The translations under genes and the position numbers were made by a program. The notes beneath the pieces were generated by a model. That model did no database searches, had not been told where the DNA came from, and saw only the letters and a list, made by a program, of their open reading frames with translations. From assembly GCA_011174845.1 (NCBI GenBank), contig DUEW01000002.1, positions 1 to 51,983 of the forward strand: a stretch of 51,983 nucleotides of DNA, read 5' to 3'. Shown here piece after piece: positions 1 through 51,983 of the stretch. The stretch's first letter is position 1. Every line of letters begins with the position of its first letter. This stretch comes from Anaerolineae bacterium. Lineage in GTDB: Bacteria; Chloroflexota; Anaerolineae; Anaerolineales; E44-bin32.

Positions 1-600
1 ACGATGGGATGGACAGGCGTGGTTGGGATCATGGTGCTAGAAAGTGCCAACATCCCAATCCCTAGTGAAGTGACCATGCCGCTCTCAGGATGGTTGTTAA
101 TACAAGCGCAGGGTGGCACGGCCATTCAAGCAGCTTTATGGGGAGGGCTATGGGGTGCGATCGGTTGCACTCTAGGTTCGCTCCTTTCGTATGCATTGGG
201 TGCTTTGGGGGGTAGGCCCTTACTTGATCGCTACGGCAAATATCTCATGATCAGTCGCCATGATCTGGAAGTGGCGGACCGATGGTTTGCTCGCTGGGGA
301 GATTGGACGGCTTTTATATCCCGTTTACTTCCGATCGTGCGCACTTTCATATCTTTTCCAGCTGGAGTAGCACGCACAAGGCTGATACCTTTTACGGCAT
401 ATAGCTTCATTGGCTCTTTTTTATGGTGTGGTGCTCTTGCTTATGGTGGCTACGCCTTTGGGGCACGCTGGGAAGAGTTACGCGCGATCATGAGGCCTTT
501 TGATATCCCGATCGCCATCGTTCTAATTGCTGGCTTCGCTTACTACATTTATCATCACATACGCCGTGGAACTCGCACGTCAAATGAGGAGAAATCCTAG
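1..600 (+). CDS. DedA/SNARE-associated family membrane protein (probably 5'-truncated by the window edge)
   Basis: LESANIPIPSE, F..WG, SRLLPIVRTFISFPAG motifs typical of DedA; frame is open from base 1. Confidence 0.9.
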   Translation, partial: TMGWTGVVGIMVLESANIPIPSEVTMPLSGWLLIQAQGGTAIQAALWGGLWGAIGCTLGSLLSYALGALGGRPLLDRYGKYLMISRHDLEVADRWFARWGDWTAFISRLLPIVRTFISFPAGVARTRLIPFTAYSFIGSFLWCGALAYGGYAFGARWEELRAIMRPFDIPIAIVLIAGFAYYIYHHIRRGTRTSNEEKS

Positions 601-1853
601 TTTACAACCTCCCCTCGATCCGTATGCTCGCCCAGAGTCTCAAGAGGTTTATCGAGTTCTATATGTTCGTGATCCCTCGCTAATTTCCGTGGTATTCGTA
701 CCAGTCCTGCTAACGCTATGCCACTAAGTATCGTGAGTAGGACCACTCCGCTAAAGTTGATCATGTCCAACATCGAGGGAGTAAGATTGACCGATAGGTT
801 TTCACTGGCAATCGCACCGAAGCTGATAACCAAAGCCACCCCGTTCCAAAAGGCATGCATAAAGACAGCACCAAGATACGCGCGTCCGAATGCTCCCCAT
901 TTACGCTTGATTACGGCTTGATTGAGTCCCCAACTTGCTAGACCAGCGGTGAAGCTGTGCATCATGGTGGCGCCAACGCGAGCGATCATTGTCGTGGTCC
1001 ATGCCGGACCGGGCTGAGTCAGGAAGAGAGCTTCAAACAATCCGTAGGCTGCTCCCCCGATCGCGCCACCGATGAAGGCTGAAGCAGGCGATAAGCGTCG
1101 TCGCAGAAGCGGCCAAATGACCATTGTCTTTGCAGCCTCTTCAATCAATGGGACCAGGATCATGACATAGCCTAAGATGATCAAGATGACGCTCGGTTGC
1201 CCAAGGATCTGCAAGGCACTCTCATATGCTTGAGGATCAAGCCATCGGTCCGGATTTGTCATGATATTGACGAATCTTCGACCAACCTCCGTGCTCATTA
1301 AGGACAAAACAATGGCCATTACCGTTGGGATTAAGAAGACAATCTCGAATAAAAATGAGGTGAAGGGGATTGCCCAGACCCCGATAAGGAATTGCCCCCA
1401 AACGCGTCGAGGTGAGTGGAGCGGGCCGTAACGGCGTACGATGATTACAACGATGAGGGCCGGCACCAAGGCAGTCAGGATGTGTGCAGGAGGTCCGAGG
1501 ATGTTGGGGTAGAAACCTAGTTCAAACGCGAAATGCCCCAATGTGAATGTAAGAGGAAGTAAAACGAGGCTTATCAGCCACAAAGATGAAGCAGGACGAG
1601 GTGGAAGAGGTGAATGACCAAGCAGTGCACGTAAGCTCAATACGCTGGTTGGTAGAGCGCATATCCCAACAAATGCGATCGAAGCGGCAGTCGTAATGCT
1701 GTAATCCGGACCATTGCTCATCCCTACCGAATCGGAGAACAGATTAGCGAAGACGATGATCCCAGAGAGAATGATGGCCAGCAAAAAGCCGCCCAGAGAT
1801 GCGATGAAAAGTATCAAGTTCAAGGGATCGCGTGCAGCGACTTTCTCGCTCAT
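597..1853 (-). CDS. PrsW-family intramembrane glutamic/metalloprotease
   Basis: Multi-TM protein with IEEAAK, FE, HSFT and HAFWN motifs; start overlaps the upstream gene's stop (ATGA at 1850-1853). Confidence 0.8.
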   Translation of the reverse strand: MSEKVAARDPLNLILFIASLGGFLLAIILSGIIVFANLFSDSVGMSNGPDYSITTAASIAFVGICALPTSVLSLRALLGHSPLPPRPASSLWLISLVLLPLTFTLGHFAFELGFYPNILGPPAHILTALVPALIVVIIVRRYGPLHSPRRVWGQFLIGVWAIPFTSFLFEIVFLIPTVMAIVLSLMSTEVGRRFVNIMTNPDRWLDPQAYESALQILGQPSVILIILGYVMILVPLIEEAAKTMVIWPLLRRRLSPASAFIGGAIGGAAYGLFEALFLTQPGPAWTTTMIARVGATMMHSFTAGLASWGLNQAVIKRKWGAFGRAYLGAVFMHAFWNGVALVISFGAIASENLSVNLTPSMLDMINFSGVVLLTILSGIALAGLVRIPRKLARDHEHIELDKPLETLGEHTDRGEVVN

Positions 1854-3097
1854 CGAGCCTCGATCGTCACGGATAGGATCACTACTTCAGGAGGGATCAG
1901 CAAGTCTTCTAAGGGTTGTCGTGCCCGTAGACTCTTTAAGAGATCGAGGCCCTCAATCACGCGTCCGAAGATCGTTCGGCTGTTGTTCAGTTCGGGGAGT
2001 GGTGCCAGCGTGATGAAGAATTGACTCCCGTTGGTATCAGGGCCAGAGCTGCTTAGTGCGACCATTCCTGGTTCGTCGAAGGACAGGGCTTCTGTGATTT
2101 CATCAGCGAAATGATAACCCGGCTCGCCGAAACCAGTACCGGTTGGATCCCCGCTCTCAACAAAGCCCTCCGGCACAACGCGATGAAAGAGATTGCCATC
2201 AAACCAACCTTCTTTCGCCAAGAAGATAAAGCTGTTTACTGCTAATGGGGCTTGATCTGGATAGAGTTGTAGGATGATCTCGCCGATATCTAATTCAATG
2301 CGAGCGAAATACTTTGTCTTCTCTTCGAAGGTCATTGGGGGGTAGCTGTCAAATTGCTTGCTTGTTAACAATTCAAGTCGAACGTAGGCTTCCAGATTGG
2401 TCAAGCTTGGTTTAACCTGATATAAAAAATCGTTTATGAATAATAATGGAGTTCCCGGGATCCCTGAAGCGATCCCCTTGTTGAAAGCTTCTTCCATATC
2501 TAGTGCATAACGTCCGCTCTCAATATCGTCTTGGAATCTTTGAACATCCATTTCAAGTTCTTCTGCAGCAGTGATCAGCCATTCCTTGAATTGCTCTGGG
2601 GAGAGTCCGGTCCATTCATTGTATTGTTCGAATAACAAGTCATGCATCGCCCAGAAAGATCCTTGATCACCAGCTGCTTCCGCCGCCTGACCGGCAAGGG
2701 ATGCTTTGTCATGTATCGATATCAAGGGAAAATGGCGAAAAACCGTACGAATGTCCTCAGGATGCCATTTTTCTAACTGCGCCAACACGGGCGCAAGCTG
2801 AGCACAATAAGGTCATTGGAAATCCGCGTATACTAAGAACGTCAAAAAAGCATCATTTAGGCCGCGGCTCCAGTCATCCTCTGAGACGGGAGGGATTGGG
2901 ACCAAAGTAGGTGATGGAATGGGAGGGACTGCAGTCGGAGGAATTGGGGACGGCGTTGATGTTGGGCCAAGCCGGATTGGTGTGCGAGTCGGAGTAGGAG
3001 GGCTTGTAGGTTGTGTTGTCCCAGCAGGTGCACACGCGGGAATGAAGAATGTTAAGCACAGAAGGCTCATCAGTAAAGAGAAATGGGACCTGATCAT
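1850..3097 (-). CDS. Selenoprotein: lipoprotein, Pro/Thr linker, DsbA-like thioredoxin fold (UPYC) and cyclophilin-type PPIase domain, ~415 aa; Sec at TGA 2815-2813
   Basis: ORFs 2813..3172 and 1850..2788 are in the same frame; junction reads LVYADFQ-TGA-PYCAQLAPVLAQLEKWH; VFRHFPL, GIPGTP cis-Pro loop, FHRV..GDPTGTG, NGSQFFIT; lipobox-like IPAC; exact start uncertain. Confidence 0.88.
2775..2799 (-). promoter_or_regulatory. Candidate bacterial SECIS element
   Basis: mRNA AGC-U-UGCGCC-CGUGUU-GGCGCA-GUU: 6-bp upper stem, bulged U, G-containing loop starting about 24 nt after the UGA. Confidence 0.7.
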
Positions 3098-3552
3098 CTT
3101 TGCTGGGAATGATCTCCGATTATTTTCCCTCGCTTGAGCGAGGATTTGTACGTTACATGGTTGAGCATTCATGATGTCTTGACCTCGGGACCATCTGTAC
3201 CTTGCTGCTGGTTGGTGACATCACAAAAGATCGATAAGACAAAACGCTCTCCTTGCATCATTTCATTCGTCACTTCCTGTAGTTCATCCTTGAATAAGAG
3301 GCGCCCATCAAATGGTTACGTCTTTCGAGAATCCCGATGCAATGGCCCGACCAATCCTTCGACCGTTACTCAAGATCATGGCAAGCTTGTCCTGAAAACT
3401 TGTCATCTATGCCTTCCCGCGTGGGTAACATTGTAGCAGGAAATCGATCGGAAAAGTCTACAGAGCTCATCACAGGATTATTGGCGCTGACGCATTCGAT
3501 GTAAGCTCATGAGGCGTGGTTAAACAGGGGAATGTTTCGCTTTATTCTTCAC

Positions 3553-3581
3553 TTGATTCCCGATGTTCGATACGGTATCCT
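3553..3581 (+). promoter_or_regulatory. Putative sigma70 promoter of tRNA-Sec
   Basis: TTGATT-17 nt-TATCCT, 12 nt upstream of the tRNA. Confidence 0.45.
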
Positions 3582-3593
3582 TGAGTTCCGTGA

Positions 3594-3687
3594 GGGAGTG
3601 GTTGGGTCCCGGTGGGCTCCCCGGTCTTCAAAACCGGTGGCGGGCTGCACAGCGGGCCGCGGTGGGTTCGACTCCCATCCACTCCCG
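3594..3687 (+). tRNA. selC: tRNA-Sec (anticodon UCA)
   Basis: 8-bp acceptor stem GGGAGTGG/CCACTCCC, anticodon arm CCGGT-CTTCAAA-ACCGG (TCA at 3628-3630), long variable arm, GGTTCGACTCC T arm, G discriminator, CCA not fully encoded. Confidence 0.95.
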
Positions 3688-3725
3688 CCTTGTTATTCAT
3701 AAGGATGATGATGGAGTCACACCAA

Positions 3726-4928
3726 ATGAGCGCTTCGTCTGAGTTGGTAGATCGTTTGCTCCCAGTGGTACGGCAAGTAATGTCAATCCGTGAGATGACC
3801 TCGGGTGGTGCAGAACATCGCTTCGCTGCACGATTTCGTGGCAGGTTGTATTTTGATGCAGACGAAGTGTACGATCGTCTTCTTCCTGTCTTCGCCCGTG
3901 AAGATACCACTTTGGTGTTACGTTCTGAGGATGAAGAACATATCATTTTAGCGATCCCTGGCCTCATCCGCCCAGGACCGTCTAATCCGTGGATCAACTT
4001 AGGGTTGTTCTTGTTGACATTGTTCAGCATGCTTCTGGCTGGTGCCATGTATAGCTATCAGGGACCAGAACCCGATACGATGGCGGGATATTTTATCTAC
4101 CTTCTACGTGATATTCCCCGGGGTGTGCCATTCGCGGTCAGTATGCTCGCTATCCTGCTTGCTCATGAATTTGGTCACTATCTCGCAGCCAGATATCACA
4201 AAACAGCTGTAACTCTGCCGTATTTCATCCCCCTTCCATTCAGTCCGCTCGGGACGCTTGGAGCCGCGATCCGATTGAAGGAACCGCCGAGGAATAAACG
4301 AGTATTGTTGGACATAGGTATCGCGGGTCCTTTGGCTGGTTTGATGGTCGCAATCCCGATTCTGATCCTTGGCCTCTCACTTTCAGACCTTGGCACGTTG
4401 CCGTCAACCCCTGATGCGTGGAGAAATCAGGTGTTGGAAGGGAATTCCGTGCTCTACTTGGCACTCAAGTACTTGGTTAAAGGCCAACTTCTGCCGGCTC
4501 CATTGGACTATGGTGGAGTTGCTCCCCTCCTGTATTGGGTGCGATATTTCTTCATTGGTCTCCCGCTACCTTACGGTGGTCTCGATGTGTTCATGCATCC
4601 CCTTGCATGGTCAGGTTGGGCGGGTTTGCTGGTGACCGCATTGAACCTCATCCCTGCCGGCCAATTGGATGGAGGACATATCAGCTATGTCCTGTTTGGT
4701 CATAAGGCTACAAAACTGGTGCCTTACATCATCGTCGCCTTGGTCCTATTGGGAATCTTTTGGTGGGGTTGGCTTCTCTGGGCAGGTTTGATTTTCTTCC
4801 TTGGTCGTGTATACGCTCAACCTCTAGACGATATCACTCCCCTCGATAAACGTCGGAGAACCTTAGCGATCCTTGGGTTGATCGTTTTTGTCCTGGTTTT
4901 CACACCCGTTCCGCTGACTGGGTTCTAA
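3726..4928 (+). CDS. Site-2 protease (M50 family) membrane zinc metalloprotease
   Basis: HEFGH, IAGPLAG, NLIPAGQLDGGH motifs; start moved to ATG 3726 (GGAG RBS) because the longer ORF overlaps the tRNA-Sec. Confidence 0.9.
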   Translation: MSASSELVDRLLPVVRQVMSIREMTSGGAEHRFAARFRGRLYFDADEVYDRLLPVFAREDTTLVLRSEDEEHIILAIPGLIRPGPSNPWINLGLFLLTLFSMLLAGAMYSYQGPEPDTMAGYFIYLLRDIPRGVPFAVSMLAILLAHEFGHYLAARYHKTAVTLPYFIPLPFSPLGTLGAAIRLKEPPRNKRVLLDIGIAGPLAGLMVAIPILILGLSLSDLGTLPSTPDAWRNQVLEGNSVLYLALKYLVKGQLLPAPLDYGGVAPLLYWVRYFFIGLPLPYGGLDVFMHPLAWSGWAGLLVTALNLIPAGQLDGGHISYVLFGHKATKLVPYIIVALVLLGIFWWGWLLWAGLIFFLGRVYAQPLDDITPLDKRRRTLAILGLIVFVLVFTPVPLTGF

Positions 4929-5084
4929 GCTTGAACATTTCCATGGCAAGTGAGATAACTATTCAAATCCCCAGAAAAAGTTCATTAACATGGCAATAAA
5001 GTCATTATCCATGACTCATGAAAACAAAAATCAATTGAGCCCAGCTTCGAATCTGTTTATTTAAAGAGCAGTGTGGCACTGTTC

Positions 5085-5114
5085 TTGATTATTATCATCC
5101 TGTCATGATATGAT
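5085..5114 (+). promoter_or_regulatory. Putative promoter of the first catabolic operon
   Basis: TTGATT-18 nt-TATGAT with TG extension in an AT-rich intergenic region; AAGGAG RBS downstream. Confidence 0.35.
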
Positions 5115-5184
5115 TATATGTAAGATATTATTTACAACATAATTTACAATTCACATTCATCAATTCCTAGATAAGGAGAGATTC

Positions 5185-6234
5185 ATGACCCTACCAACAC
5201 GAATCTGCTTGGTCGGGGCAGGACGGGTGGCAAAAGTTCATGCAAACTCCCTCGTAAACCATGTGCCTACGGGGGAGTTGGTTGCTTTAGTGGATAATGT
5301 CCCTCAGGTATTGAAAGAGGCTGGTGATCGCTTCGGCATTGAAGCCCGTTTCGTAAGTTTAGAAGAGGCATTGAGCAAATCTGATTTCGATGCCGTCGTC
5401 ATCACGACGCCAACATTCACTCACGCCCACTTCGCAATAACAGCAGCGAAGGCAGGTAAGCATATCTTTCTGGAAAAGCCCATGGCTTTGAACATGGAAG
5501 AATGTGATGCAATTCTTCAGGCAGTTCATGAGAATGGGATCTTATTACAAATGGGCTTCATGCGACGCTTCGACCCGGAGTTTGTCACGGCAGCTAGCCG
5601 GATTGAGGCTGGTGAAATCGGGAAGCCTATGCTTATTAAATCTCTCACCCACGGTCCAGGTTTACCGCCTCCGTGGGCACGTGATTTGAGTAGATCGAAC
5701 GGGAATCTTGCCGAGGTCAACAGTCATGATTGGGATACATGCCGTTGGTTAATGGGGTCTGATTTCGAACGAGTATATGTTGAAGTAGCGAATTTCAAGG
5801 GTCGAGCTCGTGGCGTGGAAACCGAAGGTTTTTACGACACTTCCTTAGTCAACATTCGATTTGAAAGTGGTGGTCTTGGTAGTATTTCATGTGTCTGCCC
5901 ATGTGATTATGGTTACGATGCTCGGGTTGAGATCATCGGCGAGAAGGGCATCATGCAAATCGGAGAGCTGAAAGGTCAGGCCGTTGTGATCTGTGTAGAT
6001 CGTGATGAGGGGCTTGTTACGCCGATATTCCGAACTTGGCCGGAGCGATTTGCGGAGGCTTACATCCGTGAGATACGTCACTTCGTCGAGTGTATCCGTT
6101 CGGGAAAAGCCCCGAAAGTTGGTGGTATAGACGGACGGTGGGCGGTTGCAGGTGTTTTGGCTGGAACCAAATCATTTCAAGAAGAGCGGCCAGTTTATCT
6201 GAATGAAGTTCTTGAGGTTGGGATGAAACCTTAA
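5185..6234 (+). CDS. Gfo/Idh/MocA family oxidoreductase (inositol 2-dehydrogenase-like)
   Basis: GAGRVA Rossmann motif, LEKP, GFMRRFDP, GYDAR. Confidence 0.9.
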   Translation: MTLPTRICLVGAGRVAKVHANSLVNHVPTGELVALVDNVPQVLKEAGDRFGIEARFVSLEEALSKSDFDAVVITTPTFTHAHFAITAAKAGKHIFLEKPMALNMEECDAILQAVHENGILLQMGFMRRFDPEFVTAASRIEAGEIGKPMLIKSLTHGPGLPPPWARDLSRSNGNLAEVNSHDWDTCRWLMGSDFERVYVEVANFKGRARGVETEGFYDTSLVNIRFESGGLGSISCVCPCDYGYDARVEIIGEKGIMQIGELKGQAVVICVDRDEGLVTPIFRTWPERFAEAYIREIRHFVECIRSGKAPKVGGIDGRWAVAGVLAGTKSFQEERPVYLNEVLEVGMKP

Positions 6235-7307
6235 TGAACGAAAACACCATGCTTGCTGTGGTTTATTACGGACCGAATGATTTGAGGATCGAACAGCGTC
6301 CTATACCTGAAATTGGACCTGGGGAAGCCTTACTTGCTGTAGAAAGTGCCAGTATTTGCGGAACTGATTTAAGGATTCTCCATGGTGGTCATCGGAAGTA
6401 CCCAGTTGGTACAGTACGCATTCCTGGTCACGAGGTTGTGGGGAGAATTGTAAAGGTTGGAGAAGGGATTCATGTTGTCAAGGTCGGCGACCGCGTCTTT
6501 ATAGCCCCGAACATGGGATGTGGACACTGTAAGCAATGTGTTTCTGGGAATACCAATCTCTGTCCAAATTACACGGCAATCGGGGTGACAATTGATGGCG
6601 CTTTTGCCGAGTATATGCGTATCCCTCGCGAGGCGATTCAGCAAGGCAATTTAATCCCCATTAATGAAAAGGTTGATTCGGCGGTTGCGGCCTTGATCGA
6701 ACCTTTTGCATGTGTTCTCCGGGGGCAGGATGCCCTCCACATTCAGCCGGGTGAAGTTGTGCTGATTATTGGTGCAGGACCGATCGGCATCATGCATATG
6801 CTGCTCGCACGCTTTCATGGTGCCGGAAGAGTGATCGTCAGTGAGATGATTGACGATAGGCTGAAGGTAGCAGAGAAGCTCGGTGCGGATCGCGTCGTTA
6901 ATCCAGAGGGCGAGGATTTGAAGGCTGTGATGATAGAAGAGAGTGGGAAAGAAGGAGCAGATGTGATCATCGTTGCCGCGCCATCACATAAGGCTCAAGA
7001 GGCTTCACTCGAGTTGGCAGCCATCGGGGGTCGGATCAATTTCTTCGGTGGTCTGCCAAAAGACAAACCTTCCATTACGCTGGATTCAAACTTGGTTCAT
7101 TATAAGGAGTTGGTGATCACCGGAACCACGGGTAGTTCTAACAGCGATTGTCGTCGAGCTGCTGAGATCATTACTTCAGGAAAGATTGATCTGTCACCTC
7201 TCATTGACGCCCGATTCCCATTAAATCAAGCCCATGAGGCATTTGTGTCTGCTGAGGATCGAAAATCGCTGAAGGTCGTCCTGCAGCCTGCGAAAGGTGA
7301 ATTTTAG
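6234..7307 (+). CDS. Zn-dependent polyol/sugar dehydrogenase (MDR family)
   Basis: ICGTD, GHE, CGHC..C..G...LC, GAGPIG. Confidence 0.9.
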   Translation: MNENTMLAVVYYGPNDLRIEQRPIPEIGPGEALLAVESASICGTDLRILHGGHRKYPVGTVRIPGHEVVGRIVKVGEGIHVVKVGDRVFIAPNMGCGHCKQCVSGNTNLCPNYTAIGVTIDGAFAEYMRIPREAIQQGNLIPINEKVDSAVAALIEPFACVLRGQDALHIQPGEVVLIIGAGPIGIMHMLLARFHGAGRVIVSEMIDDRLKVAEKLGADRVVNPEGEDLKAVMIEESGKEGADVIIVAAPSHKAQEASLELAAIGGRINFFGGLPKDKPSITLDSNLVHYKELVITGTTGSSNSDCRRAAEIITSGKIDLSPLIDARFPLNQAHEAFVSAEDRKSLKVVLQPAKGEF

Positions 7308-7400
7308 AGACAATATGACATGAATTTTATGGAATGGATAAATAGGCATCCTCACCACGCTTCATATAAAGCTATTCTAGTTTGATAAGGAAAGCTAAGA

Positions 7401-7988
7401 ATGCCACAACAGCCATCATCTTTTATATTATCAATGACGGACGGACTTCCTGATCGGTTCGATCATCACACCACTCGGTACCTTTCCGCGATGAGAGGAC
7501 AATTCATCGATCAGAAAGCGTATCAAGAGAGGCTCACGAAGGAAGATCCTCTGTTATATGATGTATTTGAGATCAAACTTTCTGAGATGCCTGGTGAGCT
7601 CCAACATGGTGTCTCAGTTATTCATCCCGGGAAGGTGGGGGATGAGTATTTCATGACCAAAGGCCATTTTCATTTGGTGCTCGACACAGCGGAAGTTTAT
7701 TACTGCCTACGTGGGGATGGTGTAATGGTGATGGAAACGCCTGAAGGCGATTGGTCGGTAGAAGAGATGCATCCAGGGACAGTGGTGTATGTTCCCCCTC
7801 GATGGGCTCATAGATCCGTCAATGTTAATCTCGAAAGCGATTTGGTGTTGTTCTTTGTCTACCCTAGTAACGCTGGACACGACTATGGATCGATAGAGCA
7901 ACAAGGTTTTCGAAAGCTCATTCTGGATCGAGATGGTCGCTATGAAATCGTCGATAACCCGAATTGGCTTCCTCCCGATTTGCGATGA
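7401..7988 (+). CDS. Cupin-type glucose-6-phosphate isomerase family protein
   Basis: MTKGHFH, EVYY, YVPPRWAHRSVN, AGHDYG motifs as in archaeal cupin PGIs. Confidence 0.85.
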   Translation: MPQQPSSFILSMTDGLPDRFDHHTTRYLSAMRGQFIDQKAYQERLTKEDPLLYDVFEIKLSEMPGELQHGVSVIHPGKVGDEYFMTKGHFHLVLDTAEVYYCLRGDGVMVMETPEGDWSVEEMHPGTVVYVPPRWAHRSVNVNLESDLVLFFVYPSNAGHDYGSIEQQGFRKLILDRDGRYEIVDNPNWLPPDLR

Positions 7989-8127
7989 GGGAAGATATAG
8001 AGCAGGTAACAAAGGAATGTTCACTTTCTGTTACAGGGACAACATCGTTTTAGACAAAGCTAACACGGGTTGCCGTTCCTCAGTGTTACCATCCAAATTT
8101 AGAATAAAAAAATGAAAGGACATCCTG

Positions 8128-8775
8128 ATGAACAAAGAAGATACCTTGACTAGAATTCGAGAGATAGGCTTGTTGTCGGTGATCCGCGGTCCTTCTCCCG
8201 AACTTACCTTGAAGATGGTCGATGCGCTTGTCGCTGGAGGCGTTTACGGGATTGAGATAACTTACACCACCCCAAACGCACCCGAAGTTGTTAAGGCACT
8301 CGATGAGAAATTCGGCAATCAAATCCTACTTGGTATGGGCACATTGACCAAACCGGAGCATGCGGTGACGGCAAAGGAAGCTGGCGCACTCTTTATCGTC
8401 AGTCCGCATTGTAGCGAAGAACTGGCAAAAGCCATGGTTGAAACGGGATTGGCGGTCATGATAGGTGCTCTCACACCATCGGAGGTGGTCCAAGCTCGAG
8501 AATGGGGGGCTGATGTCGTGAAGGTCTTCCCGGGATCACTTGTCGGTCCGGGATACTTAAAGGCGTTGCGTGGACCGTTTCCTGATATTCCCGTCATGCC
8601 TACAGGTGGGGTGAGTATCGAGAATGTGGCTGATTGGTTTGCCGCGGGTGCGTATGCAGTGGGAGCGGGCAGTGACCTTTGTCCAAGTGCTTGGGCGAAG
8701 GAAGGTCGCTTTGATGAGATTACCGAGCGAGCTAAAACTTTTGTGAAGGAAGTAGAGAAAGCTCGATCTGGGTAG
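8128..8775 (+). CDS. eda: KDPG/KHG aldolase family protein
   Basis: IEIT, GALTPSE, VKVFPG, MPTGGV. Confidence 0.85.
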   Translation: MNKEDTLTRIREIGLLSVIRGPSPELTLKMVDALVAGGVYGIEITYTTPNAPEVVKALDEKFGNQILLGMGTLTKPEHAVTAKEAGALFIVSPHCSEELAKAMVETGLAVMIGALTPSEVVQAREWGADVVKVFPGSLVGPGYLKALRGPFPDIPVMPTGGVSIENVADWFAAGAYAVGAGSDLCPSAWAKEGRFDEITERAKTFVKEVEKARSG

Positions 8776-8959
8776 AACGGAATGCGTGGTAGTAGGGTCA
8801 GGGTGCTTGAGATCCCTAAAACTTTATCACCTGGCAGGTGATGTTCTGCATTCAACCAGACTCGCAGACAGGATTGTGCCAATAAGGTAAAAGCGAGATG
8901 GGAATAAAGTCCAAAGGAAGGCATTAGATTCATACCGTTTTGGAATTATAGGAGGGCAG

Positions 8960-9928
8960 ATGCCTGATCTTAAGGAATATCGTGTGTTGGTCACACCAAC
9001 TTCGTATGCAAAAAACGATGCCAGGCTTCGCATTAACCTGGAGGAAAAGGTCAAAGAGGTGGTGTACAACACCACCGGGCGGCCGTTGTCGTCCGATGAG
9101 TTGCTGGATTTGATCCCTGAAATAGATGGATACATTGCCGGATTGGATGCCATAGACCAGAGCGTTATTGAAGCTGCTGATCGGCTGCAAGTCATCGCCC
9201 GTTATGGTGTTGGGGTGGATAAAGTTAATCTGGAGGCTGCAAAGGAAAAGGGTGTCGTGGTTACCAATACACCTGGCGCCAACTCGGTATCGGTAGCAGA
9301 GTTAACGGTGGGACTAATCCTGGCTCTTGCTCGCCACATTCCCGCGGCAGCAGAAGCGACGAAAGCAGGAGAATGGCCACGTCTCTCTGGGATGACATTA
9401 GAGGGAAAGACCATAGCTCTTCTTGGGTTTGGGTCGATCGCAAAGCATGTCGCGCGTCGGTTACAGGGCTTTGACTGTAAGGTTATCGCTTATCATCCTT
9501 CATTCAATATAGAAGCTGCGGAGGCTCTCGGAGTAGAACTACGCCCTCAGGATGACCTCATTCGTGAAGCAGATTTCCTCTCGTTGCATATGCCTGTGCT
9601 GCCTGAAACGAGGGGGATGGTCAACGCCGATTTCATCGACAAGATGAAAGATGGTGCATATCTCGTCAACACCTCAAGGGGAGAATTGATCAACGAAACC
9701 GCTCTTCTGGAAGCCTTGAAGCGCGACAAATTGCGAGGTGCTGCGTTGGATGTTTTTGGAAAGCAACCTCCAGGTGCCGATCATCCGCTTCTGGCATTAC
9801 CGCAGGTGATCGCGACACCGCATATGGGGGCACATACAGACGGTGCGACCAATGCGATGGGATGGATCGCAATGGAGGATTGCCTAGCTGTTCTCAGAGG
9901 GGAAGAGCCAGTTTATCGGGTGGTATAG
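8960..9928 (+). CDS. D-2-hydroxyacid dehydrogenase (phosphoglycerate dehydrogenase-like, no ACT domain)
   Basis: RYGVGVD, NTPGAN..SVAE, NTSRG, TPHMG. Confidence 0.88.
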   Translation: MPDLKEYRVLVTPTSYAKNDARLRINLEEKVKEVVYNTTGRPLSSDELLDLIPEIDGYIAGLDAIDQSVIEAADRLQVIARYGVGVDKVNLEAAKEKGVVVTNTPGANSVSVAELTVGLILALARHIPAAAEATKAGEWPRLSGMTLEGKTIALLGFGSIAKHVARRLQGFDCKVIAYHPSFNIEAAEALGVELRPQDDLIREADFLSLHMPVLPETRGMVNADFIDKMKDGAYLVNTSRGELINETALLEALKRDKLRGAALDVFGKQPPGADHPLLALPQVIATPHMGAHTDGATNAMGWIAMEDCLAVLRGEEPVYRVV

Positions 9929-10206
9929 ATAAATATGACGTGCGAAGAGCAAGTCACTTTTTCAATTCTTGTAGCCTAAGACACGGGGAATTTATCCACC
10001 GCTAGGTGACTCGGAAAACATCAAAGATAGGAACAAGAAATCCGCAGATTGTACGAGAATGAGCAGAACCAGCCGAAGTATCGTCAACAGAACCAACGAG
10101 ATAAATATAATATATAGTTCCTGTTTAATCTGAGCGGGAGGCTCTCAAAGATTATGGCATAGCCAATTGGGCGTTCATCGCAATGGCAGAATAGAAGTAA
10201 CTTAAT

Positions 10207-11199
10207 GTGAAAGACAGTATTGATATGGAATATCCCATTCTAACGAAATCAGTCCCGACTTTTTACTTCATCGGCGTCACGACAAGTGAATCATCGATCA
10301 TGAAGGTTTTTCCGTTATGGGCTGAAGCCCTTGGTCGCCCGGAGGTCGTGATCGAAGGAATCGATCACGCGCTACATGACGATCATGGTGCATACCGACA
10401 TACAGTTGCGCAAATAAAATTCGATCCTCTCTCATTGGGTGGGCTTGTTACAACGCACAAGATCGATATCCTTGAGGCTGCGGGGGACATGTTTGAGATC
10501 CTTCATTCCTCTGCACAGCTGACCGGTGAGGTCTCATGTATCTCCAAGCGAAATGGCATACTTGTAGGTCACGCAAAGGACGTACTTACCGCAGGACTGA
10601 GCCTGGACGCAGTTTTGGGTGAAAATTATTTCGCCAGAACGGGAGGCCATGTGATGAATATCGGAGCGGGCGGATCAGGTAAAGCCATCGCACTTCACCT
10701 GATTCAAAAGGAAAATGCAGGTGATCGACCGCGACGATTTGTAATGGTTAATCGGTCAAAACCGCGCTTGGTTAAATGTCAAGAGATGGTAGAAAGTTTG
10801 GAGACGGATATCCAGTTTGAATATATTCTCAACAACGATCCTAGGGTGAATGATGAGATCATGGCGAGTCTACCGGAGGGCAGTGTCGTGATCAACTCCA
10901 CGGGCATGGGAAAGGACAGACCCGGCTCGCCGATCACCGATCATGGGCTTTTTCCCCGTAATGGTGTTGCGTGGGAGATCAACTACAGGGGCGAGTTGGA
11001 TTTCTGGCACCAAGCGAAGGCTCAAGAGGAAAGCCGCGGGGTCTTTGTGGAGGATGGTTGGTTGTATTTTCTCCATGGATGGGCTCAGCATATTGCCGAA
11101 GTGCTGCACATCGAGATGGATAAAGAGATTTTTAAAAAGTTGGCGAGCTTGGTCGCAGATTTGAGGCCAGAGTTAGTACCGATACCAAGGTCAGGATAG
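10207..11199 (+). CDS. Shikimate dehydrogenase-like oxidoreductase of unknown substrate
   Basis: GLVTTHK, GAGGSG, NRS, INSTGMG, EINY; divergent from canonical AroE; start may be 10225. Confidence 0.65.
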   Translation: MKDSIDMEYPILTKSVPTFYFIGVTTSESSIMKVFPLWAEALGRPEVVIEGIDHALHDDHGAYRHTVAQIKFDPLSLGGLVTTHKIDILEAAGDMFEILHSSAQLTGEVSCISKRNGILVGHAKDVLTAGLSLDAVLGENYFARTGGHVMNIGAGGSGKAIALHLIQKENAGDRPRRFVMVNRSKPRLVKCQEMVESLETDIQFEYILNNDPRVNDEIMASLPEGSVVINSTGMGKDRPGSPITDHGLFPRNGVAWEINYRGELDFWHQAKAQEESRGVFVEDGWLYFLHGWAQHIAEVLHIEMDKEIFKKLASLVADLRPELVPIPRSG

Positions 11200-11251
11200 T
11201 AACTATCTATCTCATCGAATATTTTCGATCGATGTTGATAAGGGGTGAAGT

Positions 11252-11785
11252 TTGGATTTCACAAATGTAGTCAGAACGAGAAGAAGTATCAGATCCTACA
11301 GTAGAGAGGAAGTTCCTGATAACCTTTTACAGAAAATCCTGGATGCCGCCAGAGTCGCTCCTTCAGCAAATAATCGACAACCCTGGCGGTATATTGTCGT
11401 TCGTGAAACTAAGACGATATATAAGATAGCCCAGTTGGCTGCAAACCAAATCTTCATTGCAGAAGCACCGATCGTTGTTGTCCTTTGTGGTCGAAAATAT
11501 GTCAATCAGTATAGTTGGTTTGGAGAGTGTATGTATCTATTAGAAGCGGCGATTTCGATGGATCATCTTGTGCTCGCGGCCAGGAACGAAGGTTTGGGGA
11601 CATGTTGGGTTGGCGCTTTCGATAAGTGGGGTATCGAGGAGTTGTTAGATATCCCTCCAGATTTTCCACCCGTTATGCTCACGCCCTTGGGATACCCAAA
11701 GGACAAAATCGCGTTCTCTGAGGTTATAGACCGAAAACCGATCAATGAGATTTGCTATTCCGAAAAATTTGGCAACAGGTCTTGA
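11252..11785 (+). CDS. Nitroreductase family protein
   Basis: RRSIRSY, APSANNRQPW, GLGTCWVG, LGYP. Confidence 0.9.
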   Translation: MDFTNVVRTRRSIRSYSREEVPDNLLQKILDAARVAPSANNRQPWRYIVVRETKTIYKIAQLAANQIFIAEAPIVVVLCGRKYVNQYSWFGECMYLLEAAISMDHLVLAARNEGLGTCWVGAFDKWGIEELLDIPPDFPPVMLTPLGYPKDKIAFSEVIDRKPINEICYSEKFGNRS

Positions 11786-12179
11786 TTTTCATCTAGGGAT
11801 TCGCAAAAAAACAGAGATGACATCTGCTCTGTATCCTATTTTCTTCCTTGTATCCCACTAATCCACAATTAGTTAACTGATCTGTCTTTTCTCGTGATAG
11901 CTGACCAAGGGTCGGTTTCTTTAAGTTGATCCCGGTTGCAAGGCAATTCTTTTGCTATTCCTAGTTCCTGTCTGACTAGCGGCATCTACTGGGGATTTAA
12001 GTGTCGTCCATCTATCGGTTAGCCAGTGGGTAATCGAAGATCAATCTTGGTGATTTCGATGGCAAGACTACAAGGAGATTTAAGAAAGTTGGAGGCGATG
12101 ATTATTATCATTCTAATTGGGGTCGAGAACAAACACCATGTGTTGGGTTAAATTCCTTTGTGTGGTTATCGTGAATCAA

Positions 12180-12845
12180 TCATCGCGCCGGAAGCCCCGG
12201 GATCACCTCTGCCGCGTATCCATAGAGATGTTCAATGAATCCTATAGATATTAACTCGCCCTGGGGTCGTTCATTTTCGATGTTCAGGATAATCTCAGAT
12301 ATTGAGCAATTGTGGATTTGAGCATCACGAAGGATCTTACTATCAGCATTACGACACAATTCCTTTAGGGTGTACATAAAACCGCCACCATGCGCAACAA
12401 CGATAACATTTCGGTTGTCATGATCTCCAAATATTCTTACATAACCTTTACGCATTCTTTCCCAAAGTTCGATGTAGTCTTCACCGCCAGGGAATCTTGC
12501 CTCGAATTTTCCATGGAACCAATCATCGATGATCTCCTGGTGAACGGAAAAGATCTCACCCCTCATGGGCTGACCATCAAACTCACCTACATTAACCTCT
12601 AAGAATTCTTCGATCAAGACAACATCTAAAGTTATGGGAGCAGCTATGATCTTTGCTGTTTCTATGGCTCGTTTCAAGGGGGAAGAGTAAATTCCATCTA
12701 TTTGCTTATTCTTGAAGTACTCTGCTGTTTGCTCCGCCTGTAATATACCCTTTGGAGTAAGGGATTGATCGAGCTGTTCATAAGAGAAGACTTTAATAAT
12801 GTTAGCCAAAGTCTCGCCATGTCGCACCCAAAAGAGCCTATTCAT
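12180..12845 (-). CDS. Histidine phosphatase (phosphoglycerate mutase family)
   Basis: VRHGET, SSPLKRAIET, VAHGG; start set to MNRLFWVRHG. Confidence 0.88.
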   Translation of the reverse strand: MNRLFWVRHGETLANIIKVFSYEQLDQSLTPKGILQAEQTAEYFKNKQIDGIYSSPLKRAIETAKIIAAPITLDVVLIEEFLEVNVGEFDGQPMRGEIFSVHQEIIDDWFHGKFEARFPGGEDYIELWERMRKGYVRIFGDHDNRNVIVVAHGGGFMYTLKELCRNADSKILRDAQIHNCSISEIILNIENERPQGELISIGFIEHLYGYAAEVIPGLPAR

Positions 12846-12939
12846 TTCACGATCCTTGTCATTTATTTTATCGATAATGCAAAGTTTCCCGCAATCAATG
12901 AGGGAGCATTGTAAGGACTGACGAAAGATCACCTATTAT

Positions 12940-13629
12940 TTATGTATCCATATTCTCTTTCAAGAGAATCATCCCAAGCTGTCTAAACGCGTTTGGTGGC
13001 GGACCGGATTCCATGTGCCCTTTTATCATCTTGGCACATTTCAGTGGTGTGAGGTTGGTTGAGTCGATGTCTAGATCGTATGATCCATGAGCATCAACGA
13101 GAGCATGCGTAAGGTGATAATGTCCTTTAGCATGACCGATCCATCGATCCCCTCGTTCATGCTCTCTCCGTTCAATTTCTTCAAGGGAACATCGTACTCC
13201 TACGAATAGGATCTCAAAATCTCGCAATGTAGCGAGATACCCCTCGAGTTGACCATCATAAATCACATTCTCGTCGACGATGAGATTGTTTCCGGCGGAG
13301 GCGAGGCCCGCAATCGCTCGGTACATTCCTTCAAGAAGTCTGTATCCGATGGGACCTGGCGTAAGGTCATACCAGATCTCATCCCCATCTATGACTGTTC
13401 TCCAGCGGAAGCCTTGGTACGCGGGATCACCTTCAGATGGGTCTTTGCCAAAATATCGTCGAGGCATCATATTATAGAAAATGTCGACGCCTACATGAAG
13501 GTAAGGCTCATCAATTAATTGCTGTAATTCTTTTGCAATGGCAGTTTTTCCAGTGCTTGATGGTCCATTCATAAAAATGATCTTACCAGAAGGCATTGGT
13601 TGCATCCTATTGGGTTCTTCATCCTCCAT
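12940..13629 (-). CDS. Chloramphenicol phosphotransferase-like P-loop kinase
   Basis: IIFMNGPSSTGKT, GNNLIVD, VGVRC..E..RRE..RGDR..G.A, YDL.IDS; start uncertain. Confidence 0.8.
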   Translation of the reverse strand: MEDEEPNRMQPMPSGKIIFMNGPSSTGKTAIAKELQQLIDEPYLHVGVDIFYNMMPRRYFGKDPSEGDPAYQGFRWRTVIDGDEIWYDLTPGPIGYRLLEGMYRAIAGLASAGNNLIVDENVIYDGQLEGYLATLRDFEILFVGVRCSLEEIERREHERGDRWIGHAKGHYHLTHALVDAHGSYDLDIDSTNLTPLKCAKMIKGHMESGPPPNAFRQLGMILLKENMDT

Positions 13630-13778
13630 AGATCTCCGGATGAATACCATATTAAACGCAGTATCGAGTATATGTATCTCTTGTATTATTCAACGTAGGT
13701 TAATGAACGCTAGCATTATTCAACAATTTTGAAAAATAACTTATTGGCGATCGATCGATGAGCAAGAGAATCCCCAAG

Positions 13779-13807
13779 TTGACATTGTCTACACCCTACT
13801 CTATAAT
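13779..13807 (+). promoter_or_regulatory. Perfect-consensus sigma70 promoter upstream of the GntR gene
   Basis: TTGACA (13779-13784)-17 nt-TATAAT (13802-13807). Confidence 0.8.
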
Positions 13808-13865
13808 GCAAGTTGATATGACATGCTGACTACATGATATTATTTCAAGTAGAGAAATTACACAA

Positions 13866-14738
13866 ATGATTGATATAGATAACGAAATCCCCTCTTCAGT
13901 AATTCGCGTCGATCGCAACAGCCGAGTGCCGTATTACGCACAAATCATTGAGTCCATTCAAGAGCGGATTGAGAATGGGCAATGGCAAGCTGGCTATCAA
14001 CTTCCTGGCGAATCAGAGCTCTGCCGGATGTTTAATGTCAGCAGGACGGTCATTCGTCAAGCGCTAGGCGAATTAGTATATGAGGGTTTAATCACCCGAG
14101 TAAAAGGTAAAGGAACTTTCATCGCAGAACCAAAGATTGGTGAAAGTCTCGTGCAAAAACTTACCGGCTTTTACCACGATATGGCTGAGCGGGGCTATGA
14201 GCAAGCCACCAAAGTTCTCGAACAGGACGTGATACCTGCGAGCCCCAAGGTTGCGAGTTATCTTCGTCTTCGTGAGGGCGAAGAGGTCCTCAGACTTACT
14301 CGTAAGCGGTCAGTAATGGGGGAACCGATCGTCCTAGTTACCACCTATTTGCCTTACAAATTGTGCCAAGGCTTAGAAAACGAAGATTTCACAAATCAAT
14401 CGTTGTATGAAGCCTTGGAACGCAAGTTTAATCTCACCATCGTTTATGGAAAACGAACCGTTGAAGCAGTCCCAGCTAATGAGTATGAGGCAGAGATTTT
14501 AGAGACTGAGAAAGGTGCTCCACTCATTCTGCTGGACAGCATCAGCTACATAGGGGATGGGACACCGATTGAGTACTACCATGCACTACACAGGGGAGAC
14601 AGGACTCGATTTGAGGTCGAACTCGTTCGGTATGAAGAGCGAGGCACCAATAGGAAACCCCTTGGCCGAACTGAAGTTCCTCCACAGGGCAGCGCGTTCA
14701 TTACAGAGAGCAACAATCCATCGCGATCGGAAGGATAA
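13866..14738 (+). CDS. GntR family regulator, HutC subfamily (wHTH plus UTRA)
   Basis: LPGESEL...FNVSRTVIRQAL, GKGTF; C-terminal UTRA-type GTPIEY. Confidence 0.92.
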   Translation: MIDIDNEIPSSVIRVDRNSRVPYYAQIIESIQERIENGQWQAGYQLPGESELCRMFNVSRTVIRQALGELVYEGLITRVKGKGTFIAEPKIGESLVQKLTGFYHDMAERGYEQATKVLEQDVIPASPKVASYLRLREGEEVLRLTRKRSVMGEPIVLVTTYLPYKLCQGLENEDFTNQSLYEALERKFNLTIVYGKRTVEAVPANEYEAEILETEKGAPLILLDSISYIGDGTPIEYYHALHRGDRTRFEVELVRYEERGTNRKPLGRTEVPPQGSAFITESNNPSRSEG

Positions 14739-14826
14739 AGAAAGACCAACGGCTCTACAAGTAAAACATTATCAATAGGCCTATGGAGATGGGGGACATG
14801 ATTGAGTTCGTTTTTTGGGGGTGTGC

Positions 14827-15660
14827 GTGACAAGTACACCACAAGAGAAACGAGCAGCAGGCAAGGCGAAGCTTGAACAAGCTTTCGAGGCTGCCCAGCC
14901 AGCACTTCAGCTCGGGGGTGTTGCAGCTACTGACCCAAGATTTGCCAGGACTGCTGCTGATGCAGGCGTCCGAATTCTGGAACCTAACCATACGGCCATC
15001 TCCTGCGCACGCGCTCAAAGGGGCTTAACTTCCATGCGCGAGGCGTATACCTATAAACACGAACTCGACTTCAACGTCGTGCTCGAAGTCGTTAGCACAC
15101 TTCGGCATGTTGTACCTGAACATGTTTTCCTCCTCAGCGCGGCCCCAGGCACGTTTGACGAAGCAGAGCCTACCTTTGAGGAAAAACAGGCACACTTGCT
15201 CTCTAAGGCAGGAGCGGATGGCCTCTTTGTGGAGAAGAATAGCTACGATGAGGTCCATCGTTTGACACGAATTGCCCACGATGCAGGTTTATTAATCCAA
15301 GCAGGTTTTCAATTGCGCTCCCCAGGAGCGAAGACAGCGGTAATCCCTATAGAAACACCGGGAGACGCGTCGAAGGCAGCCAGACGACTCATGAACATGG
15401 GTGTTGACATTGTGGGAATGCGGTTTTCAGGGATCTTTAAGAGTCTTGAGGCTGGTGCTATTGCACCCGAGGAGTTGGATTGTCTTTCGTCTATGGTATC
15501 CGAGGTGCCTGGAGCAACGGTTGTCTACGCGGGAGTAAATGTCAGTAATCTCCCTGCTGTGGCTGAGACGGGTGTCAAGATGGTGGGCGTAGCTTCCGCG
15601 GTAGATGACTTAGTATATAAAGCTTTATTCGAAGCAATTGACCAGTTTTCGATCTATTGA
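14827..15660 (+). CDS. Uncharacterised protein, probable (beta/alpha)8 barrel enzyme
   Basis: Alternating beta/alpha pattern (AGADGLFV, MGVDIVG, AGVN, TGVKMVGVAS) reminiscent of phosphate-binding barrels; start uncertain. Confidence 0.55.
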   Translation: MTSTPQEKRAAGKAKLEQAFEAAQPALQLGGVAATDPRFARTAADAGVRILEPNHTAISCARAQRGLTSMREAYTYKHELDFNVVLEVVSTLRHVVPEHVFLLSAAPGTFDEAEPTFEEKQAHLLSKAGADGLFVEKNSYDEVHRLTRIAHDAGLLIQAGFQLRSPGAKTAVIPIETPGDASKAARRLMNMGVDIVGMRFSGIFKSLEAGAIAPEELDCLSSMVSEVPGATVVYAGVNVSNLPAVAETGVKMVGVASAVDDLVYKALFEAIDQFSIY

Positions 15661-15926
15661 TAGGTAAACATAAAGGTAAACGGTAAATTATTAATCGCGA
15701 TGTGCAATTGATCTGTCACCCGGGTACCGATGAAGACGTGAAAAGGAGGAAGGGATTGAACAGAAGAAAAACGTAATTACTTGGATAAGGCACACTATTA
15801 TGAAAAAAGCTTGCTTGTAGCACTTCATGGAAATCTATCCGAGTAGACTAAGCGGTTAGAGACACTGAACTTAATGAGTGTGCCTCATATGGTCATACAC
15901 AACAACAGTAGTGGGAGGAGAATACA

Positions 15927-17240
15927 ATGAGGACAGTTCGAAATATCTTTGCGTTGCTGATTGTTGCATCAGTAATGCTCACATCCTGCAAAGCTGCCAC
16001 TCCTACGGCCGCACCTGAAGAGGAAATAGTCATCACGTTCTGGCACCAGGAACAGGTCGATCGTCGCATTAAAGTCTTGGACAAGCTCTTTGATGAGTTC
16101 TATGAAGAAACCGGCATCAGAGTGGTTCAAGAAACCATGACCTGGGATGAGCAGTATGTGAAATTAATGTCGGCCATCGAGGCAGGAAATCCACCAGATA
16201 TAACATGGGGCACAGAGGATACAGCAGTCACGCTGCTTGAAGCGGGAGCGATTTATCCGGTGACGGATCTCGTTAAGAATCTCGACGCACAGTATACCTA
16301 CGTACCATCCCATCGTGACCGATTGTTCTGGGATGGGGAGTACTGGGCTGTTCCTGTTCTTGGCCTGAGCTACAACTTTTGGTACCGCGCCGATATGTTC
16401 GAAGAAGCTGGGCTTGAACCCCCTGAAACCTGGGATGATGTGATTGCGGCCGCCGAAGCCCTCAACGATCCACCCAATCGCTGGGGTATCGCGCTTCCCA
16501 CTGGCGAGACGCTTTATGGTGATCAGGTGATGATGAGCCTATTGTTTGCCAATGGTGGCAAAGTGATGGCAAGTGGCAATGAACTCGTGGTCAACAGCCC
16601 TGAAATGGTAAAAGCGCTAGAGATCTACCGTGATCTCGCCCAATTCACCCCCCCTGACGCTGGCAATTACACTTGGCCTGAGGCAGGTCAAGCATTTGCT
16701 CAGGGAAAGGCTGCAATGTTGATCACCTTCAATGCCGTCTTAGACTATGACATTGTCGAGGGGAATGTCCCTGAAAATCTAGGAATCGTTAGGATGCCTG
16801 AAACTCCCGGGAAGGACGTCAGGACAGTCTCCTATACCCTATGCATCATGTTCCTGACTGATGATCCGGTGAAGCTGGAGGCAATCCAGACGTGGTTGTC
16901 CTGGATGATGGAGCCAGAGAACTATGGTGAATGGGCTGCCGAGTTTGAGCCAGGGCTGTTCCTACCAATCACTGAAGCAGGATTGGAATCCGAAAGCTTC
17001 TTTGGACATGAGATGATAGCTCCGTATCAGGAACAAGTCCATAGCATACTTGAGCTGACTCAACTCAACACCTGCACTACTTGGGAAGTAGGCGAAAAAC
17101 CAGATCCCTTTTCTGGAACAATTTATCTGGGTTTTCCAACGATTAAAGCAGCTCAATTAGTGCTTTTTGAGGGTGCGACACCCGTAGAAGGAGCAGCTGA
17201 AGCTGAAAGGATAATCAAAGAGAATCTCGGAAGGGAATGA
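15927..17240 (+). CDS. Sugar ABC transporter substrate-binding lipoprotein (CUT1)
   Basis: Lipobox LTSC, ITFWH, AGNPPD, YRADMFEEAGL.PP.TWDD; GGAGG RBS. Confidence 0.92.
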   Translation: MRTVRNIFALLIVASVMLTSCKAATPTAAPEEEIVITFWHQEQVDRRIKVLDKLFDEFYEETGIRVVQETMTWDEQYVKLMSAIEAGNPPDITWGTEDTAVTLLEAGAIYPVTDLVKNLDAQYTYVPSHRDRLFWDGEYWAVPVLGLSYNFWYRADMFEEAGLEPPETWDDVIAAAEALNDPPNRWGIALPTGETLYGDQVMMSLLFANGGKVMASGNELVVNSPEMVKALEIYRDLAQFTPPDAGNYTWPEAGQAFAQGKAAMLITFNAVLDYDIVEGNVPENLGIVRMPETPGKDVRTVSYTLCIMFLTDDPVKLEAIQTWLSWMMEPENYGEWAAEFEPGLFLPITEAGLESESFFGHEMIAPYQEQVHSILELTQLNTCTTWEVGEKPDPFSGTIYLGFPTIKAAQLVLFEGATPVEGAAEAERIIKENLGRE

Positions 17241-17274
17241 CAGATATTCGGATAATAAGCCGATCTGCTCATAA

Positions 17275-17322
17275 TTGGATGGGGCCTCGGATTAGATGCT
17301 TGGTCCGAGGCCTCCCATCCAA
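17275..17322 (+). terminator. Stem-loop after the SBP gene (mRNA-stabilising or partial terminator)
   Basis: TTGGATGGGGCCTCGGA-loop-TCCGAGGCCTCCCATCCAA near-perfect inverted repeat. Confidence 0.6.
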
Positions 17323-17388
17323 AGCTGAATAGAATCCACTGAACCTATTGATCAAGAATAGTCTGAAAATCATCCTTAGCGAGAAGGT

Positions 17389-18354
17389 ATGATGAAAACA
17401 AATGATGTTCGTTCTTCTTTGCGGGGTTTGGTCAATTCAATACAACGGAGACAATTTTATCTGAGTGATAACGCATTTAGCATGATTCTCATGATACCTC
17501 TACTGCTATGGGTTACGATGACCATGGTTTATCCATTATTCTATGGGATACAGCTATCGCTCACTGACCAACGTTTGATCGGCATCGAAGGGAATTTCAT
17601 CGGATTGGATAACTTTAGACGCATTCTTAGTAACGAGACGGTTATCTCTGGGATTTGGAAATCGGTGTCCTGGACTCTAATGAATGGAATACTACAGGGT
17701 ATCCTCGGACTTATCGTTGGAATCCTGTTGGAGAGAGCTTTCTTTGCTCGTCGTGCCATGCGGGTGTGGATTCTCTTGCCATGGATCGTGCCGACGATCG
17801 CAATTGCGATCCTTTGGAAATGGCTTCTTTCAGCTACCTACGGCATTGTCAACTATCTTCTTGTTGAACTCGGTATTCTCGATGTGGGTTTTGGCTTCCT
17901 TGCCAACCCTGATGTTGCACTTGAGACCTCTTCAGCGATCAATGCATGGAGTATGTTCCCATTCCTATCGATCATCATGCTTGCGGGCTTACTCAGCATT
18001 CCGCGTGAAGAGTATGAAGCAGCTAGGATCGATGGAGCAGGGTTTTGGCAAGAACTTCGATTTATAACCATACCTTATATAACACCGACACTTGTTGTTC
18101 TTGGTTTGATTGGTACGATGTGGTCGTTCAATGACTTTAACATGCTCTGGCTGATCAACAAAGGTGGACCTGCCGGGGCAACTCGCACGTTGCCTCTCAT
18201 CGTGTATGAGTTTGCCTTCCGTAATTATTTTCTGGGACGGGCAGCTGCGGTCGGTGTATTCATGATGTTGGTACTTACAGTCTTCGTCATATTGTTCATG
18301 CGCATGAGTCGAAGAACCGTGGGGATCTTTGCTCCCATGGAAGAGGAGCTTTAA
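17389..18354 (+). CDS. Sugar ABC transporter permease (MalF-like)
   Basis: FIGLDNF, EAARIDGA EAA motif, GGPAGAT. Confidence 0.92.
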   Translation: MMKTNDVRSSLRGLVNSIQRRQFYLSDNAFSMILMIPLLLWVTMTMVYPLFYGIQLSLTDQRLIGIEGNFIGLDNFRRILSNETVISGIWKSVSWTLMNGILQGILGLIVGILLERAFFARRAMRVWILLPWIVPTIAIAILWKWLLSATYGIVNYLLVELGILDVGFGFLANPDVALETSSAINAWSMFPFLSIIMLAGLLSIPREEYEAARIDGAGFWQELRFITIPYITPTLVVLGLIGTMWSFNDFNMLWLINKGGPAGATRTLPLIVYEFAFRNYFLGRAAAVGVFMMLVLTVFVILFMRMSRRTVGIFAPMEEEL

Positions 18355-19241
18355 TGGTGGAGAGTAGACAAGAGCAAAGGCTTGAAAAGTTTCCGGTAGC
18401 GAGCAAGGTAAATTGGGGAATGATCATTTCTCGGATAGGAGAATCGCTGATCATTTTGTTTATTGTAATACTTGTGCTCGGACCTTTTTATTGGATTATC
18501 ACGACATCCTTTAAACCAACGGCCGAAATATACGATCCTGTACCAACACTCTTCCCGCAGAAGTGGGTCCTCGACCATTACAAAAATCTGATTATGGGAA
18601 CGAATTACTTGTACTATCTCAGAAACAGCACGGCGGTCGCGATCGTCACGGTTGTGCTTACCTTGATCGTGTCCAGCTCGGCTGCTTATGCTCTGCATCG
18701 TCCCGCTTTCCCAGGGAAAGCTTTATTATCGAGGTTGATCCTTCTTAGCTACATGTTTCCAGGGATTTTACTGCTCGTTCCCTTATACCAGATGTTGACC
18801 AAATTAGGTCTCATCGACAAATTAATCAGTCTACCTCTTGTCATGGTTGCATTTACTTGCCCAATGAGCACCTGGTTGCTTGCCACATTCTTTAGCTTTA
18901 TCCCACGCGAAGTTGAAGAATCAGCGCTCATGGATGGCGCATCCAGGGTACGTGTTCTTACACAAATAATCATCCCATTGCTTAAGCCTGGGTTAGCAGC
19001 TGTTGGAATTTTTGTGTTCGTTATCTCCTGGGGCGAGTATATGTTCGCAAGTGTGTTTATTAACAGTGAGGTCCTCAAGACTCTCCCCGTCGGGCTTGCT
19101 GCTCTTATTGATCAATATCGCCTCGACTGGGGTCTGTTAGCAGCTGGAGCCACAGCCATTACAGTACCTGTAATCATCCTTTTCGCGTTAATGGGACGGC
19201 GCTTTGTAGAAGGGTTGATCTCTGGCGCTGTAAAAGGTTGA
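18354..19241 (+). CDS. Sugar ABC transporter permease (MalG-like)
   Basis: TSFKP, EESALMDGAS, TLPVGL, GAVKG C-terminus. Confidence 0.92.
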   Translation: MVESRQEQRLEKFPVASKVNWGMIISRIGESLIILFIVILVLGPFYWIITTSFKPTAEIYDPVPTLFPQKWVLDHYKNLIMGTNYLYYLRNSTAVAIVTVVLTLIVSSSAAYALHRPAFPGKALLSRLILLSYMFPGILLLVPLYQMLTKLGLIDKLISLPLVMVAFTCPMSTWLLATFFSFIPREVEESALMDGASRVRVLTQIIIPLLKPGLAAVGIFVFVISWGEYMFASVFINSEVLKTLPVGLAALIDQYRLDWGLLAAGATAITVPVIILFALMGRRFVEGLISGAVKG

Positions 19242-19434
19242 CATTAGGTCCAAGCGATATAGAACGAAGAAAGCTGGAAGGGTTTCCAGACATTAAGGAT
19301 CATCAAAGCTTCTTTACAATTTATCAGGATCACAAAGGAATCCGAAAAACCCAAAGAACCGCATACACCGATTATCTGTCATTTTTCAAGCCAATTTGTG
19401 TTCGAAAAAACATTCACTTTGTTGAGGGAGCATC

Positions 19435-20562
19435 ATGACAACATTGTTTCTTCGTGATCTAAACAAAAAATTTGGCGACAATTTAGTTGTGAATAATGTA
19501 AATCTCGACGTTCAAGATCAGGATTTCATCGTTCTCCTAGGACCTTCCGGATGTGGTAAGACAACCATCTTGCGTATGATCGCGGGTCTTGAAAAGGTTA
19601 CATCAGGTGAGATTATTCTGGATGGTGAGGTTATCAATCGTGTTCCACCACAAAGACGCGATATGGCGATGGTGTTTCAGAATTACGCACTGTATGCGCA
19701 CTTAAAAATCTTCGATAATCTTGCTTTCGGTCTGCGGATGCGCAAGACGCCAAAGGATGAGATTGAGAAGCGGGTGAAAGATGTGGCTGAGATGTTGCAC
19801 ATTGATCTTCTGCTCGATCGTATTCCACGGCAACTCTCTGGTGGAGAGCGCCAACGTGTTGCACTAGGACGGGCGATTGTGCGCGAACCGCGTCTCTTTC
19901 TCATGGATGAGCCACTGTCCAATCTTGATGCCTTGTTGCGAGTGCAGACACGGGTTGAAATTCTTCAATTGTGCCGCCGCATTGGTGCAACCGTTTTGTA
20001 TGTTACACATGATCAGACAGAAGCCATGACCATGGGACAACGCATTGTCTTGCTCAGAAAGGGTGTGGTTCAACAAATAGACACAGCCGAAGGACTTTAT
20101 AATAAACCTGCCAACAGGTTCGTTGGTCATTTTGTTGGCTCACCACCAATGAACTTCTTGGAAGATGTCATTCTATCTCATGAAAATGACCGATGGTCGG
20201 TAAAATCACAAGATTTTTCATTGGATCTGAGTGGCTACGAAAATGCTGCCAAGATAAAGCAAGCACCGGAATTGGTCTCACGATCTGTTGTGGTTGGTTT
20301 CCGCCCTGACGCAGTTAAATTCATTTCAAGTGATGAGCCCGAAGAAGGCATTCCGGCATCAGTTGAGGTTGTAGAGGTTTTAGGCCGCGAAGCACTTGTA
20401 TATTGCGATATCGGTCAGCAACTAATCTGCGCAGTCGTACCTCCACAGCAAACCCCAAGAACCGGCGAGAAAATCGTCATTGGTGTTGATGCTAGCAAGT
20501 TGCATCTCTTCGATAGTGAGAGTGGCAAGAACATTGCTGTCCTTACCGATACATCTCCGTAA
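19435..20562 (+). CDS. Sugar ABC transporter ATP-binding protein (MalK/UgpC-like)
   Basis: GPSGCGKT, MVFQNYALY, LSGGERQR, MDEPLSNLD, YVTHDQ. Confidence 0.95.
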   Translation: MTTLFLRDLNKKFGDNLVVNNVNLDVQDQDFIVLLGPSGCGKTTILRMIAGLEKVTSGEIILDGEVINRVPPQRRDMAMVFQNYALYAHLKIFDNLAFGLRMRKTPKDEIEKRVKDVAEMLHIDLLLDRIPRQLSGGERQRVALGRAIVREPRLFLMDEPLSNLDALLRVQTRVEILQLCRRIGATVLYVTHDQTEAMTMGQRIVLLRKGVVQQIDTAEGLYNKPANRFVGHFVGSPPMNFLEDVILSHENDRWSVKSQDFSLDLSGYENAAKIKQAPELVSRSVVVGFRPDAVKFISSDEPEEGIPASVEVVEVLGREALVYCDIGQQLICAVVPPQQTPRTGEKIVIGVDASKLHLFDSESGKNIAVLTDTSP

Positions 20563-20594
20563 TCTGTCAGTAGTTGTCTCTAGAAGGCTTCTCA

Positions 20595-21515
20595 ATGGCT
20601 AAAGTACGAACGGTTCTAGGTGATGTTGATCCGCAAGAGATTGGCATTACGTTAATCCATGAACATCTTTTCTATGATCGAATCGGAGAAGAGGAACAAA
20701 ACCGAAAGTTCGTGGATCTTGAAGTACAGAGAAAAGAGTTAAGCGGCTTCCAAGAGCAGGGAGGGAAGTGTGTTGTTGATCAAACGACGATCGATCTAGG
20801 GCGTCAACCCAAATTACTCCAACGTTTAGCAGAGGAAACGGGTTTACACATTATTGCAAGCACAGGTTTTTACCATGAGCCGTGGCTACCTGAAATAGTG
20901 CGTAATGCTGATATCAATCAAATCGCTCATCAAATGATCAACGAGATCGATGAGGCTATCGAAGGTGTAGATTTTCGGGCGGGTTTAATTGGTGAGATAG
21001 GATCTACTGAAATAGGCACCACGGCTCAAGAAGAAAAAGTGCTCAGGGCAGCAGCGCGGGCTCACCAGGCGACAGGAGCTCCGATTAGCACCCACACCAT
21101 AGCCGGTGCGGAAGCACTCCACCAGATTGCGATTCTTAAAGAAGAGGGTGTTGAACTACAAAAAGTGATTATTAGTCATGTCGACTTAGATCATGTTGAG
21201 CACCTGTGTTTGATTGCTGAACAGGGGGTGTTCCTAGGTTTTGATACGATTGGCAAGCCACGTTTCCGGGATGAATATCGGATGACAGGGGATGAAATAC
21301 GCTTGGAAGTATTGTGTGCGATGGTGAAGGCAGGATTCGAAGATCAAATTCTGCTTTCGCATGACATCAGCAATCCGGATTATCTAAGCACCAATGGCGG
21401 ACACGGATATATCCATCTTTTGGGCGAATTCGTCCCACGTCTGCACGATAGATTATCTGAAACCACAATCGAAAAGTTTATAATCCACAATCCTCGACGT
21501 GCACTTGAATTTTAA
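20595..21515 (+). CDS. Phosphotriesterase-family (PHP-like) amidohydrolase, copy 1
   Basis: VRTVLG, IHEH, IGEIG, STHT, SHVD, LSHD, NPRR. Confidence 0.88.
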   Translation: MAKVRTVLGDVDPQEIGITLIHEHLFYDRIGEEEQNRKFVDLEVQRKELSGFQEQGGKCVVDQTTIDLGRQPKLLQRLAEETGLHIIASTGFYHEPWLPEIVRNADINQIAHQMINEIDEAIEGVDFRAGLIGEIGSTEIGTTAQEEKVLRAAARAHQATGAPISTHTIAGAEALHQIAILKEEGVELQKVIISHVDLDHVEHLCLIAEQGVFLGFDTIGKPRFRDEYRMTGDEIRLEVLCAMVKAGFEDQILLSHDISNPDYLSTNGGHGYIHLLGEFVPRLHDRLSETTIEKFIIHNPRRALEF

Positions 21516-21879
21516 TTCACCACTTTCCCTGGAAGGCTTCGATTCAATGGTTGATATAGCATCGAAGAAACATCTCCTTGTCTCTAATTTATTAAAAAAA
21601 GGTATCGAGATGTAGTTATAAGGAAATGAACGATGAGATAGGCTAAGAAACGAAGGAGTGACGGCAATTATCGGTCCACCACATACTTGAATCAAACGTC
21701 TTAGATACTGGGTACAATTATAAGATTCTCTGCAAGAGTATTAAGTGAGCTTCTCAAAGTCCGGACTTAAGTCGAAGCCAATTGACACTTCGAGAGCGGT
21801 AAGCAATTAGATAATTAAACGAAACAGTTTTTTACCCCCTTTATTCACACTTTTATCGTCAGATTTGGAGAACATATCT

Positions 21880-22746
21880 ATGAAAAAAGTCCGAACAGTA
21901 ATGGGCGATGTCGATCCCGAAGAAATCGGCATTACATTGATTCATGAACACACATACCTTTTAGATCACAAAATTCAATTCAAAGAACTAGCTGATTTCA
22001 AAAAACAAGGTGGGAGTTGTGTTGTGGATCAGACGACGATTGACCTCGGTCGTCAACCAGATCTACTCAAACAGCTTACTGAAATGACCGGTCTTCATGT
22101 CATCGCAAGCACTGGTTTTTATCGTGAGGAGCACCACCCTGATACAATCAGCGGTGCTGAAATAGGCTTCATCGCAGATATGATGATCAGGGAAATTGAA
22201 GAATCAATTGAAGGAGTAGCTTATAAGGCTGGTCTCATTGGTGAGGTTGGTACGACCGAATTCGGTACCACCCAGCAAGAGGTGAAAACACTCCGCGCAT
22301 CAGCCCGAGCTCATCTTGCGACTGGAGTGACGGTTAGCGTTCATACCATGGGTGGCGCAGAAGCGTTAAAAGCGATTGATATATTAACAGACGAAGGTGT
22401 TGCTCCTCAGCGTATTATGATTGACCACATCGATCTCGATCATGTTGAGCATTTGCGGATGGTAGCAGAGCGAGGAGTGTTTCTCGGTTTCGATACGATA
22501 GGCAAAACACGTTACCGCGACGACACACTCCGTTTAGATGTGCTGTGTGCGATGGTGGATGCGGGATATGAGGATCTGATTGTTTTGTCTCACGACATCA
22601 GCAAACCCGATTATCTGAAAACGAACGGAGGGCATGGCTACGTCCATTTATTGGGCACATTCGTCCCCCGTCTCCGAGAAAGGGTATCTGAAGAAACGAT
22701 CGAAAAATTCTTAATAAACAATCCTCGTCGTGTACTTGCTTTTTAA
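21880..22746 (+). CDS. Phosphotriesterase-family (PHP-like) amidohydrolase, copy 2
   Basis: VRTVMG, IHEH, IGEVG, SVHT, DHID, LSHD, NPRR; clear paralog of copy 1. Confidence 0.88.
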   Translation: MKKVRTVMGDVDPEEIGITLIHEHTYLLDHKIQFKELADFKKQGGSCVVDQTTIDLGRQPDLLKQLTEMTGLHVIASTGFYREEHHPDTISGAEIGFIADMMIREIEESIEGVAYKAGLIGEVGTTEFGTTQQEVKTLRASARAHLATGVTVSVHTMGGAEALKAIDILTDEGVAPQRIMIDHIDLDHVEHLRMVAERGVFLGFDTIGKTRYRDDTLRLDVLCAMVDAGYEDLIVLSHDISKPDYLKTNGGHGYVHLLGTFVPRLRERVSEETIEKFLINNPRRVLAF

Positions 22747-22787
22747 CGGCGATGCACCATTAGCTATCCTATTATCCGGAGGTGAAC

Positions 22788-24389
22788 ATGCCCTCAAGAA
22801 AATTCTTTCTTGTCCTTGACTTGGGCACCGGTAGCGGTCGAGCTGTGGTCTACGATGACCTCGGCACCGAGTTGGGTTATGAAGCCCGGGAGTGGAAACA
22901 TTCAATTGACCCCCGATACCCAGGTTCGGTCGATTTCGACACCGAGCGTAACTGGCATGTCTTGTGCGATTGCATTCAAGGGGCCATCTCAAAATCTGGA
23001 ATCACACCATCAGAGATAACAGCGGTAAGTGAGACAGGGATGCGCCTGGGTACGGTCTTCTACGATAAGGCAGGCAGCATCCTGTTCGCTTGCACTAACA
23101 CCGATACTCGCGCGGATAAGCAAACCGCTGAGTTGATCGACCGTGGGCTTGGACCCAAGATATATGAAATCGACGGTGAATGGCCAGGCATCGGTGGTCC
23201 ATCCGTAGAATTACTTTGGTTACGCGAGAACGAGCCAGGAACCTTTGAGAAGGTTGCTCACGTGACCATGCTCACAGATTGGATGTTATACAAATTGTCA
23301 GGTGAGTACAGTGTCGATCCCTCATGTGCTGGCACCTCAGGTATGTTCGATGGACGAAAGCGACAGTGGTCCGAGGAGATCGCAAATTGGTTGGACATCC
23401 CCACGAATATCCTGGCGCCAGTAAATGAATCTGGCACAGTGATTGGGAAGATTACTGCGCAAGCGGCCCTAGAGACTGGGTTGCCTGAAGGCTTGCCTGT
23501 GGTCCAAGGTGGTTCAGATGCTGCAGCTGGCTTAGCAGGAGGCGCTGTGGTTCAACCTGGCCAGACTTATGTAGGTACGGGGTCTTTCTGGAATGGAACG
23601 GTTGTCACTGGAGAAATGATCATTGATCCGGAGGCACGAGCGAAGATCCTGCCCCATATTGTTCCTGATCGATGGCAATTCGAGGGCGTCTGCTTCTATG
23701 GTGGCTACATGGTCCGCTGGTTCCGAGACGCCTTTTGTCAAGAAGAGAAGAGACTCGCGCAGCGATTGGGGATAGACGCATACAAGATCCTCGATGAACA
23801 AGCTTCACTGGTTCCTCCCGGAGCTTATGGGATTCAAGCTTCAGTTGCGGGGGTCATTGACACCAAACGCTGGATCGTGCCACCACCGACCTTCATGGGG
23901 TGGAGCATCGATGCGCCGCACGAATCCACCAAATATGTTTTTTATCGGGCGCTTTTAGAAAATGCAGCTTTTCAGATTCGTGGCACCTTTGAGTTATTGT
24001 CAAGCATTACTGGGCATAAGATTGAGGAGACACCTATTGTCGGTGGCGCTTCTAGGAGTTATCTGTGGCCACAGATCCTCGCAGATGTCATCGGTATACC
24101 GATTAAGGTCCCAGTGGTGAAAGAGTCACCGGCGCTCGGTGCAGCGATGTGTGCGGCAGTCGGTGCTGGTGTGTATCGTGACTTACCTGAAGCAGCGGAA
24201 GCCATGGTGTCGTGGGAATCGATCCACTATCCCACAACCAACGAAGATATTCACACGGTCTATCATGAGAAATATCAGCAATGGGTTTCTCTTTTCGATC
24301 GCTTGATGGAAATCGTCGATGATACGATCATGCCCCCAATGTGGAAGGCGGCAGGTATCCGGATTGGCCGACCAAAGAGTGACAGGTAG
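22788..24389 (+). CDS. FGGY carbohydrate kinase, LsrK (autoinducer-2 kinase)-like
   Basis: DLGTGSGRAV, PGSVDFD...NW, RWFRDAFCQEEK, RLGID, C-terminal WKAAG strongly resemble LsrK; GGAGG RBS. Confidence 0.85.
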   Translation: MPSRKFFLVLDLGTGSGRAVVYDDLGTELGYEAREWKHSIDPRYPGSVDFDTERNWHVLCDCIQGAISKSGITPSEITAVSETGMRLGTVFYDKAGSILFACTNTDTRADKQTAELIDRGLGPKIYEIDGEWPGIGGPSVELLWLRENEPGTFEKVAHVTMLTDWMLYKLSGEYSVDPSCAGTSGMFDGRKRQWSEEIANWLDIPTNILAPVNESGTVIGKITAQAALETGLPEGLPVVQGGSDAAAGLAGGAVVQPGQTYVGTGSFWNGTVVTGEMIIDPEARAKILPHIVPDRWQFEGVCFYGGYMVRWFRDAFCQEEKRLAQRLGIDAYKILDEQASLVPPGAYGIQASVAGVIDTKRWIVPPPTFMGWSIDAPHESTKYVFYRALLENAAFQIRGTFELLSSITGHKIEETPIVGGASRSYLWPQILADVIGIPIKVPVVKESPALGAAMCAAVGAGVYRDLPEAAEAMVSWESIHYPTTNEDIHTVYHEKYQQWVSLFDRLMEIVDDTIMPPMWKAAGIRIGRPKSDR

Positions 24390-24403
24390 GAAGGATATGT
24401 AAA

Positions 24404-25141
24404 ATGGATTTTGATGGCCAAGTAGCAATAGTGACTGGAGCGGCTCGTGGGATTGGACGAGCGATTGCAATACAGCTAGCGTCTTCTGGAGCGAAAATTG
24501 TCGTGACCGACATACAATCCTCAAAATCTGAGGATGTTGTTAAGGAGATTGTTGATATCGGTGGAGAGGCGAAGTCGATACAAGTTGATGTGACTAAAGC
24601 AGATCAGGTCCAGAAAATGGTAGATGAAACCCTCGACGCATACGGCCGTATCGATATCCTGGTGAATAATGCCGGGATATTTACCGCCGCAACCTTCCCC
24701 GAAATGACAGAAGCACAGTGGGATGAGATGCTGGCAGTACATCTCAAAGGTACATTCCTCTGTTCACGTGCAGTGATCGAACACATGCTTGACCGAGGAT
24801 CAGGTTGTATCATCAATATCGCTTCCACCTCTGGCATATCTGGAGGAACATCCGGCGCACATTATGCTGCTGCAAAAGGGGGTGTGATTGCATTTACTCG
24901 TTCGATAGGTAAGGAATTGGCGGGAAAAGGAATACGGGTCAATGCAGTGGCACCCAGCAAGATCGAGACCGATATGTTGCAGGGCGTTGATACTCCGGAA
25001 GCTCGTGCTCAATTGATCCGTAAAATACCTCTAGGCAGACTCGGTCGACCGGAGGACATTGCGGAAGTTGTCGTCTTTCTAGCTTCCGAGAGTGCCAGCT
25101 ACATCGTTGGAGAGGTCATCGTCGCATCAGGTGGTTATTGA
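24404..25141 (+). CDS. Classical short-chain dehydrogenase/reductase
   Basis: TGAARGIG, NNAG, YAAAK, NAVAP. Confidence 0.92.
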   Translation: MDFDGQVAIVTGAARGIGRAIAIQLASSGAKIVVTDIQSSKSEDVVKEIVDIGGEAKSIQVDVTKADQVQKMVDETLDAYGRIDILVNNAGIFTAATFPEMTEAQWDEMLAVHLKGTFLCSRAVIEHMLDRGSGCIINIASTSGISGGTSGAHYAAAKGGVIAFTRSIGKELAGKGIRVNAVAPSKIETDMLQGVDTPEARAQLIRKIPLGRLGRPEDIAEVVVFLASESASYIVGEVIVASGGY

Positions 25142-25191
25142 ATGACTAATAATGTCTGAAATAGAGTGATAGGTGTAATTTACGCATTCAT

Positions 25192-26361
25192 ATGGCCAAG
25201 CTGAGTCACCGCGATAGATTATTAAGAGCACTAAATCATCAACCGCCAGATCGTATTCCATTGGATTTGGGCAGCCATCCGAATGCGTCCATTCATATTC
25301 GTGCATATGAAGAGCTTAAATCACACCTTGGTATCAAATCTGAAAATAAGATGATGCATCGATGGATGCAGGTAGCTTTGGTTGATGAAGAGATATTACG
25401 GTTTTTTGATATCGATACGCGCAGGTTAGCCCTTGGAAAACGGGACATTCCTCTTGAGTGTAACCTTGAGGATGAGACATACATCGATCAATGGGGAGTT
25501 GTCCGCCGTAAACCTCCCGGCGCCTTATACTATGAAGTTATAAAGAGTCCTTTAGTAGGTGAAATTTCGATATCAGACATTGTTCAATACCCGTGGCCAG
25601 ACCCTCACGACGGTGGTGTCACCCGAGGTCTTCGCGAGCGAGCGCAAGTATTAAGGCAGAGAACAGACTTCGCTGTTGTGGTTACAGTACCCGCAGCATT
25701 TGTGCACTATACTCAATTCATTCGAGGGTTTGAGGATTGGTATATTGATTGTGTCAATGATGTTCGATTGATTGAGACACTCTTTGATGCTGTTCTTGAA
25801 ATTAATATCGCATCGGTGCAGGAAATCCTGCATGAGATCGGCGACTTGGTCGATGTTGTAGTAACAGCTGATGATTTGGGCGATCAGAGAGGGACGATCG
25901 TCTCCCCCGCCTTATTTCGAACATTACTTAAGTCTCGACTTAAAAGATACTTTGATGAGATCCATCGACTTACGGAGGCGAAACTCTTGTTTCACACATG
26001 TGGCTCCGTCTTTGATATAGTACGGGATCTCATTGAAATTGGCGTTGATGTGCTCAACCCCATTCAAGTGAGCGCAGCGAAGATGAATACAGAACGGTTA
26101 AAGACTGAGGTCGGTGCTAAATTGGCGTTTTGGGGAGCAATCGATACACAACAAGTATTGTCATACGGTTCAGTATCCGATGTCGAGGCTGAGGTGAAGC
26201 AACGAATTATTGACTTGGCTCCTGGAGGGGGTTACGTGTTGTCAGCGGTTCACAATATTCAACCTGGAGTTCCCCCGGAAAATATCTGCGAGATGTTCCG
26301 AGCAGCCCAAGAGCTTGGAGCATTTTCGGACCATAATCCAATAATGAAAGCCCTTGCGTGA
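25192..26361 (+). CDS. Uroporphyrinogen decarboxylase-like (UroD/MtaA superfamily) protein
   Basis: DRIPLDLG, YPWPDP, DDLG.Q, FHTCG, FWGAIDTQ, GGGYVL..VHNIQ..VPPENI. Confidence 0.82.
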   Translation: MAKLSHRDRLLRALNHQPPDRIPLDLGSHPNASIHIRAYEELKSHLGIKSENKMMHRWMQVALVDEEILRFFDIDTRRLALGKRDIPLECNLEDETYIDQWGVVRRKPPGALYYEVIKSPLVGEISISDIVQYPWPDPHDGGVTRGLRERAQVLRQRTDFAVVVTVPAAFVHYTQFIRGFEDWYIDCVNDVRLIETLFDAVLEINIASVQEILHEIGDLVDVVVTADDLGDQRGTIVSPALFRTLLKSRLKRYFDEIHRLTEAKLLFHTCGSVFDIVRDLIEIGVDVLNPIQVSAAKMNTERLKTEVGAKLAFWGAIDTQQVLSYGSVSDVEAEVKQRIIDLAPGGGYVLSAVHNIQPGVPPENICEMFRAAQELGAFSDHNPIMKALA

Positions 26362-26471
26362 TTTGACTTTGATAAGTGGAATACATATTTTAAGAATTCC
26401 TTTTCGAAGTATAGATGTCTGATCAAAGTGTTTCTACCTGAATTCCATAATCTTGTTGTAGGTGATCGTCA

Positions 26472-27506
26472 GTGCGTGTATTACATTTAATGGGACCAAG
26501 AGAATTCCAATGGGAGGACGAACCCACTCCTCAACCAGGTCCTGGTGAAGTACGGCTTCAGGTACAGGCAGTGGGGATCTGTGCCTCCGATATCCACACC
26601 TATGCTCATGGACGCATAGGAGATGTCACCCTCGAATCGCCACTCGTTCTGGGACATGAAGCCTCCGCGAGAGTCGATGCACTAGGCCCTGATGTTGAAG
26701 GGTTAATACCAGGACAACTGGTAGCTGTTGACCCGGCCATGCCCTGTAACTCCTGTGAATTTTGTCTGCAGGGTAACCCAAATTTCTGTAAAGCACTCCG
26801 TTTCTTCGGCAACTGGCCTCATGATGGTGCTCTGCGTGAGTTGTTAAACCATCCAGCAGAATTGGTTTATCCAGTCCCCGAGAGTTTCACGAGTATCGAT
26901 ACAGCTATGCTAGAGCCATTGGGTGTAGGGTTGCATGCACTCCAGTTGGGTCACATACACCCTGGTGATCATGTCGCGGTGCATGGGTGTGGCCCGATTG
27001 GATTGCTGGTAATAAAACTTGCCAGGCTTGCTGGCGCGGGGGAGATCATTGCCATCGAACCGATACCACATCGTCGTCAAATGGCAACAGAAGTGGGTGC
27101 AGACATTGTTCTTCCATTGGATAACAACCAAGTCCACGCGGTGAGAGAAATCACCCATGGACGAGGTGTAGATAAGGTGTTTGAGGCTGCCGGTGAGAAT
27201 GATGCAGTTCGAGATGCTGTCGAAGTGTGTAAACCTGGCGGAAGGGTGATTTTAATCGGGATTCCTGCAGAAGATGTGACCAGTTTCAGGGCATCTGCTG
27301 CCCGACACAAGGGCCTGACTATTTTGGTTGTACGCAGGATGAAGCATACCTACCCGCGCGCGATCTCTTTGGTTAAATCAGGTAAGATCGATTTCGGCAA
27401 ATTGGTCACACACCAATTTCCTTTTCAACAGGCAGCCGAAGCTTTTCGTCTGGTAGAATTTCGAGAAGATAAAGTCATTAAGGCGATTGTGAAGGTCTCG
27501 GCGTAG
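26472..27506 (+). CDS. Zn-dependent sorbitol/iditol dehydrogenase-like protein
   Basis: GICASD, LGHE, C..C..C, EPL, GCGPIG, LVTHQF. Confidence 0.9.
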   Translation: MRVLHLMGPREFQWEDEPTPQPGPGEVRLQVQAVGICASDIHTYAHGRIGDVTLESPLVLGHEASARVDALGPDVEGLIPGQLVAVDPAMPCNSCEFCLQGNPNFCKALRFFGNWPHDGALRELLNHPAELVYPVPESFTSIDTAMLEPLGVGLHALQLGHIHPGDHVAVHGCGPIGLLVIKLARLAGAGEIIAIEPIPHRRQMATEVGADIVLPLDNNQVHAVREITHGRGVDKVFEAAGENDAVRDAVEVCKPGGRVILIGIPAEDVTSFRASAARHKGLTILVVRRMKHTYPRAISLVKSGKIDFGKLVTHQFPFQQAAEAFRLVEFREDKVIKAIVKVSA

Positions 27507-27514
27507 ATCCCCCC

Positions 27515-27545
27515 AAAAAAAGAAATCCTCTCCCTCGAGGATTTC
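27515..27545 (-). terminator. Intrinsic terminator of the spt-like operon
   Basis: GAAATCCTC-6 nt-GAGGATTTC hairpin followed by T7 on the minus strand. Confidence 0.7.
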
Positions 27546-27591
27546 CAGTATCAGAATGAGATTGTCTAGCTAGGGGCGAAAATCGTTAATT

Positions 27592-28737
27592 CTATAACTG
27601 CTTTTCATACAGTCGATGTGTCCTGTAAACCTCTCCACCTAGAAGCTGAATTGAGCGGTTCATCATATCATTGTTCTCGAGAATCCAGCTCATCTCTGCC
27701 CACTCGTACCCCTTTCGAGCGGCGTTCTTGGCGGTCTCGAGATACATCATAGCGTCGACGCCTAACCCCCGATATTCGGGCATCACTCCTAGGGCGAATA
27801 CCCGTACCCATGCGATGTCACGTCGCACCTTCCAATGCCAAACTAATTTCAGCATGGTCAAGATCTCGGGAAAACCAGGTCGAGGATAGGCTTTGTGCAG
27901 AGGTTGGCATAGATCCGGCAGGGACAACGCCACACCGATGACCTCGCCCTCACTTTCTACCATTAACACAAGATCTGGGTCGAGCATCGATTTAAGCTGC
28001 GCTGCCATGTGTTCAATCTCAGGGTCCGTCATGGGTACGAATCCCCAATTACGCTCCCAGGATTTGTTGTAAACACGTTTGAAGCGCTCGACTTCCTGGT
28101 CGAAATCCTTCATATTAATGTTTCGGACGATGAGATTTCGACGCGTTTTTACCTTCTCGACTACGCGCAACAGCTTAGATGGAATATTGTTAATGAAATC
28201 CTCCATCTTCACTTTATATGACCACAAGTCCATGGCCTTCTGGTATCCAGCCGCTTCGACGTAGTCCATATATCGAGGCGGATTGTAGGGCATAAGAACG
28301 CGCGGCACGCCATCAAAACCATCTACTAGCATCCCAACCTCGTCATTCGTTGAGAATTGTGCGGGACCCAAGAGGGAGTCGTGTCCCGCATGTGTGGCAT
28401 ACTCCTCTGCTTTCCTAAGTAGTACCAAGGCTGCCTCTTCATCCTCTAAGACCTCGAAAAAACCGAAGAAACCTGTGTTCACCCCTTGAAATTCGTTGTA
28501 CCGATCGTTGGTGAATGCAGCGATTGTGCCAACAATCTTGGGCCCTCGATGTGCTAAGTAGTATTCAGCAGTCGCGTGTTGAAAAAATGGATTGTGCTCC
28601 GGATCGAGGAACTCAACCCGTTCGGAGATGATGGGCGGTACCCAATAGCGATTCTCGCGGTAGACCTCCCATGGGAAGTGGATGAAATCGATTAAATCAT
28701 CCTGGCTTCGAACTTGAGTAAGTCTTAACTCCGTCAT
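27592..28737 (-). CDS. GNAT-fold protein of the YghO/bacterial ceramide synthase (bCerS)-like family
   Basis: WVPP, NPFF.HA, GFFGFFE, GP..FSTNDEVGMLVDGFD, MPYNP, GV.PEYRGLG, EMSWILENN; GGAGG RBS before ATG 28737. Confidence 0.75.
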   Translation of the reverse strand: MTELRLTQVRSQDDLIDFIHFPWEVYRENRYWVPPIISERVEFLDPEHNPFFQHATAEYYLAHRGPKIVGTIAAFTNDRYNEFQGVNTGFFGFFEVLEDEEAALVLLRKAEEYATHAGHDSLLGPAQFSTNDEVGMLVDGFDGVPRVLMPYNPPRYMDYVEAAGYQKAMDLWSYKVKMEDFINNIPSKLLRVVEKVKTRRNLIVRNINMKDFDQEVERFKRVYNKSWERNWGFVPMTDPEIEHMAAQLKSMLDPDLVLMVESEGEVIGVALSLPDLCQPLHKAYPRPGFPEILTMLKLVWHWKVRRDIAWVRVFALGVMPEYRGLGVDAMMYLETAKNAARKGYEWAEMSWILENNDMMNRSIQLLGGEVYRTHRLYEKQL

Positions 28738-28791
28738 GTGAATCCTCCATACATCTGGCACATGATTATATATCTTGGCAAGGTTCTTTAA

Positions 28792-29772
28792 CTAAAGCAT
28801 CCCTTGTTCCATGTACCAATCATAGGCCTCCTGAGCGGCTTGACGAAATGGGAGCGGTTCTGGTAAATCGAGTTCCTGCTGTGCTTTGGATGTATCGTAA
28901 TAGAGATGATGTCGGCTGAGGCGTAATTGGGTGCTGTTGAAGGGGAGGGTGACCAATGGACGCACCCAATTTATTATCGTCGCGGCTGGCTCGATCAACC
29001 AGCCGGGGATTTTCAACCAAGGCCGGCGTCTGCCAACGATCTCGGTCAGGATGGTGAAGGCTTTGCGATGAGGAAGATTTTCGCCTCCGAGGATGTAACG
29101 TTCACCGGACCGGCCATGACGAGCAGCAGAGAGGTGACCCGTAACTACGTCTGTGACATGAATATAGTTATCACCGCCATCTATCCAGAAAAAACCCCAT
29201 CCCTTGGCAGCTTCAATCACCATCGTTCCACTGATACGGTTTAAGTCGCCTGGACCTAACACGATCGAAGGGTTGAGGATGACAAGCTCTAAACCGCGCT
29301 CTGCGATTTTAAGAGCCTCGATCTCAGCCTGATACTTTGAGTAGCCGTACGTGAACTGATTCGGGGGCAGGTTGAACTTGTGGTCTTCGTTTAATAGTTC
29401 TCCCCGCGTTGGAACTCCCAACGCAGCAGATGAGCTTGTAAGCATGACGCGTTCTACTTGGGCTTCTCTGGCAGTTAGCATTACATTACGAGTGCCTTCG
29501 ATAGCTGTCCGTAATACGAGTTCTGGATAGCGCCAATAATCTGATTGAGCAGCTGTGTGGAACACCCAATCCACGCCCTCGAACGCGGATCGCAGAGTTT
29601 CCGGTTCCAGGATGTCTCCGACGACTCGCTCGAGGGGCAAACCCTCCAATGCTGTGAGTGAGGAAGTTTTCCGATGTAATGCACGCACGGTGTAACCGTG
29701 CGTGACCAAAGCCCGGCATAGAGCCGAACCTATGAAACCGGTCGACCCTGTGACGAGAGCCGTCTTAGTCAA
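28792..29772 (-). CDS. Extended SDR, NAD-dependent epimerase/dehydratase family (HpnA/DFR-like); candidate 3-keto-ceramide or 3-ketosphinganine reductase
   Basis: VTGSTGFIG, TSS, YGYSK, GERYILGGEN; overlaps the spt-like stop codon. Confidence 0.75.
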   Translation of the reverse strand: MTKTALVTGSTGFIGSALCRALVTHGYTVRALHRKTSSLTALEGLPLERVVGDILEPETLRSAFEGVDWVFHTAAQSDYWRYPELVLRTAIEGTRNVMLTAREAQVERVMLTSSSAALGVPTRGELLNEDHKFNLPPNQFTYGYSKYQAEIEALKIAERGLELVILNPSIVLGPGDLNRISGTMVIEAAKGWGFFWIDGGDNYIHVTDVVTGHLSAARHGRSGERYILGGENLPHRKAFTILTEIVGRRRPWLKIPGWLIEPAATIINWVRPLVTLPFNSTQLRLSRHHLYYDTSKAQQELDLPEPLPFRQAAQEAYDWYMEQGML

Positions 29773-30946
29773 TCAATCCCAACTCCTGACCGACTTCGCC
29801 CAAGATATTCAAGGCGCGATCGATTTGCTCGTCGGTGTGAGTGGCCATATAGCTAGTGCGTAGTAAGCATTGGTCTGGGGGAACCGCAGGGTCCACAACC
29901 GCGTTGGTATAAAGACCTGCCTCGAAACACATCTTCCAAGCTATGAATGTCTCTCTCATCCCTCCGATGATGATGGGGATAATGGGTGTAACGCTCGGGC
30001 CGGTGTTGAATCCCATGGCTTTTAGACCAGTTCGCATACGCTCGGTGACTTCCCAAAGACGCTCGCAATGTTCGGGTTCGTTTTCCATGATGTCCAGCGC
30101 AGCAAGCACCGTCGCTACATTGGAGGCTGGCATCGAAGCGCTGAATATCAGCGAGCGAGCGGTGTGTTGGATGTAGTGAAGTGTGTCTCTATCACCCGCG
30201 ATGAACCCTCCTAACGAAGCGAAGGATTTGCTGAAGGTCCCCATGATCAAGTCCACCTGATCGGTGACCCCAAAGTGAGCCGATGTACCGTGCCCATTTC
30301 CCATGACACCAAAGCTGTGTGCATCATCAACCATCAGACGGGCGCTGTATTTCTGGCAGATGGGAATAATTTCGGGCAAGGGTGCTAAGTCACCTCCCAT
30401 GCTATAGACACCATCCACGATCACTAATCGTCCTGCTTTCTCATTGACCTTGCTTAACACACGCTCGAGATGCTCGATATCGTTGTGGGAGAAACGCCGT
30501 ATTTCGCCTAAAGAGAGCATACATCCATCAACGATACTTGCGTGGTCATCCTTATCCGTTACGACCACATCGCCACGTCCAACGATGGAAGAAATCACAC
30601 CCAGGTTGACCTGATAGCCCGTGCTAAATACGAGGGCCACCTCTTTACCCACAAAGGTTGCCAAACGTTCTTCCAACTCCTTGTGGAGAGCAAGGGTGCC
30701 ATTGAGAAAACGAGAGCCTGTACAACTGGTGCCGAAACGTTTGATGGCATCAATGGCCGCTTGTCGAACTCGTGGATCGGTGGTCAACCCGAGATAGTTA
30801 TTGGAGCCGATCATGAGAATTTTACGCCCATCGATGACTACCTCCGTACCCTCCGTGTCTTCAAGCGGTAAAAAATAGGGGTAGAGGCCGGCTTCCTGCA
30901 TCTCTCGTGCTCTAACAAATTGGTCGCACTTCTCGAAGATATCCAT
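29765..30946 (-). CDS. spt: PLP-dependent alpha-oxoamine synthase, serine palmitoyltransferase-like
   Basis: GLYPYF, GSNNYLGLT, GTSCTGSRFLNGT, DHASI, GTFSKSFASLGG (TFSKS rather than the TLGK/TFGK typical of Kbl/BioF). Confidence 0.75.
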   Translation of the reverse strand: MDIFEKCDQFVRAREMQEAGLYPYFLPLEDTEGTEVVIDGRKILMIGSNNYLGLTTDPRVRQAAIDAIKRFGTSCTGSRFLNGTLALHKELEERLATFVGKEVALVFSTGYQVNLGVISSIVGRGDVVVTDKDDHASIVDGCMLSLGEIRRFSHNDIEHLERVLSKVNEKAGRLVIVDGVYSMGGDLAPLPEIIPICQKYSARLMVDDAHSFGVMGNGHGTSAHFGVTDQVDLIMGTFSKSFASLGGFIAGDRDTLHYIQHTARSLIFSASMPASNVATVLAALDIMENEPEHCERLWEVTERMRTGLKAMGFNTGPSVTPIIPIIIGGMRETFIAWKMCFEAGLYTNAVVDPAVPPDQCLLRTSYMATHTDEQIDRALNILGEVGQELGLID

Positions 30947-31461
30947 TTCCATTTCCAATCAGCATTCTGGAGTTCTTACAATGCATAACACCTCGCTCAC
31001 GCCTACGTTTTGCCCCCATCACAAATTGGCACTTCCCGAGGTGGCTTAACTGAGCCATTGATGATTGTACCAAGAAAGGTCCTTAATGCTAATCTCCGTC
31101 TTAGTTAACACCTTCTCCGGTACCGATGGATCGTTGATTGGATCGGGTGCTGAGAAATTCTCAGAAGGCGACATCGATCGGGTCTGACAATTGCGGAGAT
31201 CAATTACATGTTTGCAATGATCCCGATCGCTTGGTTGAAGCTTCTAAACCGGTAATTAGTCTATTAAAAGTTTGTAGAGGCAATTCATGCAGTCTCGCAC
31301 CGGCGTGCCGCCGGTTTTCGCGGCACGGACGGTGAATTGCCCCTACCAAATTAAGGAGCCTATATCGGTTATGTGATGGAATTTTTAATTATACAATTAC
31401 GAGTCTGTGAGAGATTGGTCTCAAGATTGTGATCTCAGCAGATAATGGAAGGGAGAGATCA

Positions 31462-32439
31462 ATGGCGCTACGACAACTTGGATGGACGAACCTTCAACTA
31501 ACGACCATCGGATTGGGGACTTGGGCGCTTGGGGGAGGGGAATGGCGATGGGGATGGGGACCGCAGGATGACCAAGAATCTAGAATCACCATTCAACGAG
31601 CCCTCGATCTTGGGATTAACTGGATCGACACCGCGGCGGTATATGGTCTGGGTCGATCGGAGGAGGTCATCGGGAAAACGCTTCAGGGGATGGTTAAAAA
31701 GCCCGTCATCGCTACCAAGTGCAGCTTGGTGTGGGATGAGGATAGGATGATATCCAACAGCCTTAAGAGGGGGAGTGTTCGACAAGAGGCAGAGGATTCC
31801 TTAAGGAGGCTAGGCGTAGAAGCGATTGACTTGTACCAGATCCATTGGCCAGACCCCGAGCAGGAGATCGAAGAAGGGTGGGGGACAATTGCCGATCTGA
31901 TCAAGGAAGGCAAAATCCGCTACGCCGGCGTATCTAATTTTAATGTCGAGCAGCTCAAACGCATACAGCCCATTCATCGAGTGGCCTCCCTCCAACCGCC
32001 TTACAGCATACTAAGACGGGGGATCGAGGATGAGATTCTCGATTACTGTTCGAATCATGATATCGGAGTGATCGTATACAGCCCCATGCAGAAAGGGATC
32101 TTGACGGACAAGTTCTCGAAGGATTGGGCTCAAAACCTGCCGGATAGCGACCATCGTGCTCGCGATTCGCGATTTCAGGAGCCAGAGCTGAGCGTGAATG
32201 TCGAATTTGTCAAGAGGTTAAGCGAGATGGCCAAGGATAAGGGTAAAACCGTCGCCCAGCTTGCCATCGCTTGGACTCTTCGTCGTCCAGAGGTAACCGC
32301 GGCGATCGTTGGAGCGAGGAAACCACATCAGATCGAAGAAACCGTCCACGCTGGCGAATGGGAGCTCGATAAAAACGAGATCGAGCAGATCGATGAACTG
32401 CTCGAGGCGCGATCCGATGCGCTTGAGAAAGTCAAATAA
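31462..32439 (+). CDS. Aldo/keto reductase
   Basis: IGLGTW, DTAAVYG, ATK, IDLYQIHWP, GVSNF, YSPM. Confidence 0.92.
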   Translation: MALRQLGWTNLQLTTIGLGTWALGGGEWRWGWGPQDDQESRITIQRALDLGINWIDTAAVYGLGRSEEVIGKTLQGMVKKPVIATKCSLVWDEDRMISNSLKRGSVRQEAEDSLRRLGVEAIDLYQIHWPDPEQEIEEGWGTIADLIKEGKIRYAGVSNFNVEQLKRIQPIHRVASLQPPYSILRRGIEDEILDYCSNHDIGVIVYSPMQKGILTDKFSKDWAQNLPDSDHRARDSRFQEPELSVNVEFVKRLSEMAKDKGKTVAQLAIAWTLRRPEVTAAIVGARKPHQIEETVHAGEWELDKNEIEQIDELLEARSDALEKVK

Positions 32440-32584
32440 TTCCTTCTGACGGACTTTTCATATGGATTGATCACAACCTATGTTGATGGTATTCGAGGTG
32501 TAGATCTATCGAATGTCTTGGGAAGAATTGCCAGGCGCGGAAAGTTCGATATCCGTTCAGTCAATCCAAGTATTGTGAAACAAG

Positions 32585-32621
32585 AAAACTCACGGTTTTG
32601 ATATAAAAAACCGTGAGTTTT
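32585..32621. terminator. Bidirectional intrinsic terminator between AKR and tRNA-Pro
   Basis: AAAACTCACGGTTTT-7 nt-AAAACCGTGAGTTTT perfect inverted repeat. Confidence 0.8.
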
Positions 32622-32625
32622 GCAG

Positions 32626-32700
32626 TCGGGGCGGGCTGATTTGAACCGCCGACCTCACGGACCCGAACCGTGCGCTCTAACCGGGCTGAGCCACGCCCCG
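32626..32700 (-). tRNA. tRNA-Pro (anticodon CGG)
   Basis: CGGGGCGTGGCTCAG...CACGG-TTCGGGT-CCGTG...GGTTCAAATC...CGCCCCGA; CCA not encoded. Confidence 0.92.
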
Positions 32701-32711
32701 ATGGCGGCGGG

Positions 32712-32740
32712 ATTATACTTCAGACCCCACCATACTTCAA
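32712..32740 (-). promoter_or_regulatory. Putative stable-RNA promoter of tRNA-Pro
   Basis: TTGAAG-17 nt-TATAAT followed by a GC-rich discriminator (CCCGCCGCC) on the minus strand. Confidence 0.65.
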
Positions 32741-32880
32741 TCTGGATACAATCTTACCGTGCATGCTGAAAAAAGCAACCTAGAATTATGTGAAGCATGA
32801 TCCGTGAGATTCTCCACAACGAACTTTCAGTCGACTCGTTACAATCCTTCGACCACCGATAAAATCTTGGAAGAGAAAAA

Positions 32881-33097
32881 TGTAACCGCACCCTTTAGGG
32901 TGCACAGAGATGCGCAGGCTAAAGCCTGCGGCTACACGTGGGCTTATGGGACGGAGAGTGTTGTAGCCGCACCCTTTAGGGTGCGCAGAGATGCGCAGGA
33001 TAATGCCTGCGGCTACATGTGGGCTCAGTGGACGAGAGTGTTGTAGCCGCACCCTTTGAGGTGCGCAGAGATGCGCAGGTTGAAGCCTGCGGCTACA
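32881..33097. repeat. Array 1 of REP-like double-hairpin elements (3 x 56 bp; 32881-32936, 32962-33017, 33042-33097)
   Basis: Consensus TGTAGCCGCACCCTTTAGGGTGCG-CAGAGATG-CGCAGGCTAAAGCCTGCGGCTACA; similar 24-25 nt linkers. Confidence 0.88.
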
Positions 33098-33209
33098 AGA
33101 CATAGTAATCCTTTAAAGACCTTCAATGGACTCCTCCCCGAAGGTCTCTAATTCGTTGGGAGTTTCTTCTCCAAGGCACCCTCTTTTCGATGGTTGGCCA
33201 TAAAATGAA

Positions 33210-33236
33210 CAAAGGGTTGCTCCTTTTGGACAACCC
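33210..33236 (-). terminator. Putative terminator downstream of the histidine kinase
   Basis: GGGTTGTCC-AAAA-GGAGCAACCC followed by TTTGTT on the minus strand. Confidence 0.5.
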
Positions 33237-33286
33237 CAGATGCTACTTTCCCGTTCTTACCTTTGTTCTGTTTACGTGTAGGGTGA

Positions 33287-34567
33287 TTAACTTGTTATAA
33301 ACACCTTCGCTGCCGCTGAAGCACGACGTTCATCCACTGGAAGCATGAAACAGAATAAACTCCCTACGCCCTCCTTGCTCTCGCACCAAATTTGCCCATT
33401 ATGCATCTCGACCATGGATTTCGCGATAGAGAGGCCAAGTCCCATCCCCCCATGTTTACGTGTGAGATGAGATTCGACTTGATAGAACCGATCAAACACA
33501 CGATCGATGTCATCCTTGGGGATGCCAATCCCGGTGTCCACGACGAAGACTTTCACGTATCCTGAAGCTTCTTCCGCTTTGACTCCTACTTGACCCTCAG
33601 GATCCGTGAAGATGATCGCGTTCTGGACAAGGTTGGCCAACGCAACGTCGATCTTCTCTCGGTCACCATCCACCACGAGAGGGCTTTCATCAGGGATGTC
33701 GTAACTCAATTCAATGTTCTTCTTCTCCGCGGCTTCTTTAAAGCGTCCTACGATGTCTTCGATGACTTGACCCATCGAAAATGGCGCTCTACGAACCCGT
33801 GACTGCCCTTCATCTCTATGGGCGATGGTTGCCATGTCCTCGATGATGGTCTTCAAGCGCATCGCGCTGCGGATGATCACTTCCATCTGATCATCAAATT
33901 TCTCTCCGACTTGTTCCTTGAGGAAAGTTGAATGACCAAGTATTAATCCGAGGGGTGTGCGCAGTTCATGAGAAGCAATCGCGATGAAGTCCGATTTCAT
34001 CCTGTCCAATCGGCGCAGATCTTCATTTGCAATTTGAAGATCTTGAAGCAGCCTGGCATTTACGATCGCGATCGCAGCTTGAGAGGCCAGTGTCTCTAGA
34101 ATCGCAAGGTCATCTTCGGTATAATTACGCTGTTCTAGCTTGTTAACCGACTCGAGTACACCGATTGGTTCGTCTCTGATGATCAATGGGACGCCTAGGA
34201 TGGATCGAGTGTGGAAGTCGATTGTACGATCGACCTCGCGGTAGATACGGGGATCGTTGGTAGCGTCTTGAATGACCATCGGACGACAATTCTTAAAGAT
34301 CCAACCAGCGATGCTCGAATCTAGGGGGACGCTGACTTGGCTCAGTGAATCTTGTTGGTAACCGGGTGCTGCCTCAAAGCGTAATTCACCCGTGGCCGGA
34401 TCATGCAGAAGGATCGACGCCGCTTCGCTTTGTGTCAGCTCACATGCGACCTCAACGATCATTTGCAACAGGTCTTGAAGGTCGAGTGTCGATGTCAGGT
34501 TGCGGCTGATCTCAAGCAAGCGTTCGAGGCGTTGGGTTGTTGTTCGGAAGGCAGGCTTCTTAGCCAT
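33287..34567 (-). CDS. Cytoplasmic GAF-domain sensor histidine kinase
   Basis: GAF (SILGVPL, NK, YTEDD), ASHELRTPL H-box, NLVQNA, DTGIGI, FDRFYQ, GMGLGL. Confidence 0.93.
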   Translation of the reverse strand: MAKKPAFRTTTQRLERLLEISRNLTSTLDLQDLLQMIVEVACELTQSEAASILLHDPATGELRFEAAPGYQQDSLSQVSVPLDSSIAGWIFKNCRPMVIQDATNDPRIYREVDRTIDFHTRSILGVPLIIRDEPIGVLESVNKLEQRNYTEDDLAILETLASQAAIAIVNARLLQDLQIANEDLRRLDRMKSDFIAIASHELRTPLGLILGHSTFLKEQVGEKFDDQMEVIIRSAMRLKTIIEDMATIAHRDEGQSRVRRAPFSMGQVIEDIVGRFKEAAEKKNIELSYDIPDESPLVVDGDREKIDVALANLVQNAIIFTDPEGQVGVKAEEASGYVKVFVVDTGIGIPKDDIDRVFDRFYQVESHLTRKHGGMGLGLSIAKSMVEMHNGQIWCESKEGVGSLFCFMLPVDERRASAAAKVFITS

Positions 34568-34696
34568 CCGGCACGTCCTTCTCTTTAGAATGATTTTAGC
34601 ACAGCCACAACGCGTAGCAAGGTACTATAGTCTTACGCAAGTGTTTAATACCTTCGAGTAGAAGCCATTCGTCAAATCATCACCAAGGAGGCATGT

Positions 34697-35791
34697 ATGC
34701 CGGCGAGCAAGAAAGTGAAAGTGGCAATCATCGGTGTGGGAAATTGTGCGTCGTCTCTCGTCCAGGGAGTCCATTATTATCGGAATGCCAAACCCACAGA
34801 CCATGTGCCCGGGTTGATGCACGTCGATCTAGGCGGTTATCACATTCGAGATATCCAATTTACTGCCGCATTCGATGTGGTTAAGGGCAAAGTGGGATTG
34901 GATCTAAGCGAAGCACTTTTCGCACATCCCAACAACACGATAAAGTTTGCTGACGTCCCTAACCTCGGCATTCCGGTCCATCGCGGCATGACCCACGATG
35001 GGATAGGGAAATATTTGTCCGAGGTGGTAGAGAAGGCTCCAGGACCGACGGATGACATCATTGGCATTCTGAAGGATACCAAAACCGATGTGGTCATTAG
35101 CTTCCTTCCTGTGGGCGCAGAGATGGCGACCAAATGGTATGTTGAGCAAGTGCTGGAAGCGGGATGTGCTTTTGTCAACTGCGTCCCGGTCTTTATCGCC
35201 AGCTCTGAGTATTGGGCGGGTCGATTTCAAGAGCGGGGGCTTCCAATCATCGGCGATGATATCAAGAGTCAGGTCGGCGCCACTATCACCCATAGGGTTC
35301 TCACCTCTCTATTCAACGATCGTGGTGTACACCTCGATCGCACTTACCAGCTTAATTTTGGTGGCAATATGGACTTTTTCAATATGCTCGAGCGTGAGCG
35401 ATTGCAATCGAAGAAGATATCCAAGACGGGCGCAGTGACCAGCTTGATTCCTTACACAATGAGTATGGAAGATATTCATGTTGGTCCTAGCGACTATGTC
35501 CCCTGGCTGACAGATCGTAAATGGTGCTACATCCGTATGGAGGGCACGACATTTGGGGATGTGCCGCTCAATCTTGAACTTAAATTAGAGGTGTGGGATT
35601 CCCCAAATTCAGCCGGTGTGGTGATCGATGCCGTCCGCTGTGCGAAAATAGCATTGAACCGTAAGTTGGCCGGACCCATTGTGGCACCTTCTGCGTATTT
35701 CATGAAAACACCACCAAAGCAATTTACCGATGATGTGGCTCGACAAATGACCGAGGATTTCATCATCGCAGAAGTATCATCGGACGATTGA
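34697..35791 (+). CDS. ino1: myo-Inositol-1(3)-phosphate synthase
   Basis: [46 protein letters not shown]. Confidence 0.93.
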
Positions 35792-35908
35792 TAGGTTCAA
35801 CTTCGCTCATCGGGTGACCTTTTAGTGGGTCCTTGGTTTATTCCCTCAGTTGGCAAGATGGATGGTCGTTCAACATTTACTCAATAGCTGCTTTTCGAGG
35901 AGGGTGGA

Positions 35909-36904
35909 TTGAAGGCCGTTTGGTTAGAAAAGCCTGAACCGATAGAGCGATCTCCCTTAAAATTAATCGAATTGCCCCGACCCATCGTTGAGTCGGGGCA
36001 ATTACTACTTCGCGTTCGAGCTTGTGGTGTATGTCATACCGATCTGCATACGGTCGAGGGTGATCTCGTTGCCCCAAGCTACCCAATCGTTCCTGGGCAT
36101 CAGGTTGTCGGTGTGGTTGAGGAACTCGGGGATGGTGTCGAGAGTTGGGTCGTTGGAGACCGGGTCGGTGTACCGTGGTTGTATCGCGCATGTGGTGGCT
36201 GCAAGCACTGCCTCAGAGGCGATGAGAACCTGTGTGAACAAGCTCAATTTACTGGTTTTCACGTCGACGGGGGCTATGCCGAGTACATAGTAGCAGATGC
36301 TCGATATGCTCTCCCGTTGCCAGAGGGGCTGAGTGACGAAGCGATGGCCCCCCTTCTATGCGCGGGGATCATCGGTTATCGATCCCTTCACAGGTCCGAC
36401 TTGCAGCCGGGTGAACGATTGGGGTTGGTAGGCTTTGGTGCTAGTGCTCATTTGGCAATCCAAATCGCGGTTTATTGGGGATGTGAGGTCTATGTTTTTA
36501 CGCGCAGCGAGGGTCATCGTCAACTTGCACGGGAACTGGGCGCTACTTGGGTTGGTGGATCGGAGGATCGCGCGCCTGAAGCACTAGACCGAGCAATCCT
36601 TTTTGCTCCGGTTGGAGATCTGGTGCCCATTGTGCTCAAGAAGCTGCGGCCAGGCGGAACCCTCGCCATTAACGCCATCCATCTCAGCCCGATCCCGGAA
36701 ATGGAATATCGGTTGATTTACGGAGAGCGTACTTTACGCAGCGTGGCGAATGCTACATATCGAGATGGTGTAGAGTTTCTTCAATTGGCTAACGAGATAC
36801 CAGTGAAAGCGAGTACGCAAACCTATCCTCTCGAGGATGCTAATCAAGCGCTGAGTGATCTAAAGAACAGCCGCATCGACGGCGCGGGAGTGTTGCTGCC
36901 ATGA
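35909..36904 (+). CDS. Zn-dependent alcohol dehydrogenase family protein
   Basis: CGVCHTD, PGHQ, GVPWL..CG.C..C, APLLCAG, GFGASAH; TTG start. Confidence 0.9.
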   Translation: MKAVWLEKPEPIERSPLKLIELPRPIVESGQLLLRVRACGVCHTDLHTVEGDLVAPSYPIVPGHQVVGVVEELGDGVESWVVGDRVGVPWLYRACGGCKHCLRGDENLCEQAQFTGFHVDGGYAEYIVADARYALPLPEGLSDEAMAPLLCAGIIGYRSLHRSDLQPGERLGLVGFGASAHLAIQIAVYWGCEVYVFTRSEGHRQLARELGATWVGGSEDRAPEALDRAILFAPVGDLVPIVLKKLRPGGTLAINAIHLSPIPEMEYRLIYGERTLRSVANATYRDGVEFLQLANEIPVKASTQTYPLEDANQALSDLKNSRIDGAGVLLP

Positions 36905-37671
36905 TAATAATGGGAACCTCAGGCTTTTCTTATGATGATTGGATCGGAGTTGTTTATCCTGCAGATCTTCCTCGTTGGAAGTGGTTGTCGTTCTACGCCT
37001 CTCAGTTCGATACCGTTGAATTAAACGTTACTTACTACCGTCTCCCATCGACCAAAATAGCGACCGGTTGGGTGGATCGAACACCGGAAGATTTTCGCTT
37101 CACCGTGAAGGCTCATCGCGGCTTGACCCATGAGAGGAAAAATCCCGATTTCGACGCGTACATCGAAAGCCTTTCGCCTCTCATCGAATCAGGAAAATTA
37201 GCGTCCGTCCTCGCCCAATTTCCACATTCTTTCCATCCCACACCTGCCAACCGGGACTATCTCCTTCGTGTTCGTGAAGGGCTATCGGAATTACCCGTTG
37301 TGATTGAGTTTCGGGACAGCGCTTGGGTCACGGAAGAGACCTTTGATCAGTTGGAGGCGTTAGACCTGGGATTCTGCTGTGTAGATGAACCGCAATTGAA
37401 AGGCCTCATGCCTCCAATATCTCGCGCCAGTGGTCCCGTCGCTTATGTACGCTTCCATGGTCGTAATGCTGAACGATGGTGGCAACATGAACACGCTTGG
37501 GAGCGCTACGATTACACCTATAACGAGTCCGAGCTGGCTGAGTGGATTCCGCGCATCAAGGAATTGGAGGCAGCCGCACCCTTGACTTTGGTTTACGCCA
37601 ACAATCATTACCGCGGTCAGAGTGTGGACACTCTACGAAAATTGAACCAGCTTCTCGTAGGCGAGGGATGA
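36901..37671 (+). CDS. DUF72 family protein
   Basis: GTSGFSY..W, VELN.TYY, QFP, EFR..W, YVRFHGRN, YDY.Y, NNH. Confidence 0.88.
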   Translation: MIIMGTSGFSYDDWIGVVYPADLPRWKWLSFYASQFDTVELNVTYYRLPSTKIATGWVDRTPEDFRFTVKAHRGLTHERKNPDFDAYIESLSPLIESGKLASVLAQFPHSFHPTPANRDYLLRVREGLSELPVVIEFRDSAWVTEETFDQLEALDLGFCCVDEPQLKGLMPPISRASGPVAYVRFHGRNAERWWQHEHAWERYDYTYNESELAEWIPRIKELEAAAPLTLVYANNHYRGQSVDTLRKLNQLLVGEG

Positions 37672-37814
37672 TGGGACGCCTTTGAGCTAATACTGCCAAC
37701 CTCAAGATGAATTCCTGCCTATTGGTACACACCTGGAGTCATCCAAATCATAGATACATCGAGATGAGATTTATTAATATAAATCGAGCCGTGTGACACT
37801 CGACGTCCCTCGAT

Positions 37815-37844
37815 TTGATGATCAAATACGCTGGGTGGTATAAT
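37815..37844 (+). promoter_or_regulatory. Putative promoter of yebC-ruvC-ruvA
   Basis: TTGATG-18 nt-TATAAT with extended -10 (TGGTATAAT). Confidence 0.5.
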
Positions 37845-37916
37845 GAATCGACAGCCATTTCCTCGCTTTCATGCCGAGATATCATAGCCTGCCAGCCAGG
37901 CTTGAAAGGGTGTGCA

Positions 37917-38672
37917 ATGTCTGGACATTCCAAGTGGTCAACCATTAAACGTAAGAAAGCCGCCGTTGACGCCAGGCGGGGGGCTCTTTTTACACGCTTG
38001 GCCCGTGAGATCACCATGGCTGCAAGAGAGGGCGGTGGAGATCCCAACACGAATTTCGCACTCCGGCTTGCCATTGAGCGCGCAAGAACCAACAATATGC
38101 CTAAAGGGAATATCGAGCGAGCCACCAATCGGGGCACTGGAAAGGATAAGGAAGGTGCATCGCTCGAGCAGATCATGTATGAAGGATACGCTCCGAACGG
38201 CATTGCCTTGATAATCGACGTTGTCACCGATAACCGCAATCGAGCCGTCGCCGAAGTGCGACATGTATTGACCCGTGCGGGTGGCAATATGGCAGAGGCG
38301 GGCTCTGTTTCTTGGCAATTTCGGCGCGCGGCGTATTTCGCTTTTTCTGCAGAGGATCTTGATCGCGAGCAAATCTTCGATTTGGCCGTTGAGGCTGGAG
38401 CCGATGACGTTGTTCTGGGGGATGATGATATCGAGATTGTTGGTCCCGTGGAGACATTTAAGGAGGTTAGCCTTCGACTACAGGACGCTAATATCCGTCC
38501 TGATGAGGCAGCTTTGAAAATGCTTCCCAACTCGGTGGTTCAACTACCATCGGATCAGGCAGTCAGGGTGATGCGATTAATCGAAGATTTGGAAGACCTC
38601 ACTGACGTACAAGATGTCTTTTCTAATTTGGACATCACCGAGGAGGCGGTTGTCCTCCTCGAGGCTGCGTAG
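37917..38672 (+). CDS. yebC: YebC/PmpR family protein
   Basis: MSGHSKWSTIKRKK, YEGYAP.G, TDNRNR, DVQDVFSN. Confidence 0.95.
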   Translation: MSGHSKWSTIKRKKAAVDARRGALFTRLAREITMAAREGGGDPNTNFALRLAIERARTNNMPKGNIERATNRGTGKDKEGASLEQIMYEGYAPNGIALIIDVVTDNRNRAVAEVRHVLTRAGGNMAEAGSVSWQFRRAAYFAFSAEDLDREQIFDLAVEAGADDVVLGDDDIEIVGPVETFKEVSLRLQDANIRPDEAALKMLPNSVVQLPSDQAVRVMRLIEDLEDLTDVQDVFSNLDITEEAVVLLEAA

Positions 38673-38700
38673 GCTTCCTCCACACAGGAATGTGGACAGC

Positions 38701-39201
38701 ATGCTGGTGATCGGCATTGATCCAGGGACAGCGAGTACTGGTTATGGATTTGTTCAACTAACAGCGAATGGCGGGCTCGAACTTGTCGATTTTGGCGTAA
38801 TCACTACACTTCCCAACCTACCTATGCCGGATCGCCTTCACCTCCTGTATAATCAATTGTCTCAACTCCTAACTCTCCACCAACCCAATAGCGGTGCGGT
38901 GGAGAAGCTGTATTTCCAGCGAAATGTATCGACGGCGATTTCTGTTGGTCAGGCAAGGGGGGTGACACTCCTGGCTTTAGCTGAAGCGGGTGTTCGGGTC
39001 TCGGAGTACTCGCCGCGTGAGATCAAACAGGCCATCGTGGGATATGGCGGAGCGGAAAAAAAACAGATACAACAAATGGTACAGACTTTGTTAGAGATGG
39101 AAACTCTCCCCGAACCGGATGACGCTGCAGACGCGCTCGCTATTGCGATATGTCATCTGCATTCCCTTCCCATGCGTGGGCTGTTGGAGGAGACTTCGTG
39201 A
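38701..39201 (+). CDS. ruvC: Holliday junction resolvase RuvC
   Basis: GIDPG, VE..YF..N, GQARG, PDDAADALAIAICH. Confidence 0.95.
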   Translation: MLVIGIDPGTASTGYGFVQLTANGGLELVDFGVITTLPNLPMPDRLHLLYNQLSQLLTLHQPNSGAVEKLYFQRNVSTAISVGQARGVTLLALAEAGVRVSEYSPREIKQAIVGYGGAEKKQIQQMVQTLLEMETLPEPDDAADALAIAICHLHSLPMRGLLEETS

Positions 39202-39776
39202 TCGCTTTCCTTCGGGGCCTAGTCCAACATATAGGGGAAGGTGAGCTTGTACTCGAGGTCGGGGGCGTCGGGTTAAGTGTAACTGTCCCCAAGGTCGTTC
39301 TCGAAGAGGCACCCGCCATAGGTCAACCCATGTTCCTGCACACTTATTTTGTGGTTCGGGATGCTTCGCTAAGCCTCTATGGTTTCAGCACTGTTGACCA
39401 GAGGGAATTATTTGAACTGCTATTACAAGTAAATGGCGTTGGACCTAAATTGGCGATCGCTGTGCTTTCGTACCTTTCACCGGATGTAATTCGGAGCGCA
39501 GTTGTGAATAATCAACCCGAAGTTCTCTCAAGGGTACCAGGTGTTGGACGGAAAACAGCACAAAAAATGATCTTCCATCTCAAAGACCGCCTCGTTGCGC
39601 CCCTCGAGGAGATTGGACTACCGAGCGAAATTGATACTGAGGTTTTGAGCGTGCTGACTGCGTTAGGTTACAGTCTAGTTGAGGCGCAAACTGCTTTGGG
39701 GTTCATCCCGGAAGATGCACCACAGGATGTCGAAGGGCGCGTAAAATTCGCTTTGAAATATTTCGCTCGACCTTAG
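39198..39776 (+). CDS. ruvA: Holliday junction branch-migration protein RuvA
   Basis: IAFLRG, GGVG, LYGF, VNGVGPK, VPGVGRKTA, ALGY; GTG start with GGAGG RBS. Confidence 0.95.
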   Translation: MIAFLRGLVQHIGEGELVLEVGGVGLSVTVPKVVLEEAPAIGQPMFLHTYFVVRDASLSLYGFSTVDQRELFELLLQVNGVGPKLAIAVLSYLSPDVIRSAVVNNQPEVLSRVPGVGRKTAQKMIFHLKDRLVAPLEEIGLPSEIDTEVLSVLTALGYSLVEAQTALGFIPEDAPQDVEGRVKFALKYFARP

Positions 39777-39955
39777 GCGGGAATAACCATTACAGCCATA
39801 AGCCAAGCGTTCGATTGACAAGTAATAAATTTGTCATGAGTTTCTGGGGTAGGCTCAAGCTTGCCTTTTGTTCAGAATCCCGCGTTGATCAACTATAACG
39901 AGAGAAGAATATTAGGTTAATTCAACGGAAGCTGAGCTTGACATCGGTCGTTGGC

Positions 39956-39984
39956 TGGACAAAAGGTAAGCCATCAGGTATTAT
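39956..39984 (+). promoter_or_regulatory. Putative promoter of atpAGDC
   Basis: TGGACA-17 nt-TATTAT in the ruvA-atpA intergenic region. Confidence 0.35.
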
Positions 39985-40155
39985 TCCCGCGTCTTATTTC
40001 GACTGTGTCCCATGTTGCAGGACTACCTCGGTGGACCATGTCAATAATGGACAATGACGGCCTGGCCTTCGATGTATATCGTATGTTGCCGGGCCTGATA
40101 CTGTGACTCTAGAACACTCGACAAAGGGAAAATCCCCCGCTGATTTGGAGGTGCC

Positions 40156-41817
40156 ATGTCGGATTTAGTCAGCAGCCTCTCCTCGGAGCTCCGCCGACAA
40201 ATCGATGAGTTCTCACCAGAGGTTGAACTGAAAGATGTCGGTTCCGTACTCGAAGCCGGCGATGGTATCGCTAGAATCTCCGGTTTAGCTGACGTGAGCT
40301 CGCAGGAATTGGTGCAATTTGCTAACGGCGTCATGGGCATCGCCTTTAACCTCGAAGCAGATTCGGTCGGTGTGATCGTGATGGGAGAGTATTCTGGTAT
40401 TGAGGAAGGGATGACCGTTTATAGCACAGGACGCATCGCTTCGGTTCCTGTAGGCGAGGATTTGGTGGGTCGTGTCGTAAACGCTTTAGGAGAGCCAATT
40501 GACGGCAAAGGTCCCGTCCAATTCGAATCCTTCAGACCAATTGAGCGGATCGCACCAGGTGTGGTGAAGCGTAAGGATGTGGACACTCCGGTCATGACAG
40601 GGATTAAAGCTATTGACGCGATGACCCCCATCGGTCGAGGCCAGCGTGAGTTAATCATCGGTGATAGGCAAACGGGTAAGACGGCGCTTGTCATTGACAC
40701 GATCATCAATCAAAAAGGGAAAGACTTAATTTGTATCTATGTTGCTATCGGCCAGAAACGAGCAGGTATTGCTCGTACCGTGGCAACGCTAGAACGATTT
40801 GGTGCCATGGATCACACCGTTGTGGTCGTAGCTGCTGCGGATGAACCAGCAGCATTGCAGTATATCGCTCCTTATGCAGGTTGCGCGATTGGCGAGTCGT
40901 TTGCTGTGCGTGGGCTTGACGCGCTGGTCGTATATGACGACCTCTCAAAACATGCATGGGCTTACCGTCAGGTGTCTCTACTTCTGCGACGTCCTCCGGG
41001 GCGAGAGGCATACCCAGGGGACGTATTCTATCTTCATAGCCGATTGTTGGAACGCGCGGTGCGTATAGCCGATCAGTATATGTTGGTAGCGGATGAATTT
41101 GAGGGAGAGGCTGAGGTGGAAGCTTCGGTTGATGGGCGGATTTTCGATGGACCCTTGGCTCGGCATGATGCTGAGCAGGCATTGGAAGCGATGACCGAGG
41201 GGGATAAGAATCGTGTCGCTAAAGTAAGAGGCTCAGGAGGTTCGCTTACTGCGTTACCGATCATTGAAACCCAACTGGGGGATGTCTCTGCTTACATCCC
41301 CACCAACGTGATCTCGATTACGGATGGACAGATCTATCTTGAGACTGATCTCTTCAACGCGGGCATACGTCCAGCGATCAACGCGGGACTGTCGGTATCA
41401 CGAGTGGGCGGAGATGCTCAAACGCGAGCGATGAAGCAGGTGGTGGGGATGTTGCGCTTGGATATGGCATCTTATCGAGAGGTGGCCGCTTTCGCCCAAT
41501 TTGGTTCGGACTTGGATAAAGCGACATTGTCGCAACTTAACCGTGGTCAGAGATTACAAGAAATTCTCAAACAACCGCAGTACCAACCTCTCGGGTTAGA
41601 ACAGCAAGTGGTCGTACTTTTTGCAGGAACACATGGCTATGCGGATGAAATTCCTCTTGATCAAATGGGGGAGTGGCAGGAAAAACTGCTGCGTAACCTC
41701 GAAACCTCGCACATCGAGATTCTTAAGGATATAGATGAACGTAAAGAATTAACATCTGAGACGGAGATCGAATTACGACAAGCCATCGAGACCTTTAATC
41801 GTGGTTGGCTTGGGTAG
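40156..41817 (+). CDS. atpA: F1 ATP synthase alpha subunit (with internal insertion)
   Basis: [45 protein letters not shown]. Confidence 0.97.
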
Positions 41818-41842
41818 AGTATAACTATAGGAGCGGATAGGT

Positions 41843-42778
41843 ATGGCCTCAGCGCGTGAGATGCGATTGCGTATCAGGAGCGTGGAGAATATCGCGCAGG
41901 TCACACGCGCGCTAGAAGCAGTTAGTGCAAGCCGGGTACGAAAAGCAGAACAGCGTGTGCGGCAAACCCGACCTTATGCTAGCAAAGCGTGGCAAGTCCT
42001 TCGACATTTATCGCTCCAACCAGGGCGTGATATGGTTCACCCGCTGTTGACACATCGTGAGGTTGTCGAAAATATCTTAGTCGTTCTCGTGAGCGGTGAT
42101 CGAGGGCTGGCTGGAGCCTATAACACGAACGTCATCCGCTACACCCTTGAAGCTTTCCAGAATTCTTCAGCTGAGGTCACATATATCACCGTCGGACGAA
42201 AGGGAAGGGATATGCTCCTTCGACGGAGGAAAAACATCCTCGCCGAATTCAGCAACTTGCCGAAGGAGCCGACTTTTGCTGATGTCTCAGCAATTGGTCG
42301 TATCGCCATTGATGAATATCTAGAAAGCAAGGCGGATCAAGTGTGGCTGGTTTACACTGATTTCGTTAATCTCCTGCGTCAAATTCCGGCGAGCAAACTT
42401 CTGCTTCCAGTTGAATTGGAGGAGATTCCCATTGGTGCTAACATCGCTGATGTTCAACCATCCGTAGGGGAGCATGAGGGTCCTGAACCGACCTATATTT
42501 ACGAACCAAGCCGTGATGTGTTGGTTGACGAAATCGTTCCAAGATTAACGGAATTGCAGATTTATCAAGCCATCATTGAGTCGCTAGCCAGTGAGCACGC
42601 TGCTCGCATGGTGACGATGCGAAATGCGACCGAAAACGCAGTCGATCTCGCTGATGCTTTACGCTTAGAGTACAACAAAGCAAGGCAGTGGGCGATCACC
42701 AGCGATATGCTGGATATCGCAGGTGGAGCAGAAGCCCTCGCGCAGTCGCAAGACTTGTGTAATAAAAGCCCGGAGTAA
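41843..42778 (+). CDS. atpG: F1 ATP synthase gamma subunit
   Basis: DRGLAG.YN, SEHAARM..M.NAT.NA, YNKARQ..IT. Confidence 0.96.
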   Translation: MASAREMRLRIRSVENIAQVTRALEAVSASRVRKAEQRVRQTRPYASKAWQVLRHLSLQPGRDMVHPLLTHREVVENILVVLVSGDRGLAGAYNTNVIRYTLEAFQNSSAEVTYITVGRKGRDMLLRRRKNILAEFSNLPKEPTFADVSAIGRIAIDEYLESKADQVWLVYTDFVNLLRQIPASKLLLPVELEEIPIGANIADVQPSVGEHEGPEPTYIYEPSRDVLVDEIVPRLTELQIYQAIIESLASEHAARMVTMRNATENAVDLADALRLEYNKARQWAITSDMLDIAGGAEALAQSQDLCNKSPE

Positions 42779-44182
<1,404 letters not shown>

Positions 44183-44211
44183 TTAGCATATGATATGAAG
44201 GTGATGGGAAG

Positions 44212-44661
44212 ATGCCGATTCGATGTGAGATAGTCACCCAGGATAGATCGCTCTTCGAGGGCCCTGCCGACATCGTGATCGCACCTGGCTCAGAAGGTGA
44301 ATTAGGAATTTTACCTGATCATGCACCTCTTTTGGCAATGCTCGGCTATGGTTTATTGAGAGTGCGCCATAAAGGTGAAGAAGAAATCTTTACCATTGCT
44401 GGTGGCGTGCTGGAAGTTCGACCGGATATCGTGACCGTGCTAGCAGACGTGGGCGAGCACGTTGACGAGATTGACCTTGGGCGTGCTGAAGCCGCGAAAG
44501 CGCGAGCGGAGGAGCTGCTAAAGAAGGGTCCACCCCCCGACACAGACGAATATTTGGCGATCCAAGCTGCTCTCAAACGTTCGAATATAAGGCTTGAGGC
44601 GGCCCGTCGCTACAGACGAGCTCGTCGTCCCTCAAGGCCATCGGCTTCTGCAGAGGAGTGA
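44212..44661 (+). CDS. atpC: F1 ATP synthase epsilon subunit
   Basis: GELGILPDHAP, GG.LEV, VTVLAD, ID..RA..A..RA. Confidence 0.93.
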   Translation: MPIRCEIVTQDRSLFEGPADIVIAPGSEGELGILPDHAPLLAMLGYGLLRVRHKGEEEIFTIAGGVLEVRPDIVTVLADVGEHVDEIDLGRAEAAKARAEELLKKGPPPDTDEYLAIQAALKRSNIRLEAARRYRRARRPSRPSASAEE

Positions 44662-44668
44662 TATTTCG

Positions 44669-45676
44669 ATGCCACTCTTTGGCAAAGATTTGGGGATAGA
44701 TCTAGGCACGGTCAATACACTGATATGTGATGGCAGCGAGATCGTGCTTCACGAACCGACCGTCGTCGCCATTGATATCGATGAATTGAAGATCGTGGAT
44801 GTGGGTCAATCAGCGCGCGAAATGGATGGTCGTGTACCGGATGTGATTGAGGTCTCACGACCATTACGGGATGGCGTGATCGCCGACTTCGAAGTCACAC
44901 ATCGCATGTTAGGACATTTCATCGAAAAAGTTTGTGGACCAGCGCGATTGTTCAAGCCGAGGTTGATGATCACCATCCCATTAGGCGTGACAAGTGTCGA
45001 AAGCCGAGCGGTACACGAGGCTGCGCTTCAAGCTGGAGGGCGAGAAGTTCATCTCATACAAGAACCACTGGCAGCAGCCATCGGAGTTGGTTTGCCCATA
45101 GCAACTCCCTCTGGAAACATGGTCGTGAACCTAGGAGGGGGCGTGACCCAAGCAGCTGTGATCGCGATGGGTGGAATCGTCGCAGGTGATGCGACTCGCA
45201 TCGGGGGTATGAAGCTGGATGAGGCGATTATCTCTTATGTGCGGAAAAAGTATGGTCTCGTCATTGGGCCGAGAACGGCTGAGGAAGCGAAGATCAGAAT
45301 CGGCGCAGCTATTCCACCCGATGAAGAAAACCTGATCGAAATCCAGGGTCAGGATCAAGTGACCGGTTTGCCTCGCCCGATCACTCTCACCACCAGTGAA
45401 ATCGTGGAAGCATTGCAGGAGACCCTTCATTTACAGCTTGTGGCTGTGAGGAATGTGCTAGAGCGGACTCCACCGGAATTGGCATCGGATATTATCGATA
45501 GGGGGATGTTGATCTGTGGTGGTGGATCGCTGTTACGTGGCATCGACAAGTGGTTAACCAGCGAAACAGGCGTACCAGCTTATGTGGCCGAAGAGCCAGT
45601 GGTATGCTCCTCAAAGGGGGCGGCTCGTGGCCTGGGAATGCTGGAAAGATTGCTCCGAACGTTACCCGCGGTTTAA
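44669..45676 (+). CDS. mreB: Rod shape-determining actin-like protein MreB/Mbl
   Basis: GIDLGT.NT, EPTVVA, PLRDGVIADF, EP.AAAIG, PPELASDI; start set to ATG 44669. Confidence 0.93.
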   Translation: MPLFGKDLGIDLGTVNTLICDGSEIVLHEPTVVAIDIDELKIVDVGQSAREMDGRVPDVIEVSRPLRDGVIADFEVTHRMLGHFIEKVCGPARLFKPRLMITIPLGVTSVESRAVHEAALQAGGREVHLIQEPLAAAIGVGLPIATPSGNMVVNLGGGVTQAAVIAMGGIVAGDATRIGGMKLDEAIISYVRKKYGLVIGPRTAEEAKIRIGAAIPPDEENLIEIQGQDQVTGLPRPITLTTSEIVEALQETLHLQLVAVRNVLERTPPELASDIIDRGMLICGGGSLLRGIDKWLTSETGVPAYVAEEPVVCSSKGAARGLGMLERLLRTLPAV

Positions 45677-45850
45677 TTTCACGACAAATCTACTTTTCAT
45701 CGCTGGCACAACAAACAAACTATGGTCGTAAACCGAATAGTGAACCTGAGAATCTGACTTGTGCGTTTTCCAGGCGGCATCTGAGAACCTCGCCGAAAGT
45801 ATTTTTACGGGGAGGTGTCCATTGAATGTCCTTCCATTCCCATACATTAT

Positions 45851-46060
45851 ATAGGTCGCAGGCTTTAGCCTGTGCTTCTCTTCGCACCCTAAAGGGTGCG
45901 GCTGCATTCTGGTCTTGTAGTCCCTACTGTAACCGTAGGCTTTAGCCTACGCTTCTCTTCGCACCCTAAAGGGTGCGGCTGCATTCTGGTCTTGTAGTCC
46001 CTACTGTAGCCGCAGGCTTTAGCCTGCGCTTCTCTTCGCACCCTAAAGGGTGCGGCTGCA
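45851..46060. repeat. Array 2 of the same REP-like element, inverted relative to array 1 (3 x 56 bp; 45851-45906, 45928-45983, 46005-46060; 77-bp period)
   Basis: TGTAGCCGCAGGCTTTAGCCTGCG-CTTCTCTT-CGCACCCTAAAGGGTGCGGCTGCA with identical 21-nt linkers TTCTGGTCTTGTAGTCCCTAC. Confidence 0.88.
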
Positions 46061-46145
46061 TTCTTCTTCCCACACCTCCAACATCGTTCCCTTTCCCCTT
46101 ATAGCCGTCCCTTTCTTCTGCAGACATCGTCATGATGTAAATATT

Positions 46146-46183
46146 AAAAAAAAGGATGACGCACCGATCACGGTGCGTTATTC
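46146..46183 (-). terminator. Intrinsic terminator downstream of rex
   Basis: GATGACGCACCG-ATCA-CGGTGCGTTATT hairpin with A8 on the plus side (T8 on minus). Confidence 0.7.
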
Positions 46184-46250
46184 ATCGGTAGTGAACTTAA
46201 GAATTACTCTAACGAGATTGAGGGATGAGTTGGTTCGTTTGATGCCCGTG

Positions 46251-46871
46251 CTAGGGTAGGTAATACGTCATGTGTTGTAGATGTAGGACGGGGTCTATGT
46301 ATAGAATTTTAACTTTCTCAGGTACGTTAATCGAGACAGGAGCATAGCACAATATGGCGCGGATACCAGCCTCTACTAACAAATCCGTGACACTCTGAGC
46401 ATCCGATGCAGGGACCGCGAGCATGGCAACGCGGATTTTTTCTCTTCGTATCTCGTTCACCATTAACGTTACATCGCGAATGGTGAAATCTCCCACTCTT
46501 TGGCCAATTTTTTGGGTATCGCTATCATAAACCTTAGTGATACGGAAACCGCGATCGAGGAATCCCGTGTAGTGAGCAATCGCTCGACCTAAATCCCCGA
46601 CCCCCACAAGAACGACATTCCATACCTTGTTAACTTTTAAGACACGCCGTAACTGTTCGACCAAGAAAGAGATGTTGTAACCGGTTCCTTGTTTACCAAA
46701 CTCCCCAAATTGAGAGAGATCTTTGCGTATCTGCGCAGACGATATCCCAAGCCGACGTCCAAGCTCGTGGGAGGAAGTGATGACTTTTCCTTCCTCAGCC
46801 ATCCTCGTTAATTCACGCAGGTAGAGCGGTATACGACCAACAATGATATCCGGGATGATGGATTGGTCCAT
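46251..46871 (-). CDS. rex: Redox-sensing transcriptional repressor Rex
   Basis: R.PLY.R, SS.ELG, QIRKDLS.FGEFG..G.GY, VGVGDLG. Confidence 0.95.
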   Translation of the reverse strand: MDQSIIPDIIVGRIPLYLRELTRMAEEGKVITSSHELGRRLGISSAQIRKDLSQFGEFGKQGTGYNISFLVEQLRRVLKVNKVWNVVLVGVGDLGRAIAHYTGFLDRGFRITKVYDSDTQKIGQRVGDFTIRDVTLMVNEIRREKIRVAMLAVPASDAQSVTDLLVEAGIRAILCYAPVSINVPEKVKILYIDPVLHLQHMTYYLP

Positions 46872-47222
46872 TTCTTACTCCAAAGAGTTTCAAATCCAAT
46901 GAGGCGAATCTATCATAATAGAATCATGCATGCAAACATGTGATCCTTCAATCTGGTAACTTGCACATTAGTAGTTAAAGCTCCCTCAGCCCTTTCCTGC
47001 TCGTTCTAATGGTTCGGCGAGCTCACCTCCACGAGCTATGTGGTGAGTTTGTTGAAAGATGGTTGAAGGGTGCATCCTCCTTGATGACCTCATCCGTTGA
47101 CATCCTCTGACAAAGATCCCTATGCCATGGCAAATCCCACATCAAATCCGTTTGATCAATGCGTCTCTAAATATGTAATCATGGTATATTCATGAATTGA
47201 CTTCGTGTATCGATGGTGAGCT

Positions 47223-48488
47223 ATGTTCTTTGATGAGGCACGGATCTTCGTGTCCTCCGGACGAGGGGGAAATGGTGTCGTTCACTTTCGCCGAGAAAAG
47301 TACGTTCCCCTTGGTGGGCCAGACGGAGGTAATGGCGGGAAGGGAGGGGATGTCATCCTTGAAGTTGCTCCAACCTTGAACACCTTATCCGCATTCCGGC
47401 GTAGGCGTCGTTTCCATGCGGCTGATGGAGGACATGGTGGGGGGAACAACAAATCAGGACGTAATGGTACGGATGAGATCATCCACGTTCCTCCTGGAAC
47501 CGTCGTGCGGGATGAAAACTCTGGGGAGTTACTTGGCGATTTGGTTCAGCCAGCTCAACGATTAGTTGTCTGCAATGGCGGACGAGGTGGTCGTGGTAAT
47601 GCTCGTTTTGCTACCTCTCGTAACCAAGCGCCCCGCGTCGCAGAGAAAGGTGAACCTTGTCAAGAACGATGGCTTCTGCTCGAACTTCGTCTAATAGCGG
47701 ATATAGGCATCGTTGGGGTTCCAAATGCTGGAAAATCTACCTTGTTAGCGGCCGTGACCAATGCTCGTCCCAAAATCGCAGATTATCCTTTTACAACATT
47801 ACAACCAAATCTGGGCGTTGCTGAATTGGACAATGAGGTGACGTTAGTATTGGCGGACATCCCAGGATTAATTGAGGGGGCTCACGCCGGAGAAGGATTA
47901 GGCTTTGCTTTTCTTCGACACATACAACGCACTCGTGTCCTGATCCATCTGATCGATGGTTCATCTGTTGATCCCTTGGCAGATTTCTCACAGGTGAACA
48001 CCGAACTTGCCCTCTTCGATAAAAGGTTGACGGAAAAGCCAGTCTTGGTGGCGGTCAATAAATTAGATTTACCTGATGTGAAGACCCGTTGGCCAGATCT
48101 TGAAGCACAATTCAGCCAACGAGGCTATGACCCATTGCCCATCTCAGCTTTAGCTCGTGAGGGATTGAGGAAGCTGCTATACAAAGCGCATGAAGCCTTA
48201 CAGAAAGCCGAATCTCATGAAGTGATGCAGGAAGAACTACCGGTTTACCGATCTGAGCCGGATCCTACCGAATTCGAAGTCTCTCAGGAAACCGATGGAG
48301 GATGGCGCGTCTCCGGCGTGGCGATAGAACGTGCTGCCCATATGACATATTGGGAGTACGATGAGGCGGTTCGCCGTTTTCAGCGTCTACTGGAGCGCAT
48401 GGGGGTAGAGGACGCGCTTCGTCAAGCTGGGGCGAAATCTGGCGACACTGTCCGAATAGGGGAATACGAGCTGGAATGGCTGGATTAA
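47223..48488 (+). CDS. obgE: GTPase ObgE/CgtA
   Basis: FRREKYVP.GGPDGG, GVPNAGKST, ADYPFTT, DIPGLIEGA, NKLD, C-terminal OCT domain. Confidence 0.97.
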   Translation: MFFDEARIFVSSGRGGNGVVHFRREKYVPLGGPDGGNGGKGGDVILEVAPTLNTLSAFRRRRRFHAADGGHGGGNNKSGRNGTDEIIHVPPGTVVRDENSGELLGDLVQPAQRLVVCNGGRGGRGNARFATSRNQAPRVAEKGEPCQERWLLLELRLIADIGIVGVPNAGKSTLLAAVTNARPKIADYPFTTLQPNLGVAELDNEVTLVLADIPGLIEGAHAGEGLGFAFLRHIQRTRVLIHLIDGSSVDPLADFSQVNTELALFDKRLTEKPVLVAVNKLDLPDVKTRWPDLEAQFSQRGYDPLPISALAREGLRKLLYKAHEALQKAESHEVMQEELPVYRSEPDPTEFEVSQETDGGWRVSGVAIERAAHMTYWEYDEAVRRFQRLLERMGVEDALRQAGAKSGDTVRIGEYELEWLD

Positions 48489-49078
48489 TTGGTGTACTTG
48501 GTGGGACTTTTGACCCTCCACATATGGGTCATCTTATATTGGCCGATATTGGAAAGTGGGTATTGAATTTGGAGAGAGTCCTTTGGGTTGTCACTGCTCA
48601 ACCACCGCATAAACCAGATGCCCCCATCTCGCCCATTGAAGATCGAATTGCGATGGTCGAGATGGCAATCATGGACAATCCAGCGTTTGTGCTCTCGCGT
48701 GCTGATATCGAAAGACCTGTACCCCACTACGCGATCGACACATTACGATGGTTGGCTGAACGTTATCAAGGAGTTCGTTTTGCTTACCTGATGGGGGCTG
48801 ATTCATTAAACGATCTACCTGCATGGCATGATCCGTTAGGTTTTTTAGAAGTCTGTGGTGTTCTCGGCGTGATGCGTCGACCCGGTGTAGAAGTTGATAT
48901 GCAGGTGCTTGAGTTGGAGTTACCTGGTGTAACAGGCAAGGTAACATTTTTCGATGCGCCATTGATCGGATGTTCAGGGCGTGACATCCGACGTCGTGTT
49001 CGGAAACGCGAACCTTTTCAGTATCTGCTTCCACCTGGAATAGCTGATTTCATTGAAGAGAAGGGCCTCTATCGTTGA
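48476..49078 (+). CDS. nadD: Nicotinate-nucleotide adenylyltransferase
   Basis: GGTFDPPHMGH, PPHK, MGADS, W; follows obgE as is common. Confidence 0.93.
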   Translation: MAGLIGVLGGTFDPPHMGHLILADIGKWVLNLERVLWVVTAQPPHKPDAPISPIEDRIAMVEMAIMDNPAFVLSRADIERPVPHYAIDTLRWLAERYQGVRFAYLMGADSLNDLPAWHDPLGFLEVCGVLGVMRRPGVEVDMQVLELELPGVTGKVTFFDAPLIGCSGRDIRRRVRKREPFQYLLPPGIADFIEEKGLYR

Positions 49079-50223
49079 GCCTCATCAAAGATCGCCCATT
49101 CATCGCTGCCGCAGTGGCCCATTTCGCTGTTGATGCTTTAAATGGCCAAAGGCCTCTTCTTTTGGCAGTTTTAAGTGTCCCTCTGGGGTTATCGAACACA
49201 GCCATTGGCCTCGTTACCACCCTCTATACATTTTCCGGCTCGCTCTCCCAACCTCTCTTCGGCTGGCTCGCGGATCGTATTGGCCCGCGTTGGGTGGCCA
49301 CCATTGGTGTGCTCTGGATGGCAGGGGCTTTCGGACTTGCTGTGAGCCTGCCTAACTATGCACCGTTGATCTTGCTCATCCTTGCTTCATTTGGATCAGG
49401 GGCTTTTCATCCCGCGGGAGCAATGGAGGCCACGCTCCGAGGGCGCCAATTTCTTTCCGATCGAGAAACGACTGCGGCTTCTCTTTTCTTTTTCTCTGGT
49501 GCGGCGGGCTACTCCTTCGGTCCAGCACTCGGAGGTCCGATCCTGGATCGCTGGGGACCCCCTGGCTTGATCCTTCTTCTGTTGTTCGTAGTGCCAGCTG
49601 GGATGTATGTCAGCCTTCGTTTTGTGCCATTAGAGGAATCGGTTGAGAAGCAAATCGATGACACAATGCCAAGGAAGGCATCTAGCCTCACTCAACTGAT
49701 TCCATTTATTTTCTTAACCGCATTTCGTTCGTGGACGCAAACGTCGATGGTGTCATTTATACCTAAATACTATAACGACCTCGGTTATCGCCCGAGTGTG
49801 TATGGCGTCATCGTGGCGTTGCTTACAGCTGGTTCGGCCATTGGGGGTGTTATCGGCGGCATGCTTGCGGATCGCTATGGGAAGCGAAATGTTACACTGC
49901 AGACATTATTCTGTGCGGTAATACCGCTCGCAATCTTTCCCTTCCTTAGTGACACAGCGTGGGTCTACATCCTCCTACCCCTGGCTGGAGCGTTGACGGG
50001 TGCCTCACACAGCATCCTTGTTGTGTTGGCTCAACGAATGATGCCGGGCAAAACGGGGACGGCTTCGGGATTGATTCTGGGATTTACCTTCACCTGTGGA
50101 GCTTTAGGCACACTAATCAGTGGATTTCAGGCCGACTTCAGTGGGTTTAAGATCATGTTCCTAACCCTTGCCGGGATTACGTTGATCGCTGCCTTCTTAG
50201 CATTTCGGCTTCCTAAGAATTGA
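49075..50223 (+). CDS. MFS transporter (Fsr-like)
   Basis: About 12 TM segments, QPLFGWLADRIG, AFHP, GGMLADRYGKR. Confidence 0.88.
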   Translation: MSLIKDRPFIAAAVAHFAVDALNGQRPLLLAVLSVPLGLSNTAIGLVTTLYTFSGSLSQPLFGWLADRIGPRWVATIGVLWMAGAFGLAVSLPNYAPLILLILASFGSGAFHPAGAMEATLRGRQFLSDRETTAASLFFFSGAAGYSFGPALGGPILDRWGPPGLILLLLFVVPAGMYVSLRFVPLEESVEKQIDDTMPRKASSLTQLIPFIFLTAFRSWTQTSMVSFIPKYYNDLGYRPSVYGVIVALLTAGSAIGGVIGGMLADRYGKRNVTLQTLFCAVIPLAIFPFLSDTAWVYILLPLAGALTGASHSILVVLAQRMMPGKTGTASGLILGFTFTCGALGTLISGFQADFSGFKIMFLTLAGITLIAAFLAFRLPKN

Positions 50224-50294
50224 ACAACGACTCGCATTTATTACCTTATCCCTCTCGCATATCAGAAGTGCCTCTCAAACGGTTCCACAACCGT

Positions 50295-51983
50295 TTATCC
50301 CACGATTGGAGAGAGAATTAAATGCAAGGTTAAGATCTCATGGGGCTCGATTAGAAGGGGGACGCGATGGTTTTCCTGAATCTCAAGCTCCTCAATCTTG
50401 GTTTCGTCCATACGAACCTTTGAAGCTGATTGAATTGGGGGCAAGCTTGTGACCGCGGTTTGTAAGGGTTGGTGACTAAGGTTAACTCCCCGCAGGATCA
50501 ATCCCTTCCCGTTTTTAGAAGTTTTCACCGATGTAAGAGAAAACGCGTCGTGATCGACCGAGATCAGGGAAGCAGAGGTGGGAAGCACGCCACTGTGAAG
50601 GCTTGTCCCAATGCCGCGGAGGCTAGTTTGGAATGCTTCAGCTAGATGTCGTGCCTGTAGCAGATCTCCGTTGTAGGGTATCAAGCTGAGGTGGAAGGTA
50701 TGCTCACCATGTACTTGGCCGCCCGGGGTAGGGAGTTGAGGTCCAGCGCCTCCTTTGCGTGTAGCCAAATCGGCACGGGAGAGCCAACCAAAGCAGCGTA
50801 GGAGGGTTATCGAGACAACACCGTCCGGAGAAACGCTCACTTCACGTAACCCCCGCGAAGCGATCATCAATCCATTCTTCCCTTTGCTAATGGCAACGAA
50901 ATTTCGTACTGGAACCTCAATGGAAGGCAGTTCAATCCAATCCGATTCAATTTCAGGTAGCTTGGTTGAACGCTGAACGATTTCATAATGTCCATCATAA
51001 TATGCATCGGACACCTCGAAGGGAAGCGGAAAGAGCGCTTGGAGGCGGTGATCGTCAGCATGGTTCTCAAGCGTGATGTCTACATCAACCCGTGGGATAC
51101 CTTGATTTAGGCGAGCGTATATTTTGATGGGCAGTTCCGCTGTTGTCAGGGAGCGTTCGATGCGATTATCGTTCAAGTATTTAGGAATTTGATAGCGTGC
51201 GTCGATCTCAAGGATCTCGCCGCAATCGTCAACAAATCGACGGATTTTCGGGGGCGAAATAGGTGTTTCGATCGGCGTATCTCCCTCCAAAGGGCAGAAG
51301 TTATAGCTGTCTCCACGATCGGCTCGATCGCTAAGTCGCAGTAAATTCTCGAAAATAACGCCCGTTTGAAGGTCCTTTATAGACAAACTGCCATTGGATG
51401 TTGCTTCCACACGCAAGAAGCAATTTTCGATGCTCCGTCCTGTTCTCTCTTCAGCAGGGAAAGCGTTTTCGGTTGCAGATCGAAGTCCGAAGGTCCGATA
51501 CCCATGTCCGGGAACATCTCGGGCTATGAGCTGTATCGTGACCTCGGTCGCGAAGCGAGCAAGAAGTCTGAACCTTAAAACCTGACCCTCGACCATCAAA
51601 GCCTCGATCGCTGTACTCGCTTCTTGTACCGTATCAAGATTCGGCCCAGCGCCTTCTGCAAGAACGACATCGATAAGCGCGTGATCGGGATGCCTCACGA
51701 CTGCCACTTCTTGGATCGATAAGCCCATTACCTGTCCGTTTCGCGCCATAGTCAGCAGGGCACGAAGACCCTCGGCATTAAGCTCCATGTCAGTTAGTGA
51801 GCGTTCTTTTCGATCGAGCAACCTATAGGAGATGATCTGACACTGATCATCGAGGATCTCGAATGGATCCAATCCTGCCGGCAACTCTAATCTGGCTTCA
51901 GCAAGTCCTGTGTTCGTCGTAAGGTTAGGATTGAAAACCACGAGGGCGCTGCGAGCACCTGCCTCCTCGAGCGATGATGTGTC
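50295..51983 (-). CDS. GH38 alpha-mannosidase-family protein, C-terminal part (5' end outside window)
   Basis: VFNP, D.GD.YNF, DHRLQALF, TLLRC.GWLSR.D..TR...AGP...TP..Q, ILR..N. Confidence 0.85.
   Translation of the reverse strand, partial: DTSSLEEAGARSALVVFNPNLTTNTGLAEARLELPAGLDPFEILDDQCQIISYRLLDRKERSLTDMELNAEGLRALLTMARNGQVMGLSIQEVAVVRHPDHALIDVVLAEGAGPNLDTVQEASTAIEALMVEGQVLRFRLLARFATEVTIQLIARDVPGHGYRTFGLRSATENAFPAEERTGRSIENCFLRVEATSNGSLSIKDLQTGVIFENLLRLSDRADRGDSYNFCPLEGDTPIETPISPPKIRRFVDDCGEILEIDARYQIPKYLNDNRIERSLTTAELPIKIYARLNQGIPRVDVDITLENHADDHRLQALFPLPFEVSDAYYDGHYEIVQRSTKLPEIESDWIELPSIEVPVRNFVAISKGKNGLMIASRGLREVSVSPDGVVSITLLRCFGWLSRADLATRKGGAGPQLPTPGGQVHGEHTFHLSLIPYNGDLLQARHLAEAFQTSLRGIGTSLHSGVLPTSASLISVDHDAFSLTSVKTSKNGKGLILRGVNLSHQPLQTAVTSLPPIQSASKVRMDETKIEELEIQENHRVPLLIEPHEILTLHLILSPIVG

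What the first reader, a model, noticed from the sequence alone, without database searches (positions are those of the whole stretch)
1850..3097. Hidden selenoprotein: a lipid-anchored DsbA-like (U-P-Y-C) / cyclophilin fusion split by the ORF caller
Seen: ORF 2813..3172 ends DFQ-TGA and the same frame continues PYCAQLAPVLAQL into ORF 1850..2788. The TGA occupies exactly the first Cys of the DsbA-family DFQCPYC motif. The joined ~415-aa protein has a lipoprotein signal (IPAC), a Pro/Thr linker, a DsbA-like fold (VFRHFPL, GTP) and a cyclophilin domain. Established: Sec typically replaces the nucleophilic Cys of CxxC, and DsbA-like selenoproteins are known. Inference: an exported, membrane-tethered selenoenzyme that combines redox folding with prolyl isomerase/chaperone function in one chain. 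Standard annotation would call it two genes or a pseudogene. I cannot confirm from memory whether this fusion has been described as a selenoprotein.
Basis: partly seen in the sequence, partly recalled or inferred. Interest (0 to 1): 0.9.

Follow-up and report, generated by a model that had tools for sequence, protein, structure and literature searches.

The report
Unannotated selenoprotein: lipoprotein DsbA–cyclophilin fusion
One gene that gene callers cut in two at a TGA codon almost certainly encodes a membrane-anchored, selenocysteine-containing disulfide-exchange protein fused to a cyclophilin-like domain, a widespread but unannotated variant of a known kind of bacterial selenoprotein.

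Summary
Window 1850..3097 (-) is one reading frame. Its single in-frame TGA (2813..2815) sits at the first Cys of a DsbA-type CxxC motif (FQ-U-PYC).

Evidence that the TGA encodes selenocysteine:
- The same codon is TGA in 13 of 50 orthologues from the order and in 32 of 32 fetched TGA-bearing orthologues from the class. The other orthologues have Cys, Ser, Ala or no redox motif there.
- A 7-bp hairpin 16 nt after the TGA is kept in 13 of 13 TGA forms. It is decayed in 34 of 36 forms without TGA and shows compensatory changes at 3 pairs.
- Purifying selection is equal on both sides of the TGA.
- selA, selB and selD are in the genome, and tRNA-Sec lies about 420 nt upstream on the same contig.

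The protein is a lipoprotein (lipobox Cys in 62 of 62 homologues) with a Pro/Thr linker, a BdbD/ScsC-type DsbA domain and a cyclophilin domain. The cyclophilin active site has diverged, so prolyl isomerase activity is doubtful.

Databases hold only the truncated 310-317-aa piece, named "peptidylprolyl isomerase". Sec-containing DsbA-like and DsbG-like proteins are known; I found no description of this fusion. No selenium incorporation or expression data exist.

Verdict: a real selenoprotein gene and a new variant of a known kind, of moderate interest.

The parts
1850..3097 (-). Full selenoprotein CDS (415 aa plus terminal TGA stop at 1850-1852). An alternative upstream ATG at 3172 would give 440 aa.
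   Evidence: Read-through frame of 456 codons with 1 TGA. Homologues P0003-P0005 extend over the upstream ATG.
2813..2815 (-). In-frame TGA = selenocysteine codon (residue 95), at the first position of U-P-Y-C
   Evidence: Same codon is TGA in 13 of 50 order-level loci and in 32 of 32 fetched class-level TGA rows. Contigs of 3 runs from 3 studies cover it with 0 differences.
2777..2796 (-). SECIS-type hairpin: 7-bp stem (UUGCGCC/GGCGCAG) with 6-nt loop CGUGUU, starting 16 nt after the UGA. It is encoded by the codons for L-A-P-V-L-A-Q.
   Evidence: RNAalifold predicts it independently. 100% of cells pair in 11 sequences and 96.6% in 17, with 3 compensatory pairs. 6-7 of 7 bp in 13 of 13 TGA forms; 4 bp or fewer in 34 of 36 forms without TGA.
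3032..3097 (-). Lipoprotein signal peptide ending in lipobox I-P-A-C (Cys22)
   Evidence: Cys22 is invariant in 62 of 62 full-length homologues, with A/G/S at -1 in all. Helix 3-22 in the model. Lgt and LspA are in the genome.
2876..3031 (-). Pro/Thr-rich low-complexity linker
   Evidence: Sequence. pLDDT 50-68 and no secondary structure over residues 23-70.
2384..2875 (-). DsbA-like thioredoxin-fold domain (PF13462/PF01323) with U95-P-Y-C98 and the T216-P217 loop
   Evidence: Pfam. PDB sequence hits 3gyk, 4n30, 4pwo, 7unn, BdbD 3eu3 and ScsC 4gxz. P217 in 62 of 62. Helical insert 132-210 in the model.
1871..2305 (-). Cyclophilin-like domain (PF00160) with a diverged active site
   Evidence: Pfam E 1.9e-35. 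PDB and Foldseek hits to cyclophilins. Active-site substitutions relative to the canonical paralogue.
3594..3689 (+). tRNA-Sec (selC), divergent from the selenoprotein gene and about 420 nt upstream of ATG 3172
   Evidence: ARAGORN. Rfam RF01852, 76.3 bits against a gathering score of 47. Adjacent in 29 of 34 same-family loci.
597..1853 (-). PrsW-family intramembrane protease gene. Its ATG overlaps the selenoprotein stop codon (ATGA), so it is probably co-transcribed.
   Evidence: Pfam PF13367, E 5e-10. Directly downstream on the same strand in 38 of 50 orthologous loci.
3612..4928 (+). Peptidase M50 (site-2-protease family) gene beyond tRNA-Sec. The listed ORF start overlaps the tRNA, so the true start lies further in.
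   Evidence: Pfam PF02163, E 1.1e-19. Present beside the gene in 29 of 50 loci, the same loci that have tRNA-Sec.

Best explanation
Window 1850..3097 (-) is a single gene for an exported, lipid-anchored selenoprotein. The ribosome reads UGA 2813-2815 as selenocysteine. The likely route is SelB binding the 7-bp hairpin that starts 16 nt downstream (2777-2796) and delivering Sec-tRNA(Sec), whose gene lies on the same contig.

The mature protein would be tethered by Cys22 to the outer face of the cytoplasmic membrane through a Pro/Thr linker. It carries a BdbD/ScsC-type DsbA domain whose exposed nucleophile is Sec (U-P-Y-C). This domain packs against a cyclophilin-fold domain.

Inferred function: a fast thiol-disulfide (selenenylsulfide) exchange catalyst acting on exported proteins. 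The cyclophilin-like domain would serve mainly as a proline-peptide or substrate-binding module rather than as a proven isomerase. The protein probably works together with the co-transcribed PrsW-family membrane protease.

Shown here: one frame; the TGA at the CxxC position; Cys homologues; the hairpin with covariation; the Sec machinery; the lipobox; the domain folds.
Inferred: actual Sec insertion; the direction of redox flow (a VKOR oxidase partner or a CcdA reductase partner, both present in the genome); the role of the cyclophilin domain; the link to PrsW.
For: 1. One frame, with the single TGA at the first Cys of CxxC. Both domains score above the Pfam cut-offs.

2. Across 50 orthologous loci of the order, the aligned codon gives UxxC 13, CxxC 20, CxxS 1, SxxC 5, AxxC 3, no Cys 7, masked 1. 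In the class sample 33 of 68 orthologue rows carry 1 TGA. All 32 fetched have it at [FY]Q-TGA-P.C. The closest metagenome relatives (83-84% identical) read CPYC.

3. Hairpin.
- RNAalifold finds it unaided.
- 96.6% of cells pair in 17 sequences. 3 pairs have compensatory changes, and the pair at columns 33-44 occurs as GC, AU, UA, CG and GU. 0 of 500 shuffles reach the covariation score, and slid controls pair in 28-57% of cells.
- Some compensating changes alter amino acids (APVLAQ to APVLVQ and ASVLMQ).
- The hairpin has 6-7 of 7 bp in 13 of 13 TGA forms, against 4 bp or fewer in 34 of 36 others. The Cys-form sister species of a Sec form has only 3 of 7 bp.

4. dN/dS is equal upstream (27 codons) and downstream (320 codons) of the TGA: 0.12 against 0.13, and 0.19 against 0.18. 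pS is 0.35-0.84, yet the TGA is unchanged in 12 of 12.

5. Sec machinery. selA 468.7 bits, selB 346.3 bits and selD 387.5 bits are all over their cut-offs. A second SelD N-terminal piece, cut off by the end of contig C5, reads CAG-TGA, which shows Sec use elsewhere in the genome. tRNA-Sec is on the same contig.

6. Lipoprotein: Cys22 in 62 of 62 homologues; Lgt and LspA present.

7. AlphaFold2 model: pLDDT 91.0, pTM 0.80.

8. Contigs of 3 runs from 3 studies show the TGA with 0 differences. One of these runs may be the source sample.
Against: - There is no direct evidence of selenium incorporation, of the full-length product, or of transcription. No RNA run holds the stretch.
- The single-sequence folding energy around the hairpin is not beyond shuffles: z -1.61 with 10 of 200 shuffles as good, and z -0.85 with 38 of 200. 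The SECIS case rests on comparison alone.
- No Rfam family matches the hairpin.
- The genome is an 80.8%-complete bin of 233 contigs, and selA, selB and selD lie on other contigs.
- Sec is dispensable in this family. The nearest relatives use Cys, and 7 of 50 orthologues have no Cys at all at the motif. This weakens the claim that redox catalysis is the core function.
- Cyclophilin active-site positions differ from the canonical paralogue. His becomes Arg in 58 of 62 homologues, Trp becomes Glu, Asn becomes Ser and Gln becomes Glu. The catalytic Arg is kept in only 30 of 62.
Confidence: 0.9

Rival explanations
1. The TGA is a true stop. The locus is then a decayed gene or two genes: a ~94-119-aa lipoprotein stub, and a 312-aa cytoplasmic 'peptidylprolyl isomerase' starting at GTG 2788. 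This is how gene callers annotate it.
For: Table 11 gives two ORFs. Databases hold 23 such truncated entries among the 120 best hits. There are no expression or proteomic data.
Against: - The TGA sits at the same codon in 13 + 32 genomes, down to 38% protein identity.
- dN/dS is equal on both sides, with synonymous sites near saturation.
- The 312-aa piece would lack the signal peptide, strand beta-1 and the nucleophile of its own thioredoxin fold, and its GTG lies inside the conserved hairpin.
- Full-length Cys forms are the rule elsewhere.
Confidence: 0.03
2. The TGA is read through, but not as selenocysteine. Possibilities are near-cognate Trp or Cys insertion, or a reassigned code.
For: None specific. 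No call shows which residue is inserted.
Against: - The same gene ends with TGA (1850-1852), and its neighbours use TGA stops.
- The complete Sec machinery and tRNA-Sec are present.
- The hairpin is tied strictly to TGA forms.
- The position aligns with Cys in homologues, which is the classic Sec signature.
Confidence: 0.03
3. The gene is a selenoprotein, but its main role is not oxidative folding. The lipoprotein would be a redox or unfolded-protein sensor or adaptor that gates the co-transcribed PrsW-family protease, and in this family also the neighbouring M50 site-2-type protease.
For: - PrsW-like gene directly downstream in 38 of 50 loci, across several families.
- M50 gene beside it in 29 of 50 loci.
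- The redox motif is lost in 7 of 50 and reduced to one Cys in 9 of 50, while the lipobox, the fold and the partner gene persist.
- The cyclophilin catalytic residues are not conserved.
Against: - Gene neighbourhood alone does not show an interaction, and no binding was tested.
- The pairing of PrsW with an M50 protease in one cascade is recalled from Bacillus subtilis sigma-W activation, not tested here.
- The UxxC/CxxC motif is kept in 33 of 49 readable orthologues, which fits catalysis.
Confidence: 0.15

Closest known systems
DsbA-like selenoprotein ('form 1', PF01323, UxxC), first reported from the Sargasso Sea metagenome (PMC1088965; table in review PMC13188914)
   Same: Thioredoxin-fold DsbA-like domain. 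Sec is at the N-terminal position of UxxC. A SECIS hairpin lies just after the UGA. Cys homologues are widespread.
   Different: The 2005 family is assigned to COG2761, whereas this domain scores best with PF13462. This protein also has a lipoprotein signal, a Pro/Thr linker and a fused cyclophilin-like domain. The review's main text has no occurrence of cyclophilin, prolyl or PF00160.
NF041057 Rcas_1661 family thioredoxin-like (seleno)lipoprotein, listed as 'DsbG-like protein', UxxC, in PMC13188914
   Same: A lipoprotein signal followed by a thioredoxin-like domain with UxxC. The profile aligns to residues 14-229, that is signal peptide through DsbA domain.
   Different: Scores 70.3 bits against a cut-off of 190, so it is not a member. 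That family is 247 positions long and has no cyclophilin domain. The genome's other hit (contig C120, 144.2 bits, no stop) is also below the cut-off.
BdbD / MdbA / ScsC-type extracytoplasmic DsbA-like oxidoreductases (PDB 3eu3, 4pwo, 7unn, 4gxz, 4xvw)
   Same: The best solved sequence relatives of the DsbA domain, E 2e-8 to 3e-5. CP[YF]C-type motif and a T-P loop.
   Different: All of these use Cys. None carries a cyclophilin domain. Their roles as oxidase or copper-stress reductase are recalled, not tested here.
Cyclophilin-type PPIases (PPIL1/Ppi1, M. tuberculosis PpiA 1w74) and lipoprotein PPIases of monoderm bacteria (PrsA, SlrA; recalled)
   Same: Cyclophilin fold: TM 0.79-0.88 normalised to the target, 30-39% identity. 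An extracytoplasmic lipid-anchored foldase is an established concept (recalled).
   Different: Active-site positions are changed relative to a canonical paralogue in the same genome. The domain is fused to a redox domain.

Membership tests
Bacterial selenoprotein gene (Sec-decoded UGA) | In-frame UGA aligned with Cys in homologues, with conserved sequence on both sides | tested here: met
   UxxC 13 and CxxC 20 of 50 loci. CPYC in the closest relatives. dN/dS 0.12 against 0.13 and 0.19 against 0.18 upstream against downstream.
Bacterial selenoprotein gene (Sec-decoded UGA) | SECIS stem-loop shortly downstream of the UGA within the coding sequence | tested here: met
   7-bp hairpin 16 nt after the UGA with loop CGUGYU. 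Covariation at 3 pairs, 96.6% of cells paired. Present only in TGA forms. Caveat: the single-sequence energy z-score is not significant. The spacing and loop rules for bacterial SECIS are recalled.
Bacterial selenoprotein gene (Sec-decoded UGA) | selA, selB, selC and selD in the genome | tested here: met
   (all over the curated cut-offs). tRNA-Sec on the same contig.
Bacterial selenoprotein gene (Sec-decoded UGA) | Selenium actually incorporated in the protein | not testable with these tools
   Needs 75Se labelling or mass spectrometry.
DsbA-like thioredoxin-fold oxidoreductase (PF13462 / PF01323) | Profile match above the curated cut-off | tested here: met
   PF13462 60.6 bits (cut-off 23.2). 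PF01323 44.8 bits (cut-off 25.6).
DsbA-like thioredoxin-fold oxidoreductase (PF13462 / PF01323) | CxxC-type active site at the start of helix 1, a Pro loop opposite it, and a helical insertion | tested here: met
   U95-P-Y-C98 at the start of helix 96-111. P217 in 62 of 62 and T216 in 50 of 62. Helices 132-210 lie between the strands. That this Pro is cis is recalled, not measured.
NF041057 Rcas_1661 (seleno)lipoprotein / 'DsbG-like' selenoprotein | Score at or above the equivalog cut-off (190 bits) | tested here: not met
   70.3 bits; 63.7 bits in the six-frame search.
Cyclophilin-type PPIase (PF00160) | Profile match and cyclophilin fold | tested here: met
   122.9 bits (cut-off 21.7). Foldseek E 1.6e-15 and TM to target up to 0.88.
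Cyclophilin-type PPIase (PF00160) | Conserved catalytic and substrate-binding residues (human CypA numbering, recalled: R55, F60, Q63, N102, Q111, F113, W121, H126) | tested here: not met
   In the window's protein Arg, Gln111 and Phe113 are kept. F60 becomes G with the Phe shifted by one position, Q63 becomes E, N102 becomes S, W121 becomes E and H126 becomes R, relative to the canonical paralogue on contig C19. In the family, Arg is kept in 30 of 62 and the His position is Arg in 58 of 62.
Bacterial lipoprotein | Signal peptide ending in a lipobox with an invariant Cys; Lgt and LspA present | tested here: met
   Cys22 in 62 of 62, with A/G/S at -1 in all. Lgt 215.6 bits and LspA 122 bits. 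No dedicated lipoprotein predictor was available. Pro at -2 in this protein is unusual.

The most novel reading that the evidence does not exclude
Sec was the ancestral state of a class-wide family of extracytoplasmic lipoprotein foldases or sensors in Anaerolineae-type Chloroflexota.

The family is caught in serial decay of its redox site (Sec to Cys to Ser or Ala to none; at least 4, probably 6, switches of the Sec state in one order). It has also acquired its SECIS in two different registers of the same gene: a hairpin 16 nt after the UGA in this lineage, and a different hairpin about 30 nt after it in others.

The lipobox, the cyclophilin-like domain and the PrsW-protease partner persist even where the redox site is gone. 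The core job may therefore be substrate delivery or redox-gated control of intramembrane proteolysis rather than disulfide formation.
Probability: 0.2. Interest if true: 0.7.

Novelty: new variant of a known kind. Interest (0 to 1): 0.55.

Why it matters
- It adds an unannotated and apparently common selenoprotein architecture: about half of the orthologues in a 301-genome class sample carry the TGA. No curated NCBIfam model covers it, so public records show only truncated 'peptidylprolyl isomerase' fragments that lack their signal peptide and active site.
- It places selenocysteine in an exported, membrane-tethered folding catalyst of a poorly studied phylum found in marine sediment and seawater metagenomes.
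- The family is a dense natural experiment, with Sec, Cys, Ser and no-Cys forms among close relatives and two SECIS registers. This could be used to study why and when Sec is kept, and how a SECIS element co-evolves with the protein sequence it overlaps.

Tried and rejected
- Rfam at gathering and at E up to 10 gave no SECIS-type match for 2650-2900. This is expected for short bacterial SECIS elements and is not evidence either way.
- Single-sequence folding gave no significant z-score.
- I compared the hairpin with the stretch after the TGA of the SelD N-terminal piece on contig C5. No obvious similarity appeared, and that fold was not better than shuffles (z 0.41). I dropped this line.
- The Foldseek PDB search of the whole model returned only cyclophilins in the top 50. 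I characterised the DsbA domain by sequence search instead.
- No RNA holder was listed for the stretch, so nothing can be said about expression.
- The run X4 contig ends before the TGA.
- A DsbB homologue was not found in this 80.8%-complete genome.
- Literature. I ran seven full-text searches:
  - selenoprotein, DsbA-like, Chloroflexi
  - selenoprotein, cyclophilin, DsbA, selenocysteine
  - Rcas_1661
  - selenoprotein, Anaerolineae
  - selenoproteome, peptidyl-prolyl, SECIS, bacterial
  - selenoprotein, lipoprotein signal, thioredoxin-like, selenocysteine
  - term look-ups inside four papers

  No DsbA-cyclophilin selenoprotein turned up. I saw only search listings and the passages returned by 'find'. 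Supplementary tables were closed, and they may list this family.
- The first tree run was unfinished. The careful tree is the one used.
- In alignment A4 I used 23 of the 28 class-level sequences that lack the window-type hairpin. Five near-identical rows of one genus were left out (L065, L092, L093, L095, L096).
- The partial G009 row was not fetched.
- One orthologue (G033) is masked (N) at the motif and counts as unreadable.
Full report
**1. Observation**

Under table 11 the minus strand carries two ORFs, 2813..3172 and 1850..2788. Read with TGA=U they form one frame: MIRSHFSLLMSLLCLTFFIPAC..., then a Pro/Thr linker, then ...FLVYADFQ-U-PYCAQLAPVLAQLEK..., ending ...IEAR and stop. The only internal stop is the TGA at 2813-2815 (codon 95 of 415, counted from ATG 3097). 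An upstream ATG at 3172 is also possible, and close homologues extend over it.

Pfam finds Thioredoxin_4 and DSBA, followed by a cyclophilin Pro_isomerase domain. The TGA occupies the first position of the CxxC motif.

**2. Is the TGA selenocysteine?**

*(a) Sec machinery.* The genome is 3.13 Mb in 233 contigs, 80.8% complete, 1.16% contamination.
- It encodes selA, selB and selD above their curated cut-offs.
- A second SelD N-terminal piece, cut off by the end of contig C5, reads ...TCAG-TGA-ASK..., so Sec is used elsewhere in this genome.
- The only tRNA-Sec gene that ARAGORN found in the assembly lies in this window at 3594..3689 (+). That is about 420 nt from the gene's start and on the same contig. 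The Sec trait therefore cannot be a binning artefact.

*(b) Homologues in the order.* In a six-frame search of 60 relatives plus the own genome, all 61 had a match. 51 rows were near-full-length orthologues, and 13 of those carried exactly one TGA. I fetched 50 of these loci and read the codon aligned to the window's TGA:

| Motif state | Loci (of 50) |
|---|---|
| UxxC | 13 |
| CxxC | 20 |
| CxxS | 1 |
| SxxC | 5 |
| AxxC | 3 |
| no Cys | 7 |
| masked by N | 1 |

All five species of the window's genus have TGA, at 64-100% protein identity. The nearest metagenome proteins (83-84% identical) have CPYC.

*(c) Homologues in the class.* In a sample of 301 genomes, 67 have an orthologue at E <= 1e-60, and 33 of the 68 rows carry one TGA. 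I fetched the 32 rows other than the window's own. In all 32 the TGA sits in [FY]Q-TGA-P-x-C.

*(d) Selection.* In unsaturated pairs, dN/dS for the 27 codons just upstream of the TGA equals that for the 320 codons downstream: 0.12 against 0.13, and 0.19 against 0.18. Synonymous differences are 35-84%, yet the TGA is unchanged in 12 of 12 sequences.

*(e) Independent assemblies.* Contigs from three sequencing runs of three studies cover the TGA with no difference. One of these runs may be the source sample.

**3. SECIS**

RNAalifold on 11 TGA-form sequences predicts a single hairpin at alignment columns 29-48, which is window 2777-2796. It starts 16 nt after the UGA and has a 7-bp stem and the loop CGUGYU.

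With 17 sequences:
- 96.6% of cells pair.
- Three pairs show compensatory changes. One pair occurs as GC, AU, UA, CG and GU.
- 0 of 500 shuffles reach the covariation score.
- Sliding the 3' partner by 1-3 columns drops pairing to 28-57%.

Several compensating changes cost an amino-acid change: APVLAQ becomes APVLVQ or ASVLMQ. This points to selection on the RNA.

The hairpin has 7 of 7 bp in 12 TGA forms and 6 of 7 in the other one. Among the 36 readable forms without TGA, two (both SxxC) have 6 bp and the rest have 4 or fewer. In one genus a Sec form and a Cys form are sister species with 100/100 support. The Cys form has only 3 of 7 pairs.

Evidence against:
- The folding energy of the window's sequence alone is not beyond shuffles.
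- No Rfam family matches the hairpin.
- The rules I compared the hairpin with (a hairpin closely following the UGA, G/U in the apical loop) are recalled, not computed.

**4. What the protein is**

- *Lipoprotein.* Cys22 of the lipobox is invariant in 62 of 62 full-length homologues, always preceded by A, G or S. Lgt and LspA are present in the genome.
- *DsbA domain.* Its nearest solved relatives by sequence are extracytoplasmic DsbA-like proteins: 3gyk, 4n30, 4pwo, 7unn, BdbD 3eu3 and ScsC 4gxz/4xvw. Pro217 of the T-P loop is invariant.
- *Model.* The AlphaFold2 model is confident (pLDDT 91.0, pTM 0.80). It shows a disordered linker, a thioredoxin fold with a helical insert and a cyclophilin barrel. 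Foldseek matches cyclophilins.
- *Cyclophilin active site.* It has diverged. Against a canonical stand-alone cyclophilin in the same genome, the Phe of the conserved DFM stretch becomes Gly (with a Phe one position on). The Gln of QSGDP becomes Glu, the Asn of MANAG becomes Ser, and in PWLDDRH the Trp becomes Glu and the His becomes Arg. Across the family the catalytic Arg is kept in only 30 of 62, and the His position is Arg in 58 of 62. The window's own protein keeps the Arg. Calling the domain a prolyl isomerase is therefore not justified. A proline-peptide or substrate-binding role is the safer inference.

**5. Context**

- The stop codon of the gene overlaps the ATG of a PrsW-family intramembrane protease gene (ATGA).
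- That gene follows on the same strand in 38 of 50 orthologous loci, including loci from other families of the order.
- Upstream and divergent lie tRNA-Sec and a peptidase M50 gene.
- This tRNA-Sec/M50 neighbourhood is found in 29 of 34 loci of the same taxonomic family and in 0 of 16 from other families. It occurs whether the protein has Sec, Cys or Ser. It is therefore family-level synteny, not a Sec-specific linkage.
- The genome has a VKOR homologue fused to a CPHC thioredoxin-like domain and a CcdA/DsbD-type membrane protein. No DsbB was found. Both an oxidising and a reducing partner are available, and the direction of electron flow cannot be decided here.

**6. Evolution**

On a maximum-likelihood tree of the 50 orthologues, the Sec state needs 6 changes. 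The bootstrap range is 5-7, well-supported branches force at least 4, and 0% of bootstrap trees allow a single origin.

Sec forms in distant families share the same hairpin sequence. This favours an old Sec state with repeated replacement, but the tree is unrooted for this question.

In other orders of the class the window-type hairpin is absent (0-5 of 7 pairs). Instead a different conserved hairpin is predicted about 30 nt after the UGA, with a GCGUC/GACGC-type stem and loop UGGUA. 7 of its 11 predicted pairs show compensatory changes.

**7. Comparison with what is known**

- UxxC DsbA-like selenoproteins have been known since the Sargasso Sea analysis, where they were assigned to COG2761.
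- A 2026 review lists 'DsbA-like form 1' (PF01323, UxxC) and 'DsbG-like' (NF041057).
- NF041057 is NCBI's 'Rcas_1661 family thioredoxin-like (seleno)lipoprotein'. The window's protein aligns to it from signal peptide to DsbA domain but scores 70.3 bits against a cut-off of 190. It is a relative, not a member.
- Neither that review's main text nor a preprint on new selenoprotein families mentions cyclophilin or prolyl isomerase. My other searches found nothing either. Supplementary tables could not be read.
- Public databases carry the Sec forms as 310-317-aa fragments beginning inside APVLAQL. These make up 23 of the 120 best hits, one of them named 'peptidylprolyl isomerase'.

**8. Verdict**

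This is a genuine, conserved selenoprotein gene (confidence about 0.9 for Sec decoding and for the architecture). It is a new variant of a known kind.

The mechanism I commit to is a lipid-anchored Sec-dependent thiol-disulfide exchange catalyst, with a cyclophilin-like substrate-binding domain, that cooperates with PrsW. This is inferred, not shown; I put it at about 0.6.

Interest is moderate. The finding is solid and useful for selenoproteome annotation, and the family offers a good system for Sec/Cys/Ser and SECIS evolution. It is not a new principle.

Noticed in passing
window 3594-3689 (+), and loci L013-L062: tRNA-Sec and a peptidase M50 gene lie divergently next to this gene in 29 of 34 loci of the same taxonomic family and in 0 of 16 loci from other families. 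This holds whether the protein has Sec, Cys or Ser. Flanks were only about 1.5 kb.
   Followed up: partly
window 597-1853 (-), and loci L013-L062: A PrsW-family intramembrane protease gene overlaps the selenoprotein stop codon (ATGA). It is conserved directly downstream in 38 of 50 orthologous loci. With the M50 gene on the other side, the gene sits between two intramembrane-protease genes.
   Followed up: partly
loci L066-L094 (alignment A4, columns 43-61): Sec forms of the same family in other orders lack the window-type hairpin. They carry a different conserved hairpin about 30 nt after the UGA (loop UGGUA) with many compensatory changes. So one gene family has two SECIS registers, and both occur within one taxonomic family (f66).
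   Followed up: partly
loci L028, L032, L034, L037, L041, L058, L059: Seven orthologues have lost every Cys of the redox motif (AAQS, PSSS, SPNA, SPAG, DPSS, GQYD) yet keep the full-length frame. Nine more keep a single Cys.
   Followed up: partly
L042 (G051), same position as window 2777-2796: A Ser form (TCT, SFEC) still has a near-perfect hairpin (UUGCGCC GAUACU GGCGCGC, 6 of 7 bp). It may be a fossil SECIS left after loss of Sec.
   Followed up: no
G000 contig C5:69935-70189 and contig C223:19146-20072: There are two SelD genes. One has a TGA in the CAG-U motif and is cut off by the contig end. The other has no stop and lies in a 756-codon open frame, which suggests a fusion protein.
   Followed up: no
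L097 510-1745 (-) (G000 contig C42): The VKOR homologue is fused to an N-terminal secreted thioredoxin-like domain (CPHC) through a Pro/Thr-rich linker similar to the one in the selenoprotein.
   Followed up: no
L051 (G033): The active-site codons of this orthologue are withheld and read N, so its state (Sec, Cys or other) is unknown.
   Followed up: no
window 4-600 (+): A VTT/DedA-family membrane protein gene ends at 600 and overlaps the stop codon of the convergently oriented PrsW-like gene (597..1853, -) by 4 bases.
   Followed up: no

Follow-up and report, generated by a model that had tools for sequence, protein, structure and literature searches.

A spt-SDR-GNAT gene trio in an Anaerolineae genome as a candidate operon for dihydroceramide-type lipid synthesis

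Introduction

Sphingolipids are now regarded as widespread in bacteria, and Chloroflexota have been put forward as major producers where waters and sediments are anoxic. For lineages like Chloroflexota, the enzymes that act after the synthase Spt are unnamed in the portions of the published accounts considered here. A 51,983-nt stretch of DNA from an Anaerolineae bacterium (hereafter, the window) raises the question of whether three adjacent genes, coding for an Spt-like alpha-oxoamine synthase, an extended short-chain dehydrogenase/reductase (SDR) and a GNAT protein, could together make a ceramide. Judging from gene content and arrangement, we consider it probable (roughly 0.65) that this trio is an operon for a dihydroceramide-type lipid. 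The locus looks to be of the ordinary ceramide-pathway kind, and the new part appears to be a reductase of a different type from that described so far.

Results

Organisation of the locus

All three genes lie on the minus strand. The Spt-like synthase was listed as an ORF at 29765-30958 with a TTG start (397 aa); its likely start is the ATG at 30946 ('MDIFEK', 393 aa), where the alignments with homologues begin and where the preliminary description had rightly placed the end of the locus. The SDR, the candidate 3-keto reductase (28792..29772, 326 aa), starts at a TTG within the last codons of spt, so that the end of spt and the beginning of the SDR gene share 8 nt (29765..29772, minus strand), a translational-coupling junction. 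The putative N-acyltransferase, a tandem-GNAT protein of the YghO/bCerS family, occupies the ORF 27592-28761 (GTG, 389 aa). Its start is most likely the ATG at 28737 (27592..28737, 381 aa), which has GGAGG just 5' of it and gives the length of the homologues (381 aa); this ATG lies 54 nt from the SDR stop.

A hairpin resembling an intrinsic terminator, with a 10-bp stem and T7, was found at 27521..27546 on the minus strand, 46 nt past the GNAT stop, as the single such site after the trio. It is a consensus match only, and its weight comes from its position and not from statistics, because terminator-like sites were no more numerous in the whole region than in shuffled sequences (3 found, 3.2 expected). 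The three linked genes with a shared terminator that had been described earlier are thus borne out. A promoter-like site, TTAGCA-17-TACAAT with TG (31064..31092, minus strand), likewise a consensus match only, lies ca. 105 nt upstream of the Spt ORF; the promoter evidence is weak because the region holds seven such sites against 4.5 expected. No Rfam match was obtained for the 470-nt leader, the only Rfam matches in the window being two tRNAs.

Neither an ACP nor an acyl-ACP synthetase gene was present among the 15 neighbouring ORFs (19435 to 39776), in agreement with the preliminary description, and the same ORFs included no biotin, threonine-dehydrogenase, cysteate synthase or sulfur-related genes. 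None of the three proteins has a hydrophobic 19-mer above 1.6 or a signal-like N-terminus, and all three look soluble and cytoplasmic.

An HpnA-like SDR in the reductase position

The SDR matched Pfam Epimerase (119 bits), and its best NCBIfam matches, both over the full length and both under the cut-off, were HpnA (TIGR03466, 279.6 bits; cut-off 367.65) and SdmB (NF052578, 184.4 bits), so that its earlier label as an extended SDR is upheld. The best PDB match was 3wj7 (199.7 bits). The protein carries TGSTGFIG at residue 8 and YGYSK at residue 142, and the catalytic Tyr142 and Lys146 were invariant in the alignment. Only its N-terminal 177 aa aligned with the SDR of the E. coli cluster, the CerR orthologue (29% identity), whereas the CerR-like SDRs of sister species match the latter over the full length. 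Its clade was split from the CerR-like SDRs by a long branch (FastTree support 1.000). By sequence, this is an HpnA-like SDR, not a CerR-like one, just as had been proposed when the locus was first described. Classical 3-ketodihydrosphingosine reductases (Tsc10/FVT1/BT_0972) were taken to be proteins of ca. 270-300 aa that match the KdsR model NF049977; the window SDR is of the extended type, and NF049977 was not among the best 25 of its 45 NCBIfam matches.

The SDR position next to spt is occupied by different reductase types. Of the 35 spt loci examined in Chloroflexota, 26 have an adjoining SDR gene, which is HpnA-like in nine, CerR-like in ten (including genome G046, in which a GNAT and a glycosyltransferase gene intervene) and classical in seven. 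A scan with the window SDR itself as the query added three more HpnA-like SDRs beside spt, and orthologues with 55-79% identity follow spt in eight other genomes; proteobacterial HpnA-type genes are 36-40% identical to the window SDR. In two sister species, a CerR-like SDR gene occupies the same slot with the same 8-nt junction, and in related families a classical SDR gene is found at the spt junction. The junction sequence GGGAGTTGGGAyTGATTGAnTGA was near-identical in all ten loci printed, five with an HpnA-like and five with a CerR-like SDR. The ORF cluster 'c45', at first sight a neighbour conserved beside spt, is the antisense frame of the SDR gene.

The HpnA-like SDR might instead serve another step, such as head-group modification or a second oxidoreduction on the lipid, with the keto reduction performed by an unlinked SDR, because the cluster of the Anaerolineae MAG L126 holds a classical SDR together with the HpnA-like SDR, GNAT and Spt. 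This classical SDR shares 44% identity with the one beside spt in genome G010, which itself scored 119 bits against NF049977 (cut-off 400). Furthermore, the characterised Bacteroides reductase BT_0972 is described as a classical SDR of ca. 31 kDa in the part of the report considered (PMC9278070), and neither of the curated families nearest to the window SDR (HpnA and SdmB) consists of keto-sphingoid reductases. Against this stand the identical position and junction of the CerR-like SDR in the sister species and the cluster of a second named Anaerolineae MAG, L133, whose sole SDR is HpnA-like. In addition, no orthologue of the classical spt-adjacent SDRs was found in the window's own genome, a MAG of 80.8% completeness, where the best candidate was 34% identical. 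A role outside the keto reduction therefore seems unlikely. A hopanoid role was also considered for the SDR and rejected. It is unlikely because this 80.8% complete MAG yielded no full squalene-hopene cyclase, the only signal being a 37.8-bit partial match in a 345-aa frame, and because the SDR gene has no hopanoid gene context. A literature search combining HpnA with sphingolipid returned nothing relevant.

The tandem-GNAT protein as a candidate ceramide synthase

The full length of the GNAT protein aligned with E. coli K-12 YghO (32% identity in 375 aa, E 2e-64), which fits the YghO-like label it had been given. The AF2 model (pLDDT 93.4, pTM 0.90) has a tandem-GNAT fold, and the top Foldseek matches were the tandem-GNAT proteins 2wpw, 7q3a, 5kf1 and MshD (TM 0.55-0.62); with TM values of at most 0.62, Foldseek identified no close structural relative. 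PDB sequence and profile searches returned generic GNAT motif matches only, with motif-A among the profile matches, and an Atlas search yielded only 'GNAT family' clusters in Chloroflexota, Actinomycetota and Bacteroidota. The protein had no NCBIfam match, which is uninformative because E. coli YghO has none either. YghO and this protein share one half of the family tree, which was built, like that of the synthases, by a quick maximum-likelihood method and with long branches for E. coli Spt and YghO. A search of the genome yielded no other member of the YghO family. The yghO gene of E. coli strain 124 lies next to genes for an acyl-AMP ligase, an epimerase/dehydratase, an ACP and Spt. The yghO gene ECD_02850 has been listed together with Caulobacter CC_1154 as 'aca' (Padilla-Gomez et al. 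2022, PMC9386255), the only paper found in a literature search on YghO and ceramide, and CC_1154 has been named CerS, ceramide synthase (Olea-Ozuna et al. 2024, PMC11324152). Sequence comparison thus supports membership of the YghO family, and the probable tie to ceramide synthases runs through yghO as the counterpart of CC_1154 (PMC9386255).

Spt, SDR and GNAT genes recur together in distant Chloroflexota in differing orders. The order Spt-SDR-GNAT was observed in G000, G001, G002 and G003, the arrangement being kept in three of four congeneric genomes; the order is Spt-GNAT-CerR-like SDR in G330, Spt-GNAT-glycosyltransferase-CerR-like SDR in G046 and GNAT-HpnA-like SDR-Spt in L126 and L133. 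A YghO-family gene also adjoins spt in G038/G186. In a sample of 301 genomes of the phylum, a YghO-family gene was present in 28 of the 29 Spt-bearing genomes (an unpublished genome, G265, is counted in both numbers) versus 25 of the 272 without Spt.

The preliminary description had linked the GNAT to Spt. The operon stands at this locus, but it overstates the link, since in 11 sister-genus genomes with both genes the GNAT orthologue (57-68% identity) and Spt are on different contigs. This leads to an alternative in which Spt and the SDR yield a free sphingoid base, while the GNAT, a general N-acyltransferase of an envelope or membrane-microdomain neighbourhood (Lgt, NfeD-SPFH), merely landed beside spt and the SDR gene in this genus. 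Outside the genus, spt was near the GNAT orthologue in none of 12 loci within the stretch examined, and NfeD-SPFH genes lie directly downstream of the GNAT gene on the same strand in nine of 13 loci. The GNAT orthologue is present and the Spt orthologue absent in G005, G007 and G014 (86-93% complete). Six genomes of another genus, g87 (99-100% complete), have a GNAT relative at 42-43% identity, and the three of them that were searched for Spt gave only a BioF/Kbl-like synthase. Conversely, six relatives have Spt and no GNAT orthologue. The third gene after Spt-SDR also varies, coding for a thioesterase in G023/G024 and an unknown protein in G017/G021 and being absent from G013/G008. On the other hand, a YghO-family gene adjoins spt in at least four further lineages (G046, G330, G038/G186 and L126/L133) as well as in E. 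coli, the family tracks Spt across the phylum sample, no second family member was found in the genome, and G004 lacks Spt, SDR and GNAT at once. Taken together, these observations make a GNAT outside the pathway quite unlikely.

We also considered that in family f1 an operon of NfeD and an SPFH/Band-7 protein (stomatin/flotillin-type) was the ancestral home of the GNAT, with ceramide as the lipid partner of SPFH microdomains. Ceramide could partner such membrane microdomains because the GNAT gene adjoins NfeD-SPFH genes at nine of 13 loci outside the genus; we regard this as doubtful. Such an SPFH-ceramide partnership, if true, would be the bacterial counterpart of sphingolipid rafts, and the HpnA-like SDR would then stand as a third type of sphingoid keto reductase, recruited independently.

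The synthase is of the Spt type

Among the NCBIfam models, NF047600, Spt (CFB type), ranked first for the synthase with 539.8 bits. The score was under the cut-off of each of the three curated Spt equivalog models used: 539.8 versus 640 for NF047600, 425.4 versus 500 for NF047599 and 351.6 versus 670 for NF047603. The best PDB match was S. multivorum SPT (8guh/3a2b); SPT chains scored 440, 315 and 305 bits, the best non-SPT chain 281 bits and cysteate acyltransferase 259 bits. Both motifs that had been named as typical of Spt were present, GSRFLNGT at residue 81 and GTFSKS at residue 240, along with DDAHS and HASI. GTFSKS, DDAHS and HASI line up with S. multivorum SPT, in which the GSRFLNGT stretch is identical. 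In this fold, PLP is bound by a lysine, here Lys244 in GTFSKS, and contacted by His/Asp motifs. The protein is 39% identical to E. coli Spt, and identities across 40 relatives were bimodal (at least 62% or at most 46%). Phylogeny against BioF and Kbl had been proposed as a check. The quick tree comprised 52 rows; E. coli Spt shared one clade (SH-aLRT 99) with every Spt-like row from Chloroflexota, and BioF, Kbl and two paralogue groups fell outside that clade. On these sequence grounds, the synthase is Spt-type and not BioF/Kbl.

An Spt-type enzyme could still accept an amino acid other than serine, in which case a ceramide analogue would be made in place of a true sphingolipid: alanine or glycine would give 1-deoxy bases, and cysteate would give capnine-type sulfonolipids. 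The Spt score under the equivalog cut-off would allow this, cysteate-C-fatty acyltransferase chains are recognisable relatives, and 1-deoxyceramides occur in the same kind of habitat according to the part of Ding et al. (2024, PMC11334938) considered here. However, the cysteate enzyme trails the SPT chains by ca. 180 bits, GSRFLNGT is shared with S. multivorum SPT without change, and the 15 neighbouring ORFs offer no cysteate synthase or sulfur-related gene. A non-serine substrate thus appears very unlikely. A housekeeping BioF/Kbl synthase in a cluster unrelated to lipids is barely credible: the fold and PLP motifs are common to all alpha-oxoamine synthases and the BioF, Kbl and BioF/Kbl subfamily models still gave 374, 346 and 388 bits, but a separate synthase gene on contig C79 already passes the BioF/Kbl cut-offs (581 versus 535), the window enzyme lies outside the BioF/Kbl clades, and biotin and threonine-dehydrogenase genes are missing from its 15 neighbouring ORFs.

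Discussion

The identities established above for an Spt-type synthase, a YghO-family GNAT and an HpnA-like SDR support the minimal ceramide pathway that had been suggested for this locus. In the first step, the PLP enzyme would form 3-ketodihydrosphingosine by condensing L-serine with a long-chain acyl thioester, probably an acyl-CoA given that no dedicated ACP or ligase is linked. The HpnA-like SDR would reduce the C3 keto group with NAD(P)H, and the YghO/bCerS-type tandem-GNAT protein would N-acylate the amino group from acyl-CoA. Reduction is placed second and N-acylation third here; the sequence fixes neither order.

The Caulobacter/E. coli B-type cluster comprises spt, acpR, aasR, cerR and cerS, the last being equal to bCerS, CC_1154 and yghO, as far as the sections consulted describe it (PMC9386255, PMC11324152, PMC11087976). 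The window locus resembles it in combining an Spt-type synthase (39% identity), a YghO-family tandem-GNAT protein (32%) and an extended SDR in one cluster, and the predicted chemistry is the same. It differs in having no linked dedicated ACP or acyl-ACP synthetase, no lptF/G paralogues nearby and an SDR that resembles CerR over the N-terminal 177 aa only. Moreover, Caulobacter CerR is periplasmic according to the part of Dhakephalkar et al. (2024, PMC11087976) considered, whereas the window SDR lacks a signal-like N-terminus. The Bacteroidota pathway consists of Spt (S. multivorum SPT, 3A2B/8GUH; BT_0870), the KDSR BT_0972 and the CerS BF9343_4218. The closest characterised Spt is of that type (440 bits), and an ACP or ligase is linked in neither system. 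Unlike the window operon, the Bacteroidota genes are unclustered in the accounts as far as consulted (PMC11334938, PMC9278070), and BT_0972, by its description in the latter, is a classical SDR set apart from the extended HpnA-like SDR. Among curated families, the window SDR is matched best by HpnA ('hopanoid-associated sugar epimerase') and SdmB (sterol demethylase SDR); it scores under both cut-offs, however, and the linked gene is spt, with no hopanoid genes in the same position.

Were the role of the HpnA-like SDR confirmed, homology searches with CerR and KDSR only would miss real sphingolipid producers. The locus and its relatives provide candidates for the later steps, namely a YghO-type N-acyltransferase and three reductase types, HpnA-like, CerR-like and classical, that interchange at the spt junction. 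As three small soluble proteins, the predicted set would also be an easy one for heterologous ceramide production.

The named relatives of the locus are Anaerolineales, Anaerolineaceae or Chloroflexota MAGs, in line with the probable Chloroflexota origin assumed at the outset. The lineage can no longer be called unexpected, as it was at first, given that Spt-like proteins in 218 Chloroflexota MAGs, and ceramides linked to Anaerolineae, were already published in the part of Ding et al. (2024, PMC11334938) considered. The Black Sea reports (PMC11334938; 2025, PMC12619533) present Spt counts and lipid correlations, and the Chloroflexota reductase and acyltransferase are unnamed in the sections consulted. 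The Black Sea MAGs treated there belong to the same phylum and class as the window's organism, and both are predicted sphingolipid producers.

Organisation and surroundings of the operon

The Spt-like synthase ORF (29765-30958, 397 aa), the extended SDR (28792-29772, 326 aa), and the GNAT ORF (27592-28761, 389 aa) all lie on the minus strand, with an 8-nt overlap between the synthase and SDR ORFs. The probable start codon of the synthase is the ATG at 30946, where the alignments of homologues begin. The GNAT most likely starts at the ATG at 28737, since GGAGG is located 6 nt upstream of this codon and the lengths of the relatives in the database (n = 5007) cluster at 381 aa. A hairpin with a 10-bp stem and a T7 tail (27546-27521, minus strand) is located 3' of the stop codon of the last gene, that of the GNAT, and no terminator-like sites were found between the three genes. 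The ORF calls and the terminator scan agree with the preliminary description of three tightly linked minus-strand genes sharing a terminator. The operon is flanked by genes for a Zn-ADH (26472-27506) and an aldo-keto reductase (31429-32439), both on the opposite strand.

The window corresponds to contig C112 of a MAG of 3.13 Mb and 233 contigs (80.8% complete), and the named relatives of its proteins are from Anaerolineales, Anaerolineaceae or Chloroflexota MAGs. Elsewhere in the window, a tRNA-Sec gene at 3594-3686 (plus strand; Rfam, 76.3 bits) suggests that the organism uses selenoproteins. Besides, three tandem units of ca. 80 nt, each internally palindromic and sharing 73-89% identity, occupy 32881-33114, with a tRNA gene (32626-32700) on one side and the gene of a GAF histidine kinase on the other, and account for odd repetitive ORFs at 32786-33103.

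Assignment of the synthase

The synthase is of the Spt type by sequence, and the Spt-type motifs claimed in the preliminary description are present in it. Its best NCBIfam match was serine palmitoyltransferase (CFB type) with 539.8 bits, which does not reach the equivalog cut-off of 640, followed by the BioF/Kbl subfamily, BioF, and Kbl (388, 374, and 346 bits, respectively). When compared with PDB sequences, Sphingobacterium multivorum SPT ranked top (440 bits); other SPT chains reached 315 and 305 bits, compared with 281 bits for a BioF/Kbl enzyme and 259 bits for a cysteate-C-fatty acyltransferase. The only other oxoamine synthase of the MAG, encoded on contig C79 and 40% identical to the window enzyme, served as an internal control and exceeded the curated BioF/Kbl and Kbl cut-offs with 581 and 541 bits, respectively. 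Among 40 relatives, the identities of full-length matches to the window synthase were bimodal, being 62-95% in 20 genomes and 46% or less in all others. In a quick maximum-likelihood tree (52 rows, tblastn hits with fewer than 340 aligned residues being dropped), all Spt-like rows of Chloroflexota formed one clade (SH-aLRT 99) with Spt of E. coli strain 124, the branch of which was long. E. coli BioF and Kbl and two Anaerolineales paralogue groups fell outside, and the phylogeny therefore favours Spt over BioF/Kbl, as had been proposed. A third Anaerolineales oxoamine synthase group was also observed (loci L110-L114 and L119; paralogues in genomes G040, G027, G036, G001, G021, and G010). Its members share 40-46% identity with the window Spt and form a sister group to the Spt clade (quick tree, support 90), separate from the BioF/Kbl-like group.

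SDR types at Spt loci

The SDR is best classified as HpnA-like and not CerR-like, which upholds the earlier assignment. In NCBIfam, it scored 279.6 bits against HpnA (cut-off 367.65) and 184 bits against SdmB, while its match to the SDR at the CerR position of the E. coli cluster was confined to the N-terminal 177 residues (29% identity). With CerR queries, the HpnA-like SDR would probably go undetected at a BLASTP cut-off of 1e-30. The protein contains TGSTGFIG and a YxxxK pair, Tyr142/Lys146, neither residue of which varies among seven orthologues. A search of the MAG for squalene-hopene cyclase gave a single 37.8-bit partial hit and no full cyclase. A second HpnA-like SDR of the MAG (L107 3207-4187 on contig C79; 37% identical, HpnA 217 bits) is encoded away from Spt, 9 kb from the BioF/Kbl gene, and the recruited reductase may derive from it.

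We examined the Spt loci of 35 Chloroflexota genomes. The gene directly 3' of Spt encodes an HpnA-like SDR in the window's own genome (G000) and in G002, G008, G013, G015, G017, G018, G021, and G023, the identities to the window SDR being 55-79%. In G001, G003, G012, G020, and G024, the gene after Spt encodes a CerR-like extended SDR with 25-34% full-length identity to its counterpart in the E. coli cluster, and an SDR of this type is encoded one or two genes from Spt in G046, G160, G232, G257, G330, and G337. In G006, G010, G016, G025, G039, G150, and G213, a classical SDR of ca. 285 aa is encoded immediately upstream of Spt, and none of the three types was present in the stretch fetched at nine loci (G034, G038, G186, G159, G070, G272, G280, G297, and G321). 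The HpnA-like and CerR-like groups are parted by a long branch (support 1.000, FastTree), and they swap among congeners, since two of the CerR-like cases, G001 and G003, are from the window's genus. The Spt-SDR junction, comprising an Spt end of ELGLID plus stop, GGGAG, and a TTG start within the last Spt codons, was near-identical in all 10 loci printed (five HpnA-like and five CerR-like).

A contig profile scan using an alignment of seven HpnA-like SDRs as the query returned 80 loci, three of which contain Spt: L123 of an Anaerolineaceae MAG has the order Spt-SDR, and in L126 and L133, from two further MAGs, the order is GNAT-SDR-Spt with all genes on the same strand; the GNATs of these two loci share 44-45% identity with that of the window. 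The remaining 77 were Chloroflexota paralogues and proteobacterial HpnA-type genes with Spt not nearby. The cluster of L126 (3992-8162), from a named Anaerolineales MAG, encodes a classical SDR, a YghO-like GNAT, the HpnA-like SDR, and Spt on one strand. Since this cluster also carries a classical SDR (44% identical to that of G010), the HpnA-like SDR may perform another step.

The GNAT as a member of the YghO family

The preliminary description labelled the GNAT as YghO-like, and a BLASTP comparison with K-12 YghO (32% identity over 375 of 389 residues, E 2e-64) confirmed this. The protein can be placed in the YghO family, YghO being the E. coli counterpart of the product of the Caulobacter ceramide synthase gene. 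Pfam gave a weak C-terminal GNAT match only, and the lack of any NCBIfam match is uninformative because E. coli YghO is equally blank. In K-12, from which the spt cluster is missing, yghO adjoins an IS5; in E. coli strain 124, it is head-to-head with genes for a fatty acyl-AMP ligase, an NAD-dependent epimerase/dehydratase, ACP, and Spt, and lptG/lptF paralogues come next. PMC9386255 names 'aca: CC_1154, yghO ECD_02850 ...' in a list of genes 'required for dihydroceramide biosynthesis', and CC_1154 is labelled cerS in PMC11324152.

A confident AlphaFold2 model based on 41 sequences (pLDDT 93.4, pTM 0.90) showed a tandem-GNAT fold; Foldseek matched it best to tandem-GNAT proteins and mycothiol synthase (TM 0.55-0.62), with no close structural relative among the matches. 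No YghO-family member other than the window GNAT was found in the MAG, and a comparison with E. coli YghO likewise gave it as the best match. In a quick tree, 63 members of the family were divided into two halves by a long branch (SH-aLRT 100). The window clade falls in one half together with the members from G046 and G330 and with E. coli YghO, and the other half contains most of the ca. 30%-identity paralogues, including the Spt-adjacent one of G038 and G186.

Linkage between the GNAT and Spt

The order Spt-SDR-GNAT was found in G000, G001, G002, and G003. G330 has Spt-GNAT-CerR-like, G046 has an MGDG-synthase-like glycosyltransferase between the GNAT and the CerR-like SDR of the same order, and G038 and G186 have a YghO-family member one gene away from Spt. 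In an evenly drawn sample of 301 Chloroflexota genomes, with Spt orthologues defined by at least 53% identity, a YghO-family gene was present in 28 of the 29 Spt-bearing genomes (27 of 28 excluding the unpublished genome G265) versus 25 of the 272 without Spt; kin among these genomes are not independent. The single-contig genome G004, of the window's genus, retains the first 188 Spt codons only (87% identity; L048, G004:C1:580000-597000, 7745-8434) beside the conserved aldo-keto reductase gene, and neither an SDR at this locus nor a GNAT orthologue was found.

Against such linkage, the 40 relatives comprised 14 genomes with both orthologues, six with Spt only, one with the truncated Spt, 16 with neither, and three (G005, G007, and G014; 86-93% complete) with the GNAT only. 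Outside the genus, 11 genomes have both, and in each of these Spt and the GNAT are on different contigs. At 9 of 13 GNAT loci outside the genus (L017, L018, L020, L022-L026, and L030 of G023, G024, G013, G014, G020, G034, G007, G016, and G005), an Lgt-like gene lies upstream, and the genes downstream on the same strand encode NfeD, an SPFH/Band-7 protein, and a small GNAT. A relative of 42-43% identity occurs in six genomes of genus g87, and only a BioF/Kbl-like synthase was found when three of its genomes (99-100% complete) were searched for Spt. Because of these loci and genomes apart from Spt, membership in the YghO family alone does not prove ceramide synthesis. In G007, the GNAT orthologue is the C-terminal end of an 814-aa ORF (L025 5339-7783), for which the search gave an open frame of 1027 aa. 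No Pfam match was obtained for its N-terminal 430 residues, and this ORF may be a fusion or reflect a missing stop.

Proposed pathway

The best-supported reading of the operon, from family membership and linkage, is a three-step route to dihydroceramide, and the ceramide-pathway interpretation of the preliminary description is supported. Spt would condense serine with an acyl thioester to 3-ketodihydrosphingosine, the HpnA-like SDR would reduce the keto group, and the YghO-type GNAT would N-acylate the amine to give dihydroceramide; reduction and acylation may run in either order. Acylation first is argued for Caulobacter, with a periplasmic CerR, in PMC11087976, and a Bacteroides reductase acts on the free base according to PMC9278070. 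No hydrophobic 19-mer above 1.6 or signal-like N-terminus was found in the three operon proteins, so compartments are no guide to the order here.

The Spt/bCerS/reductase scheme is already known, and the operon is a variation on it, not a new kind of system. Ding et al. 2024 (PMC11334938) report Spt-like proteins in 218 Chloroflexota MAGs and find that ceramides and glycosyl-ceramides correlate with Anaerolineae; both points are repeated in a 2025 paper (PMC12619533). No published report of an HpnA-like SDR in a sphingolipid cluster, or of three SDR types interchanging at the Spt junction, was found in a literature search that left out most subscription journals and the supplements of PMC11334938.

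Other genes near Spt

In distant Chloroflexota, an MGDG-synthase-like (GT28-type) glycosyltransferase is encoded directly 3' of Spt or between Spt and the CerR-like SDR (L051 9518-10657, L058 8034-9167, L059 5681-6886, L060 5889-7019, L057 6100-7233, L066 8424-9557, and L064 5753-6880, the last ORF not family-scanned). The best NCBIfam match was diglucosyl-diacylglycerol synthase, at 151 bits and under the cut-off, and these loci are probably glycosyl-ceramide clusters. A myo-inositol-1-phosphate synthase gene in the window (34697-35791, plus strand), 3.7 kb from the operon and retained in the corresponding region of G001 and G002, has a possible tie to inositol-containing head groups; no CDP-alcohol transferase gene was found beside it. 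A protein of ca. 400 aa without a Pfam or NCBIfam match is encoded after the HpnA-like SDR in G017 (L034 6921-8129) and as a tandem pair in G021 (L035 4679-5998 and 5770-6807; 79% complete), where no YghO-family gene was found, and could be an alternative acyltransferase. In G023 and G024, the gene 3' of Spt-SDR is acyl-ACP-thioesterase-like (4HBT_2, Acyl-ACP_TE; L032 6039-6914 and L036 7914-8795).
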